64,000 nt of DNA from Trichodelitschia bisporula (taxonomy: Eukaryota), in the NCBI GenBank assembly GCA_010356995.1, contig ML996695.1, positions 195,061 through 259,060 on the forward strand, in the 5' to 3' direction. The position numbers and the translations under genes are program-made. The notes under the pieces were generated by a model. The model had not been told where the DNA came from. It made no database searches and saw only the letters and a program-made list of their open reading frames with translations. The first letter of the stretch is position 1. Each line of letters starts with the position of its first letter. Below, in pieces: positions 1-64,000 of the stretch.

Positions 1-715
1 CAGAGAGGGGAGAGGGAGTAGATGGGCTCCACGCTGGCGGTTACGAAAGAAGGATTGCGCTGCGAATCCCGTACACCGTAAGTGTTGATCTCACTGATTC
101 ACCGATGAGCGGGATCCTACGGTCAAAGGATCGTAGAGCACCAGTCATCGGGAGTTGGATAAAAGGTAATGGAAGCATAGGCTTGACACGTACAAAGACT
201 ACGGTATGAAGTGAAGAGGTGATGAAAGACGAAGAAGAGAAGAAAATTGAGCTGAAGAATATATACAATATCTTGTCCTCCGATGCTCCTTCCTGCCATC
301 GTGAGCACAATACATCATGTTCCTTTATTTCCCTTCCCACGACAGTACTCCTGCCTTGTCTACATCACACGAAAGCGAATCGAGGCCAAACCATCGAATG
401 GGCAAAACCCCCAGTCCCCAAATGCAGAGTGAAGTTTACACATGATGCCTATAGACGGAAGCCGGCGTCTGATGTCGAACCGCTGTATGAAGTCGAGCAT
501 TCAGCCGATGCCAAGTGATATCCCATTATCACGATGTACAATCAGCCCCTCATCCCCATATATACCCTTGAGTTGAGTGACGACTTGACACGGTAAGGCT
601 AGGAGTTAAGAATGCTTCTTGCTTTCTCTATCATACACTTACACCCCATTACCACTATACATATCACCCTCACCATCTCCATCTCCACCACTCTCATCAC
701 CCCCTCTCCCATACC

Positions 716-1807
716 CTACAACCCCGGCATCCCCACAACCCCCCTCCACTCAGCCCACCCCCGCGGCGCAAAATACACCCCCCAAACCACCAACCCCGCA
801 ATGAACCCCCCCGCCCACTTCTCCCTCCAGTCATGAAAAAACGCCGCCGTCATGAGCAACATCCACCAACAAACACCCACAACTCCAATGGCAATCCTAG
901 TACCCAGACCCGTGGGCCCCTCCCCCCCATCCCCCCCGCCATCCCTACTCTCAACCTCAAGACTCCGTCCCACACGCCCGACATGCCCACTCGCCTTCCT
1001 CACGCGGCGCTCCTCCCTCAACCCCGCCGCCCGCAGTACGGTAGGCAAAATTTCAAGCCCGAGCATCGCGCTCCCGAGCACGAGCAGGAACACATGGCCG
1101 GAGACATCGTGCCCGCCCAGCCACGCCCCCCCCGCGCGTCTACACTGCGCATGCGAGCGCGCCGCCAGCGCCGCATGTGTATCCCCGCCCGGCGGCACGC
1201 AGCCTCCCCCTGTAAGGACAAAAATGCGATCAATCAGCGCGGGGCCTAGGAACCACTGCGTCGTGGCCGCCCACGCAGTCGTACACAGCGCCCATCGCAC
1301 GAAAAGCTGCGCGAGGCGGCGCAGGCGGCGGTCGCGGTTGTCTCTTTCGTCGGCGCGGGCGGAGAGGGCTTTGGCCCCGGTGTCGGGGTTGTTGAGGCGG
1401 GCTTTGGCGTGCTCGAGGGCGTTCGCCTTCCTCCAGAATGCGCGGTGGGATAGGGCGAAGAGGAGCAGCGCGGCGCTGACCCATCCCCATCCCCTCTTTA
1501 CGAATACCACGTTCCATGCATTTGTCTTGCGCGCCCAGTACGCTGGGGCTAGTTTCTCGGGATGGAAGGCTTGGTGTTGCTGCGAGTAGGGGCTGGCGCG
1601 GATGTGCGGCGCTAGGGATGCGAAGAGGCTGCCCAGGGCGAGAGTGAGGGGGTAGAGAGCGAGGAGCGCGGTTTCGAGGGGGGTGGGGAGGTGGGGGGTG
1701 AGGGCGTGCCACGGGTGAGAGGCGGTGGTGGTGGTTTGGGGTTGGGGTTGAGGGGGGGCGGAGTACTGGCTAAACGGAGGAGGAGACGGTTTGCGTTTTG
1801 TTGCCAT
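716..1807 (-). CDS. SCS3: FIT family (fat-storage-inducing transmembrane) protein / acyl-CoA diphosphatase Scs3
   Basis: Intronless 363-aa ORF with several TM segments, the 'YWARKTNAWNVVFVKRGWGW' segment, the FIT signature 'GGHDVSGHVFLL' and the C-terminal 'WWMLLMTAAFFH..EK' catalytic-His segment. Confidence 0.9.
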   Translation of the reverse strand: MATKRKPSPPPFSQYSAPPQPQPQTTTTASHPWHALTPHLPTPLETALLALYPLTLALGSLFASLAPHIRASPYSQQHQAFHPEKLAPAYWARKTNAWNVVFVKRGWGWVSAALLLFALSHRAFWRKANALEHAKARLNNPDTGAKALSARADERDNRDRRLRRLAQLFVRWALCTTAWAATTQWFLGPALIDRIFVLTGGGCVPPGGDTHAALAARSHAQCRRAGGAWLGGHDVSGHVFLLVLGSAMLGLEILPTVLRAAGLREERRVRKASGHVGRVGRSLEVESRDGGGDGGEGPTGLGTRIAIGVVGVCWWMLLMTAAFFHDWREKWAGGFIAGLVVWGVYFAPRGWAEWRGVVGMPGL

Positions 1808-2031
1808 TGTGATTGAAGACGAGGGAGAGAAGATGGTGAGGTAGAGGAGGAGGAAGAGGTAAGGTTGGCGATGAAGTTTGCTCAGGCGGCAAGCTTGCGC
1901 TTTTGCCTCCGCAAGAGGACAGATGGAATGACGTCCGCGCCAAGGCTGCCTCCGTTCCCAGTCCGTGCGTCACTGGAAGGCCGGCACGAATTTCAACTTC
2001 ACATCGACGGGAATCCACTCTCCAACATAAC

Positions 2032-2881
2032 ATGTCCGACCCGCCGCCCCCCCCGCCCCTCGCGCCCAGCGACCTGGGCACGAAAGACTAGTTCGTCCCT
2101 CCACCTACTCTCCAGCTTCAACTCACACTCTCTCAGCTGGGACGCCACCTACGCCCGCGAACTCGCCAACCATGCCGCATCGCCCGATGACGAGGGGACG
2201 GTATGGTTCGCCGACGCGGGCGCCGAGGAAAAGGTCATCGAACTGCTCGAAGGCATGGCGGACGAGGGCGTGTTGGTCAAGGACGACGGGCCCGGCCAAC
2301 CGGCGACCAGTTTCGTGGATTTGGGCACGGGGAATGGACATTTGCTGTTTGCGCTCAGGGATGAAGGGTGGAATGGCGTTATGCTGGGTGTGGATTATAG
2401 TCCTGCGTCTGTGGAGTTGGCGAGGAGGATTGAGGTGGCGCGGCGCGAGGGCGGGCCCGCTGAGGACGACGAGGAGGATGAGGATGAGGAGACCGATGAC
2501 GCTGGCCCAGTCTTCCCCTCCGGCCCGCCCGTCGTTTTCGCAGAGCACGACATCCTCTCCCCATCCCCACCCTCCTCCCTCCCCGCAGGCGGTGCAGACG
2601 TACTCCTCGACAAAGGCACCTTCGACGCGATCACCCTCAACAGCTCTGTAGACACAGGCCGCACCACCGGCGAGCGCTACGTCTCCAACATTGCGTCCCT
2701 CCTCCAACCCACCGGACGCCTCGTAATCACGTCCTGCAACTGGACGGAAGCAGAGCTACGGACCTGGTTCGAGCGTCCCGGGGCCGGATTCGCATTCGAG
2801 CGCCGCGTCGCGTATCCGACCTTTACATTTGGCGGGCAGAGTGGGCAGTCCGTCGTGACGGCCGTGTTTAGGCGCATGTAA
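2032..2881 (+). CDS. EFM4: Protein-lysine N-methyltransferase Efm4/See1 (eEF1A); exons 2032-2090, 2137-2881
   Basis: Splicing the GT(2091)..AG(2136) intron gives 'PSDLGTKDYWDATYAREL..H...DEGTVWF'. SAM motif 'VDLGTGNGHLL', 'GVDYS', 'LLDKGTFDAI', 'ITSCNWTEAEL' and 'YPTFTFGGQSGQSV' are Efm4 hallmarks. Confidence 0.92.
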
Positions 2882-2893
2882 TCCCATCCATAC

Positions 2894-3952
2894 CTACATC
2901 TCCCACTCCCCCTCCCCCACCCGCCGCAATCGCGCAACAACAAGCCACTTCTTCCCCTAACCCACGCCCTCCCCCCTCTCCCCCATCCCACCCCCTCCTC
3001 CCCCCCATCCACATCCACCTCCCACACCTCCTCAACCTCCAACCCCACCCGCCCTGTCTCCTCCGCAAAGAACCCAGCTACAGCCCCCCGCCCCGTATGT
3101 AACCCAGCAACAACATACACCCTCCCCCCCCGGCGCCAGAAAATACGCCATCGACTGCGCAAGCGCCCCCTGCGCCCCAGCCACCCACAGCATATCCGCA
3201 GCCAGTATCCTACAAAACGCCCCCACACGTCCTTGCGCCCATAGCGTGTGCGTCTCGCCCCAAGCGTGCCCCTCGACGTGTACGCGGTGCGCGAGAGGGG
3301 GCGGGTATATTAGTCTCCACGTTATGCGCGAGCGTGGACAGGATCGTCGGGGAGGGGAAGTCTGTCATCGTAACCTGCGCTTGGCTTAGTACGTAGTAGG
3401 CGGGGAAGGCGGGGGGCGGGGGGGTGGGGGGGGGGGTTAGGGGAGGGGGTATACAGAAGCCGCACCTGCCAACGCACTCACTATCCCCGCCAACCCCGTC
3501 CCGGCACCGAGTTCGAGCACGGCGTGCCCGGACACGTGCCACGAGGCGTCGGTTCCACCATGTCCCGGGTGCGAGGGGGCGGTGGGCCCCACTCCCCGGG
3601 CGCGTAGGGTTAGGTCTTCGCTTCCCTGTCCTGTCGGCCGGGGCCGCTGATGATTTCGGCCGTGAGTACGCTTGCGTTCCAGAGGTAGTGCGCGAAGCGC
3701 GCACGGTCGGATTCGCTGCGCACGTCTGCGAGGGAGAGCTGGATGGGGGGCCATGATGGGGAGGAGGGTGCGTAGGAGAGGATTGAGGAGACTTCGCCGT
3801 GCTGGTTCCTCAGGTCGTCGGTGAAGAGTCGGCTGAGGGCGTATTGGAAGATGTCTTCGGGCTCGTCGGGCGCCTGGAGAGGGGAGGTGGAAGAGGGGGG
3901 ATGAAGGGCGGGGAGTGGGGTTGGGGTGTAACCGGATTGACGAGGTTAGCAT
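2894..3952 (-). CDS. NNT1/EFM7-like class I methyltransferase (family 16); reading frame broken by several frameshifts (assembly error or pseudogene); intron ~3375-3454
   Basis: Motifs are recoverable in order across different frames: 'DEPEDIFQ..LFTDDLRNQHG', 'FAHYLWNAS', 'VLELGAGTGLAGI', 'VTMTDFPSPTIL', 'GHAWG', 'RILAADMLW', 'VVAGLHTGR', 'KKWLVVARLRR', then stop at 2894-2896. Confidence 0.8.
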
Positions 3953-4720
3953 TTAGCCGTCTCACTATCTGTGTGCTGCACCGGTATCTTGTACCAAACG
4001 AATGTAATTCTGGCGAGAAGTGAAGCTATCACGAAGCTATCGTGACCTGCGCCCTTGCCCGCCTACCCCGCACGTGCGCGCCTTGCCCCTCCCCTCCCCT
4101 CCCCTCCACGATAAGGTTCCCCAGCCCATCATCGATTCTTCCAGAACCCCACCCAAGGCACGCACCCGCCGCCCTGCTCACGGGTAGGCGCATCGAATTG
4201 GGCGCACGGCTGCACGACCGGTAACGCCCGAGGGCGGCGGGGTGTGGCACCAAGACTTCAGCCTTGTATCGAGGTACCCTAGCACCGTTATGCCACACTT
4301 GAATCTCTCAAGACGCATTTCTCACGATACTTTGATGAGAACTATCCCACGCAACGATGTTTCATGCGCGACGCACCCTAGCGCATCTCCCCTACGCGTT
4401 CCGCGCGCCAGCCAGATCGCACTACGTAATGCGCGGCCCCGGTACCCGCACCCAGGGCACGCCACATCCGGATCGGGAAACATGTTACCTAAACCCACGG
4501 TTTGGGGCCAATGACACTGGCAACGGTGCTGGGTGCTTAAAAGGACTGCCATCCTCAATTTAACTTACCAGCGCATTTGCACCATGCTGTCTCGCAGAGG
4601 CAGTTAGTTCTTTCGTTCCAAATGAATATATCTCGATTAAATCCCACACGCTGCGCCCTATCCAGAACATATCCCACACGCCCTGTCAAGAACATATCCC
4701 GCTTACAAACAACCCAAGCC

Positions 4721-6609
4721 TCATTTCGTCGCAACCACCTTCTCCACCCCATCCAAATACATAACCGCCACCTTGGGCCCCGGATACTTCGTCCGGCCGT
4801 GGATGAACCACCACACCGTCGTCAGCGCCAAAACACCCGCCAGAATCACGCTGTTGTAATTCATGCTCGACACGCTTGTCGGCATCGCGTACGCTGCGCC
4901 TATTAGCCCCGTCCCACAAAACCTTCTCCTGGGAACACTCACGGAAGCAAAACATAACGTTGAAAAACACAATCAACAGCACCGCAGCGGCCTGGATCGG
5001 GAAACCCCATTTCCCGAGACGGAAGGGTCCGAAGGGTACGTTCTTCCGCCCGGTGAACAGGTGCGGCGCGATGGCGCACGCGTACGACGTGCTGGTTAGG
5101 ATGATGAAGGAGCCGACCAGGTCCTGGAAGGCGGTTTTGCTGCCGAGTGGGATGGCGCCTAGGGCGGCGCAGAATACGGCTGTGGGGAGTTAGGCGCTGG
5201 GTCGAACGAGCATGGGAAACTTACTGCAGAGGATGAAGGAGGGGATTGGGCAGCTGAGCTTGTGGTTCACGCGGGAGAAGAATTTGGGGAAGGGGGTTGC
5301 GTTGTCGCGCGCTAGCGACCACCAGATGCGGCTCACCTGCGGGTGTTAGCAGGGCTATTTACGTGGAGCAGGGACGTACGGTCAGGAACGTGCCGACGAG
5401 GCAGATGAGCACGGAGAAGAAGATGATGAGCAGCAGGCCAAAGGTTGCGCCCTTGCTGTTCGTCGCCTGCGAGTACACGGCCGCCAGGGGGAATGCGCCG
5501 TTGCTGTTCAGGACGGCGTCGATGTCGTTGATGCCGTACAGAATGGCGATGGCGAAGAAGAACGACGCTGTGGCCTTCGTTAGTAGGTTCCGCGTCAAGG
5601 CTCAGGAGACTCACTCAGGCACCCTAGGATAATTTGCGCGGCGATGGCGATCGGCAGCTCGCGCTTCGGGTTGGGGAGTTCTTCGGCCATGTGCGTGATG
5701 GCGTCGGGCGTGCCGATGGTGAAGGCGCCGTTTAGCACTCCGGTCAGGAAGGCGACGCCGCTGCTCCAGCCCGTCTGGTTGTCCCAGTCGGTCCAGACGA
5801 AGGCGTTGCTCGCGTGCTTCTCAGGCATCGAAACCACGACGATGATGGTAATTATGCCGCCGACAATCACCAGGAAAAGCCCCGCATCCTGCAGCTTCGG
5901 GATCAGGCGGTTGTAGAAGATGCAGAACGAGGAGCAGACGACTGTGAGTAGCAGGTACGCGACATAAACGTGCCATGCCTGGATCTCAAGGTCCGGATGG
6001 AACACGGCGTACAACTGCACCGCGATGCTGGCCGCGATCTGCATAATCGATGCCAAGTCGAACATCCAGCCGAAGAAGTTGAGCGCGCCGGTGAAGAACC
6101 CGAGCGCACGACCGTACTTCGGCCCTGGCGTCACGGATGCCCAGTGGTACACGCCACCGGCCGATGGAATGGCGGAGGCGAGCTGACCGGGTAAGTCCAG
6201 AACACTAGTTTGACGCATCCACTAACCTCTGCGATGCAGGTCGCGACGATGCCGTAGTAAATACACGCAACGAGGAGTTCGTACAAAATGCCCGGTGGGC
6301 CGCCATTGACTGTACTCATCAGATACACAGTTCATCGGGGTCAAGACGCGTCGTGCACTCACAAATGGACACCGTGATCGAACCGCCGAGGGCCACCCAC
6401 GCGTTATCGATCGTCAAGGCCAGACCGCACAAGCTCCAGATGCCGTATTGTCGCGCCAGCTCATCCTTGTGCCCCGACGCGTTGACCTCCTCGCCCCCCA
6501 GGACTTCGACGACATTGGACATTTTCCGGTCGTAGTCTACCGAGTGAACGCTTCCAGCCACCGGCGACTCCGGAACCGGAACCGCCTTATCCTTCTCCAT
6601 GTCTGCCAT
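4721..6609 (-). CDS. Amino acid/choline/GABA-type permease (APC superfamily, ACT family); exons 6609-6363, 6309-6227, 6182-5615, 5567-5380, 5336-5225, 5179-4943, 4893-4721
   Basis: Six GT-AG introns join hydrophobic segments with 'NGGPPGILYE', 'ELASAIPSAGGVYHWAS', 'PDAITHMAEELPNP.RELP' and 'MNYNSVIL' motifs typical of Hnm1/Uga4-like permeases. Confidence 0.9.
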
Positions 6610-6920
6610 CTCGTCGATAGGATAGGCAGATACAAAAGTCGACCAGCAACTATGATGCTCAACGGGAGCAAGTCACGGGATCGCGACTAAGATACTGAGA
6701 GAAAGAGGAAAGGCGCTACTGGGGGGCTCTGCTCTGGGCCTCGCGTTGCTTAAATCCCCCGCGACGCCGAATCTACGGGCCCGAGAACAACGTGCGGGAT
6801 GAACACCGACCGGGGATTAAACGTCAGGCTGGTCGGGTTGGCGTCGACAAGTGTAAACATGTGTCTTAGGTCCGACTAAGCACAGAGGAGTAGATTCCAA
6901 CGTCAATGGCTGTCGAGCGA

Positions 6921-7133
6921 TGATAGAGGCTTGATTTGCCCGTCAGCGGAGATGGGGCGGATCCACCAGAGATAGTATCAGAGCTGATAGGAGAGAGCAA
7001 AGCGGGATAACATGTTTTACAGGTGCCTTTACGTTGGAGTGAGCAGAAGGGAATTAGGAATATTGTTATCTTCGACGCGTGGCTGTTACCACCATGCTTT
7101 TTCGAGGTAAAGCACAGCAAACCGCGGTTATCT
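6921..7133. promoter_or_regulatory. Cluster of GATA (HGATAR-like) sites upstream of the permease; possible AreA/NIT2 nitrogen-regulation element
   Basis: TGATAG 6921, AGATAG 6970, TGATAG 6985, GGATAA 7005, TTATCT 7066 and TTATCT 7128, all about 300-520 bp upstream of the permease ATG. Confidence 0.4.
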
Positions 7134-8557
7134 GGCGCCGGGCGCTAGGGCCCGTGGCGTTCGATCTGACTTGGGGGAATTTGGGGAGTCTTGGGGAAAG
7201 CCATGATGGTGATTGGTGATGGGGACGGTTAGGTTGTTTTACGTTGTGGAGCAAACGAGGTTCTTGTGTGCTGTGAACTCGTGCTCGTGCTCGTGTTCCT
7301 TCAAGGTGGGGACCCCATGTGGTGCGATGGCAGCATTAGCTGCGGAGCGGCTTCCTGAGGCGTGGTGTAAGGTCGATGGCATCATCGTTTGGTGAAGTTT
7401 TTCCTTCTAGAGTGGACAAAGCGATGCGGACGATAATTGACTGCTCGAATGAATAACAAAGTCAGCATTACGGCAGCATTTGTTCGAGAGATAACATGGT
7501 GTTGAAACACACGATAGATCGACCGACGGTGAGAGGACAAGAGGTGTTGAAGGGCCGTCTCTTCCTCCGAAGCAAAACTCTGCCCCCACTTCACATCACG
7601 TGTCATTCCCCGCATATTTGAACGTTGAGACGCCAAAGATCCGTCTTCGGAGAGCTACTACTGTACCACTAGAACACTAGAATACCGTCTCACGGGGTTA
7701 TTACGCAACTTCAGCTGGAAAGTGTGAGGCTAAGACTGCAAAAACCCCCAAACTTCGACTTCTAGCTTTGACCTTTCCTAAACCTCCAGTTTCTGTTATA
7801 CCAGCCCGTTGGTCAAGATAAGCAATTTTGTGCGCAGGGATGCTTGCATTAGACGGGCCTGACGAGCGGCCCAGATGTTTGGCGTGGCCCTTGGTGATCG
7901 ACAAATGAGAGACGTCACTTTGCGGGTGAGCTGGGAACAACCGCCAGCCTCGTCACCATCCTCTCAAGAGGACGTTGCAATTCCCGCTTTCGGTTGCAGG
8001 CGTATCTGTGCGGGATGAAGTCCCGATTCGCCACAGCTATCGCCAAAGTAGCCATGCGGCAATGTGCCCGTCTCCAGGTCCGCAAGTCCCTAGGCCAGGG
8101 CCTTGGATGCTCCTCGGTCGGGAGGGTATCAAAACCTTCATGCATATACATCTCGCCCTACAGTCTACGCTTAAAGCTGATTGATTGACACAGAGAAAAC
8201 CAGGTCCCTATGCTTGGCCTCGCCCGCCATGTGGGTGCAGCGCGTTACCTCATGGCCTTTGGCCGGGCTCACTTCATTCGACGGCGCCAGAACCTGCAGA
8301 GTCTGGGCAGAGCATAACGTGCTTCGATTGCCTCCACAATCATAGTAGACGCATCGGTAGCTGTCCATAAGTAAAGCGGGGTCCAGGGTTCCGTCGTGCT
8401 GGCGCGGTCCACTTGGTCGGCTTGACTGCTTCCGCATATAATTATCGGTCTATCAAGACTCAAGAGTGCTTGACCCACCTCGGCCACATCCCGGCATCCA
8501 TTTCTCGTGCTCTCTTTGTTGCCACGAACTTCGCTCGCGTGCCCAGACGTCCTCATC

Positions 8558-10216
8558 ATGGAGGGCCGCCAGGGAAGTATCAGTTCAGCAAGCGGACTGC
8601 TCCCGGAGAACATGCGGGATCGTCACCGCAAGCTGTCACGTTCGTCGCTGGAACCGCCAAACGAACACACGAGTCTTTTACCGAAGCCGGATGATACCGA
8701 GACAGGAGAGGTCATCGAGATTGACAATGAAGAGTCCGGTACAAGCGAAACGCGCCTGGTCCTGCGCGAATTCGGCGTCCTCATTCGCGGCTCAATGCCC
8801 GTGATTCTGGCGTATGCGCTGCAAAACTCGCTTCAGACGGTGTCGGTGTTGATCGTCGGTCGTCTGTCGCCCGAAGCGCTGGCCACGGCTGCCTTTGCGT
8901 ACATGTTCGCCATGGCCACGGGGTGGCTCATTGCGCTAGGTGGAACAACTGCAATCGACACTTTGGCATCCGCAACCTTCACCGGCAGCAAGAACCCGCA
9001 CGATCTCGGAATCATTCTCCAGCGGGCCTTCATTCTGCTTCTGCTCTTCTACATCCCAGTCGCCGCTCTATGGGCCGCCTCAGAGCCCATTTTCAAGGCT
9101 CTCGGCCAGGAAGCGTACATTGCTCGTGATGCGGCGCGTTTCCTTACAGTTTTGATCCCCGGCGGAGTCGGATACATCTATTTCGAGTGCATGAAGAAGT
9201 ATCTCCAAGCGCAAGGTCAGTCGTGTTTCGTTTCAACGTCCGCAGTCTAACAGTCTACAGAAATCATGCGCCCCGGCACCTACGTCCTTTTCATTACCTC
9301 ACCGCTCAACGCACTCCTCAACTACCTCTTTGTCTACACCTTCGACATGGGCCTCCTCGGCGCCCCCTTCGCCACGTCCATCAGCTACTGGCTCTCCTTC
9401 CTGCTCCTCGTCGCGTACGCGCGCTTTGTCGACGGCTCGCAGTGCTGGGGTGGGTGGACACGGCGTTCCTTGCGCAACGCGGGCACCTTCGCCCGCCTCG
9501 CTATCCTGGGCGTCATCCACGTCGGCACCGAGTGGTGGGCCTTCGAGATCGTGGCCATTGTGGCGGGCCAGCTAGGCACCATCGATCTCGCCGCCCAGAG
9601 CGTCATCATGACGACCGACCAGGTCATGAACACGATCCCGTTCGGCGTCGGCGTCGCGACCAGCGCGCGCGTCGGGAACTTGCTCGGTGCGCGCAAGGCT
9701 AAGGGTGCAGCTCGCGCGGCAAACACTGCGGCCTGGCTGAGCATGATCTTCGGCGTGATCGTGCTGGCGGTTCTGATGGGCGTCAAGGACTTTTATGCCC
9801 GCATTTTCAATGACGACGAGCGTGTTGTCAAGTTAACGGCGGAAGTTATGCCCTACGTCGCACTGTTTCAGATTGCCGATGGGCTCAACGGATCGTGCGG
9901 CGGGTCGTTGCGTGGGATGGGGAGGCAGCATGTTGGCGCGGCGGTGAACCTTATCAGTTACTACTGCGGTGCGCTGCCGCTGGGTATCTATCTTGCTTTC
10001 CATGGCTGGGGGTTGGCGGGCTTATGGGTTGGACAGTGTATTGCGCTTTACCTGGTGGGCGCGTTTGAGTGGGTTATCGTTGCGTTTAGCGATTGGGACC
10101 ATCAGGTCCGGAAGGCATTTGATAGGATGGATTTTGAGGAGAGGGTGGATATCATCGTCGAAAACGAGGACAGCGATGAGACGGTCGATGCGGACGGCCA
10201 TGCGAACGGGAGGTGA
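8558..10216 (+). CDS. MATE family efflux transporter (Erc1-like); exons 8558-9215, 9261-10216
   Basis: 'LQNSLQTVSVLIVGRL', 'LGGTTAIDTLAS', 'KKYLQAQ', 'EWWAFEIVA', 'RVGNLLGA' and 'FQIADG...LRGMGRQ.VGA' are MATE motifs; GT(9216)..AG(9260) intron restores the frame. Confidence 0.93.
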
Positions 10217-11752
10217 GTTACGAGTTTAGAGGCGCCCTTCGCTTAGAATTGGTGATACACACGGCGCCTTTTTTACGTAGAGAAAACGACGTTATTCCTT
10301 TGTTCTGTCTTTCGCATCGTCGCGTCTTTGACTCCAAATTACCAACAAAAAACAACTGGATTGGTCTCGTTCATACGCCAGAGATGAACGCATGTCGTTA
10401 CCATGTCGTGCGCCCGCCAAGCATGACGGTCGTCGCAACCTCATTCAGGAGCGATTCGTACTACCACTGACCGCACCAGCTCATCCCGCCACTACAAACT
10501 CCAAGATGATGTTGAACGCAGCGGGCCCGCACTCCGCGCCGAGAGGGGCAGATTTTTCGCCCCGCGCTCAACCCCACCTTGGCCACCACCGGGGATGGGC
10601 CTAAAACGAGCAATGCTGATGCCATTCGACCTCAAACTTCCCGCACGGCATCGAATTCGGCAGCAGCAGCATGAAAAGCGCTGCAGCCATGACCCGCTCG
10701 ACGACTGACGACTCCGTTCGTTATCAGCTCTGGGTCCTGATCAGTGGCGGGAAGAGCGGTTGCTATCAAGCGGACGGGTTGGCCGCGTCTCCGCGGTGGA
10801 TTTGCGATGGAATCAGCTAAGCGCGCATGGCCACTGCGAACGGGAATATCGCCATCTAGTCGGACGCCACCACGCGCATAATGGTCGCACGTAACAAGGC
10901 TAGGTGTGCTAGGCGCCGCTTGGTTCCGAGCGAGCCCAAGCGTTGGCCGTGGATATGCAGGCTGATAAGGCATTGGGAAGGCGATGATGGCGCTCTGCGA
11001 TTGAGGTTGTCTCTTGTTATGCACGTTTAGGTAAGTGGACGTGCAGCAACGTGCGCGCCATGCAGCTCACTGACCTATTACCCCGCAGCCGAATGGCCCG
11101 AGTCCGGATCTAGTCTCACATGTTCGGCTGCTTTGGGAAATTTGGAAGGTTAGACCGCAATCGGATGGTTACTGCTATTATGCTGTTGACGTAACGGCAT
11201 GCGTCCCACAGAACTATCGCTCCGACCCAGTCAGCTCGCGGCATGGCTCGGGCGGACGACGGGATGGGATGAGCTTGATCTGACGGTTCGGCCGGGCGAA
11301 GCTTCGCACTAAGAAGTTTATATCCTACTTACCCAACCCGGCCCCGATACGGGGGTTAAAGAGCTATCTCGATGTGCTATGGCGCTCTTTTCGCGCCCCA
11401 TCGCCCTAGGGTGAATCATCGTCATAGGTAAGCACTCTGTAGTAACGTGAATTACCTGATGGCCGATTGACAACCGCGCGAACAGCCCGTCAAATCACCG
11501 GGAGATGCCGAGTCCGTCTCCAGTTCCCAGTTCAACCATCCCGTCCTCAATGCTGTGGAGCTGCATCGTTACCTAACAGCAATCGGCATGGCCTGTATCG
11601 TACCGGCTCGGCTCCTCGCCATGTCCTGCAGCAACGGCTAAATACCGCTCTCTCCCATTGACGGGTTTCCTCAGCTCCCACTCAATCGCATCTCAGCCGC
11701 GTTTCCCCCCTCTTTCCTCCCTTCCCCAGCTTCCCCGCCACCAGACACAACC

Positions 11753-13316
11753 ATGGTGTCCCCACCCCTCCGCCTCGCGGTCGTCAGCCTCGCAGCCCTC
11801 GCCGCCGCCCACGCTGACCACGCGCACGACCAAGAGGTCCTCGAAGGCCCCCTCCCGTCGCTGTGGTACAACACGCTGCCCGGCGACGGCGGCACGCAGG
11901 TCCGTCGCACATCCCTCTGATCAACACCAAGCTAACCCCGCAGGCCGACTCCGTCTTCTCCGGTATCTCGACCTTCGGGCGGATCCAGTACTCGCCGTGC
12001 CTGTCCACCGACTCCGTCAAGTACGACATCGCCTTCATCGGTTCGTCGGCCCGCGTGGGCTCATGCGGGGATTAATGACCTTTGTAGGTGCGCCGTTTGA
12101 CACGGGCACTTCGTACCGCCCCGGCGCGCGCTTCGGGCCCAGTGGCATCAGGCAAGGTTCTCGCCGCCTCAATCTCTAGTATGTAATATCCCTGCTTACA
12201 CGCGCTGTGGCCAAGGCTCACGGCGGGTCGGATTTAGTGGTATGGCACATCCCTATGACGCATCATGCCGTCCGATGAGAACTAAACAGCGTAGGCGGCT
12301 ACAACGTCCCGCTGGCGGCGAACCCGTTCAACAGCTGGGCGAAGGTGATTGACTGCGGCGACATCCCGGTCACTTCGTGAGTTCCCCCCCTAGCATTTCT
12401 CGTTGGAGAGTGGAATTGACAAGATAGCTACGACAACGCCTACGCACTGCAACAGATCGAAGAAGGCCACAACAGCATCCTCTCCCGCGCGCCCAAAACC
12501 AACGCCTCCAAACTAGGCCCCTCAAAGAAGGGCAAGACGCTCCCGCGCGTCATAACCCTCGGCGGCGATCACACGATCACGCTGCCACTGCTGCGCAGCG
12601 TGGTGCGCGAGTACGGGCCCGTCAGCGTGATTCACTTCGACAGCCATCTGTGCGTGCCCTCCCCCTTTCCCCTCCCCTAAGTACCACACCACTGACCCCC
12701 TTCCCCCCAGCGACACCTGGCGCCCGAAAGTCTTCGGCGGCGCACCCTCCACGCAAGCCAGCATCAACCACGGGACCTACTTCTTCCACGCTGCGGAAGA
12801 AGGCCTGCTGGCCAATGACACGAACATCCATGCTGGGATCCGGACTACGCTGTCTGGGCCGAGCGATTATGAGAATGATGGGTACTGCGGATTTGAAATT
12901 GTTGAGGCGAGGGAGATAGATACTATTGGTACGGAGGGGATTATTAAGAAGATACGGGATAGGGTTGGGACGACGAAGCCTGTGTATCTGAGCATTGATA
13001 TCGATACGCTTGATCCTGCGTGTAAGTTGGTTGAGTTGGGGGGGGGGGGGGGGAAGCTCGCTAACGCTCGCTAGTTGCACCTGCGACGGGCACGCCTGAG
13101 ACGGGGGGGTGGTCGACGCGCGAGTTGAGGACTATTATTAGGGGCCTCGAGGGGATTAACTTTATTGCGGCCGATATTGTCGAGGTGGCGCCGGCGTATG
13201 ATACTAATGCTGAGTTGACGACGATGGCGGCGGCGGATGTGCTGTATGAGGTTATGACGCTGATGGTTAAGAAGGGGCCGCTGAGTTTGAGTGAGGGGGA
13301 GAAGGTTGAGTTGTAG
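11753..13316 (+). CDS. Agmatinase/guanidinobutyrase-type ureohydrolase with N-terminal signal peptide; exons 11753-11899, 11944-12040, 12088-12178, 12238-12239, 12295-12376, 12428-12649, 12711-13021, 13075-13316
   Basis: Spliced product has '[18 protein letters not shown]', 'GGDHTI', 'HFDSHLDT', 'NHGT', '[22 protein letters not shown]' and '[10 protein letters not shown]' (binuclear Mn ureohydrolase motifs). Hydrophobic N-terminus; ends in KVEL. Confidence 0.93.
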
Positions 13317-13744
13317 GGTGGTGGTTGGGGATGCTGTTAGCGGTTGGGGATGTTATTGGAGGATGGGGTAAGACTGTAGAGACGCCTGTGAGCATGGTGG
13401 TGCTGGGAAGTCAATATGATATGACGTATCAATGAATGGAGGTGATCCTTCCCTCTGCTAAGTGATGCCCCTTTTGGCAACGTTGGGTCTTCTCTTCGCT
13501 TACAGCCCAACTCCAACCCACTTATGATAGCCAACTCTTATATTCTCTATTGCTCTGTATGCCCAATACACGCTTTCATATCAGCCGCTCACAGCGATCG
13601 GATATACCCAAGCCAAACGCCAGAAGCATCACGATTACCTCTATGTCCATGTACACAAACACACAAACACCCACACACCCACACACGCAGACACCTACAA
13701 AGTAAACCCAACCCTAATCCCACCTATACAAACTCTATCTCCTC

Positions 13745-15571
13745 CTACTCCTCCTTCCTATCCCACCACCGTCCCCACCCCCTCCTCCTCCCCTCCCCCC
13801 CAACAAACCCCCCCTCCTCCCCCTCCCAAACCCTCCTCTCCATCTTCCTGCGTGCCCCAAACGCCCTCGCAAACATCCAAGCCTCCGCATCCCCCCCATT
13901 CCACGCCTCAACCGCCGCCCTCACCCGCGCCACCGCAGGCACCTTACTCTTAACCGCCACCCGTGCCCTAACCAATCTCTCCTCCATCCCCGCCTCAACC
14001 CTAACGCCCTGCTCCTCCTTCTTCGGCCTCCTCTCCGGCCCAGGGACGGGCGTCTCACTCTCCCCGCGCCCCGTCGCATTCGCCGGGATCTGGAAGCCAA
14101 ACACCCAGTCTAGGTCCTCATGCAACTCCGTCTCAGCCGTAAGCCAGAGCGTAGCCCGCCGCGCATACGCCCCCGCGACCATCTCTTTGAACAGCACGAG
14201 CCGACTCGAGGCGCTGGGCCCCGTCCCAAGTACCTCGCCTGTAATCGCCGCGAGCCACGCATTCCGCTTCCCCATCCCCAGCCGCCGGATGAAGCGCACA
14301 TCAAGCATGTCCCGCCCGGAAGTGAGTGCCGTGGTGGTATACGGGTGCGGCACCGGTGCAATGGTGAATACCCCGGTTTTGTTGCGGAAGGCCGGCGGGG
14401 TGGCGATGACCAGCGGATGGCTCGCCAGACACGCCGGACACCCCGGGCGGTTGGGCGGACACGACGTCGGGATCGGGCTCGGGGGACACGCGGTCAGATT
14501 ATGCGCGATTTCAAGCGCCGGGACAGCGAGCACGCCCAGGTGTTTCGCGAGCGGCGTGGGGATGCTAATACCGCCCGGAAACGCAGCTTGCCACGCGCCG
14601 TGCAGATGCGCGTTTATCAGCGCGCTGAGCTGCGCATACCCATGCGCCTTGCGCGCGGCGTCGGCGGCGAACAGCGCATCGGCGACGGGGGCGTACAGTT
14701 TGGACACAGTCTTCGCGTCGTAGTACGCCACCGCGCCAGGCCGCGCATCAATCGCGAAGAGCTCTTTAAACGCGGGGTCCGCGAGGTTGAGCGCCGCCTT
14801 GAGCGCCTCGGGCTTAGCCGCCGCCTGCTCGATCGCGGCCCCCAGCGCCGCATCCACAGCCTTGGAGTCTCCAACATATATCCCGCCGCCCAAGCCCTCA
14901 TACCGCGTGAGACGCGGGTATGTCCCCCTGCGCCAGAACTCGAGGAGGGCATCAGTGGGGGGGCCCATGGGAAACACGCGCCAGTCGGCCAATATCCCCG
15001 CGCCCATCGCGCCCCACGCCGCCCAGCGGTGCAGTTCTTCCTCCATGTTATCCTCGAGCCGCAGGGCTGTGATTTTGTGCACGAGCGCGTGTGTGCCTGC
15101 CTCCGCGCGCCCAAGGACGATGGGTCGGAAACCGGATGCCCACCACGCGCGGCGCCATTGCAGGATGAGCTTTGCCTCCGCCTTGCGCACCGCGGGCTCG
15201 TCGCGCGGATTTGGCGTGTAGAACGTGTACACCGGCGCTCGGGGCGGCAGGGGCGGGAGCACGGCGCGGTTTTCATCCAGGGTGAGGCTGGAGGAGAACG
15301 GGTTGCGCCAGCGCCAGTCCGCGTGCCAGCGCGCGTCGCCAGCGGAAGAATTTGCTTGGGGAGGGGGGCGGTGGATGGGGGCGCGCCAGGGGGTGAGGGC
15401 GAGGGGGGCGGTGGGGAGATGGGAGGTTACGGAGGTGAGGGCGGGGGTGGTGCGGAGGCGGGTTGTGGATAGGAGGAGGAGGGCGGCGAGGAGGGTGAAG
15501 AGGAGTATGAAGCGCCGCGGGAGGATGTAGATGTTGAAGGGGCGACCGAAGAGGGTGCGTTGGATAGGCAT
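13745..15571 (-). CDS. Conserved fungal hypothetical type II membrane protein (608 aa)
   Basis: Intronless ORF with a short cytosolic N-terminus, one TM anchor ('RRFILLFTLLAALLLL'), a Pro-rich stem and a large domain with 'WRRAWWASGFRPIVL', 'SCPPNRPGCPAC' and 'VEAWNGGDAEAW.FARAF' segments; gene-like composition. Confidence 0.8.
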   Translation of the reverse strand: MPIQRTLFGRPFNIYILPRRFILLFTLLAALLLLSTTRLRTTPALTSVTSHLPTAPLALTPWRAPIHRPPPQANSSAGDARWHADWRWRNPFSSSLTLDENRAVLPPLPPRAPVYTFYTPNPRDEPAVRKAEAKLILQWRRAWWASGFRPIVLGRAEAGTHALVHKITALRLEDNMEEELHRWAAWGAMGAGILADWRVFPMGPPTDALLEFWRRGTYPRLTRYEGLGGGIYVGDSKAVDAALGAAIEQAAAKPEALKAALNLADPAFKELFAIDARPGAVAYYDAKTVSKLYAPVADALFAADAARKAHGYAQLSALINAHLHGAWQAAFPGGISIPTPLAKHLGVLAVPALEIAHNLTACPPSPIPTSCPPNRPGCPACLASHPLVIATPPAFRNKTGVFTIAPVPHPYTTTALTSGRDMLDVRFIRRLGMGKRNAWLAAITGEVLGTGPSASSRLVLFKEMVAGAYARRATLWLTAETELHEDLDWVFGFQIPANATGRGESETPVPGPERRPKKEEQGVRVEAGMEERLVRARVAVKSKVPAVARVRAAVEAWNGGDAEAWMFARAFGARRKMERRVWEGEEGGFVGGEGRRRGWGRWWDRKEE

Positions 15572-15980
15572 GGTGCGATGGGGGGCCCGGGGTTATTGCA
15601 TTGTTTTCGTGTGGTGTTGGATGGCGGAGGTTGAGGTTGGGTTGATGCTGGAGTGTGGCGGAAAGGGGCGCGGGAGATTGATTGTGCGGGCGGATGGCCA
15701 GTGCGGGCGGGGTGAGGCTGGGCGGGGAGTGTGCCGGTGGGAAACTGATTGTCGAGTTCGAAACTTGGCGATGAACGGGTAATTGTGCTTGTCACGATGC
15801 GGTGGTGAAGCTATTCAGAGATTTATTGCCTGTTCCGGCGACGCTTGATGCTCAAGGGGCGTCAAAATCACCAGCCAATCAGGCCGCGTCATTTTCTCTA
15901 CCATGAGAGGAGAGATTCGCACGATATCCATCCCAATGCTATTACCACTGCCAAATACCCTCTAGATTCCCGGACATCGC

Positions 15981-16817
15981 TCATTGAATCCTATCCGCAA
16001 AGGCCGTTGACTGCACAACCCTAACCGTCGCCTTTGCAACCACCGGCTCCCTCTCCCTCAGCGGCACCCACTCGGGCTCCGGCTTCCTCTTCTTCCGTGG
16101 CGGCCCCCTCTTCCCAATCCCCATATCGCGCCACTTCTGCGGCGGCTTGAGTCCCTCCTTCGCCTTCTCCGTCCATATCTTAGCACCCCGCTTCTCCCAC
16201 CGTATCCGCCTTTCCTCGGCCTCCTCCTCGCTGGGCTGCCACTTGCTCCGCAGAATGCGGCGAATAACTTCGGGCGACACTTCGAACTGCTCCGCAAGCA
16301 CGGCCGTCGTGAATGTAGTCGGGTTGGCAGCGTGCATGGCGCGAATGCCGTCCATTGCATCGGGCGAGAGCCGTTTGCGCGGGTTCCAGCCTTCGTCGCC
16401 GAATTTGCGCTTCAGCGCTTCTTTTTGGACTTGCCAGAGCTCTCGGTCTTTATTTGAGAGCGGTTTGTGATCATCTTCTGCGCTGGTTTTGGGGTTTGCT
16501 CTTCCGGAGCGTGGCTCGTCTCTTCGTTTGGTGCGAGGGGGGGTTTTGTCTGAGGGAGGGTCGGCTACGGCGGCCGGGTCTTTGTCTTTGCGGTGTCGTC
16601 GCTTCTTTTTCGGCTTCTCTGCCGAGGGTTCTGAGGGAGGTTCGGCGGGTGCATTCTCGACTGTGGGGGAATCGGGGTAGAAGCGGCGCGCGCAGATGTG
16701 GAAAGCGACTCGCGGAGCAAGGCGTGGAAGTTGGTGAAGTGGATGGCGCGCGGCACGCGGCGCAGCGCTGCTAACAAAGGCGAAAAGAGAGGAAACGAGG
16801 GGCGGTCGACATATCAT
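15981..16817 (-). CDS. RRG9: Required for respiratory growth protein 9, mitochondrial (neugrin domain)
   Basis: Arg-rich mitochondrial-type presequence and 'WQVQKEALKRKF..GWNPRKRLSPDAMDGIR...LAEQFEVSPEVIRRILRSKW'. Confidence 0.88.
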   Translation of the reverse strand: MICRPPLVSSLFAFVSSAAPRAARHPLHQLPRLAPRVAFHICARRFYPDSPTVENAPAEPPSEPSAEKPKKKRRHRKDKDPAAVADPPSDKTPPRTKRRDEPRSGRANPKTSAEDDHKPLSNKDRELWQVQKEALKRKFGDEGWNPRKRLSPDAMDGIRAMHAANPTTFTTAVLAEQFEVSPEVIRRILRSKWQPSEEEAEERRIRWEKRGAKIWTEKAKEGLKPPQKWRDMGIGKRGPPRKKRKPEPEWVPLREREPVVAKATVRVVQSTAFADRIQ

Positions 16818-17263
16818 GGCGGCGAAGAGGGAATTGGGAATAATGGCGATAGTGATGGTGCTGGTGGATCAAGCAAAACCGGCGCGGATCGAGATTTGCC
16901 GGCGCCAAAAAAGATGGCGCACGGCTGGTGGGTCCCGGACAAGCTTAAACTGACGTCAAGGCGGCGGGCCGGGTCATCCATCAACATTCCGCGGTAGGAT
17001 ATCATCATGGCGAGTCTACTCCCTCTCGTCGTATCTTCTGCTCTTCTCTTTTGCCGTCATCGTGTTACCGGTCTGCTTCTACATACATGCCTCGGCCGTG
17101 AGCATCGCGCTTGTGCCTTCGCTTGCCCCTGTCCGGCGTAATCTACCCCTTTGCTTCACATGCCGCATATAAGTATCTCGGAAACCGCACTACTGGACTT
17201 AGTCTTGTTCTCCGCATTTCTGTCTTCTTTTGTGCTATTCATCGTCTGCAGCGATCTGACACC

Positions 17264-18708
17264 ATGGCGTTCTACAACCCGTTCTACAAGCGCACGTCGC
17301 GCACCCGTACGTACGTTTCGCCTCTATCAAACTCACGATATCAACCACTAACTCCTCCAGCGCATGGGACTACACCTTCGAACTAACCGACGACCACCTA
17401 ACCCCGGAAACCATGTCCCCCCTCAAGTACTCCTACGACACTCTCGGCGAAGCCGCCTACATCCGCCTAACCGAACTCGCCGCCGCCGCCAAAACCACGG
17501 CCGCCAAAACCGCCTCCCCCCCCACCCCAACCGACCTCTACACCCTCCTCGAAGCCCACCACACCAGCGACCCCATCCTCTCCGCCCTATGGGACCAAGC
17601 CAGCACCGTCCCCGCCTGGGTCGACTGGGACCAGCTAGCGCGCGGCCAACCCCTGCTCTACCGCTACGGCGGTGCCATCCTTACCGGCCTCGCCTACAAC
17701 AGCCTCCTCGGCGGCCTGGGGGCGGAGCGCATCGTCGAGACGCTCGCCCGGACGGGCGGATTCAGTCAGCGCGTAGTCCGACGGCGCCTATATGAGACGA
17801 CGCAACACATCCTGCAGGTGACGCGGAGTCTAGAGGGTATAAAGCCAGGCGGCGAGGGGTGGGTGGCCACGCTGCGCGTGCGGCTCCTGCACGCGGCGGT
17901 GCGGGCGCGCATCCGGGCGCTGGCGAAGGCACGGCAGGGGTACTACGACGAGGAGGTGAATGGCGTCCCCATCAACGACCTGGACAGCCTGGCTACGATT
18001 GCGAGCTTCTCGGCGACGCTGATTTGGGTCGCTTTGCCTAGGCAGGGGATTTTTATACGCAGACAGGAGGCGGAGGATTATGTCGCTTTGTGGAGATGGA
18101 TTGCGTGGGTTATTGGGTGTCCGGATACGAGGCATTTTGCCACCCCGGAGGGGGCGAGGATGTTTCTGGAGAGTATGTTGTTGTATGAGGTGCACCCATC
18201 GCCGACGTCGCGCGTGCTGGCGGATAATTTGCTGAATAGTTTGGCGGGGGCGCCGCCGGCGCATGTTAGTCGCGGGATGCTGGTTGCGAGTGCGCGGTGG
18301 TTGAATGGTGGGGATTTGTGCGATGCGTTGGGGCTGGAGAAGGCGAGTCTGTACTACAAGGCGCTGATGGCGGGGCAGTGTGTTTTTTACGTGGTTATGA
18401 GTTATCCGACGTGGGTTGTGCCGGGGCTGGATGAGCGGAAGTGTAGGTGGATGAGGGATGTGTTTTGGAATATGATTGTGGTGAGTAAGAGTGGGCTTGG
18501 GGGCCGGGTTACGGGTTTTGAGTTCAAGTATGTGCCGGAGGAGGACACGGTGGAGAGGCAGGGGAGGGAGGTGAAGGAGAAGGAGACTACGGAGTTGGAG
18601 TTGAGGAATTTGAAGTGGTTGGGCGTTGGGGTGGTTGTTTTGGTGTTGATAGGTTGGGTGTGGTATCGCATGTTCGTTAAGGCTATGGAAATGGTGGGGT
18701 TGTGGTAG
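17264..18708 (+). CDS. ER-bound oxygenase MpaB/rubber-oxygenase (DUF2236)-like protein with C-terminal TM anchor; exons 17264-17310, 17361-18708
   Basis: 'VPAWVDWDQLARGQ', 'ETLARTGGF', 'RRLYETTQ', 'RVRLLHAAVR', 'GVPINDLD', 'DYVALWRWIAWVIG'; GTACGT..CTAAC..CAG intron joins the upstream ATG in frame. Confidence 0.85.
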
Positions 18709-21096
18709 TCTGCTTTGCTTCCATATGACATTGCTGGCGCTTGAACCAGTATCACGATGCTTCCCGATGCGGAAATATGTTTTTCATCACGATCTCGCTG
18801 CCTGATGGCCTCGCGACAGCAGCCCATAAGTCATGAACTTCGCGGCAAACTATACAACTCGCAGAGAACTATATGATTGGCGACTACATCCCAGGTTCGC
18901 GACTCAATAGATGAAGCCCCACAACCGTTTCGCAGATATTAATCGCCTCCGAAGATGGATGAAGGGGCTGGCCAAAGCTCCCCTCTCACACCACAAACTC
19001 AACTCCAACCTCATCTCATCGCGAGAAGCGGCTTGCAGAAAATCTACACCATGCAGGTCGATACCAGCCTCGCGCATCTAGTTCCAAGTCTCCGAATGCG
19101 TGATATTTGCCGTTATCACCAACTTCCAGCGTAGAATACTCCCAGCCACTTGGTCCCTCTGTCACTGACTCTCTCCCAGAATACTTCCACCCACTTAGCT
19201 CCCTCCCTCGCCATCATTGCTTCATTCAACGATCCCCTCATCCCACGCCCCACTTCAAGAAGCTCTAGAATCCCCATTCTGGAAGTCGGCCTGACTCGCC
19301 CTCCCCCGCTCTCAAAAATCCCATTTCCCACCCCACCTATCACCGCCCATCCCTCCCTCCGAATATCCACGCCTTAAAGGGCATCAACGACACTGGTCCA
19401 GTCCTCAGCCGCACAACGCAGACGCCCGATCCATGCCCGCATCACCACCACCGCCTGCAATGCAAGGCACATCCACAGGCATCCCCGCCGTCGCCGACGC
19501 CACTCCTAACCACCACCACCGCATCATCACGACGCCGGCGATCCCCAAGCACCTCGGCTCCTCCTCCCCTCCCCGCGCCACCCGCAGGAACCCGCGCCCG
19601 TATCACCGCCTTCCTTCTAGAAGACGCAGAGGCTGAGCAGTGACGCGCAGATAAGACATACATGGCGCAACGCACGGTGGCGCATGTGACGGCATCGCCG
19701 ACCGGCCAAACACCTCATCGGGGCCCTCGCTGCGCATCGGGACCTGAGCTTCGCATGAATTGCGCGTGAGCTACGGCGCCCGATGCGCGATGCCCGCGGG
19801 GGCCGGCTGAAGTTGCACTCGCAGTAGCAGCGCAGGATCGGTGGCTTGCGAAGGGCCGTGGATGCGGAGATGCGATGTGTACCTGGCGCGCAAGCGTAGT
19901 CCGTAGATTCGAGACGAAGTGAAATGACGCTGTGCTTCCACGCCGTGCCCTCAAGAGTGTGCTACCTCGTCCAACTGCCCCATCCACTCCATACCCAAAA
20001 ATAGCCCACCCACCCGCCCGCCCACATGGCCATCACCGCAAACCCGTCTTCCCTCCCACGTTCTACAGCAGATAGTTCTAGTTCTAGCAGACAAACAAGG
20101 CAGCTGTACCCCCCCATCCTCACTCCGCACCTCCCGCTTCCCCTTTCCATCTACCAGTAGCCATACCCCGCATGGGCATGACACGCGCGCGCGCCACTCC
20201 CATCACTACCCCTCCCCTCCGCGCCACCCCAACGGCCTCCCTCCAAGCCCAACACCACCCTACCCCAATCGCCCCCACCGCGGCCCCCGGGGCACGAACC
20301 AGGACCGGCCCGGAAAACGAGGTACGTGTGTGGCCGCCGAGTGGACGCCTGTCTCGGCAGGGGTCAATGCTCAAGGCAGGTCGGCACGGGCACGGGCTCG
20401 GCCCCCCCTGCTCTCCGCCCCCAGCCCGGCCGGGGGCGGAGGGCAGGGGCCCGAGCTGGGGTGCCGTGCGGGGTAAACCCGGCTGCTTTTGCGAGGCATG
20501 TGAGTGTTCACCGGTTGGGCGGGGGTGGCTCTGTAGGTTAGGTGAGGCGGTGCGCTCGGCGAGGATTTTGGAGATTTTGAGGGATGCGCGGGGGTGGGAT
20601 CGGTGGGGAATATGCGGAGGAGTGGGAATATTGAGATTTGGTTTACGGGGCGGTGCTGCGGTGATATGCGAGGGGATCAGGAAGGGAGTGTTGGACGCTA
20701 ATAGTACATTGGACTTCATTTCACGGTGCGGTGTAGTACTGCGGTGATATGCGATGGGATTCGGGAAGGAATGGGTTAGACACTACTAATAATACAGATG
20801 GAATCTATGTACCAGAAGAAACGAGGCAACGCCGGCGAGAGGGAAAGTATGTACCCGAAACGAAAGCATAGCGAAAAGGGGAATCGTGCAGATCGCGTAA
20901 AGGAAGATCGCGCGCAGAGAACATATCCAAGCGAAGCAGTGTACGCGGAAAAGAAAGATCCCAGAAATCTCAGACAGCCACTTTCCCGTGTCCCATATCC
21001 CGTCCTGTATACCGTGATTTGCAGATCATAGCGCATAACCCCAGAAATCATATCCGATCGCTCATATCCATCTCGCGAGAGAAAACGACAGTGGTA

Positions 21097-23691
21097 TCAA
21101 ACAACAATGTACTCCCCCTCCGCGCGGCACATAGCCCGCCGCCATCTAAACGCCTGCCCACCGAGCGAACTCAGCATCGGCACCGAAGCACAACTGTCCG
21201 ACACCTTGACAAACTCCCACGCCTCACCAGCATCATCCTCAGCCCATACTCGCTCCAAAACCTCAAGCACGGTAAGGCTATTGAAGAAGGAGCACTCACG
21301 CGCAATCTCCAAGCAGCGCGAGCGAATGATATCCCGATGCGCACCATGCACACACTCCGTCCCAACAACAAGCACCGGCCAAAGCAAAAACTTATTCACA
21401 CAACTCGCCACCGGAATCGCAGCAATATGCCGCAACGCCGCAGTGACAAGCCCCTGAATCACACCCGACGCCGGCGGCGCATGCGGCGCCGCCAACCGCT
21501 CCGTGTACAGCAGCGCAGCATGCCGGAAAGCCTCGCTAATGTGCACCACTGAGGCAGAGTCCCCATCCGCCATGGGCGGCGACATCGGGCCGTAGGGAGG
21601 CGCATCCATAGCCCAGGCCGTGAGCCGCATGCGGATGTGGTGCCACTCAGTCCAGAAGTCCTGGCGGCTGGGCTGTTGGAAACCCAGTCCGACGGCTGGC
21701 GACGGGCCCAGCAACACCGAGCCCCACCCGTTGCTGTCTAGGCTGTAGTAGTCCTTAGCGACAGGGGCGCCGGGGCTGGCGCGGGGCGTGGGGATACGCG
21801 ACGGCGGGAGCATGGCCTCGCTGGCACGGCGGGTGTGCGAGTGGAGATTCAGCCGGCCGAGGCGGGCGATGAGCTTGAAGAGGCGACCGTCGCAGCCGGC
21901 GAGGTGCTCGAGCGCGCCGAGGTTGGCGGACAGGTCGAGCAAATCCAAAGCCTCGCCGCGGACGAGGGTTTCGCGGTCGTTGACCGTGGCGGTCATGACG
22001 TCAAACCAGGTGAAGAACATTTCGATCCATGTGACGAAGGGCGACGTGCCGTTGCGCCGATCGCGCATGGCGAGCAGCTTCTGCACGCCGGCCAGCTGAG
22101 TCTTGAACTTGTTGAAGCCGCTGTCGCAGACATGGAAGAGGCATAAAATGAGCAGCGTGGCGAGGACGGAGTCATCCGCCGCGCTAGCCGGATCCTTGAG
22201 CGAAGCATTGAAGAGTGCCACGGCATTGGTCTTGTAGTGAATCTCTTCTGGTGTAGCCTCGCTATGCATGTCTCGGATACCATCGGCTGTCAGCCGGTCG
22301 AACGGATCCAATCGGTCGAGGCCCTTCATGTTACGCATGCGGATGTTGTTGGTTGCAAGCGCGGCAATCGCGTTTTGCAACGCATTGCTAGACCCGGCTA
22401 GGCGCATGATGTGCATGCGGTAGGGGTTGCTTGGGCCATCGAAGGCGACGAGCACGGGGCAGATTGCCTTGTCATAATAGTCGAGCAGATATTTCATCCG
22501 GGGTGCCATATGGTTGAAGCCGCACGGATCCACCGGTCGCTGGACAGTGTGCGACCACGCAGGCTGCGCGTAGTCTGGAAAATGCTCTGGCATGCCGTTC
22601 AGAAAAAAGTCAGGCTCCAGCCTTGGGGCGTACGTGATCTGGATGGGCTCAGAGGGTGGTGTAGACATGTCCGTGCGGCAGAGAAAGTCGGAAAAGCTGC
22701 TCAACGTCACTGGGGGCGTCGTTGAGTACGTCTCGACGCACGCGGCGCTGCTGAAGTCCGAACCAAGGCTGGACGACAAGTACTCGTGCACCGGCACGGT
22801 TTGCGGAGATGCATTTGCGTAGGCGTACACATCGTACTGCTGGATCGGGTCTTGTTGAAAAGACAAGGAGTCAGAAAATGGATGAAGCATGGGCTCCGCC
22901 ACGGACCCCTCTTCCGGTGTGGGAGGCAGCTCACTGGGCGAAGGAAAGTCGCTCTCACTGAAGGTGCTGACGGAGCCCGTCGACGGTGCAGAAAAGAGCG
23001 ATTCTTCGTAGTTCGTCGGGAGCGTGTGCACCCTCTGTAGCGGCCGCGGCCGCGTCTGAACACGTGCGGGCTTGTCACCCAGTGACCCGTAACCCTCCAT
23101 GTGCTCGTGAAACCCCGTCATAGGCCATCCCGAATGGGGTGGACTCGAGCTCGGCATCGCGATCGGAATCGGAGCCGTGTGGCTGTAAGGCGTGTACTCG
23201 TAACCCGCGTGATGGATCTCGGTCCCGTGTGAGAAACCTGTGTAACCCGTTTCTTCGGTTTTGATTTTGACATCTGGCTCCAGGATTTTCGGCATTGAAA
23301 GTGTCCGCGCCTTTGGGGTCGGCTGGGCATTGGCAGCTGCGTTGTCATCACACGCCCTCCTAGTGGAATTCACAATCGGCAGCGAAAGCCCCCGGAGCTT
23401 CCCTCTGCTGGCCACTCCGACACCCCAGGTGAGTGTCGTTCTGTAGCCCGAGCATTCCTTGCCGATTTCCAAACACTGAGTGCCTACGGAGGTAAGCAAG
23501 AGATTTCCAACAAACTCATAGGACGTACAATAGGGTCGCCTCCGATCGCACCGCAACTGGCGCTTCCGGCATGTGAAGCAATCCTCAGTAGCACCGGTGG
23601 TTGTCGTTCGTCGGCGCCGCTTACGAGGAACAGCGGCCTGATTGTTGTTGGTAGATGCTGCCTCAGCAGCCTGAGCGGTACATGATGACAT
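21097..23691 (-). CDS. Zn(II)2Cys6 transcription factor with fungal-specific TF domain (Acr-2-like); intron 23484-23528
   Basis: 'DCFTCRKRQLRCDRRRPYC|TQCLEIGKECSGYRTTLTWGVGVASRGKLRG' after intron removal; C-terminal domain 'YYDKAICPVLVAFD..NPYR', 'FFTWFDVM', 'LLWPVLVVGTEC'. Confidence 0.9.
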   Translation of the reverse strand: MSSCTAQAAEAASTNNNQAAVPRKRRRRTTTTGATEDCFTCRKRQLRCDRRRPYCTSYEFVGNLLLTSVGTQCLEIGKECSGYRTTLTWGVGVASRGKLRGLSLPIVNSTRRACDDNAAANAQPTPKARTLSMPKILEPDVKIKTEETGYTGFSHGTEIHHAGYEYTPYSHTAPIPIAMPSSSPPHSGWPMTGFHEHMEGYGSLGDKPARVQTRPRPLQRVHTLPTNYEESLFSAPSTGSVSTFSESDFPSPSELPPTPEEGSVAEPMLHPFSDSLSFQQDPIQQYDVYAYANASPQTVPVHEYLSSSLGSDFSSAACVETYSTTPPVTLSSFSDFLCRTDMSTPPSEPIQITYAPRLEPDFFLNGMPEHFPDYAQPAWSHTVQRPVDPCGFNHMAPRMKYLLDYYDKAICPVLVAFDGPSNPYRMHIMRLAGSSNALQNAIAALATNNIRMRNMKGLDRLDPFDRLTADGIRDMHSEATPEEIHYKTNAVALFNASLKDPASAADDSVLATLLILCLFHVCDSGFNKFKTQLAGVQKLLAMRDRRNGTSPFVTWIEMFFTWFDVMTATVNDRETLVRGEALDLLDLSANLGALEHLAGCDGRLFKLIARLGRLNLHSHTRRASEAMLPPSRIPTPRASPGAPVAKDYYSLDSNGWGSVLLGPSPAVGLGFQQPSRQDFWTEWHHIRMRLTAWAMDAPPYGPMSPPMADGDSASVVHISEAFRHAALLYTERLAAPHAPPASGVIQGLVTAALRHIAAIPVASCVNKFLLWPVLVVGTECVHGAHRDIIRSRCLEIARECSFFNSLTVLEVLERVWAEDDAGEAWEFVKVSDSCASVPMLSSLGGQAFRWRRAMCRAEGEYIVV

Positions 23692-25028
23692 ATTGGAATC
23701 AATCGAAGTGGCAAGAACTGACGGGAGCGGCTATGATTGACTCGGGTAGGGCCCGGAGAGTTTATGAACAAGAGACCGGATTTGCGGCGAACGGTACAAC
23801 GAGACCCGGATTTGTGAGCGCGCTTGGGCATATAGACATTGACTTAAGGTGGGCATTTAGATGAATTAATGCAGATTCCCGACGGCCTCTCCGATAAGGC
23901 TCGCGTTTGTTTGCAAGGACATGGTATGATGGACCCCAAGGCGATAGCAAGTGACGCGTGTAGGCTCCGCGCGAGAAATAAATTAAAAGCGAGGACGAGG
24001 TTGGCAAGTGCAAACATGAAGTAGGCCTCAAGCGTGGGAAATGAGACACCAGCAGGAGGCGTGTGGTCCTCCGGGACGACGATCCAAGTTCAAGGTCTGG
24101 GGCCGATAGGGAAAACTGCCACGCACTTGAGGGGAGCGAGGGGTAAAAGGAGTGGAGGCAAGGCTGCCCGGCCTTGGGAGCTTCAAGCCGGCGAGGGTTA
24201 CATCGCCGTCTGTTGTCCTAGGAGGCCGACAGTAGCTAGCGGGTAGGAACACCGGGCGATGGAGAGGGACCCAAGGACGATTATCCCAGCCTGCAGACGA
24301 AGTTCGAGCGCCACGTCCGCATAGCCAATGGAGACATTCCGTGCATGCGGCGATCTTGCGGCCGCTATTTCGGGAGAAAGGGATTCCAACGGTCGCTGGA
24401 CGCTTGTGGGGGTGAGGGGGGTGAGGGGGGCTAGAGGCGCAGGGGGACGTACACTTGCCCTTGATGCCATGGCAAGAGTTGCCGTCGGGCAGCCGGCCAG
24501 CACTCCATGTCCACGCGCCAGGAGTAGAAGGTTAGGGGGCGTATTGAAGAGAGTCTCTTGGACAAGGAATCAAGGATCTGGGGGTGGGTGTCCGGTCCAC
24601 GCCTGTCTATCGTCGTTGGAGCAGCCTGAAGGCCTGAGGATTAATGCCAGGGGACGGATGCATTGGCCTCGGTTCGTTTGGTGAGGGTTATGAGCGAATC
24701 AGCCTTGCGTAATGACAGCCAGGAAGTTCGGGATGGTGGGGGGGGGCGAATAAAAGCGAGAGGAGACGAGGATGGGGGAGGATTGTGGAGGTTGAAAGCT
24801 ATGCCGGAGCTGGCCGAACCCCCGCACAATTCGCACGCCGCACCTCGCACGGCTGCATGGAAGCCCACGCGGAGCGCGGGCGACCTTCTAGCCGCCTCCT
24901 CTCCCGCCGCGCCTCTTCTCTATCCTCTCCACTCACGGCTCCTCTTCACCCCCGCTCCTCGCCGGCTGGCCGTGCTGACAAGCCGACGAGAGGCGTTGTC
25001 GCCGGCGACGGTCCGGCCCTCTGGGAAT

Positions 25029-25061
25029 CTCGCAAGCCGCTCGCAAGCCGCTCGCAAGCCG
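25029..25061. repeat. Tandem repeat (CTCGCAAGCCG)x3
   Basis: Three perfect 11-bp copies, read directly. Confidence 0.85.
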
Positions 25062-28000
25062 TTCAACAAGCCAACCACGCCAAGTTCTCACGCCCGCCGC
25101 GATAAAAGAACTTCCGACGGCCAGCGATTTGAGTACGTAAGGGTGCAGAAAGCCGGTCTGCTTTGCACACGGTGAGCAACCCGCATCGCGAGGCACACCT
25201 CGTGAAGGATGCATCAGATCGCGCAACTCAATGCACAGCGTCCACCATCCGCAGCCATCATCAGTTTGGATGACGAATAGTCGAGTAAACGACTCCTACC
25301 TGTTCCTTGATTTCGCCTCAAGGATATCCCCCCTCCCCCAAATTTTGGCGAGAAAGAAGTCCTGCGGGGAGTGGTGCCGCAAACCCCGCAGCCGAGCCCT
25401 CGCTGGTTGCCCGCCTGGCAGTTGCCCTTTCCTGCAGCAGAGGATCGATACGGCGCACCGCGCCCCCTTCCTGGCCTCCCCCTCGTCCTCTCTCTTGTTG
25501 TTTATCCACGGGGTGATGTTTCGAACCCACAAACCTGGGGCTGTCCAACAGTTAATTAATTTTGTCCAGCCACCGCTGCTCCGTCGCAGCACCTGCTGAT
25601 GCTTTTGTCGCACGCTGCTAGCAGGCAGCGGGGCGCGTGGCCCAAAGGCATACTTCCTCCAACCTCGCCAGGACACGCATGCGATGCCTCGTATCCCGCT
25701 CGGCTTCAGTCCGATTGCGTTCTGTTCCTGGATGGAATTGATGCCTGCACTGCGAATGCTCGTTTCTTTTTTTCCATTTCCCGTGGATATCAGGCCGTGG
25801 CAAGCGTCAGCATTGCGGAAACGACCGCGATACGAGTGGGGATAGCTGCTGCAGACCCCCACGCGGCTTCACCTTTCGAGGCTGACCCCGCCAACTGCCG
25901 CGCTTCGGGACGGCTTTGTCCCGGTAAGCGAAGAGCAAAATTTGCGGCAATGAAGTGGCAGTTTGGGGGTGGCGGATGACGATTACGTGCATTCGGGTGA
26001 CAGTGCAGCCGATATATTCCCGTGGCCAGTTAAAGGGAGAGGGTGCCCGTATTGCACGGGCATATATGCACTACGCATTCACCTTCAGCAGCCTACAGAC
26101 TGCTAACTGCGATGCAGAAACGCTACGCACCTGCGATGAACGTCAAATTCACGCTAGGCACGCCGAGCGCGCACAGATTCGGGCCCGCTTCACGGCTTCC
26201 ATGCTAGGGAGCGTTTCCTGGTCTCAAACGGCTTCCGTCCTACAAGGGATCAAATAGATTAAATGTGTTTATTTCTGGAGGGACATACCCTGCTCTGCGA
26301 CGACAAGCACCACAGCTCTTCCGCCCTGCGGATATGGGTCTCATGATCGCGATATTTTAAGCTTCAAGCGTCCGGAGACCATAGCCTGGACGATGGAAAG
26401 AGAGACATGGAGCTCGCGTGGCTGGAGTCCGATGAGGGAAGGTTGACAGTTGGGCGGTTTCGAGAGCCCGGAGTGTCGGTCTGACACCGGAATAGTTTCG
26501 ATGCGCTAGGCGCCTAACTGGTTGGATGGCCGAAATATGCAGTCACCGGAACAGGCCTATTCAGATAGCGTCGGTTACTTGATGGACCAGCGGCAGGCCT
26601 GCAGAAGACTTGTAGCCGTGAAACCAACGTCGGCTCCATATCGCTGACGATGGGGAACGTCTCCGCCCCATGGCATAAGCGTTTATAGCGCGGAGCCATA
26701 GCGCGGAGCTCGTCAACCAAAGGCTAGATGCTGCTTGTTGACTGCGAATATTTTCCGAGCTTGCTCGCTTGCCTGCATTCGGATAGCGTTGAGCTAGTTC
26801 AGAATCCCACAGATCAGCTTCCCCGCTCTCCACATGATAGCTCAATGAGAAGCCATTCGGCGTGCTACATATCGCGTTATTGCCGGATCGATCGATGGGG
26901 CGGCAAACAGAACCGGTGGACGGCCAGCGTAACCGGGTTACGGGAAGTATTGCTCACCAAGGGCAGCAAACCTGTGCTGCGGGAAAGGATATGAAAGAAT
27001 ATGCCGTCGTGCGGTGGTTGACATGGACAGTTGAGATGAAGTCGAAAACTGTGAAGTCGTGAAGTTGCAAAGTCGTCAAAGCTGAGCCGATGGACTGAGA
27101 CATGCCGGTGACGTATGCTGTCACGTATCAGATCTTTCAGATGCCAGCCTTAAAGCCTTAATGTCTCCTCTGAGGATGCCTCAGCGCCAAGAGATAGTAG
27201 TCACGTTACCACCGACTCCTGTTCTCTGACTCGTGTCAGGTAAGGCCGCTCATTGACTTTCACGACAAACGCTTATTCCGATCCTGAATCCTAATATCAC
27301 ACTCCCCAGCAGAGCGCGCCCACCTGACGTATAGCTCTTGGTTCTCATGCAGCCTTCCATCGTTCAGTCTTAGCTCTACGTTCCTCATATCACACACGGA
27401 GCGTTGCGAGTCCTTTCATTCGTTATCTTTGCTAGCGGCTAGCTCATGTCAAAGTGGCTGATGCTGCGAGTGCTGCGGCCAAAACAACCCACGCTTACAC
27501 TGCGGTCGACTCCTCTGCCTGCCTCATGGTGAAGCATCGATGCCATTTGCTCTGCGTCTCGCTCCTGCGAACTCAGCTGCCTTCCTCCAGCGCCCACCCA
27601 ACACCCACTCGGCCGAGAGAGATGGAACTCCACGATAATGACAGGGAACCGCCCTGTTTACACATGCCTAATGGTTACTGAATCACACTGGACGCATTCG
27701 TGTCTGCAGCCAGTCCCCACAGCCCCTCCTCGTTGGTCTTTCTCCTCGAAACGCCCGACACTAATGTATATACTAAGGTATGATATATCACGGCGCCTCC
27801 CCGCATGAAGCGCGCGGCAGTTGGTAACTTCGTCCAACCAGGTACTGGCTTAGCCGAACTGCGTGAGCATTGACTTGATTGGTACAAGCGAGTTCCGCCG
27901 GGTGGTCGCCTGTGTCGTCTAGTCCCTGGGAGCTATCCAACGTCCGGTTATGTGGTTCGCTTTGTTTAGACGCAAGCAGCTCCAACTCTTACGCCGACGG

Positions 28001-28834
28001 ATTCCCATGCATCGTAATCGCGGCTGTGGCTGACTTCTTAACGGCACTAAATTCACCCGATGCTAATTTCGCCACCATAGGATCAAACAGGCAGCAGAGT
28101 GGGCGATTGCTTCACTGCGGTGTCCTGCATTCGTTGGCTTTTCAAACCGCTTGCGCATGATGCCACTCCGAAACGCTGCTTGAAGGAGTCCGGTGAGAGG
28201 CGGATTTTAACGCAGGAGAGCGGATATAATAGCCGCTTTTGAGTCTATTCACTCACCTCCGGGCCTCGACCGTCTTCCCGAGCCGTCTCTGGCCCACTTC
28301 CCGTGCTGTCAACGGCCAATGAAAATTTCACAATTACTTTGTGTGGTTACAATGTGGCCTCGGAATAGTCCTCGCGGTGACACCCTTTCTCTGATATCTG
28401 TCTCTCCTGTGGCTTTTTGCCGATTTTGTCTGCACACGCCACCCAGCCAACGGATTTCTACCTAACAAGGCCAAGGGAAGACGATTTGATAAACCCAGCC
28501 AACCTACGCCCACCATTGATGCCACTGGAGCTTCATGATAGCCAAGTGGGGCTGGAAGGATCAGGAAGAGGTCTATCATCATCGTCGCCAGTGGGCTGTG
28601 AATCAGCTGAACCTGCACATGCGGAGACCCAGAGGATCGAGGAATGGGATTCCATCACACCTTTTGCAAACAGTGCTGCTTTGTCGGCCTACTGAGTGGC
28701 AAGGCCACCTATAAAATGCGGGCGAGAGTCCCCCAAGTTGCTTCCATCAGCTCGGCGCCAACTCTCAGAAGCATACAGATCTTCTTCCTCTTTCTCAATC
28801 AGATATTTCAACCTCCACCTTAACAACTGTAATC

Positions 28835-29150
28835 ATGAGCACACCAGGGACCGGTGGCGGGTACATGAGATACCGTTGCTGCTATTGGGACGACGAATCA
28901 TGTGAAGGTTGGGTTTACCAGAATGGGGACGCATGTGGTCGCTGTTTGGTTGGTGGTCTTGGCTTTGGGGGAGCTTTAAGCATGAATTAACATCTCGCAG
29001 GAGAAAGGACTGCCGGCAAAGCGAGGCGGCGGTAGCGTGCCCTATCCCTCTGATTCCGATGAGTTCGACGTCCGCATTGCTGGAAGTGGCGTTGATGGTG
29101 TTGATGGGGTTGCCCCAGTTCACCACTACTGCTACTACCACCATGCTTAA
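28835..29150 (+). CDS. Small Cys-rich hypothetical protein (87 aa; zinc-ribbon-like); exons 28835-28948, 29001-29150
   Basis: TATAAAA at 28710, CT-rich leader and AATC-ATG context. Exon 1 = MSTPGTGGGYMRYRCCYWDDESCEGWVYQNGDACGRCL; intron GTTGGT..TTAAC..CAG; exon 2 begins EKG and ends TAA. Confidence 0.7.
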
Positions 29151-32100
29151 CTGCTGTCTTTCGCCATAGTGGTGCATTCAGGAGCGCCAAACGTTCCCCG
29201 CATTCAAGGGCTAGGCAGTCTGGGGGCGTCTTCCTATTGTGCGAGCGCTACAGGGGGATGGATTTGGCTCGGGAGGTTTACTTTTGCTACTCAGCTTAAA
29301 GTGTGAAGGGTTGGAGATTGTTCGTGAAGCTAGCAAATCAGCACCTTTCAAACCCGTGGCAGAGCCTCTTCTTCAGCCAACAGACTTCGTGTGACGTCTG
29401 TGCTGCCGTGGCCCCCACATGCGGAAACAATAGTGAATGGATGCAAGCTCTCCAATAGCGGACGTCAGGAGAAACATGTTGACCGACCTTCCCGGGGGAA
29501 AGTTTGACACCAAGCGTATAGAAGCCGGTCCCCGGGGGAGGGGAGGGGAGGGGGAAGATGATGTACTATCATGGCTGCAGATGCAAAATAAAAAGACCAA
29601 TGTGGTATCAGCAGTGATGTGGTTAGTCGCAGGATCATGGCTGAGCCCCTGGAAGGGCAACACCAACATCACGCGCGCGCGCTTTACGCGGAACACATCG
29701 GCGAGTGATAATAATCCGCGCGGCACGGGCGGGGAGGAAGGAAGGTAGAGCAGATGTCGCATCGAACCCGCAGGGCTGACTTCGAGAACGATCTCTGCGG
29801 AAGGCCCGATGATTTTGAACCCTGCGCAACATGGCGGCATAGTCCGGAGCTACATCACTCGATTGCTTGCATTTGCTTGGATTACTCTTCCTCTTTCAGC
29901 TTCCACAGGCTCTTTTTTTCGGCTCTGCAAGATCGGCTAACATGGCCTGGAAGCGGGCCTTGCTGCATGGTAGTGTCCACAATGAGCGACTCACAGCGAG
30001 GCTTGAATGCTCTAGGATGGTTCTCCGCTCCGTATCGTGGCCCTAATGGCCGCATTGGCTGGGTCGCCAACCGGTACGTACACCCGCCATCAGCATTCAA
30101 CGCCCCAACGGCATTCATCCCTAGTACGGCTTGTGATGGTATATCGCCCGGTAACGGTCGCATCTCTTTGCAGGCGGGGGTTGCGTCAACAATGCTTCTC
30201 AACTGATGGAGGGGTGACAGGGCGGATTCCCTTCCAATGAGCCTATAGCGCCATGCCCAGGACTACCTCGACAACGAGATAGCAAGTCTCCTCGTCAGCG
30301 AGATGCTCGCCAGTCTTGCACACTCTCCCTTGCACGCGACCGTTGCTGCCAGAATCAGCAGGCTCCTTCGCTTGGTGTGTTTCGCTTCCGTGGTGGGTTG
30401 TTTGAGACTCTTCAACGGACCGCGAAGCCGGGCACTAATATACTTCGCTGATGGCGATGTGTGGCACGCAATAACAGACGCATTATTACAAAGGTATTTG
30501 AGTGGGCGTGACGAACCACGCACATCCCGATATTAGGGTGGTCCGCACATCGTCCGAGCGCTACGGAAGCTCCCTGAACAAAACCCCACGTCCCGAGGTC
30601 CAAGCGATGCCTGGCTATATGATCCGCAATAATTTCAGGCTCTAGACGTGAAACACAGTCGACATCAATACGTCATGGACTCACTAGCTGTATCTGTAGT
30701 CACCACCCTCTCGTCACCGGCTTACTATTCTTGGTACTTATCCGGTGACGGGTACCTGCCCACATACCACGCATATGTCCCAGATAAGTAAGGTCAGTAA
30801 GCCCGAACCCCACGATCTCCTCATCTGCCGTAACCCTTGTCTTTGCTCTCCACCACCCCACCTACCACCCCATCCCTGGTCCACCCGGCTTGTCGACGCG
30901 GTGCGCGGCATCGCGGACCGCTGCACAAGCTCCCCCACCTCCTGAAACCGTCCGGACGGCCCCCGTCGATGCTCAACCCGGCGTTCGATGGTACAGTGTT
31001 AGCGGATCTGCTATCGTACCTGGATCTCAGTCGAGGCCCGTAGACACCAAAGATAGAATCCACCTCCAGCTCCCTTATCACTCCAGGCCGCGAGTGCGCG
31101 GACGAGACTTGCGCTAAACACCTCGAACAACAACCCCCGCAACCGCGCGATAAGAGCTTCGCGTGGAATGCAAGCACCATCGGGAAGCACTATATTTGAG
31201 TCCACCCGGGGTTCGCGACCAGCCGGGATCTGCGGGTTGCCGGCACCAATGTACAGATTCCCAACGTGCGCTCACTAAGCTTCTTCGAGTCTGTGCTCTG
31301 GCAGCAGGGACATTTCGCGGTCCACGTGGAGCTGATATGGAAACAAACGCTCAAGTTGCCGGTGGACGCAAACATCCCCTGTCCGTGTCTTCCCGCGGAC
31401 GTCAGCAAAGAATATACGCATATCGGCTCGAACGGTTCGCAGAGCCTATAGCGTTAGCATTTTAACGACCGACATCGCAGCCGTTTGCCGCAATACCCGG
31501 ACGGTGAGCCCCTCGCGATGCATCCTTATCCCATTAATTAATATCAAGCGCACAACCCTCTCTTACACCTGGGGCTTCGCGAGTGTACGTGGACGACGTT
31601 GGAAGACGCGAGACTGCCGCTGTAGGAACCCGAAGCCTGCATTTCAAGGCAACTACGGTTCTCTCAATGCTAGTTTGCTGGCATTGCGTCGGTTTTTGTT
31701 GATAACATTAATGCTCTGAGTAAGACGTCGTGGTACAAGGGAACTGCTTGCTAACCACGTCAGCCTTTCAGCCTTGCAACTGGCAACTCGCTTTCGCTCA
31801 CCGCTTGCCTGAACATCACGCCGAAGACAGAGGGCAACGTGCTCGTCGCAAAGGTCTCTGGCGGCCGGTTTTTCCTGCATGCGAATCCGCCTACAGTTGG
31901 CAAGAAACAGCCTGATCAGTGCTTCCTTCCAGAATACCCCGAACGCATATCACGTGATACTCGCCTTCCTCCTACCCAACGACATCATGACAGCTGCCAT
32001 CCAACCCACCCCATCCCCAGAGCACCATCCCCTATAGCCCGTTTCACCCCTCACTTCACCCACTCCCATCCACCAACCCATCTCCCCGCAGCAAATGCAA

Positions 32101-33275
32101 TGGCCCACCAGCGCACATCCCTCCCTGCAAAGCACATCCGCGCAGCAAGCCTCGCACGCGGTTGGTCAACCTCTCAAACACGCATCACCTCTCGCCTCCC
32201 CTCACTCCAACTCGCCCATTTGTCATCCACCCCGCAGGTCATCCACCCGCAGCCGCTCCAACCAACCGCGCTCCCACCATGCGCCCGGCAAGTGCCGACA
32301 CCTGCACGCTGCACGGCGTGCGTATGCCGCGCGTCGGCCGATCGGCGCATGTCGCGGTTGGCCGCGGGCACAGCTAGGCTACTCGTGTGGCTGCGGCACG
32401 CGCGGGAAAAGACAAAGTGGAGGAGAAGTCGAAGTAACGCCCGCCCGATCCGTCGCTGATGGTCGCAGGGCAGCACGCAGACGCACTCAGGCTGCGGCGT
32501 GGGCGGGGAGGTCGTAGTAGTGCCCGGCCGTTGGGTCACTGACGTCGCACGGCGTCGAGCAGACATACGGCAGACGCATCCCGTCCTGGCGTGTGCGATC
32601 CGAGTGGAGCGAGTCTCCGCCCCCAACTCTGCTATGCGAGGATAGTGCGAGATAGGATGGAGAGCGTGTGGTTGTAAAGCCGCATTGCTTGCCTTGATTT
32701 AACATTTCGCGGGGGGAGAGAATTCTATTCGTTCCCCAGGGCAACATCCAACGCGTCCAACACGATACAAGCATTGGGTGATGTGGCGCAAGGCTGCGCC
32801 TCTATCAAAAAAAGTACACTGCTGCGCGAATGCTGCTCGAAAATCTCGTAAGATCACTATCTCAACTCCGCATTGGTGCAATGCACATTTAATTATATGC
32901 AGATGGGATGGCTCAGTAATCATGTCTTGCATGGTAAACACCTTTCGCGCGTCCCATGTCCCGCCGGTATAGTGTTCCATGCTTATCTCAATCTCTGGGC
33001 ACGGCCGTTCAGCCTTGGCCAGCCTTGCGATCCTGCCTGTACGCCGCGGCGTCTGCTCTTGCTGCTCCTCCGCATAGCCAACTGTGACGTCAACCCGTAA
33101 GCTCTCATCGCCGCGCTTCACCGGACACTCCCGCTCCTCACCCCTCGCGACCCATTCCCACAATTCAGCAGCACTCCTTGAACGCTATCATCATCCTCCT
33201 TCTCAACATCACTTCTTCCTCCACTTCTTCCCACCCCTCCAAATCTCCCTATCCCCCACGATCCATCTCCCCACC

Positions 33276-34439
33276 TCAACAGCACTCCCCAAACTCAACC
33301 TCATCATCATCCCCCTCCCCATCATCAATATCCTCCTCCGCCCCCTCCCACCCCTCCAAAAACGCCCCCAAATTCGGCCCCAGCCTATCAAGCACATATC
33401 CCCCCTCAAGCAACAACACAGCCGGCCCACGAAATGACCTCCTAACCCTCTGCCCAATGACCTTATAATCCGGCGTATCCAGCGCAAACCCCCCCAGTGG
33501 ATCTAAGTGAAAAGTATCAAACCCCAGACTCACCAGCAGGCAATCCGGCTGAAAGCCATCTATAACCCTCAGCCCCCCCTCCAACTCCTCGACATACCTC
33601 TCCGCGGAGCACTTCACAGGCAGCGGAATATTAACATTCATGCCCTCGCCCGGCTCCTCACCCTCCTCCTCCTCCGCCCCCGTGTAATACGGATACTCGT
33701 CCTTGCCATGCAAACTGACGTACATGACGTCCTGATCCTCGTAATAAACACCCTGCGTCCCATTCCCATGATGAAAATCCAGATCCAAAATCGCAATCTG
33801 CGAATTCACCCCGTTTAGCGCCCGCACCGCCGCCACCGCCACGACGGCATTATTAACATAGCAATAACCCCCTGCCTGCGTCGTGGTACAATGGTGTCCA
33901 GGCGGCCTCGTCAGCGCCAGCACACTGAGTTTATTTTCCTCATCCCCATCGCCCAGAACCGCTCGCACCCCCTCCACCGCCAGCCCCGCACTCGCCCTCG
34001 TCGCCGCCCACGTTCCAGCCCCAATGCCGCTGCTCATATCAAACGCAAACCATCCGAGCCGGGCCCAGGGATCGGACGGCGCCTTGGAGGGGCCAAGATC
34101 TCTGGGCGGAAAACATTCCGGCAGCAGACTCGCCGAAGTGTCGATCAGGCCTGCGGCAGCGGCAGAGGCGTGCACAGTGCGCAGGTGCGCGAGGTAGTCT
34201 GCCTTGTGGGTTATGGCGAGGAGACGGTCGAGATCGAGGCCGTCGGTGGCGGGGGGACAGGGGGAAGATGGGGAGTGCTCGGGCGGCGCGTGGATGGTGC
34301 GGACTTCGTGATGTGTTGTTGCGAGGTAGGATAGGATGCTGGTGATGCGCTCAGGAGACTCGAGGGCGGGGATGAGGGATGAGCCGAGCAGCTCGACTGT
34401 TTGATGGGTGAGGGTCGTGGGGTCGTGGAGGACGAGCAT
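33276..34439 (-). CDS. Zn-dependent deacetylase of the HDAC/acetylpolyamine amidohydrolase family
   Basis: Intronless 387 aa with 'ESPERI', 'RPPGHH', 'GGYCYVNN', 'DLDFHHGNGTQ', 'SLHG', 'SLGFDT..DPLG' and 'LEGGY'. Confidence 0.9.
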   Translation of the reverse strand: MLVLHDPTTLTHQTVELLGSSLIPALESPERITSILSYLATTHHEVRTIHAPPEHSPSSPCPPATDGLDLDRLLAITHKADYLAHLRTVHASAAAAGLIDTSASLLPECFPPRDLGPSKAPSDPWARLGWFAFDMSSGIGAGTWAATRASAGLAVEGVRAVLGDGDEENKLSVLALTRPPGHHCTTTQAGGYCYVNNAVVAVAAVRALNGVNSQIAILDLDFHHGNGTQGVYYEDQDVMYVSLHGKDEYPYYTGAEEEEGEEPGEGMNVNIPLPVKCSAERYVEELEGGLRVIDGFQPDCLLVSLGFDTFHLDPLGGFALDTPDYKVIGQRVRRSFRGPAVLLLEGGYVLDRLGPNLGAFLEGWEGAEEDIDDGEGDDDEVEFGECC

Positions 34440-35175
34440 GGCGACGGATTGACAGTTTGTGGGTCGCCTGGTGGAGAGGTGTGCGATGCAGCGGTGATAT
34501 TAGCGGTCGACGTTACAGCGATCCAAGGAAGGCGACGAAGCCCACTCAAATGGTGAAGGGGCCACACTCGTGGTTCACCCGTCGGGAGCTCCGCAGAGAC
34601 GTGTCCGATATGCAGCGGTGATGACGTTTGGTGTTCTACAGTCCAAGTAAAGCGACGAAGGTGGTCGCTGTTGGTTCATCCAGCGGAGCTTCACAGACGT
34701 GCATGCAATATGTAGCAGTGATGAGAGTCCTCCAGGTCGGTCTTGCTGCGACCCAAGCAAACAACGAAGGTGAATTGAATGATGGAAACGACGCTCTTGA
34801 TTCAACCCAGCGGAGGATGGCGGACGTGTGCAACAAACAGTAATGATAACGGTGACGTGGGGCGGAAAAGAAGATACGCTGAGCATTCAATCAGCCCCAC
34901 CACCCCCGCAACGGTACTTCCTTCCCCCGTCGCGCGCACCGATCTCGGCCACCACGATCCCACACTGCGCCGCAATCGCAAGCCGCGCCCTCCCGGGACG
35001 GATGTACCCGAGTCGGCAATGCCGCGTCACGTGAACAACCGCGAGAATGCTCAGCCTCGCCCACTAGAACTATTGGACTGCGAATAGAACAGCACATTAA
35101 ACGACTTGCCATGTACAGTATACATGTTCCTACTCGCTAGATCTCACAGAAGCCACAGTATCCCACACGCCCCAG

Positions 35176-36969
35176 CTAAGCCTTATACAGCGTATCCAAA
35201 AACGTGTTCAACAACTCCACCACAACACTCTTATTCGGAAAACTCCCCGCCACGCCATACAGCGCCGCCGTATCCCCCTTCTTCGTCTTCGGCGCGCGCC
35301 CCTCCGCAATCTCCTTCCTTTCCGCCTCGCCCACCTCCGCCACACACGCCCGCAAATCATTCAGCAGATCATCCACCGCCCCTGCAACCGGCAGCGTCAC
35401 CGCCACATGCACCGCCGGCGGATCCTGCAGCGCATTGAGATGCCAACCGCGCGCGCTCATTGCATCCGCAATGGCGTAGACGTCCAGCCCGACGGCGCGG
35501 AACGAGACGACGCTAACGAGCGGCCGCCCTAGGACGCGCAGCTCGGCGGACAGGAGCGGGTCCTCGCGGATGGCTTCCTCGAGACGCCGCGCGGCGCCGA
35601 CAATCGTGTGGCACGCGGAGATATACCCCGCCTCGCCCGTGCGCATCAAGCTCGCCCAGCACCCAGCAATAAGAGCGCCGGGGCGCGACCCAGCGACCGA
35701 GGGCGAGCCGTACACGCCGCCGGGCCAGTTGGGGGTGACAAAGTACTGGTACTGGCGCAGGGAGGAGTCACGGTAGAGCACGGTGCTATTGCCCTTGGGC
35801 GCGAAGCCGTATTTGTGCGTGTCGACGCTGATGCTGGTGACGCCGGGGAGGCGGAAGTCGAAGGGTTCGGTTGGGAAGCCGGCTTTGGCGAGGAAGGGCA
35901 TGAGGAAGGAGCCGAGGCAGCAGTCGACGTGGAGCGGGATGTGCTTTTTGACGGCGAGGCGGGAGAGGGCGGTTAGGTCGTCGATGATGCCGTGTGGGAA
36001 GTTGGGCGCTGAGCCGACGAGGAGGATGGTGTTGGGGTTGATGAGGCGTGAGACGGAGGGGATGTGCACTTTGTATGAGGGCGCGGGGCACTTGACTAGA
36101 TGCACTTTGATGCCGAAGTACTCACTGGCCTTGAGGAAGGCGGCATGGGCGGTATTGGGGAGGATCCTGCGCTGTCAGTAGAGAACGCGTACGAAAAGGA
36201 CCGAGACTCAAAACATACATCTCCGGCTTCCTGACTCCGCGCTCGTGATATGCCTTCTGGCGCGCACTCAAGCAAGCCATGAGAATGGACTCCGTGCCAC
36301 CGCTGGTGCTCACACCCCCCGCACCATCAGGCGCATTGAACAGCGAGAGCACCATAGCGACAATCTCTGCCTCCATCTTGCGCACAGCCGGAAAGACATC
36401 CGGATGAATCGGATTAGCGACCGTAAACAATCCAAACGCCTCCGTCTGCAGCTTCGCCAAGTCCTCGCCGCCATGATACACAGCCCCGCTCACGCGTCCC
36501 TCCTCCCACCTCGTATGCTCCATGCCCGCCAGACGCGCCAACTCCTCGCGCACCCGCTCATCCGTCCATCCCTCGTCCGGGAGGCGCAAGTGCCGCTCCA
36601 CGCCCGGTCCCGACGGTACGAGTTTGCGCTCAAGATTGATTTTCGCTTCCGCGATTTGCGTGGCCACCTTATCGCGCACACCAGGTAGCCGCAGGAAGAT
36701 GCCGTAGAGCGAGCGGCGAATCGAGGCGTAGAGAGAGACGGTAAGACCAATGGGGCCGCGGCCCTTCAATGCGTAGAAAGCGCGACGCGTCAGTCGGAGG
36801 AGGAAGAGAACAAAGACGATGTTGCGAATGCTGCTTTGGGTTAAAGACGGGAAATGGAAGCGTCGCGCGGGGCTTACATGTCGAGGTTGAGCGCAACGAG
36901 CTGGCGCTGTCTCGCCATTTTGGGCGCAGCGTCCCGCAGGCTGATGGCTAACCTGGAAGAGCCAGGCAT
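35176..36969 (-). CDS. DPL1: Sphingosine-1-phosphate lyase (PLP-dependent); exons 36969-36878, 36830-36219, 36166-35176
   Basis: 'GRVSGAVYHG', 'NPIHPDVFP.VRKMEAE', 'TSGGTESILMA', 'HVDCCLG', PLP-lysine motif 'SVDTHKYGFAPKG', 'GSRPG'; two GT-AG introns. Confidence 0.94.
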
Positions 36970-37435
36970 TGTGTTTGTGGGGGCGCAATGGATGAGAAGA
37001 TTCGAGTATTGCGTGGAGGTGGATGCTGGAAATCCTGGAAGTTTAACTTGGAGGCCTGGCCGGGTCCTGGTGGTTTGCGAGCGATGTCACTTTGTGGCGT
37101 CAATCACATGCGGGTAACGGACGGGAAGCCAAGCCCCGATCCCGAGACCCATTTTACTGCGCCACATGTGGCGAATGGCTGTGCACCAGCAATGAGAACA
37201 CAGTGCGAGGTATCGGAGACGGAAACGTTCAGTGCAGCTCGGCTTTGATTCACTCAAGTCTTACGGAGCAGAAACCCTCAACTCTACAACAACAGGGAGT
37301 ATCTCGTCAAAAGTCCCACCTTTTACCGGATCCACATCGGTCAAGGAGTACCGCCCAAACGCCCATATACATCGCATGCCGAAACCCCCATACCAACGAT
37401 GACTATGAATTCTCCGCTTGAACGCCCAAATAAAA

Positions 37436-38282
37436 TCAGTGCTCCATAAGCTCCACAGGCGGCCGTGTAGTGTGCGTGATCAGCGTACGCGGCTCCGCAG
37501 ACACCGGACTCTCCTCCGACTCATCCGTCGTATCCTCCACCGAGATCATGGGCAAATCGGGATCATCGCCGTGATCATCGGGGTGATAGACGAGAGTCGA
37601 GCTGCGGCTGCGGTTGCGCAAGTGGGCGGAGCGCAGTACATCCTCCTCGGGGCCGTTGGGGCGATTCAACTCGCGCAGCTTGGCCAGTGCTTCGGCCAAG
37701 TCGTCGGCGTGCACAGCCTTGTTGGGTGGTTCCTCGTTGCGCAACTCCCACCCATGCGGGGGCGAAGGCGGCGGCGAAATAAAGAAGAGCTTGTCGGCTT
37801 TGGGGAGCTTCAGGTGCTGCTCGTCCGGCATGCGGATCTCCGTATGTGTGCCAAAGTAGACGCGCGCGCGGGAACCGAGGATGTATTCGCCATCGAGCTT
37901 TTGGCGCGCAGCCGTGGCATGTTCCGTATTCGCGAACACGGCGATTATGCGGCGGAAAGACTTGAGCGGTGCCCAGCTCACGATGGTCGCGTGTTGGCCT
38001 ATGGCTTCGCGGATGCTCTCGAGCGTGAGGGTATCGAAAATGGCGATGTTGTCGAGATTCTGCGTTATTGTTAGCGCTGGCAGGTTTTGGCTGCGGGATG
38101 CGCGCGAAACTTACGGTGATGAGGAGAGTGTTTGACGGGGGCGCCGGGGTTATGAGCTGCGGAAGGTTTGACATATCCAACGTAAGAGGCGATGATGATC
38201 CGGAGGAGCGCCGACTGTAGAGAGAAGCCCGTTGAGGTGGCGAGAGTTGCGGGGAGGAGGCGGGAGAGTCGACGACAGCCAT
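37436..38282 (-). CDS. RCN1: Calcipressin / regulator of calcineurin; exons 38282-38115, 38059-37436
   Basis: 'PSNTLLIT', 'WAPLKSFRRII', the RCAN signature 'FFISPPPSPPHGW', a PxIxIT-like 'PMISVED' and C-terminal 'HTTRPP'. Confidence 0.92.
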
Positions 38283-39969
38283 GACCGAGGAAGGTGAGTC
38301 TGTGAAGTGGGACTACGAAGCGGGAGGATGCTGTTTATAAAGGAAGGTGCGGTTTCTGTGCAGAGTGATGATGAGAAGAAGAGCCGGCTGCTGTGCAGTC
38401 TTATATGAGAAATGATAGAAGCGAGGTGAGGCAAAAGCGTTACGCGGCGGAGTTGACTGTGAATGGCTGCGGCAAGCCAATGACCTGGGCACCAGCACAG
38501 CCACTTCACACAGGAACGTGATGACCCCCAGTTGTCTCCGCCTGTGAGTGCCTTTGTGGGCCCCGGTTGAGCGACACAAATTGACTAGTACTGTGGTAGA
38601 CGAGGTTTGATGATGGTCTGTACAAGTCTAGAGTCCGCTGAAAAGACTCTTTCAACGACCAACCCCTTTCCAACTTCTTCTTCGTCCTCTGCTCCGCCTC
38701 TTTCGTGTCAGGGAACCAGGAACACTAGTAACATATCGCTTCTTCCTGGATTCATAAGGGAGACAAATCAAAATTCCGAGAGCAGCTCCCGAGGCAGCCC
38801 AAGGCATTCTTTTGCACTTTCCCTGCAACAATCCTGTGCTCAACCTTCTGGCTAAGGCATGTTGTCCTTGTGTGTGTAGCGTCTCACCTGCCCCAAACGA
38901 CAACACCCTCACACACAAGTACCATCAAGAGATCATCTTCCAGGTCATCAGAAGGCGCAGCACTCTGCTCACGGTTACGAGGCAGGACGACGTTGACGAC
39001 GAATATGACTTTACTAGGTTGAGGAAGCCCGGGCACGCCTGGATAATACCTTGACGTCTAAAGAGAATTTGTAGCGGACAATCGAAACAACTGCCCAGGG
39101 CTTCTTAAACCCAAGGATCAGCCAGCAGACGACTCCACAAAATGCCGACCACTCCAACGTATAAGACGTCGTGTGGACTCTGGATTTCCATCTTGGCTGC
39201 GCAATCCGAAAGGTAGCGACCTCGCTAGCGGCATCTAAGCATTCCGCAGTTGCTCCCCCCCCAGTCCTACGGGCCGCCCCACACCACAACCGGTACGCCC
39301 TCGGCCTGCGGAGTATCAAGCCGCGATTTGATTTGTACTAGACGACCGTTGACGCGCAATGCCGTTGTGGCGGGGTAGACTTTGCTGAGTCGCTGATGTC
39401 CCCGCTGATACACTACTCCCGTACTCGCTGATGCTTCTGCTGATAAGAGGGAGGCGCATCGAGTCATCCGCATCCCCAATGCACATCAACTCGCCTCGTC
39501 CCTTCGGTGAGTCTTCTTCCGTTACGCCATATCACAGCATCAAACACTTTAGCGATGCCGGACGTATGCTGCAAGGAACTCGCCGATATCACGTGCTACT
39601 TGCATGCTACGAGACGTTGTGAGTGGTCGAGGCTGGGCCGCGTATCCGCTGTTGACCAGGCTTTGCAGCCTCGACGAGCCAAAGCAGCAAAGCCTTCCCC
39701 GAGGGGCCTCACCCCAACTGGTCCCAAGGTCGTTCCCCGCTGCTGCAGCAAGCCCATGATGTCGTTCGCCGACGCCCTTGCTCCTCACATGGTGCGGTGA
39801 CTGCAAACCCGCTTTCCGCTGCCCGCTCTTTGCCTGCGTGATGTCCCGCCAATTACTCACCTCTCTTCCACTTTTCTTTCTCTTCTTCTCTTTCTCGCCT
39901 TGATATCAACGAGCAAGTTTCTCCACCCCCCTCGTCTCTTGGTTTCCATTTTCATCCGCGTTGCCCAGC

Positions 39970-41583
39970 ATGAAGAATGATCGAGACTCTCGGCCGGAGC
40001 CCAAGCTCCCAATCCAGCAGCTCACGGTGCTCTCCATCCTGCGCCTCGCCGAGCCCATAGCCCTGACCAGCGTTTTCCCGTACTTGCCCGAGATGATCGA
40101 GTCGTTTGGCGTACATTCAACCGATGTCGCCAAATGGACTGGTATCACGTCCGCCATCTTCTCCATCAGCCAGTGCTTGACCGCCATACCATGGGGCCGC
40201 GCCTCAGACAAGTATGGCCGCAAGCCAATTATCCTGCTCGCCATGACCTGCGCCCTGACTTCGAGCCTGTTCTTTGGCTTCTCCACGAGCCTGCGCTGGG
40301 CAATCATTGCGAGAGCCCTATCCGGCGCATCCAACGGCAACGTCGGCATCTTGCGGACGACGGTGGCGGAAATGGTCCCGGAAAAATCGCTTCAGCCCCG
40401 CGCCTTCTCCACACTACCGCTCATCTGGCAGGTCGGCAGCATCGTCGGGCCCATTCTCGGCGGCAGCCTCGCCTCCCCGGCATCCAAGATGCCGGAGATA
40501 TTCGGGAATAGCAAGTTCCTGCGAAAATACCCCTTCGCTTTGCCGAACCTAGTGAACTCCGTTTTCTTCGCCATAGGCCTCTCGGCTGGTATCTTTTTCC
40601 TCAAGGAATCGCTAGAGACGAAGAAGCACCGCCGCGACTATGGCCGCATGCTCGGCAGGTACATCACACGTCCCTTCAGCCGCGGGTATAAGGCATTGCC
40701 ATCCGACGACTTCGATGGTGGTTACGCGGCCAAGCACCCGAAGACACCGCCTGTGCCACCGCCTTCGTACCGCTCCGTCTTTACCCGTCAATCTTGCATC
40801 ACCCTAGCGGCGTACACGATTCTCGCCCTCCACGGCTCGGCCCACGACCAGCTGATCACGGTGTACATGCATCTTGCGCCCGCCAACCCGGCAACCACGC
40901 CCAAAGACGCCTTCCTCCCCGGCGGCTTCGGGCTGGACTCGGGGCGCATCGGCATCCTGTTCACCATCTACGGTATCTTCAGCATGGTAGCGCAGTTCGC
41001 AGTGTTCCCGCCCGTGGCGTCGCGCTACGGCGCGCTCAAGTGCTTCCGCTTGTGCACAATTGTGTTCCCGCTCATGTACATGGCGACGCCGTTTACCATC
41101 CTAGCGCCAACGCCGTTCTTGAAGGAGGTATCATTGCTAGCGGTGATGATGACCAAGGCGATGGCGGCGGTTTTTGCCTTCCCTTGCGTTACCATTTTGA
41201 TGACGAATTCGGCGAGTAGTTTGAGGGTACTTGGGACTCTGAACGGTGTTGCGACGGCGCTGTCGGCGGTGGGCCGCGCGTGTGGCCCGTATATGTCTGG
41301 TAGGGCGTTTACGTGGGGCATTGAGCATGGGAATGGCTGTGCGGGGTGGGCTGTGCTGGCGGTTTGCGCGGTGCCGGGGCATTTTATTACTTATTGGCTG
41401 CGGGACCAGCCGGGGTTTGGCGAGGAAAAGGATGAGGGCATCAAGCTTGAAGACAGGCGGGAAATGGAGGAGGCGTTCCGGGAAGGGGAGTTCGAGGTTG
41501 GCGATGACGAGGGTGAGGATATTGAGGCGCAGGATGCGCCTTTGTTGAGCGAGGCGGCGCGGGAGAAGGAGTGGAGGGGTTGA
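39970..41583 (+). CDS. Major facilitator superfamily transporter (DHA1-like)
   Basis: Intronless. 'AEPIALTSVFPYLPEM', MFS motif A 'WGRASDKYGRKP', 'NGNVGILRTTVAE', about 12 TM segments. Confidence 0.9.
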   Translation: MKNDRDSRPEPKLPIQQLTVLSILRLAEPIALTSVFPYLPEMIESFGVHSTDVAKWTGITSAIFSISQCLTAIPWGRASDKYGRKPIILLAMTCALTSSLFFGFSTSLRWAIIARALSGASNGNVGILRTTVAEMVPEKSLQPRAFSTLPLIWQVGSIVGPILGGSLASPASKMPEIFGNSKFLRKYPFALPNLVNSVFFAIGLSAGIFFLKESLETKKHRRDYGRMLGRYITRPFSRGYKALPSDDFDGGYAAKHPKTPPVPPPSYRSVFTRQSCITLAAYTILALHGSAHDQLITVYMHLAPANPATTPKDAFLPGGFGLDSGRIGILFTIYGIFSMVAQFAVFPPVASRYGALKCFRLCTIVFPLMYMATPFTILAPTPFLKEVSLLAVMMTKAMAAVFAFPCVTILMTNSASSLRVLGTLNGVATALSAVGRACGPYMSGRAFTWGIEHGNGCAGWAVLAVCAVPGHFITYWLRDQPGFGEEKDEGIKLEDRREMEEAFREGEFEVGDDEGEDIEAQDAPLLSEAAREKEWRG

Positions 41584-42182
41584 ATTCTGCTTTGGACAAT
41601 TTTGGCGAATGGGCATTTCAGGTGCAGAATATGATGGCACTGGGACGAGGGGCATGATGAGTTGGCGTCTTACGAGGTGTTACGGATTGCTAGATTCGGG
41701 CTTTGGGTGACGATGGGTTATGGCGCTGGATATATGGCAGTGTTCGGCTGCTGACGGATGTTGGTATGTGGGCGGTGGATCAGCATGGACTCCTGGGAAT
41801 GGGAATGAGGGATAGGCGACTACCAGAAATACACGCATTTAGGAATGAACTAGTGTCTTCAGTAAGTAGCATGGAATAAGGAGCTTGCGATGTTGTGGTG
41901 TTGAAATCAGCCTTGTGTTTCCCCAGCACCGTGCACAGGCCTCTCTGCGCGTCACGTGCACTGTGTCAAGGCACGGACAAGGGACTCGCCGCATCCAGAA
42001 CTCGAACTCAACACCACCCACTACGGACCAAACCCTCCACTTCCCAACCCCATACATTACCCCCACCAGGGTCGACGCAAAGACAGCGCTACACACACAG
42101 TTGCTTAGCGACTCGAGATCCGTCGTACCCCCCGGTACACTCCCTCTCGTACCGCGCATCTCATCCCCCCACCGCCGCAGCC

Positions 42183-43276
42183 ATGGACTACGACATGCTG
42201 CCCGTGGAGGGCGAATCCGGCCCCATAGTAACCATCAAAGAGGTGCACCTCACCCCCCCCCTCTCTCAAACACCAACTAACCCACCAAGGCCGACCCGCA
42301 AAGTGTGCAACTCGTCCTCCGCAACGTGGACCTCTCCTTCGCCAACTCCCTCCGCCGCGTCGCCCTCTCCGAAGTCCCAACCATCGCCATCGATCTCGTG
42401 GAAGTAGAAGCCAACACCAGTGTCCTCGCCGACGAATTCATCTGCCACCGCCTGGGCCTCGTCCCGCTGAACAGCAAGGGCGTGGACGATCTGCGGTACA
42501 CGCGCGACTGCGACTGCGAGCAGTACTGCGAGTACTGCAGCGTGACCCTGACGCTGCATGCGCGCTGCTCGAGCGCGGATATCATGCATGTGTTTGCGCG
42601 CGACCTGGTTGTGTCTGAGGGGAGGCCGAATGAGTGGGTGGGGACGCCGGTTATTGTGGATCCAGAGGGCAAGGGCGTGCTTATTGCGAAGCTGCGCAAG
42701 GGGCAGGAGATTCGCATGAAGTGTGTTGCGAAGAAGGGCATTGCGAAGGAGCATGCGAAGTGGGCGCCGACCGCGGCGGTGGAGTTCGAGTATGATCCGC
42801 ATAACAAGCTGCGCCATCTGGATCTCTGGTATGAGGAAGACGCGAAGACGGAATGGTATGCCCGCCCCCCCCCCCTTCCTGACCCCACACTGATCCCCAG
42901 GCCCCTCTCCGAAAACGCCCAGTGGGAAGACCCCGCGCAAGAAGGCGAGCCGTTCAACTACGACGCCGTGCCAGAAACCTTCTACATGCGCTTCGAAACC
43001 GTCGGCACCATCGAGCCGGACGCCTGCTTCCAGCAAACCGTCAAAGTGCTGCAGCAGAAGCTCGCCGAAGTCATCGGTGCCCTGGCAGGCAATGATCAAA
43101 ACGGCGTGAACGGCGACGCGGGCGGATACAGTCCTGCGGGTCCGAATGGTGTGGGGCATGATGCTGGGTACACGACGCCGTATGCCGCGGGGGCGCCCGG
43201 GGGTATGACGGCTTGGGGCGGGGCGCAGACGCCGTATGCGCCTACGACGCCGTATGGCGGGGCGAATGGGTTCTAG
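42183..43276 (+). CDS. RPB3: DNA-directed RNA polymerase II subunit Rpb3; exons 42183-42242, 42290-42855, 42901-43276
   Basis: 'ANSLRRV..SEVPTIAID.V', 'NTSVLADEFICHRLGLVPL', Zn site 'CDCEQYCEYC', 'KGIAKEHAKW'. Confidence 0.96.
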
Positions 43277-43651
43277 ACGAGGACGCGGGTGCAGGCGGTT
43301 TTCATTGTATTTGCATGGCTTGGGGGTGCTAGACGGAGTGCGTCTGGCGTTTGGGTGTTCATGATTATTGTACCAGTAGGTCGGGGCAGGTAAAAGTGTC
43401 AAAGTAATGGAGTGTCCATGTCATCAATTCGACCCATTTTTTGGGTTTGAGATATGCGTATATGGTACATTTTTTTTTATCTCGGGGACGGGCTGGAGCG
43501 CGCTGTTCCAGCGGTCCCCGAGATGCGTAACCGGAGAGGAGAAATTATGTACACGGTCAAAGGAGTGCAACGCCAGCCGCTCTATGCATGCACCCGTACC
43601 CATCTCCGCGTCTGTCGTTGCGTCGTGCATTTTTTTTCGTGTCGAGTGTGT

Positions 43652-44474
43652 CTAGGGGTTCTTAACCACGCCCACCTGCGCCGCCTGCGATCGTTAGCTC
43701 AGCCCAACCAGAAATAAAATACGGGCAACTCACCCTCAACACGCGCCCATTAAGCAAATACCCCTTCTGCTGCGTATGAAACACAACCCCATCCTCCTTA
43801 TCTTTAACCGGCGTATGAAACACCGCCTCATGCCGATTGGGATCGAACTTCACCCCCTCCGCCGCGGGATCAAACCGGCTCACACCATGCCTCTTCAGCG
43901 TATCCAGCAACACCTTCTCCGTCAACTGCAGCCCCTTATGCAGATTCACAAGATCGGCATGGATCTCCTCCACGGGGGCCGCGTCGTGGCTCGCTAGCTT
44001 CGTCGTAGGCACGGAGGTGAGCCCCGCCTCGAGGTTGTCGAGCGAGGAGAGCAGGTCGCGCGCGAATTTTTGCAATGCGAAGTCTTTGGCTGCTTGGGCT
44101 TCGCGCTTGGTGCGGTCTTGCAGGTTGCGGTAGTCGGCGATGGCGCGGAGGTATTTGTCCTAAGGGCGTTAGCGAGCGTTGGGTGGGTGGGTGGTGGGCG
44201 GCGGGGAAGCAGAGGGGGAGTGAAGTACCTTCAATTCCATGCACTCCTTCGTCTTCGCCTCGAGCGCTTTCTTCAGCCCCAAGGTCTCCTCAGCGGACTG
44301 GGCGCTGGCCTCCGGCGATGTTTCCGTGCCGGCCTCTTTCGCTGCGGCATCGGCGTAGAAGCGGCGCGGCGTGGCGGTTGCGAGTCTAGGTACCACGGGG
44401 CGGAAGGCAGGCGATGCGGTAGGAGGGACTCGAGACAGCGGGCGCGCGGCGCGGAACAGAGTTCGCTGGATCAT
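43652..44474 (-). CDS. MGE1: Mitochondrial GrpE nucleotide exchange factor; exons 44474-44229, 44159-43734, 43684-43652
   Basis: Mitochondrial presequence; spliced 'KDKYLRAIADYRNLQDRTKRE..AAKDFALQKFARDLL', 'FDPNRHEA', 'KGYLLNGRVLRAAQVGVVK'. Confidence 0.93.
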
Positions 44475-44501
44475 GGCTGCGTTGTGGGAAGTTCGTCGAG
44501 G

Positions 44502-44502
<1 letters not shown>

Positions 44503-44552
<50 letters not shown>
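44503..44552. repeat. Poly-G/poly-C homopolymer (50 nt)
   Basis: Uninterrupted G run on the + strand, ending 28 bp upstream of the MGE1 start codon. Confidence 0.9.
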
Positions 44553-44553
<1 letters not shown>

Positions 44554-45024
44554 GGTGCGGTAGGCAGTGATCAAGCCGATACCGCGGATGCGGACTTGGG
44601 TGAAGCAAATGGGGTGGGGAGTAAGGGTAGAGAGACTGGTGAGTGCGAATTGGGACAGTAGTGATGGGATGATATGGTTGAAGTTGAGCTCGTGAGCCCT
44701 GCACAGAATATTTGCTATCCGCCCCCGCCAAGGCGAAGTGCTCGGCCCGCTGCCTCGGACGCCAAGCCCGCACGCCCGGGATGCCGTGCGGAGCGAGACC
44801 GGGGACGGGGAGCGCGAGCCTCGCGCCACACTCTCAACTCACATCGCATCGCCATCTCCCGCACCTCACCCACAACCTTAACGGGCGTGGTCGAGCCCTT
44901 CCTCTATATAAGCCACAGGCGCCCGGGACCATTGCGCACCTAGTCCGCTCTCTCGACTCCAGTCTAACTTATCCATCCCCAGCGCTTCACCACGATACAT
45001 TCGCGCTTCCTGGACACAGCAACG

Positions 45025-46299
45025 ATGGCAGGCTCCCAGCAAACCCTCACCTCCCTCCTCCGCCAAACGCACCTCGCCCACCGCCGCGCCCTCACCTCCT
45101 CCGGCTCCCCTCACCCACACACACCGGTCCCCACCCCCGTAACCTACTACCGCGGCGGCACCTCGCGCGCCCTCATATTCCACCCCACCGACCTCCCGAG
45201 GACCCCCTCCCTGCGCTCCACCCTCCTCCTCCAAGCCATCGGCGCCCCCGACCCCTACTCACGCCAACTCAACGGTCTGGGCGCGGGGGTCAGCAGCCTG
45301 AGCAAAGCCTGCCTCGTCTCCCGCTCACAGAACGATCCGGACGCAGATGTAGACTACACATTCATAGGCCTAGGTATCGAAAAGCCAGAAGTAGACTACG
45401 CCGGCAACTGCGGTAACATGAGCGCAGCAATCGGGCCGTATGCCTGGGAGCAGGGGCTCTTACCCTCTACCGCCTACAAAGAAGAAGGGCAGGTCACGGT
45501 GCGCATCCGGCAAACCAACACCGGCACATTAATCCACGCGCACTTCCCCGTCGCGCGCGGACAGCCCGTCGTCGACGCCAGCACGCGCATAGATGGCGTG
45601 TCCGGCCTCGGCACCCCCGTACGGCTCGACTTCCTGCAACCGGGCGGGGCGAAGACGGGGAGGCTACTCCCGACGGGAAGGGCGGTGGATGAGTTACTGG
45701 GCCTGCGGGCTAGTATCGTCGATGCTGCAAATCCGTGCGTCTTCGTCCGGGCGCAGGATATTGGGATACGCAGCACGGCGCCGCCGGGGGACATCATGTC
45801 CCAACCCGGGGTCATGGCGCGGCTGGAAGCACTGCGCACAGCAGGCGCGGTGGCCATGGGGCTGGTGAAGGAGGGAGCGCAGGTCCCGCGCGTAGTGCCC
45901 AAAATCGCGCTCATCGGGCCACGGGCCGAACAGATCGTGCTCGGCGGCGCGGTGGTGCGGGCGGGGGATGTCGATCTTGTGGTAAGGTTTATATCGGATG
46001 GGCAGGCGCACCGGGCGATTCCGCTCACCGGGGCGCTGTGTACGGCGGTTGCGGCACGGGTGGAGGGGAGTGTGGTTTGGGATATGATACGGAAGCCAGA
46101 GGCGAATGAGGGGATGGTGACGCTGGGACATGCGAGTGGAAGGGTGGTTGTGGATGCGGTTATGGATGGGGTGGGGGGGGTGGAGAGGGCGAGTGTGGTG
46201 AGGACGGCGAGGGGGTTGGTGGATGGGGTTGTTTGGTGGAATGTGACTGAGGGGACGGGGTGGGGGGATGTTTGGGGGGGGGAGGAGGGGGAGGGGTGA
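45025..46299 (+). CDS. PrpF/methylitaconate-delta-isomerase (aconitate isomerase-like) family protein
   Basis: Intronless. 'YYRGGTSRA', 'PDPY.RQLNGLGAGVSSLSK', 'GNCGNM', 'DAANPCVF', 'HRAIPLTGA', 'HASG', 'RTAR' (diaminopimelate-epimerase-like PrpF fold). Confidence 0.88.
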   Translation: MAGSQQTLTSLLRQTHLAHRRALTSSGSPHPHTPVPTPVTYYRGGTSRALIFHPTDLPRTPSLRSTLLLQAIGAPDPYSRQLNGLGAGVSSLSKACLVSRSQNDPDADVDYTFIGLGIEKPEVDYAGNCGNMSAAIGPYAWEQGLLPSTAYKEEGQVTVRIRQTNTGTLIHAHFPVARGQPVVDASTRIDGVSGLGTPVRLDFLQPGGAKTGRLLPTGRAVDELLGLRASIVDAANPCVFVRAQDIGIRSTAPPGDIMSQPGVMARLEALRTAGAVAMGLVKEGAQVPRVVPKIALIGPRAEQIVLGGAVVRAGDVDLVVRFISDGQAHRAIPLTGALCTAVAARVEGSVVWDMIRKPEANEGMVTLGHASGRVVVDAVMDGVGGVERASVVRTARGLVDGVVWWNVTEGTGWGDVWGGEEGEG

Positions 46300-46910
46300 G
46301 GCTGAGATTGGGACTTGGACTGGATGACAGCGTGAAGAAGGCGGAAGGCGCCCGCTTTGGCTGCGGCACTTGTGAGGGTCCTTGCGCTGTTCCGTCTTGA
46401 AAGACGCGTCCTCAGGCCTGATGGGAGCACCGGAACCACATGGTTATGCCGCGGAACTGAAGTTTTACAAGATGGCGAGTACCAGAGTCACTTCATTTTG
46501 CAGTTTGTACCTTCTTGCCCTGGCCCTTTATGGAGTCTTCATGTCGGTCTAACGCAACATCATCAGCCTTCGGATTAAAAAAGCCTCGCAAGCAGCACCA
46601 AGCCGAAATCAAGGTGCCACCAAACCACCTTCCGACCGGCAGATCCACCAAGAGCGTCAAAATGACCATGAGCTCGTCCTCCGGATTTTCAAATGATCAC
46701 CACTTGGCGTCTATATTCTGGGGAATCAATACGCGAGACAGAATTATAATCAAGTTTCCATCTCAGGATAGTACTGTAGTGGCGACAGACGCCGCGGCTC
46801 AGCCTTACCGCCGGCGTCTAAATAAATATTCAAACGCAGCGGCCACTCCTCTTCTTCACAGTCCGCTACGCAGTAGACTCCGGAGACGCTGGACAAGCAA
46901 AAAGAAAAAT

Positions 46911-47000
46911 TGCGGCTTACCCGGATCGAACGGGTGACCTTCAGATGCCTGGACCGAAGTACACTTCAGTCTGACGCTCTCCCAACTGAGCTAAAGCCGC
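46911..47000 (-). tRNA. tRNA-Phe: tRNA-Phe(GAA) with a 17-nt intron (46947-46963)
   Basis: Minus strand reads GCGGCTTTAGCTCAGTTGGGAGAGCGTCAGACTGAAG-[TGTACTTCGGTCCAGGC]-ATCTGAAGGTCACCCGTTCGATCCGGGTAAGCCGCA followed by a T-run terminator; acceptor stem GCGGCTT/AAGCCGC. Confidence 0.96.
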
Positions 47001-48788
47001 TGGTGGATCGGTGGTGAGAATATACCGTTTACGGGTTACGTCAACCAAGAATGAGGTCCCATCCACCATGAAGCTTTTATCCAGGTGGTCTTTCGGATTG
47101 GTGCTCGGCTCTGCGGCATTCAACCCCACAGGCCGGTCTGCTATGTCTGCTCGGCTTTAAGTAGCACTGATTGATGGCGTTGCAAGCTTTAGTTGCCAGG
47201 CTCCTGGGTGTCTGTTCGTATGCGGACCATTCGGACTTCCGTCAATATGCGTTGATAGGGGGACGAGGCTGACAAGAAGCAGAACTGAGTGGGGGGGGGG
47301 GAAGATGGGTATTTGTGCGACTGGGGATGGTATCGGTTAGCGAAGTGGTTACTTTGGAGCATGTATTGGAGAGTGATTGCTCTTAAGCATAAAGAGAGGA
47401 GTTAGGGTTGATCTGCTACGCCTCAGTGCCATCCTGGATCTCGGGCCAGCGAACTATATGAGGCGCTGGTACATGTTGGCACGCTGGTCTGATGTGGAAG
47501 ATATGACTTTCATATCTGGCGCTATGGGAGTGAAGTCTTGAAAGACTCAGCTACATATTGCGGAGGGCGAAGCGAGCTGTTTAAAGTTAGTGAGAGGAGG
47601 TTATTTGAGTTTCCTTGAATGCTCCTCGGAGTAGGCGAACCTCCGTCAGTACGGGCGTCCAGTTCAATTCACAGGCGGAACGGTAAGTACCGAAGGTTCA
47701 TTCATTTACACGTCCAGAACAATTCCACTTCAGATCCCCCATATGGAATAGTTCCAGGCCCGCGAATCACAAGATACGGGACGGTTAGAGTGCGGCAGGG
47801 ACCTGTCCGGTAAGTGTTCCGAGATGTATGACGACATGTCGACCTCAGTCCGACGTCGCTTCCCTCCTCAACTGCTTCCTTCCCCGTGGAGGAACTGACA
47901 AGAGCTGCTCCTTCTCTATTGAGATGCAACGTTGAGCTCGGAAAGGACAAGGATGAAGGGGAGAAGTCGCATCCATCCCGCTCCTGCCAGTTGCGGGGCC
48001 AAACCCTCGTCAGATCCGTCTTGGCCGCTCAGGCCGCTCTAGGATACCCCCAGCATTTGTAGCTATGGGGGAAGAGACGATTTGTCCGATGAAGCAACGG
48101 AGAATGCGCGAATCTTGAGATGCAAAACCTGGCAACATACACCGGCAAACCCGTGAGTCCTGTCCATCCCTACTCCTTTGAGTTTCTACTGCTGCTGTGC
48201 GAGCTTGTTCGCGACATTGTTCGCGACATCTCCCGGTCTCGGGCCCCATCAATCTACCAACCCCCTCCTCCGCATCGCGAGCCTATTCCCGTGCCGTTGG
48301 AGCTATCGCGAGAAGTCATCCCGAAGCTACTGTAGCACCTCCATCAACCCTTCTACCCTTTAACATCTGTAACCCCATCTCCCAAGCTCCCCCACTTCCC
48401 CAGCTTCTCCGCAAACGCCACTAGTCTCATCTCCCCCCCCATTGCCCCACATAGCCGCAGCACGATGCCCCCGAATCCGAGACAGGCCTTCCACCCAGGT
48501 TCTAGAAACGGGAAGCTTGCAGGAATGGCCAACCGTCGAGCCGGAGACCCTGTCCCCTGAGGGTTCGCGATCAAAACGGCCTCTTCTTCCCATGCTTGAG
48601 CACGTTCCATTCGGCCTGCATTTCGCCGACCAGACATGGTGCAATGCTGGGAAATGGGGTCGCGGATGGGCGCTATTTTGGCCTTCCGCAGCGGTGAAGT
48701 AGATCTCTCCTGGGACCTGGTTAAACGTTGGTGGAGCTCATATATGCGTTCCGTCCCGCCCAATATCAGCCCATCTTAACATCTAGCC

Positions 48789-50366
48789 ATGTACAAGCGC
48801 AAGATTGTCGTAGATGACAAAGCCATCACCGAGGGTGCTGGTCTGACACTGAAGCAGTCGCTGCTGCCGTGCTCACTTGGTGCGTCTGGAAAGTCTTCGT
48901 TTCTGATCATCACTGACTTTGTGAACAGTTACAATTCTGTTTTTCCTTTGGGGATTCGCTTACGGCCTGCTCGATGTTCTCAATTCCCATTTTCAAAAGG
49001 AACTCCACATCACTGCGAGCAAGGCGTCCGGGCTCTCGGCCGCTTACTTTGGCGCCTACTTCCTCTGTCCTCTAACCTTCTCCGGTTGGATTTTGCGGCG
49101 ATATGGCTTCCGAATCACCTTCATGACAGGCAAGTTTGACAACATCGGCTCAGGCAAAACCTGACGGTTTAGGCTTGGCTATCCTCACGGTGGGATGCTT
49201 GCTCTTCTGGCCGTCCGGAGTCAAACGCTCGTTTGGCGGGTTTTGCGGGAGCATGTTCGTTGTCGGGGCCGGCCTGGCGACCCTCGAGACGGGAGCCGAC
49301 AATTTCCTCTCCATCTGCGGGCCGCCGCGGTACTCGGAGATTCGTCTGAATCTCGCCCAGGGCGTTCAGGGCGTAGGGTCATTTGTGGCTCCACTGCTTG
49401 CATCGCGCGTCTTTTTTGCCAAAACTGTCGACACGAAGCAAGGTCTCCAGAACGTCCAATGGGTGTACCTTGGAGTGGCCTGCTTCGTGGCGTTATTGAT
49501 CGTGCTCTTCTACCTGGCGCCGATGCCCGAGGTGACAGATGCCGACATGCACGTCCAAGAAAGCGAGATCCAAGGACCGGGCGTCAAGCCGTTCCGCAAA
49601 GAATACAACCTGTTTCTCGGCGTGTGGAGCCAGTTCTGCTACGTCGGTGCTCAGGTCGCCGTGGCCAACTACTTCATCAACTTCTGTGAAGAGGCGGGCT
49701 ATAGTTCAGCCGCGTCTTGTGAGTATCCAAGTTCCGGGAAGGAGGAGCTTACTGATAGGAACAGCAAATCTGCTCGCTGTCGGGCAAGGCTTGTATGCGG
49801 CCAATCGCTTCATCGCTGCTGGGATCATGACCATTCCCGCCTTCAAGCCGCGCTTTATTCTTGCTGCCTATCTGGGCTTGTGCTTTGTCTTCGCGCTCGC
49901 CGCGACCCTCACGCATGGCCATACTAGCGTCGCCATGCTCATTCTCGTCTTGTGCTGCGAAAGCGTACGTCACCTTGACCATTTTTGGCCTCGCTGACCA
50001 ATCTAGGCGGTCTTTGCGACTATTTTCACTCTAGCCCTCCGTGGTCTCGGCCGCCGTACAAAGATAGGCGGGTCGATGCTCGTGGCGGCCATCTCTGGTG
50101 GTGCGGTGATACCGCCAATGACGGGCGCACTGGCTACGTCTTCGGGCAATTTCCATACTGCCATGGCGATTCCCACGGCGTTCTATGTCTGCGCGTATGT
50201 CTTTCCGGTCTATGCGAACTTTTTCAACGCGAAGAGCCTGGATGGTCATCGTGCTACGGATCTTAATGTTACGGATCATCGTCCCAAGGACATTGAGAAG
50301 GTTGGGAGGCCTTCTGATAATGAGAGGAAGGGAGCTACACAGATAGTTCAGGCCACTGGTAGGTGA
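48789..50366 (+). CDS. MFS L-fucose/glucose-galactose permease (FHS family); exons 48789-48879, 48929-49129, 49173-49718, 49765-49964, 50007-50366
   Basis: Spliced 'LFFLWGFAYGLLDVLNSHFQ', 'AAYFGAYF', 'LETGADNF', 'RLNLAQ', 'SQFCYVGAQVAVA', 'AISGGAVIP'. Confidence 0.9.
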
Positions 50367-51222
50367 TGGGGTCAACAAGGCGTATTATAATGTTCGCTTC
50401 CTTCATATGACGGCGCAGTGTATGACGGGCGGTAGTTTGGGTGGGATTAGAGCTTTTCCTTCATCCTGGAGGGCGTACTGTAGGTTTGGCTTTAGCAGTC
50501 GGAGTTGAGGGCTACGGTTACTGATACTCCATTATTCTGTTCCCATCAAATCGAGATGAGCATTCATTCATGTGTTGTGGACATGGGACAGAAGCGTTGC
50601 CATGTCATGAAGGAGCATACTTATCTGAGGAAGGGACATGACGCCATGTGCTTCTAGTTCAAGGAAAGAACATCGGAGGGCATTATGTTCTTGAGAGGCT
50701 CTTCCTCTCTTCCTCTTTTTGTCTTTACTTCAATCTTCGGTTTTCATAGTCGCCTTTGCACGTGTTAGAGCCTTTGCTCCCATTATCATGTCTCCGAAAG
50801 GGCGCATTCGTCACCTCGCAGGCAGGCAGAACTGATCGACTATCTTTTACCTTGCATTTCGCAAAGGCTTGGGGGCAAAATCCAGATAAATGACTCCGGC
50901 GACGGGCAATGAAGTGCAACGTCGTCCGGGGGCAAGAATAGTGCATCGCAGGATGCTCAAGGCCAAGGCTGGTGAGGGGAAGTCGAGCAGGGCTATCCTC
51001 ACTCCACCAATAACCCCGCGGCGTATTCGTCTGCCTGGGCCATGATGTCGTATGTTCCTTCGGGTTGCTAATCCCCCCGATCCTCCCCCCACCAGCTCAC
51101 TTATATTTAGCAGAACGCTTCCTCCTTGTGTAACTTCCTACATTCGATTCTCACTACTCCAATTAGCAACAACTGGTCAAACCTTCGCATTTCCGTACCC
51201 TAAACACCGGCGCCAGTATAGC

Positions 51223-52632
51223 ATGGCCACCTACTTTGACAAGCACCCCGACGAAGTCACCCTCACAGGCACAGCCGACTGGGAAGCCTACGCCGCGCGC
51301 GACCGCCAGATTGCCAGAAGGCGGTTCTATCGGCGCCTCGCGCACTTCCTCGGCCTCAGCCTGCTACTTGGCGGGCTGTGGGCGTTTACAAGGCTGAGAG
51401 CGCCACTCAGCCTCGAGGGCATCCTCGACCACGGCGTGGTACGCGGCCCTCCACCCCGCAGACAATTACTGTAACTGACACCCTCGCGGCCCTCCTGCCA
51501 CCACCGGCACCACTGCTCCGAACCGCCGCACACGGAGCAGTGGGATTTCGACGCGCCGCCGCATCTCGCGCTTAATGTTTCGTTCCATCCGCCTCCGCAT
51601 AATTGGCATGAGCATGCCGCGAGCTTGACTTTTGTACCTGCGCCGGTGGGGCAGGGCCCTGCGGTTCGGGTTGAGGCGAAGAGTTATGGGTTTCATGCCG
51701 AGGCTACGGCCGCGGACACCGGGCTCAGCATCTCGACGCCATACTTCGACCATGGCGGGTGTGTCGCGCTGCATGTCACGGCGTACGTCAAGCCTGACAC
51801 CCCGCTGGAGTTCCTCGATATTTCAGTGGAGGGCGTACATGTCGACTTCAGGGCGGTGGAGGGGCTGCGGCCGGGGAAGGCGAATTTCACCCTCACTACG
51901 GCGAGTCTGACTGGCGGTGCGGGGCTGGCTCCGCGGCGTACGGTTGTCAGGGTCGGGTCGGGGAGTGTGAATGGGGATTGGGCGTTGAGGGATTTTTTGG
52001 GGTTCTATGTCGAGACAGGGAGTGTGAGCATCGATGTCAAGCCCGAAGAGGAGGAGAAGGAGGGCGTGAGGCCGACGTTTGAGGTCGAGGTTGGGACGGG
52101 GAGTGTGCAGCTGCGGTATCCGCCTGTTGGGTGGGTTGTGCCGCGGCGGGAGTATGTGACGAAGATTGGGGCGCGCACTGGGAGTGTGGGTGGGAATATT
52201 GTGCATGGCGTCGAGACGGATGTGCTTGTCGGCCGGGGGAGGGGGGATAAGGGCCGGGTGGGGAGTGGGAGTATTAACCTGGCTGTGAAGCCGGTTGAGG
52301 GGAGGTGGAATTCGACGCTGAGTACGGAGGGCAGGGGAAGTACGAATGTTAGGGTCTTGACGCCGGTCCATGCCGAGGGTGCGTGGAAGGGGTTGAGGAG
52401 TAGCCATCGGGAGGGGGTGGGGAGTGTGAATTTGCATTATCCGGCTGTTTGGGAGGGGAGGATTAAGGGCACTACTCAGGGCTGGGGCAGCTTGAGTGTT
52501 CGTGGGAGTGGTGTGGAGGTTATCAAGGAGAGTAGAGGGGAGATTGAGGCGGTTAAGGGGCATGGGGAGGGGAGTGAGTTGGAGTTTTGGGTGGGTATGG
52601 GAAGTGGACACTTGTTTGTTGGGGATGATTAG
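51223..52632 (+). CDS. Membrane-anchored hypothetical protein with putative adhesin-like (DUF4097-type) Gly-Ser repeats; intron from 51439 (acceptor uncertain)
   Basis: N-terminal TM segment ('LAHFLGLSLLLGGLWAF'). Second exon is in frame and carries repeated 'GSGSV/TGSV/GSI' turns and 'YPAVWEGRI'. Confidence 0.7.
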
Positions 52633-53707
52633 GGGCGGGAGGAGGCTTATGAGTGAGAGAGGGATTGTTTTTCGTACAGCTTCTTGTAGCGTGTTCAAAA
52701 ATGCAGTTCGCCGCCAGCCTAATGATACATCCCGCGCGCCTAACCTCAGCCTTGCGCCTTCCGTCCCTCCTCATCTCACATGACCTGGCGTTTTGGTGTC
52801 ACGTCTTTGTTCGTGGACGACGCACAACCCTTCCTTCCACCCTCCATACGACACCTCACCTCTTACAGCCTCAGTAGATGTCCAAACTATGGCAATGATG
52901 TTGATTCTTCAATCCCTTTTTGCCGCGCCACATCTTCCAATTCAGAACGGCTGTGGTGTCGAAGCCTAAATTTACAACGAACCCGTCCCTCATCCTGACG
53001 CATCTCTAGCCTTAAGACGCCTCATATAACCAGTTTCTCCTCCTCATCTATCTTCGCCTTACTAATCACCCCAGGTTCCCCAGATATTAGTTCTTAGCGG
53101 ATGTGCAATCCAAGATTCGCTCGCCAATCATTGCGCGCAATCTATCTCGAGATGACAGAACACTCCGGTACTCTACCCCGGAGACCATTCGCGGCACTTC
53201 CCAACCCCATCCTTTTCATTCATTCACCTCCCTCCGCCAGCTAGGAAGGCGATCTTCAGGCACTCTCCGGCGATGCCCTCATCAACTACATTCGACGTGG
53301 GCCATTTGTGGCTAACAAGCCGAACGTGCTCTCTTCCAGATTTGCCGGGCGCCGAATGTGTTAAGATCGGCAAGGATGACGAGCATTGCTGTGGCGTTCG
53401 ACTCGCTCTCATTGCCGTATCCAGCTAACATTTTAGACTATAATTCTCTCATTCGAGTATAACCCTCGAAGTACCTGCCCCTTGCCCCTCCGGCTCGTGG
53501 CCATATTTCATCTGTTCCAGAGTTCGCCGTAAGGTCGTTCGTTTAACAGCAATCTATTCCACGTAGCCCAGCATCTAATTCTCCTTATCGAGTTCGCGCA
53601 CACCTTGGGAGCCGCACATTCTTAATACCACCACCGCCCGCGACGTGGTTGCAATGTGATCGCCCGTCGTTCCCTCCTACATTCGTTTTTGGGGAAGAGT
53701 AAGGACC

Positions 53708-55899
53708 ATGAAGTACGCCTTTTTTTCGCTGCTCGCTGCCGCACAGCTCGCTACCTGTGTGCCGCAAGCGAAAAACCCGGCGCCCGCGCAATGCAAGAAA
53801 CTCCCCGGCGACGCCGACTGGCCCGAAGACACAGTGTGGAAAGCAGCGCTACGCGGCGTCGAGCCGCGCGGCCCGCAGAAGGCGTGGAAGCGGCCGGACT
53901 ACAAGTACGAGGCTATGACTGTAGCGCAGGTGCAGAAGGCCGTCAAATTTGTGTCGGATCACAACCTCCGGCTGTCCGTGCTGAACAGCGGGCACGACTT
54001 CATTGGAAGGTGAGAGATTTGTTATTTGGAGGGTTTGGGCTGATGGGACTAGGAACGAGGCCCCGAGCGGGTTGTCGCTGGTAATCAATGAGCTCAAGGG
54101 CATCCGCGTGCTGGACTCGTTCACCCCGACGCCGCAGGGCGCGCTGGCCGTCAATTACTCCACGAAGGCGAATACCATCGCGCCGGTCGCCGGGCAGCAG
54201 GCCGCGGCCACGCTGGGCGGGGGCGTCAACGTCGATGAACTGAACGCCGCGCTCCGGCCTTCAGGCCTGTATTCCATCGGCGCCGCCCACGGTAAGCCTA
54301 CACAAAAACCCCCAACACCCGTCGTCTAACACCCCGCAGGCTCCGTCTCCGTCGCCGGCGGCTGGTCCCAGGCAGGCGGGCACGCCGCGCTGAGCAGCTA
54401 CTACGGGCTCGGCTCCGACCAGATCCTCGAATACAAAGTGGTGACCGCGGACGGGGCCCTGCTTGTTGCGAACCGCGTCTCGAATCCGGATCTTTTCTGG
54501 GCGCTGCGTGGGGGTGGGGGGGGGACGTTCGGCGTTGTCGTCGAGGCTACGATTAAGGTGTATCCCGCGCCTAAGATCCTGTCTTACAATTTCTGGCTCA
54601 ACACTACCGCTTATGCCAATACCTCCGCTATATACCCCGCGACCGCGTATCTCTGCGCCCAGCTGCCGCGGCTCAATAAGGAGGGTTTTCAGGGGTACTT
54701 TTATGTCCGCCCGAATGCCCTGCAGGCGAACTTCCTCACCCCAAATGAGTTCGCGAATGCGACTCGCATGCGCGAGCTGATGGACCCAATCCTCGACCAC
54801 ATGAAGGCCATGCCCGGTATCAATCCCGCGAGCTTGCTCAAGATTCCACCCGTGGCACTCGGGTCCGCGGCGCTAGGCGGCCTGCAGAACGCAGACGGCG
54901 GCGGCGCCGCCCCGCCGCGCATCAGTTCCTCAGCCACGAGCTCCGCAGCCAGCGTGGCGGCCAGCGCGACTTCTTCCGCCGTTGCATCTGGTATGGCGGC
55001 GGGGCACGCGGGCATGACCGGCATGAGCGGACATGCGGGGATGCTGGTCCGGCGACACGGGCCGGGCGAGATGGAGCCTACGCCGAAAGGCATCATCGAC
55101 GAGGATAGCCGCCTGCTGGGCGAAGCCGAACTCACACACCCGCGCCTAGCGTGGGCGCTGGAGCAAGCAATGCCCAAGCTGCCGAATGCGCAGCTGCGGA
55201 GCCATCTCGTGGGGGGGGGGAAGGTATTCGCGCCGCCGGAGGAGAATGCGTCCAATCCGGCGTGGCGGAGGGCGTATGTGCATATGATGACGACGGGGGT
55301 GGGGACGGTGGATGCTAGTGCGCTGCGGGAGATAAGTCCCGGGATGGGGGCTTATGTTAATGAGGTGCGTTGCTCCGCGGGGGGGGTCGTGTGTGTGCTG
55401 ACGCGCGTAGGCTTCGGCGAAGAACCCAGACTTCAAATCCGCCTTCTGGGGCTCTCACTACCCCAAACTCTCCGCCATCAAGAAGAAATTCGACCCTAAC
55501 TTCGTCTTCTACGCCAATCCCGGTATTGACGCTGATCTCATGGTGGCGCGTGAGGGGCGCCTTTGCCGTGTTGGGGGGGAGATCAAGGCCCAGGTCACCC
55601 GTGACGGCTCGCCGCCGGACTCGGATAATACGAATGCGGGGGGGCATGAGGGGGAGGTTACGAGTTGGCCGTTGTTGTGGCAGGGTCCGGGGCTGCCGCC
55701 GAAGGTGGTTGGGACGCCAAAGATGCCTGGCATGCCGAAGATGCCGGCGAAGGGGAGTGCGGTGCCGGCGGCGGGGCCGGCGGCGAAGGGTATTGCCGCA
55801 CCGGCTCCGGCTCCGGCGGTGAAGGGGACGGCCGCGCCAGCACTGGCACCGGCAGCGAAGGGAACTGCCGTGCCGGCGGCGAAGAGCCCGAGTGTGTAA
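53708..55899 (+). CDS. Secreted FAD-linked oxidase (VAO/berberine-bridge-enzyme-like); exons 53708-54009, 54053-54291, 54340-55364, 55411-55899
   Basis: Signal peptide; 'CKKLPGDADWP', covalent-FAD His motif 'SGHDFIGR', 'GGH..LSSYYGLGSDQ', 'DLFWALRGGGGGTFGVV', BBE tail 'GAYVNE...FWGSHYPKL.AIKKKFDP'. Confidence 0.92.
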
Positions 55900-56096
55900 G
55901 TAGCAATGCAAGAGTCGTTACACACAGGCAGACTCCATGCCGTCCATCCACCATATATTAAGCGATACACCATAACATACCCACTAAACTACCTTCCATC
56001 CCCCACACAAGTAACGACCGATCCCCCGCCCCTCCCACAGCCCCTCTCCCACCGCCTCCCCACCTCAATCACCCTCATCCCCGCTCCTTCCGCCGC

Positions 56097-56827
56097 CTAG
56101 CACTACTTCCACTGCACATACAACTTCTGGCTAAACTTCAGATCCAAGCTGTCAGCCGTCGCCTGCCCCTCCCCCAAGGCATTTGGACGTGGTGAGCCCG
56201 ACGGCCTGGTTAACGTTGAACATGCCGCTGCCGCTGCAGGGCGACCAGATGGCTACGTCGGCTTGGTCGCGCTTGAGGTAGTCGCCGGCGTAGGGGCCGG
56301 TGAAGGTGCGGGCGAGACGACTCTACACACTGTCAACTCCACTTCCCCATACCAAAACTCCAATAAAAGGGGTGTGGGCTCGGTGGAAGCCTACCTGCTT
56401 CGTCTGCCCCGAGAAATAATACGTCGCCGCCAACGTCGCGCTAACGCCCGGATCAAGCTGGAGGTATCCGCGTTGATCCACACTCCACACGCTCCACGTC
56501 CAGCCCGTCGGTACATCGAGGTCGATGTTCATCTGGCAGTTGTGCCGGTTCTGCGTTATGGACACCGCGGGCCCGATGTACGCCTGGAAGGAGTCGAAGA
56601 TTAGATTCAGCGTTGTTCGGTCGCTACTGATGGACACGCTGGCGGAGCCGTCTGGGCAGCCCGACCCGCCGTAGGAGACGGAGCGGATGACGACTTGCGG
56701 GGGGGGTGGCGGTTGCGGCCGGCGTGGGTGCGGTGAGGGGCGGGTCGAACCAGGAGAGGGATTCGGAAGGGGATTGGGGGAGGGAGAGGGCCAGGGGCGC
56801 AAGGGCTAAAAGAAAGAGGGAGAACAT
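56097..56827 (-). CDS. Secreted DUF4360-like protein; two apparent +1 frameshifts and a near-terminal TAG; intron 56323-56394
   Basis: Signal peptide; 'VSYGGSGCPDGS', 'IFDSFQAYIGP', 'NCQMNIDL.VP.GW', 'DQRGY', 'YYFSG', 'WSPC', 'DSLDLKFSQKLYVQWK'. Confidence 0.8.
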
Positions 56828-58886
56828 GGTGATATTGTTTGGAGGTGGAGAGGGATTTTATATTCACTTTCCGTCGACGCGATGCTACACTCCCCAGCGA
56901 GCCGCTCTGCTCCAACACAAAGCTATACGAGCGGGAATGCCACCGCTGGGCATCTTCATGCATCTCATATCTCGCTCGTATCCCGCAAGACAACGGAGAG
57001 GTTCCCGAAACGGCATCTCCTTGCCGAAAGGGAAAGCACGAACGAAGCACCAGAGACAGAACCGAGTCCAGAAGGCTCCAGCCGCGGGGGGTTCTCCGCT
57101 CGTGTCACGGGCTGCTAGGTCGTTTGTGGGCTGTGTGACGGCGGTGGTGATAATGGTGTCTAGTGGTGGTAGTGAGGGTGGTTCGGCAGCGTGGCAGAGC
57201 TTCTATGGAATGCAGGGCAGCCGGGCTGAAGTGAGACGGACCGGAATCCAATACATCGGATGTGAGGTTTGTGACAAGATCTTCAGGTTGAGGATATGCG
57301 AGTGTACCTGCAGGTTGTTATCTGGTAGAGGAGCGCGAGCGGGTAAGGCTGTCCAAGCTGCGGCATAATGAGAGGCTAAGAGCCGCAAGGCGAGAAATAG
57401 AAGAGGCGAAGGGGAACATAACCATAATTCCATCGCAGGTTAGCAACACCAGCTTCCATCCTCCCACCATATTTCCACCTCCAACGCAGTAGCCCAACGC
57501 CTATCGCAGCACCCATCCACGCCTAAGACCTCCGCGTTCTAGAAGTCATCCTACCTCGGAGACACCCGAAAAGCGCACGCATGATGCTGTCCGTTGTCGT
57601 ACAAACCACCGTTCGAGGCCAACTCCTTACTTCGCGGCTCTTGGCCAGGGACGTAGCCTCTTAGATTCGGGCGGTGGGTGCCGAATTTGAACAGTTGCTT
57701 GAGACATGGTTGCCTTTGCGCCCTCTTCGCTTCGAGGATGGCGTGAGGTGTATTGAATGAGAGGCTATGGGCTGGACGGAGCAAGGAAGTACGAATTTAG
57801 TATTCGATGCTTAGTCGGGGAGAAAGAGGGCAGCACGTTGCAGATATGGAGCATGTCCTTCGATCGTCACCATCCATTGTAGTTCTAGTCGTGAGCTTCA
57901 TGATATCGCCGGTGCCCGGACACGACTGCGCGAGTGGAGGATGACCCTTCCGGCTCCGAAAGGTCACATTCGAAGGCGTTGACCACGGCCGCGAGACGCG
58001 CGTGAGCCACAACCCGGATATCGTTCAACCTTCACCTTGCACCCTGTTCCAGCGTCAGCACCCGCAGGCGTAAGCTGGTGTCCAACCTACCTTAACATAC
58101 ATCCACACTCAACCAGTCTGTTAGTTCTGCAGAATCCTCTCAGTCATACTCCACCAACATCTCCAACCCTCGATCCGCTCCCCTCCCAGACACCACTCGT
58201 ACGTGACAGTAAGCAGACCCATCTCCGTCATCCTCACCCCATAGATCAGCCCAGCACGGCGCGCACCGGAGCACACCCCGCCCCGGCCCCCAAATACGGC
58301 AAGCCGTGCCGATCGCACCGCGCCGATCTCAAAGTCCACAATAGCGTCCAAGGGGCCTCAGCGGGGCCTGAGCACAGTCAACTCAATATTCATCACTCAC
58401 AGAAAACGGTTAGCTTTTATGACGGCCCGGTTCGTAGATAGTACCCTACGGTATCCACAGCAACCGAGTCGTCAACCTCCATCCCGCTGACCGGCTAGCG
58501 ATCGCCCTGTCTCGGGCTTGGCAGTCGCCCAGGCATGCCCAGCCGCGCGGAAGAGGCGCGGCGGATCTTGGCAGCGATCTAGCGTCGTTGGCGCTGAACT
58601 ACAACGGCATCAAAGGGCGAGGAATCGAAGAGAATTCACAACTTTGACCGACACGTGACGGTGGCAAGCATCAAGAATGGGAAGTATCAGAGTATTACCA
58701 TCGTCGAATTACTATCTTATCGTGAAAAACTACGCTGACCGTGCACTCCAAAACCCGCCCATCGCCCATGCAATCCGTCGCTGAGAAGGGTATCATGAGC
58801 GTCCGCATTAATTACATCTTCCCTAGCACGCCATGTTAACCCGATGTGGCCGTTGTCTCGCATGTCGCTCAGTGCGCTGGAGAAAT

Positions 58887-59731
58887 CTAGACGAAGAACA
58901 GCGCGGCCATGGCGGCGGCACCGAGGACGGGTCCAGCAGTCTGCATCGCAGCGCCACCCGAGCTCGAGGACGACTTGGCCGAAGATGCAGCCGAGGACCC
59001 AGCAGCAGAGGCGCTGGAGGCGAGGCTTGAGGCCTTGCCAGCGGCGCTCGAGGCAGCGCTGCTCGCCGACGAGGCCTCGGAGCTCAGGGACGAGACCAGA
59101 GCCGACACCGCGGTGAACAGCGTGGTAGAGCCAGTGGTGGTCGTGATGGTGCTGCCGCCTGAGGTGATGGTTGCGACGAGGGCGCCTGGACGGTTAGCTC
59201 ATGCTACGATTGCGTAGTGGTAGGACTCACTGGTCGTGTACGCGGTGGACGAGGCAGACCCAGCCGACGCCGAGGAGGCAGCCGACGCCGAGGAAGCAGA
59301 GACAGACGATGCGACCGACGAGGCGACCGACGAGGCGGAAGAGGCAGCACTGGAATCCGTAGCGACTGGAGACAGTGAGTATGATGTCCAATGGATTAGA
59401 TAGGGCTGACATACCCTTGGAGCACTGTTCCTGACCATACGCCTGGATCTTGGCCGATGCGTCGGCAGCACCCTGACCGCAAGACTCGAGAGCGCAGTCG
59501 CGAAGACCGAACAAGTAGTTGGGGTTCTTGCACAGACAGGCCGTATCGCCAGCGGAGCAGCCGAGACCGGACGCGGCGTTCTGCATGTTGCCGTAGCAGG
59601 TTTTCTGCATGTTTGTTAGCATGAATTACTAAAATATGGCAGACTATGCGTACAGCGCAATCAGGGAGGCTGTCAAGAGACTGCGCAGCAACCAGGGCGG
59701 CGCCGGCGAGGAGGGCGAAAGAGATCTTCAT
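58887..59731 (-). CDS. CFEM-domain, Ser/Ala-rich GPI-anchored cell-surface protein; exons 59731-59654, 59604-59415, 59365-59231, 59185-58887
   Basis: Signal peptide; eight-Cys CFEM pattern (LPDCA|KTC..GC...DTACLC...RDC..ESC...C); Ser/Thr/Ala stalk; hydrophobic GPI-type C-terminus 'GPVLGAAAMAALFFV'. Confidence 0.92.
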
Positions 59732-62700
59732 TGTGAGGTCGGAGAGGGTTGTTGTGGTTGTAGGAGAGTGGAAGAAGGGCGATGGTGCAAAAGTGATGTG
59801 GAGGGTAGATGGGTGAATGTCAGGTGGAAGTGAGTGCGAGAGGTCGAAGTAGTATTAATGTCTTGGGAGGCTGGTACAAGAAGCGCTAGTAGAGTAGAGG
59901 AGAGATGGCGGGGAGGACAAAGTCTTGGAGGAAAAGAGGGTTGCAGGAAAGCGGCTCGGTGAGTTTAATAGTTTGTGGATGGGAGAGGCATGACGCAGAT
60001 GAGCAACCAGGAACTGCAGTTGTGCTTGTGCTGGTCCCGGAGCGGGCAAGCGCATATGCTACATGTGTCTGACGATTGCCAGTTCCACTCTCGGCCCAAG
60101 CCTCCCCTCTCCTTTCATTTTTTTTCCAGGTTTCTTGGGAAGGCACGCCCCAGCCGATAGGCCCAATGAGCTAATAGGCCAATGACCTGCATATCTAGGG
60201 AAACGAGTTGCCATTTGGCGTCTTTAGTTTCATTATTATTACGCCCATCTGGCCTACATCGTAGTTACATGGTGTCCACATGTATGCCAGGTGGTGGGGA
60301 AATATTGGGGAAAGGGTAAAGGAAAGGGCCCGAAAGGGGTAGGTTAGGGGTGCACGAGCAACAACCCACGGGAAAGAGAGCAACCGTTGCTATCAGGGAC
60401 GTTGCAGCTCACGACCGTTATTATTGCGTTGGACAGGGCGACACGCCTTGGTCCCGGAGCCTTGCCCCCGAGAGGCCTTGTTATGTTGCCCAATAACTAG
60501 TGTGGTCGAGGGCAGAAGTAGTACGGAGGTAGAGTAGAGATTGAAATCCGAATGTTTGCAACAATCATGAGTTCAAAGCAATTTGCTTCTCTGTTTCTGT
60601 CTCAGTCTCAGAGCTTGAATAATTCTCCGGAGTACTTGGTACACGACTCATGACATCTCGCAGATCTCCACTGTTCACCCAACCTCCCCTTCCCCTCTCT
60701 CACCTCCACGCACCATAACCATAACCGCGGATCCCAACATGCGGTTCAAATCTCGACCGGCATAGACCATCTAGTGGCCCCCAGCCACACTCCACAAATG
60801 CATGGGAGTCAGCAAGGAACGAAGCAATCGTGGCAAGTTCGCCAGACAAACCCAGCAAGCAGACATGGCAAGCAAAGTTCACACCCATGTCCCACGAACA
60901 AGTGTGGCTGGGGAGTTGCATCTCCGCCGGCCGCTAATGCACGGCACGGCCCTTCAGGTGCGCACCAACAAATCAAATAACGCATACTTCTCCGCTGGCA
61001 TCACTGCCCTCCGTCACCTCCATCTGCCAGGTCAATATCCAAGGCAGAAGATCGCCACCTCTTCTCTCTGCGCCGACTGGGTAAATCCTAGAGTGACTTC
61101 GATCTCGAACCTCTTTGTCCACCCATTCATCGGACGATCATATGCGACCCATGTCCGACAAAATGCTTGATTTCTCCTCCGCCTTTCCCGTCCTCGCAGG
61201 TGTTTGGCGAGCTGTTCCGTCCACGTCTTTGACAGTCCCCAGCCACAGCTGAGGGGTTGACGTGGCTCAGATGCACCTCTCGATCCACAAAAACCTCCAA
61301 GTGCGGGGTTCAGCCATTGAGGAGCAAGGTGGGGCGAAGCTGCATGCTGAACCATCGCCTGAGGTGGGGAGAAACGGCGAGAAGACGCAAAGGCGACAGC
61401 TTTGCAAGCTCAAGCGACAACAACCAGGCAGTCCTTCTCCGAGACAACCTTGCTCGTTGCGACACCCCCCCCCCATCCCCGTCCCCCGCGGTTCCTTGCC
61501 ATCATTTCGTGACGCCCTCAACGGATCAATTTCAATTGAACAACCACTGACCAGCCCCCGCTTTCCCCATTGCCCCTCGACTTCATTTCACGCGGACGCG
61601 CGCTGTGTCGCCGCTGCGCGCACCATGACGACCCTCGAGCGCAACATCCCAAACGCACCCCCGCCCGCGCCGTTGGCCAAAGAGGAACAGGAAGCGCTTG
61701 TGTAACTCGGGTAGTACGTTGGTACCATCCAAGTTCCCGCGCTTGCGGTCGCCACCTCGCGAGTACCGTTGCGAAGTTGCCAACTGACTCGACATTTCAA
61801 GTTAGCGTCGCTGCGTCGAATCAGATCGCCATGCTGGAAGGCGTGCGCCTCGATGCGGTGTGTGGCGCAGGTGATGCTTTAGCGGGCTGCGAGGTTCGAT
61901 GCTGGTATGCGAGCTTGCTGCGCCGGAGCTGGCCAGCCACTGTTGTAACTACTCGACGGTTTTGCGGCCGGGTACAGGATACGGCTTCCCTCTTCATCGA
62001 AAAAGTTGCTTTCTCGGCTTCGTTAGAGTCGGAATTTTTGGGCCTTAAGCTAGTCTATCATGAAGAGTGGGTCTGGTGAGAGTGAATGTCTCAAGTCATA
62101 CTATAGGCTAGAATTGCAGCGCGTCTTACGGATGTACAACTCACCGCAATTGAAGACAATTCTATCTCTCTGCTCGAAGACCGCGTAACCTACCTTGCAT
62201 TGCAGCTGCATGCATTCAGTCCGGAGCAAGGAAGCGGGGAAAGGCTACACACGTGTCTGCGACTTGGACAGCCACGGTTGAGGGAACCGTGACGGAGCTC
62301 CGCTCGATCACGAGGTGAAGCTATAACAGAGTACTTATGGATAGGCGCAGGTGCATCTTTTGTGGATCCTAAGATGCCAGGAATGGGAGTTCATTTGGAA
62401 ATTCTGAGTTGCGTCAATTGAGTGTTTACAAGAATCGGGAGAATCCATCGCGTTTCCAGATGGGACAGCTCAAATGCTGCAACCAGAGCCCGTTTGCAAG
62501 GGCAGCACTCCATGTAGGACTTCAACGGCGGTGAGCATCGGAAATCACATCAAAAAAGCTAATTAGATGAGTCCAATGTGGGAGTGTCCGTTGTCAAGAG
62601 GTTCATAAGTCGCGAGCCACACCCACACTTCATTGCTATCACAGCGAGCGAGAGACTCATGCCTGAACTCGGTCCACAGGTACACCTAAATGTAGGGACT

Positions 62701-63507
62701 GCGTTCAACAAGTTGTTGAATTCCTTACCTCGTCGCGACTTGATATCCTTTCTTAAGTCTACTACGGATGTATGTGTGGTCCCGTTTCCCCCCCGCGTGG
62801 TGTTCGCGCCGTTTGCGAGGTGCATGATGTGGCTGGAGTGCAAGGCGTGCAAGGCTTCAAGAAGGTTCACAACTTCTACTCCCCGGCGGCTTTTATACCC
62901 GAGTTTCCTCGAAGAGATGCGCCCTTGGGATAGGCGATACTATGGAGCTTGCGTTAGTAGAAGTATGTTGTAAAAAGTTCATAACAGGGTGGAGGCCTTC
63001 AGAAATAGCCTTTGAAGTTGTCTCAACTGCTGAGCGAGGTAACATTCACCCGGGCTGCGGCTAGAGCCCATTCTCTCCCAAGATGAGATGAGATCTCTGA
63101 CCAGGTGCTCCAGGAGTGAGGGGAGGGCGTATACCGGTACTGTTCCAGATCTGCTCGGCTTCCTGTCCAGCCTCCGATCGGCTTCAGATCAATCAAAAGG
63201 ACTGCGCCGATGTGGCTTCGGACCGAACCTCGAGTGACAGTTGTGGACGCGTTTGTCCGTGCGTCCCGCGCGCCTGCTCCAGCCTCCAAGATAATCATTG
63301 GCTGTTAGCTTCCACGGCTCCTTACCTGTGCACGCGCCCCCTCAAGCCTCCTCCACCGAGCCACTCATCCACCACCATCAACTTTTTGTAAGCAACATCC
63401 ACACCTCGACAGAAGCTCTAGGCTTTTGGCGTGTTCTTCTCTTGTTTGCCTTTTTCATATCTCCACATTCATCCTCCTCATCCATCTCTCTCGCAAACAC
63501 AGCAATC

Positions 63508-63981
63508 ATGATGGGCGTCTCGAATCCGAGTACGCCGCAGCGACTCACTCCGCAGCGCGCGCTCTGGGCTTCTCCGTTCAGCGATTACCACAGCGATATC
63601 GATAACCTGTCTCCGACGGCTGTGAACGCGGATACCAACCTCACGACTCTGCAACGCACTCTCCTCATCCGCCTCAATGAGATCGGGAAGCAGATTCTGC
63701 GTCGGGACCCGAGCGACCTGAAGACCCAGGCCTCCCTTTCCGCCGAGCTCGAAGCCCTCGAGCACACCCTCGGAGCGCCGGATTCGCAGTCTCGCCAGCC
63801 CGCTGATATCGATGACTCGGGTCTCTTCATCGACGACGACGTGGAGGACGAAAAGCTGCGCCTGCGTGGCTCGGGCGACTTCAGCGACATCTGGTCCCTG
63901 AAGTCGAGCGACGGCCCGGAACTCGTCTCGCGCATCTCGAGCATCGCACAGGGTCTGCGGCAGCGCTACGAAGAAATCAAG
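63508..63981 (+). CDS. 5' exon of a hypothetical (probably coiled-coil) protein, truncated by the window edge
   Basis: CT-rich leader, AATC-ATG context, open frame with coding-like codon usage ('LLIRLNEIGKQIL', 'APDSQSRQPADIDDSGLF', 'LRQRYEEIK') ending at donor GTTAGC. Confidence 0.7.
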
Positions 63982-64000
63982 GTTAGCGCTGTGTGTACCC

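Follow-up and report, generated by a model that had tools for sequence, protein, structure and literature searches.

Exons 2 and 3 of alpha-tropomyosin are mutually exclusive, homologous exons, characterized by steric exclusion and by a branch point lying near a donor. We describe here an agmatinase-like ureohydrolase gene of Trichodelitschia bisporula, located in a stretch of 64,000 nucleotides of contig ML996695.1 (the window), which resembles this pair in that one of two similar coding segments would be used and in that a donor-to-branch distance is short. The two segments differ from the alpha-tropomyosin exons in not being separate exons: one ends exon 3, whereas the other supplies the following intron (intron a) with its branch point and acceptor. 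Since exon 3 itself ends with the main segment, mutually exclusive exons proper were rejected as a description.

Alternative-position (AP) splicing is defined, in the accessible part of the source, as the use of introns that overlap while sharing neither donor nor acceptor (PMC2674458). Intron a and an alternative intron, a′, are 59 nt each, offset by 22 nt and overlapping, each with its own signals and with both donor and acceptor differing; the event would thus be AP splicing by definition, and work like a mutually exclusive, homologous exon pair. Unlike AP splicing generally, the shift is equal at both ends, so that frame and protein length are unchanged, and the two segments encode similar peptides. 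Near-intron pairs have been traced, in the available text of PMC2891723, to tandem duplication of AG/GY proto-splice sites. The present locus is similar in having AAG|G at both ends of a′ and GSRR or GSRK in both segments, but near-intron pairs are positions in different species, whereas here both positions appear usable in one gene. The main and alternative 22-nt segments are identical at 41% of their bases, most often at second codon positions (0.65), and may have originated by duplication.

In its main splice form the gene also contains a two-nucleotide exon, TG, between intron a and a further intron, b. Micro-exons of 1–3 nt in Coprinopsis cinerea, including 57 exons of 2 nt in 50 genes according to the part of PMC12230235 at hand, are alike in that a 2-nt coding exon stands between short GT–AG introns, its omission creates a stop and annotation misses it; the plant 1-nt exons of APC11 and VPS55 (PMC8831610, available in part) are likewise tiny internal coding exons. 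TG differs from these known micro-exons in being unconserved (4/69 loci among the matches listed) and in also forming the end of an alternative exon of 24 nt. Stwintrons (nested introns), by the portion of their description available, also form a short, complex fungal intervening sequence removed in two steps; this class was rejected, since introns a and b have complete ends, neither interrupts a splice signal of the other, and TG is retained in the mRNA. A literature search covering few subscription journals found no description of the 22-nt intron slide.

The features of the gene are collected in Table 1. Four of five exon pieces scored above the curated cut-off of the PF00491 profile, and the ureohydrolase metal motifs GGDH, DxHxD, and DxDxxDP are present in the public model P0002. 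The conceptual translation is 397 aa in the main and the alternative isoform alike. Judged by eye, the hydrophobic N-terminus and the C-terminal KVEL suggest that the protein may enter the secretory pathway. A second ureohydrolase gene of the genome (L002, G000:C28:4404-7664) has 52% identity over the query and another loop, GSRRMEARTGWSVY.

Table 1. Features of the ureohydrolase gene (positions are those of the window).
Feature	Position	Strand	Remarks
Agmatinase-like ureohydrolase gene	11753..13316	+	Arginase family PF00491; six other introns are joints in X1/X2 contigs
5′ UTR intron, 58 nt	11428..11485	+	Joint 11425/11484; GT..AG at cut +2
Intron 1, 44 nt	11900..11943	+	Contig joint
Intron 2, 47 nt	12041..12087	+	Contig joint
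Exon 3	12088..12178	+	Main form; alternative form stops at 12156
Segment of 22 nt coding G-S-R-R-L-N-L-Y in main form	12157..12178	+	Spliced out in alternative form
Alternative intron a′, 59 nt	12157..12215	+	Putative; donor CAAG|GTTCTC, CTTAC branch A 12198, AAG acceptor
Intron a, 59 nt	12179..12237	+	GTATGT..TTAG; branch point GCTCAC, A = 12220; contig joint
Dual-use segment, 22 nt	12216..12237	+	Intron a branch point and acceptor; alternative-form coding G-S-R-R-V-G-F-S
Exon TG, 2 nt	12238..12239	+	Main form; tail of 24-nt alternative exon 12216-12239
Intron b, 55 nt	12240..12294	+	GTATGG..GTAG; contig joint
Exon after intron b	12295..12376	+	Contig joints
Intron, 51 nt	12377..12427	+	Contig joint
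Intron, 61 nt	12650..12710	+	Contig joint
Intron, 53 nt	13022..13074	+	Contig joint

Several observations were made on the surroundings of the coding region. An X1 contig extends 807 letters upstream beyond 11350, across 11350-11752, and includes the spliced 5′ UTR intron, indicating either a long leader or one fused to the transcript of a neighbour. The leader holds short open reading frames of 23 aa (at about −248) and 17 aa (at about −165); inspection by eye of the 46 loci that include upstream DNA showed no conserved one, and a blastn comparison of the upstream region in the window with the corresponding regions of the other loci gave no match. Downstream, an open frame of 615 codons on the minus strand (13745-15592) has its end about 430 nt away from that of the ureohydrolase frame, and the two genes are thus convergent. 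The last intron of the ureohydrolase gene holds a long G run (13038-13053). The region 12140-12310 folded no better than shuffled sequences (z 0.76), and no Rfam match was found at E 0.1 within 10500-13600; RNA structure and a riboswitch were thereby rejected.

Splicing was followed in contigs of runs X1 and X2, which stem from one sample of one study and whose identity as RNA is a software guess, no run containing the sequence being on record as RNA. The contigs behaved as spliced RNA, since the gene's other six introns all appeared as joints. In both runs 12178 was joined to 12294 with a single T between (CTCTA-T-G-GCGGC), and the depth of this TG-including joint was 759.7 in X1 and 266.7 in X2.

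For the comparison with other loci, a metagenome contig scan yielded at least 119 loci, and 120 were classed including the window's own: 22 belonged to other families, 17 were without intron a, and 81 had it. After three of the 81 that break off within the intron and nine duplicates had been set aside, 69 distinct loci remained among the matches listed, and in all of them (69/69) intron a occupies the same position in the Tyr codon. Many public models read GSRK(V/L)(R/G)FS just ahead of GGYNVP, the peptide encoded by the final 22 nt of intron a. Among the matches listed, AG|GCTCA stands exactly 22 nt before the acceptor in 42/69 distinct loci (41/68 without the window's own) and is absent in 27/69; in the 42 loci with this element the acceptor triplet of a′ is AAG in 30, TAG in 6, CAG in 5, and GAG in 1. 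The best protein matches of the element loci, among the matches listed, are from Dothideomycetes, Leotiomycetes, Eurotiomycetes, Lecanoromycetes, and Pezizomycetes; loci matching Sordariomycetes, among the same matches, are mostly without the element, and one Cytospora model has it. In three loci (L003, L034, and L082) the end of intron a resembles a decayed element, with GCTCAC shifted or altered and a GGGGTTCAG tail, which suggests that the element may have been lost separately in these.

The element is accompanied by the remaining signals of an overlapping intron. Among the matches listed, a GT lies exactly 22 nt before the main donor in 42/42 element loci versus 9/27 without the element (Fisher p 2.7e-10, kinship ignored), and a second branch motif is present in 41/42 versus 7/27. 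A kin-counted test of element against GT, on a weakly supported FastTree tree of 64/69 rows (5 under 100 aa left out), found 3 independent pairs on well-supported branches, about 2 going the same way and 0 opposite, with a median p of 0.5.

The 22-nt segment also bears the marks of coding sequence. Its entropy is 1.44 at third codon positions versus 0.69 and 0.38 at the others. Along a spanning tree of 38 distinct segment sequences 52 changes were synonymous and 20 non-synonymous, against an expected synonymous share of 26% (dN/dS about 0.14); the other frames gave 7 synonymous versus 65 non-synonymous changes. Removal of a′ and b leaves 397 aa with GSRRVGFS in place of GSRRLNLY. It is thus very probable that the 3′ end of intron a holds a conserved coding alternative, and the data strongly indicate that the conserved feature is an AP event in which either a or a′ is removed, residues 109-112 being LNLY or VGFS accordingly.

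The arrangement of the branch points suggests how donor and acceptor choice could be coupled. The distance from the main donor to the upstream (a′) branch point is 20 nt in the window and has a median of 28 nt (17-46) in 41 loci among the matches listed, against a median of 43 nt (31-94) in a control intron; it was shorter at the main donor than in the control intron in 31/32 paired loci among the matches listed. From the alternative donor to the a′ branch point the distance is 50 nt, which is normal. The a′ branch point would sit too near the main donor for efficient use and would pair instead with the weak upstream GTTCTC donor, which is without a G at +5; the short distance would thus disfavour the stop-making pair and leave the weak donor usable. 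Mixed pairs of the donors and acceptors of a and a′ give stops at 111 and 122 aa on translation, and such products would undergo degradation. We infer a steric coupling of donor with branch point, the limit of which is not absolute, as four tiny introns in other loci have donor-to-branch distances of 28–29 nt.

Whether the alternative form is made was judged from proteins and from the X1/X2 contigs. At the protein level, P0126 is an unbroken frame of 393 aa on a raw Logan contig of 1,542 nt and reads GSRKLGFS. It differs from its cluster mate P0203, a Paecilomyces variotii gene model reading GSRRLNLY, only at residues 47, 104, 106, 107, and 108, so that for this pair the alternative form comes from a raw contig and the main form from a gene model. 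All six full-length Exophiala dermatitidis models (P0188 and P0407-P0411) read GSRKLGFT, again at the protein level; the Thr codon cannot hold the AG of the main acceptor, and the alternative form may have become the sole, constitutive form in this species through loss of the main acceptor.

In T. bisporula itself, an X2 contig with a depth of 52.9 covers 12212-12238 (from bin depths, side 27) and joins on to 12294. The CAAG that precedes the alternative donor is repeated at 12212-12215, making 12212 the point where a′-spliced and intron-retained paths would merge; the contig may accordingly reflect a′ splicing, or else a retained intron or an intermediate. The a′ junction 12156|12216 was absent from the X1/X2 contigs, X1 being without cover at 12214-12285. 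The alternative form was seen in 1/62 raw-contig proteins that cover the site (of 68 chosen by source, the other 6 do not span it), in 0/17 intron-free loci among the matches listed, and in 0/66 short matches reading through. It seems to be a minor isoform or a conditional one, and is probably used in T. bisporula.

Gene models are an uneven guide at this site. The alternative segment was contained in 54/372 proteins, with a clean join to the upstream exon in only 22 of the 54. Models P0006, P0011, P0012, P0098, P0101, P0032, P0140, and P0225 are garbled at the site or carry both segments in tandem, because the dual-use sequence misleads annotation. In P0043, P0048, and P0114 exon 2 is joined to the alternative acceptor; this is in frame and deletes the conserved GAPFD..GIRQ core, and was judged a gene-finder error.

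The possibility exists that the acceptor of a′ is a poison site, the main donor at 12179 being joined to the AAG ending at 12215 so that NMD tunes expression and the coding form is a side product. The 12178|12216 join does make a stop (TA+G, 111 aa), it would span 35–56 nt in the 42 element loci among the matches listed, which is near normal intron size, and the X2 contig places the segment in some RNA. However, a segment behind a stop needs no codon constraint, and an AAG serving the main donor needs no upstream GT, yet purifying selection on the codons and the invariable GT were both found (among the matches listed in the case of the GT). The closeness of the branch point to the main donor argues in the same direction. 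The join also shares only AG with the genome before 12216, leaving the start of the contig at 12212 unexplained. Thus, a poison site is unlikely.

Alternatively, the 22 nt could be a mere conserved splicing signal or an old duplication relic, with no alternative protein in T. bisporula. GCTCA does not vary, which a branch point requires, and both the rarity of the alternative form in transcripts and the absence of the a′ junction from the X1/X2 contigs agree with this. A splicing signal does not account for the three-base periodicity in the middle of the segment, which is unconstrained by the signals, nor for P0126, which carries the swap, and the window keeps an intact donor, branch point, and acceptor of a′. 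A mere signal or relic is therefore very unlikely. The preferred explanation, an AP event together with TG as a passenger, is likely to be correct as a whole.

An earlier note on this DNA had read TG as a micro-exon, which holds in the main form; it missed the alternative coding segment at the 3′ end of intron a. Re-reading of the sequence confirmed its coordinates for introns a and b and for TG. TG is a very short internal exon kept in mature mRNA with a GT..AG intron on each side, and its inclusion, which gives LNLYGGYNVP, was borne out by the contig joints and by the homologues: among the 226 main-type proteins spanning the site (of 412 collected), 225 read YGG and one YVGG. The exon is almost certainly real. 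The earlier note had also credited each intron with its own donor, branch point, and acceptor; the GT..AG ends are present in both, but the branch point proposed for intron b, ACTAAAC, departs from the consensus CTRAY, and a motif scan found no branch point near the end of intron b. As for the sequential splicing that it proposed, two separate steps take place, because the product retains TG, but their order is ambiguous: in an X2 contig intron b is removed by itself with the end of intron a still attached, which is compatible with a b-first order and with the alternative isoform alike.

Intron b, and hence the 2-nt exon, is present in 4/69 loci among the matches listed (the window, L055, L101, and L115), that is, in 3/68 other loci, of which L055 and L101 are near-identical; the two adjacent introns for which the earlier note had proposed to check orthologous loci are thus mostly lacking. 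L055 is the row nearest to the window's gene in the tree, without branch support, and intron b requires 3 changes on this weakly supported FastTree tree (64/69 rows). In the simplest reading intron b is a late gain behind an old intron: a Dothideomycete-like lineage would have acquired it two bases behind intron a, and TG, existing only because intron b arose there, would be a passenger exon whose retention is obligatory. Four further loci (L013, L037, L096, and L102) have an additional intron immediately behind GGYNV, at a distance of about 15 nt from intron a, so that the exon between the two introns is about 15 nt long. Introns appear to be gained repeatedly around intron a.

The earlier note had gone on to propose that skipping of TG acts as an on/off or NMD switch. 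Skipping does create a stop, as it had predicted (TAG, with a product of 111 aa on translation). There was no skip joint listed in X1/X2; since contig assembly drops rare or degraded forms, NMD and assembly could hide the skipped form. A skip switch is not conserved, however, because intron b is missing from 65/69 loci among the matches listed. A stop on omission is moreover commonplace: in the accessible text on C. cinerea, omission of exons ≤3 nt leads to a stop in 63/89 genes (PMC12230235), so that the stop in T. bisporula is expected and gives no sign of regulation. It is highly improbable that the 2-nt exon is the regulated part and its skipping a switch. The structure of the public T. 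bisporula model (P0002, the lone YVGG protein, identical over the query), in which TG was left out, as the earlier note had warned of gene finders, and a single 111-nt intron ends at the CAG 12287-12289 to give an in-frame protein of 398 aa with LNLYVGGY, can be dismissed as the main form, since no such joint is listed in X1/X2 and the extra residue is absent from 225/226 main-type proteins.

The residues exchanged by the AP event fall in a loop of known importance. The gene product belongs to the same family, with the same metal motifs, as Pseudomonas aeruginosa GbuA, Escherichia coli SpeB, and human AGMAT/GDAH; with P0003 as query, the best PDB match was GbuA (3NIO, E 1.6e-55), and SpeB (7LBA) gave 7.2e-50. 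The swapped residues map to the GbuA R72/SpeB W68 loop. When the query was an alternative protein of the R type, HMMER aligned KVR with MIR of GbuA, placing the alternative R on R72; with the main form as query the gap moves, and in an ungapped count the next residue (F) of the alternative form falls on SpeB W68. Since gap placement varies with the query, the assignment to this loop is certain, but that of single residues is not. In GbuA, R72 caps the active site of the neighbouring subunit and may bind the substrate carboxylate, and its human equivalent is the R/G105 variant, which shifts substrate preference (both from the available part of PMC9772407). SpeB W68 holds the agmatine amine from the adjacent subunit, according to the accessible text of PMC8125230. 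At the R72-equivalent place the main form has N, and in the alternative form the residue is G (25 loci), R (15), or S (2) across the 42 loci among the matches listed; T. bisporula has G, not R. A single-sequence fold of P0126 reached a pLDDT of only 36.9.

Because the swapped residues sit in a loop capping the active site of the neighbouring subunit, the swap from LNLY to VGFS may alter substrate preference or kinetics, a proposal from sequence comparison that we hold tentatively. In GbuA, SpeB, and AGMAT/GDAH the loop varies between genes or alleles, whereas here one gene appears to encode two loops by splicing. The name ‘agmatinase’ is by annotation only, and fungal ‘agmatinases’ have been re-assigned as guanidino-acid hydrolases, in the portion of PMC4149782 available.

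In fungi intron retention prevails, and conserved alternative splicing that changes the protein is regarded as uncommon (PMC12861292, available in part). The 2-nt exon alone merely corrects one annotation, two-base exons being already known in fungi, and the dual-use segment accounts for repeated gene-model errors. The intron a/a′ event is widely conserved, shows selection at the codon level, and lies on a loop known to shape substrate use. More speculatively, one gene could have provided two substrate preferences (e.g. for an amine and a guanidino acid) since the ancestor of filamentous ascomycetes, by a 22-nt slide of an intron whose branch point and acceptor are the specificity loop of the other isoform; the choice might answer to the nitrogen source, and both forms may be combined within a single oligomer, with each loop capping the active site of its neighbour. 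As it affects a substrate-shaping loop, the event offers a direct way to test which substrate the fungal ‘agmatinase’ uses.

Follow-up and report, generated by a model that had tools for sequence, protein, structure and literature searches.

Two described classes of zinc finger come closest to the protein module considered here. CCCH fingers follow the pattern C-x(7,8)-C-x5-C-x3-H, and RanBP2/NZF fingers follow the pattern W-x-C-x(2,4)-C-x3-N-x6-C-x2-C; CCCH fingers and RanBP2-type fingers can both bind RNA. A third system is formed by the amyloid signaling motifs of fungal NLR/HeLo systems, in which a short motif occupies the C-terminus of HeLo-like proteins and the N-terminal end of a second protein (PMC9815663). 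The locus described below lies in a window of 64,000 nucleotides from Trichodelitschia bisporula, and all coordinates refer to this whole stretch.

The window contains, on the plus strand, a spliced gene for an 87-residue microprotein, with the exons and the 52-nt GT-AG intron as they had been proposed in a first-pass annotation made from the letters of the sequence. Coding exon 1 (28835-28948; 38 codons) begins with an ATG at 28835 that has an A at position -3, in agreement with the good start context claimed for it, and carries the conserved module, with the codons of its four conserved cysteines at 28877 (Cys15), 28901 (Cys23), 28934 (Cys34), and 28943 (Cys37). A phase-0 intron (28949-29000) with donor GTTGGT, branch-like TTAAC, and acceptor CAG then follows one codon past the last of these cysteines, and coding exon 2 (29001-29150) contributes 49 codons and the TAA stop codon (29148-29150). 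The spliced frame thus runs from the ATG at 28835 to a stop ending at 29150; without splicing, the frame would stop after 51 amino acids. Since dozens of alternative GT/GC..AG pairs at the locus also leave the frame open, the sequence alone is insufficient to fix the intron, and it is the RNA contigs that fix it at 28949-29000. No paralogue was found in three single-protein searches of the organism's own genome (a 25.8-Mb assembly of 44 contigs; the counts are lower bounds), and the gene is single-copy in these searches.

The RNA evidence consists of contigs from two public runs (X1 and X2) of one sample in one study, examined over 20000-36600; the RNA status of these runs had been guessed beforehand, no run being on record as RNA for this stretch. 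The contigs were found to skip canonical introns of the neighboring genes (23484-23528 and 36167-36218) and are for this reason regarded as RNA. In both runs they also skip exactly the 52 nt of 28949-29000, with its GT..AG ends, at depths of 59.6 and 23.6, so that the intron is supported by RNA from one sample. The contig span containing the gene extends over 27270-29497 on the plus strand, with the right end (about 29450-29500) estimated from record lengths. This RNA begins 1.4 kb above the TATA box described below, lacks in both runs a further 64-nt GT-AG intron at 27778-27841 on the plus strand, whose ends were checked, and places 22 ATGs ahead of the gene's own. Because a contig does not resolve single transcripts, this RNA may be either a long isoform started upstream or a separate, overlapping non-coding RNA; with so many ATGs ahead of the frame, an isoform that is translated poorly may be what these contigs represent.

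The gene lies in a gap of 9584 nt between the ATG of a transcription factor and the open reading frame (ORF) of a deacetylase-family gene. The first-pass annotation could support no other gene in this gap, and this holds insofar as no second convincing protein gene was found, but the gap turns out to be transcribed and spliced on both strands. Further plus-strand joints are located near 30074-30220, 31504-31548, and 31720-31763; plus-strand spliced RNAs of 29500-33327, which contain no convincing ORF, reach or enter the 3′ end of the deacetylase gene on the opposite strand. On the minus strand, spliced RNA upstream of the factor covers 23692-26957, with joints near 25249-25299, 26071-26130, and 26794/26865-26957, and may be a factor leader of more than 3 kb or an upstream non-coding RNA. 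Over 23692-27000, this minus-strand RNA shows three introns and two alternative acceptors, and as one leader it would be about 3.2 kb long, with 36 upstream ATGs; the joint near 25249-25299 has no canonical acceptor in the alignment. The ORFs of the other gap RNAs (up to 149 aa) gave no sign of being genes when homologues were compared within the fetched loci, and no convincing conserved peptide was found in the gap (two weak matches, E 0.005-0.008).

A TATA box, TATAAAA, is present at 28710-28716 on the plus strand, as had been reported, 125 nt before the ATG. Of 11 distinct upstream regions from the same subfamily, 8 have a TATAWA element 115-138 nt ahead of the ATG (8/8 of the closest type and 0/3 of the others), and across the family such an element occurs within 400 nt in 37 of 51 distinct upstream regions, the window included, compared with 163 of 1200 random windows. 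Because the element is kept at the same distance in the closest relatives, a short TATA-proximal promoter is probably real, alongside the longer RNA. From work in yeast, TATA promoters are known to go with inducible genes.

The annotation had proposed a resemblance to uncharacterised small ascomycete proteins, and database searches confirmed it. A word-indexed search among longer proteins with a 40-residue query gave no match; a phmmer search with exon 1 against 1.84 billion proteins gave 22 matches at E<=0.001, 21 of them family members; the 22nd (P0004) was excluded as a repeat artefact. A profile built from the 21 found 128 proteins, of which the best 120 were listed. The spacing C-x7-C-x10-C-x2-C occurs in 129 of the 130 proteins examined, the single exception (P0022) having a longer first loop, and in the same set Gly9 and the four cysteines are invariant, with Trp26 kept in 126 and Val27 in 128; the Cys/Trp pattern noted at the outset is thus that of the homologues as well. 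The motif had been written as CC-x7-C, which needs correcting: C15-x7-C23 amounts to CC-x6-C, and position 16 is Cys in 7 of 129 proteins and Lys in 117. In 113 of 133 family proteins, the first cysteine stands at most 20 residues from the N-terminus. The gene itself combines the C-x7-C-x10-C-x2-C spacing with GG, aromatic-x-C, and WV, and with a phase-0 intron one codon past the last cysteine followed by x-x-Gly. Judged by these sequence comparisons, the 33-residue N-terminal module is part of an unnamed Pezizomycotina family. Its named members, from Sordariomycetes and Dothideomycetes, are all 'hypothetical', 'uncharacterized', or 'unnamed'; automatic UniRef labels on three members read 'RanBP2-type domain-containing' (two) and 'protein kinase domain' (one), and the ESM Atlas holds clusters of 50-82 ascomycete members with no Pfam assignment.

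Conservation extends to the gene structure. Among 80 metagenome loci searched, 76 have an intact motif, and in these a GT stands one codon past the last cysteine in 66, a GC-type donor in 3, and an in-frame run-on in 7, the last being spliced or intronless sequence. The loci are not independent, with 55 distinct module sequences among 77 (window included); in pairwise comparisons of these 55, pN is lower than pS in 1483 of 1485 pairs (median pS 0.84, pN 0.24), and between this gene and its closest relatives pN is 0.23-0.24 with pS saturated. On these substitution measures, the module is under purifying selection. The family is also under-annotated, because gene callers often read the frame into the intron: Val occupies the intron-entry position in 44 of 129 database proteins. 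Proteins such as MYCTH_2085008 (Thermothelomyces thermophilus), BU16DRAFT_537083 (Lophium mytilinum), and SAPIO_CDS6647 share the module, cysteine spacing, intron position, and N-terminal placement with this gene. Its own subfamily is acidic, with exon 2 starting in a GLP[AS]KR-type sequence and without a conserved β-hairpin tail, whereas proteins of the Sordariomycete type combine a basic module with a conserved hairpin (residues 54-88 of a modelled homologue), and their genes often adjoin a DEAH helicase gene. Two database proteins (P0010 and P0019) contain a second copy of the module, partial or altered, within the same protein.

Compared with the closest relatives, exon 2 shows 38% identity over 48 residues (E 4e-05), but the similarity is limited to the first 8 residues and is gone beyond them in 8/8 comparisons (shuffle p 0.16-0.92). 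As the alignments indicate, the first eight or so residues are conserved in the subfamily and the tail past them, including its His/Tyr-rich end, is not. Indeed, the module alone makes up the whole gene in L018, L064, L072-L074, and L076, with a stop 5 residues into exon 2.

In AlphaFold2 models, the module is predicted confidently (pLDDT about 87 over residues 11-38 of this protein, and 84-91 in blocks of a homologue), with the linker and tail ends at low confidence; the model of this protein has a pTM of 0.44, and two of the five models are poor. A complex prediction for two copies plus zinc scored 0.02 with the alignment not used and weighs neither way. A compact zinc-binding module had been suggested from the cysteine spacing, and the four invariant cysteines in an intracellular protein are consistent with a C4 module; one structural zinc ion is predicted from them with good confidence. 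Searches for known domains gave nothing comparable: Pfam returned no match for the exons (E<=10) and no RanBP2/NZF match at E<=1 over 22 members, two weak single-member Pfam matches among these being disregarded. Two profiles gave 0 matches in the PDB by sequence; ten weak PDB matches for exon 1 (E 0.3-1.8; antibody light chains and light-harvesting proteins) were attributed to chance. Fold searches with the module found none at Z>=2 and none at E<=0.001, an absence that does not show a new fold, and the tail hairpin of a homologue reached Z<=2.3.

Taken together, these features point, with a probability of about one half, to an inducible intracellular zinc-knuckle adaptor or inhibitor that would bind a protein partner through an aromatic surface. 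The single-copy, TATA-driven, two-exon gene would encode a soluble intracellular microprotein in which Cys15, Cys23, Cys34, and Cys37 coordinate a single zinc ion and give residues ~6-46 the fold of a small knuckle; the closely spaced, conserved Tyr, Trp, Phe, and Gly residues would form both its core and the binding surface for a conserved protein partner, and the variable tail would be a flexible, lineage-specific extension. The protein would be switched on under particular conditions and act by partner binding, not as an enzyme or a secreted factor. The annotation's finding of no signal peptide stands: neither a signal peptide nor a membrane segment is present (hydropathy at most 0.68 over any 19 residues), and by hydropathy alone the first 25 residues contain no hydrophobic stretch (8-residue means of at most -0.39). 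Because there is no hydrophobic segment, disulphides in a secreted protein are unlikely. The four invariant cysteines ending in CxxC, the purifying selection, and the confident models of the module suggest such an adaptor, as do, by analogy with portable interaction modules, the stand-alone module genes, the Xylaria fusions described below, and the non-conserved tail. Family members average 7.8 aromatics per 30 residues with a net charge from -3 to +4, and an aromatic-rich module of variable charge is more in keeping with a surface for proteins than with one for nucleic acids.

Against an adaptor, 85 of 92 distinct modules carry a net charge of +1 to +4, which would suit nucleic-acid binding, and the module could instead be an RNA- or DNA-binding zinc finger. 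Of its two arms, the first is similar to the C-x7-C half of a CCCH finger (a likeness found in 120 of 134 proteins) and the second to the CxxC arm of a RanBP2-type finger; 58 of the 92 distinct modules are at net +3, and aromatics are many. However, the present module is acidic (-2, and -5 for the whole protein) and lacks the basic residue of the CCCH-like arm, a net negative charge is seen in 5 of the 9 distinct modules from its subfamily, and the complete CCCH and RanBP2 patterns are found in 0 of 134, so that nucleic-acid binding appears unlikely here. A metal buffer or a metal/redox sensor of metallothionein-like kind, induced by stress from the TATA promoter, appears rather doubtful: the protein is very small, cysteine-containing, and intracellular, the TATA element is conserved, and this copy has two further cysteines and four histidines besides the four conserved cysteines, but across the family only those four are conserved, the aromatics and glycines are nearly as constrained, beyond the need of simple chelation, and the His/Tyr-rich end is not kept.

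The adaptor reading can be extended to the wider occurrence of the module. Scoring of 7998 candidates gave 4 matches in longer proteins. In two Xylaria gene models the module precedes tandem retropepsin domains, and in two others it closes a protein that also has a weak HeLo match (E 0.046 and 0.092) and a ULD_2 ubiquitin-like domain; all are automatic gene models from one genus and could be merged genes. The fusion proteins are P0135-P0138 and P0190, with accessions KAI0971035.1, KAI1359187.1, KAI0817855.1, and KAI1357050.1 among the Xylaria fusions; counted by protein cluster, 4 from Xylaria join the module to other domains. An undescribed C4 zinc-finger class might serve filamentous ascomycetes as a portable, non-amyloid signaling handle, fixed in some lineages on proteases and on HeLo-like/ubiquitin-like cell-death proteins and, when expressed alone, forming an inducible microprotein able to compete with such partners or to bridge them, here co-regulated with the neighboring factor through a shared divergent promoter and long spliced leaders; this is a speculative and quite unlikely extension. 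The likeness to the amyloid signaling motifs of PMC9815663 lies in placement alone, this module being Cys/aromatic and folded. A fusion on the effector side was seen (P0137 and P0138), with no NLR among the four long matches from the 7998 candidates, and three family motifs were absent from the 11 of 13 supplementary files of PMC9815663 that were searched. Decayed copies, with Trp codons now stops, occur in L060, L069, L078, and L081, the last about 3.6 kb from a NACHT-ankyrin gene.

Upstream, the gene is divergent from a Zn2Cys6/Fungal_trans_2 (PF11951) transcription factor (21097-23691, minus strand; 849 aa after removal of the intron 23484-23528). The name OefC-like, considered for this factor, is not adopted here. 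The linkage between the two genes stood for this subfamily and failed for the larger one. Among 13 subfamily loci, 4 have at least 5.5 kb of upstream sequence, and 4/4 carry a factor orthologue in the same orientation (57% and 47% identical in L003/L004 and L024/L080; Zn_clus plus PF11951 in L024), about 4.6-4.8 kb from the gene, compared with 5.1 kb in the window; these four loci represent only two independent lineages. In the larger subfamily (63 loci, 21 informative), the factor is upstream in 0/21 and a DEAH helicase gene in 13/21; the present genome has its DEAH helicase gene on a different contig, and the adjoining 9.9 kb contain no copy of the module. Because of this difference (4/4 versus 0/21), the linkage is regarded as a subfamily trait, which hints at shared regulation but not at a function common to the whole family. 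That the protein is a dedicated regulator of the factor or a partner co-regulated with it, with a shared divergent promoter near 27,000-27,270 and the long upstream isoform damping the TATA-proximal promoter, is improbable. The divergent arrangement, the plus- and minus-strand spliced RNAs starting within a few hundred bases of one another, and the retention in L024/L080 of no other window gene than the factor within the fetched 20 kb speak for it; on the other side, L003/L004 keep several other window neighbors, so that their case is one of general synteny, and the gap DNA is otherwise not alignable.

One 10-mer, containing ATG-TAA, is conserved at 24197-24206 on the minus strand, 512 nt before the factor ATG. 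It is the only 10-mer common, on the same strand, to the 5-kb gaps of the window, L003, and L024, it stands 608, 482, and 504 nt before the factor ATG in L003, L024, and L080, and L004 also carries it; some shared 10-mer appeared in 51 of 300 simulations in which position was ignored. It may be a start-stop element or a binding site, and the definition of start-stop elements as translation regulators in PMC13338717 bears on this side observation. Downstream, the deacetylase-family gene (33276-34439, minus strand) has acetylpolyamine amidohydrolases and HDAC6 as its best solved relatives, and L005 likewise has a homologue of it downstream of the small gene. In L037, L038, L043, L045-L048, L051, L070, and L077, a conserved protein of ~980 aa with no Pfam match is encoded downstream.

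That the frame is no longer translated, leaving a non-coding RNA with a relic ORF, or that a 114-aa antisense ORF (28833-29177) is the gene, is extremely improbable: despite the 22 upstream ATGs of the long contig and the decayed, stop-containing copies elsewhere, the frame is intact with its own TATA box, all invariant residues, and low pN against saturated pS, the gene is single-copy, and only 20 of 54 homologous segments have an open antisense register, which was rejected as the gene.

The module is under strong selection across at least the Sordariomycetes and Dothideomycetes, in most cases as a very small gene of its own, and has no Pfam model, solved relative, or paper found: literature searches returned no paper with a family motif or with three locus or accession names, and topic searches gave nothing on this family in titles or abstract starts. 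It is small enough for direct assay and structure determination, with a member in a tractable, non-pathogenic fungus (MYCTH_2085008), and if the fusions are real, it would be a new interaction unit for fungal proteolysis or cell-death signaling. Small conserved hypothetical proteins being common in fungi, the finding is useful, not startling, until a partner is found.

Compared with the known zinc fingers, the module resembles RanBP2/NZF fingers (PF00641 type) in its C4 site and in the 10 residues from the second to the third cysteine followed by CxxC. In contrast, its first two cysteines are 7 residues apart, not 2-4, there is no Pfam match, the W-x-C start, the Asn at +4, and the ubiquitin-binding TF pair are each found in 0 of 134 family proteins, and the full pattern is absent from these and from this gene; fold searches with the 38-residue model listed no RanBP2/NZF-type chain, an absence that does not exclude a two-hairpin zinc-ribbon fold. 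What 120 of 134 family proteins share with CCCH fingers is a C-x7-C first arm in which one basic residue and two aromatics follow the cysteine (C-[KR]-aromatic-aromatic-x4-C), the basic residue being absent from this gene; the C-x5-C-x3-H second half occurs in 0 of 134. The module may act like a RanBP2/NZF or a CCCH finger, yet by these tests it is a member of neither class. Overall, as far as its residue pattern tells, it is an undescribed variant of the C4 zinc-finger kind, from a family already present in databases as hypothetical proteins.
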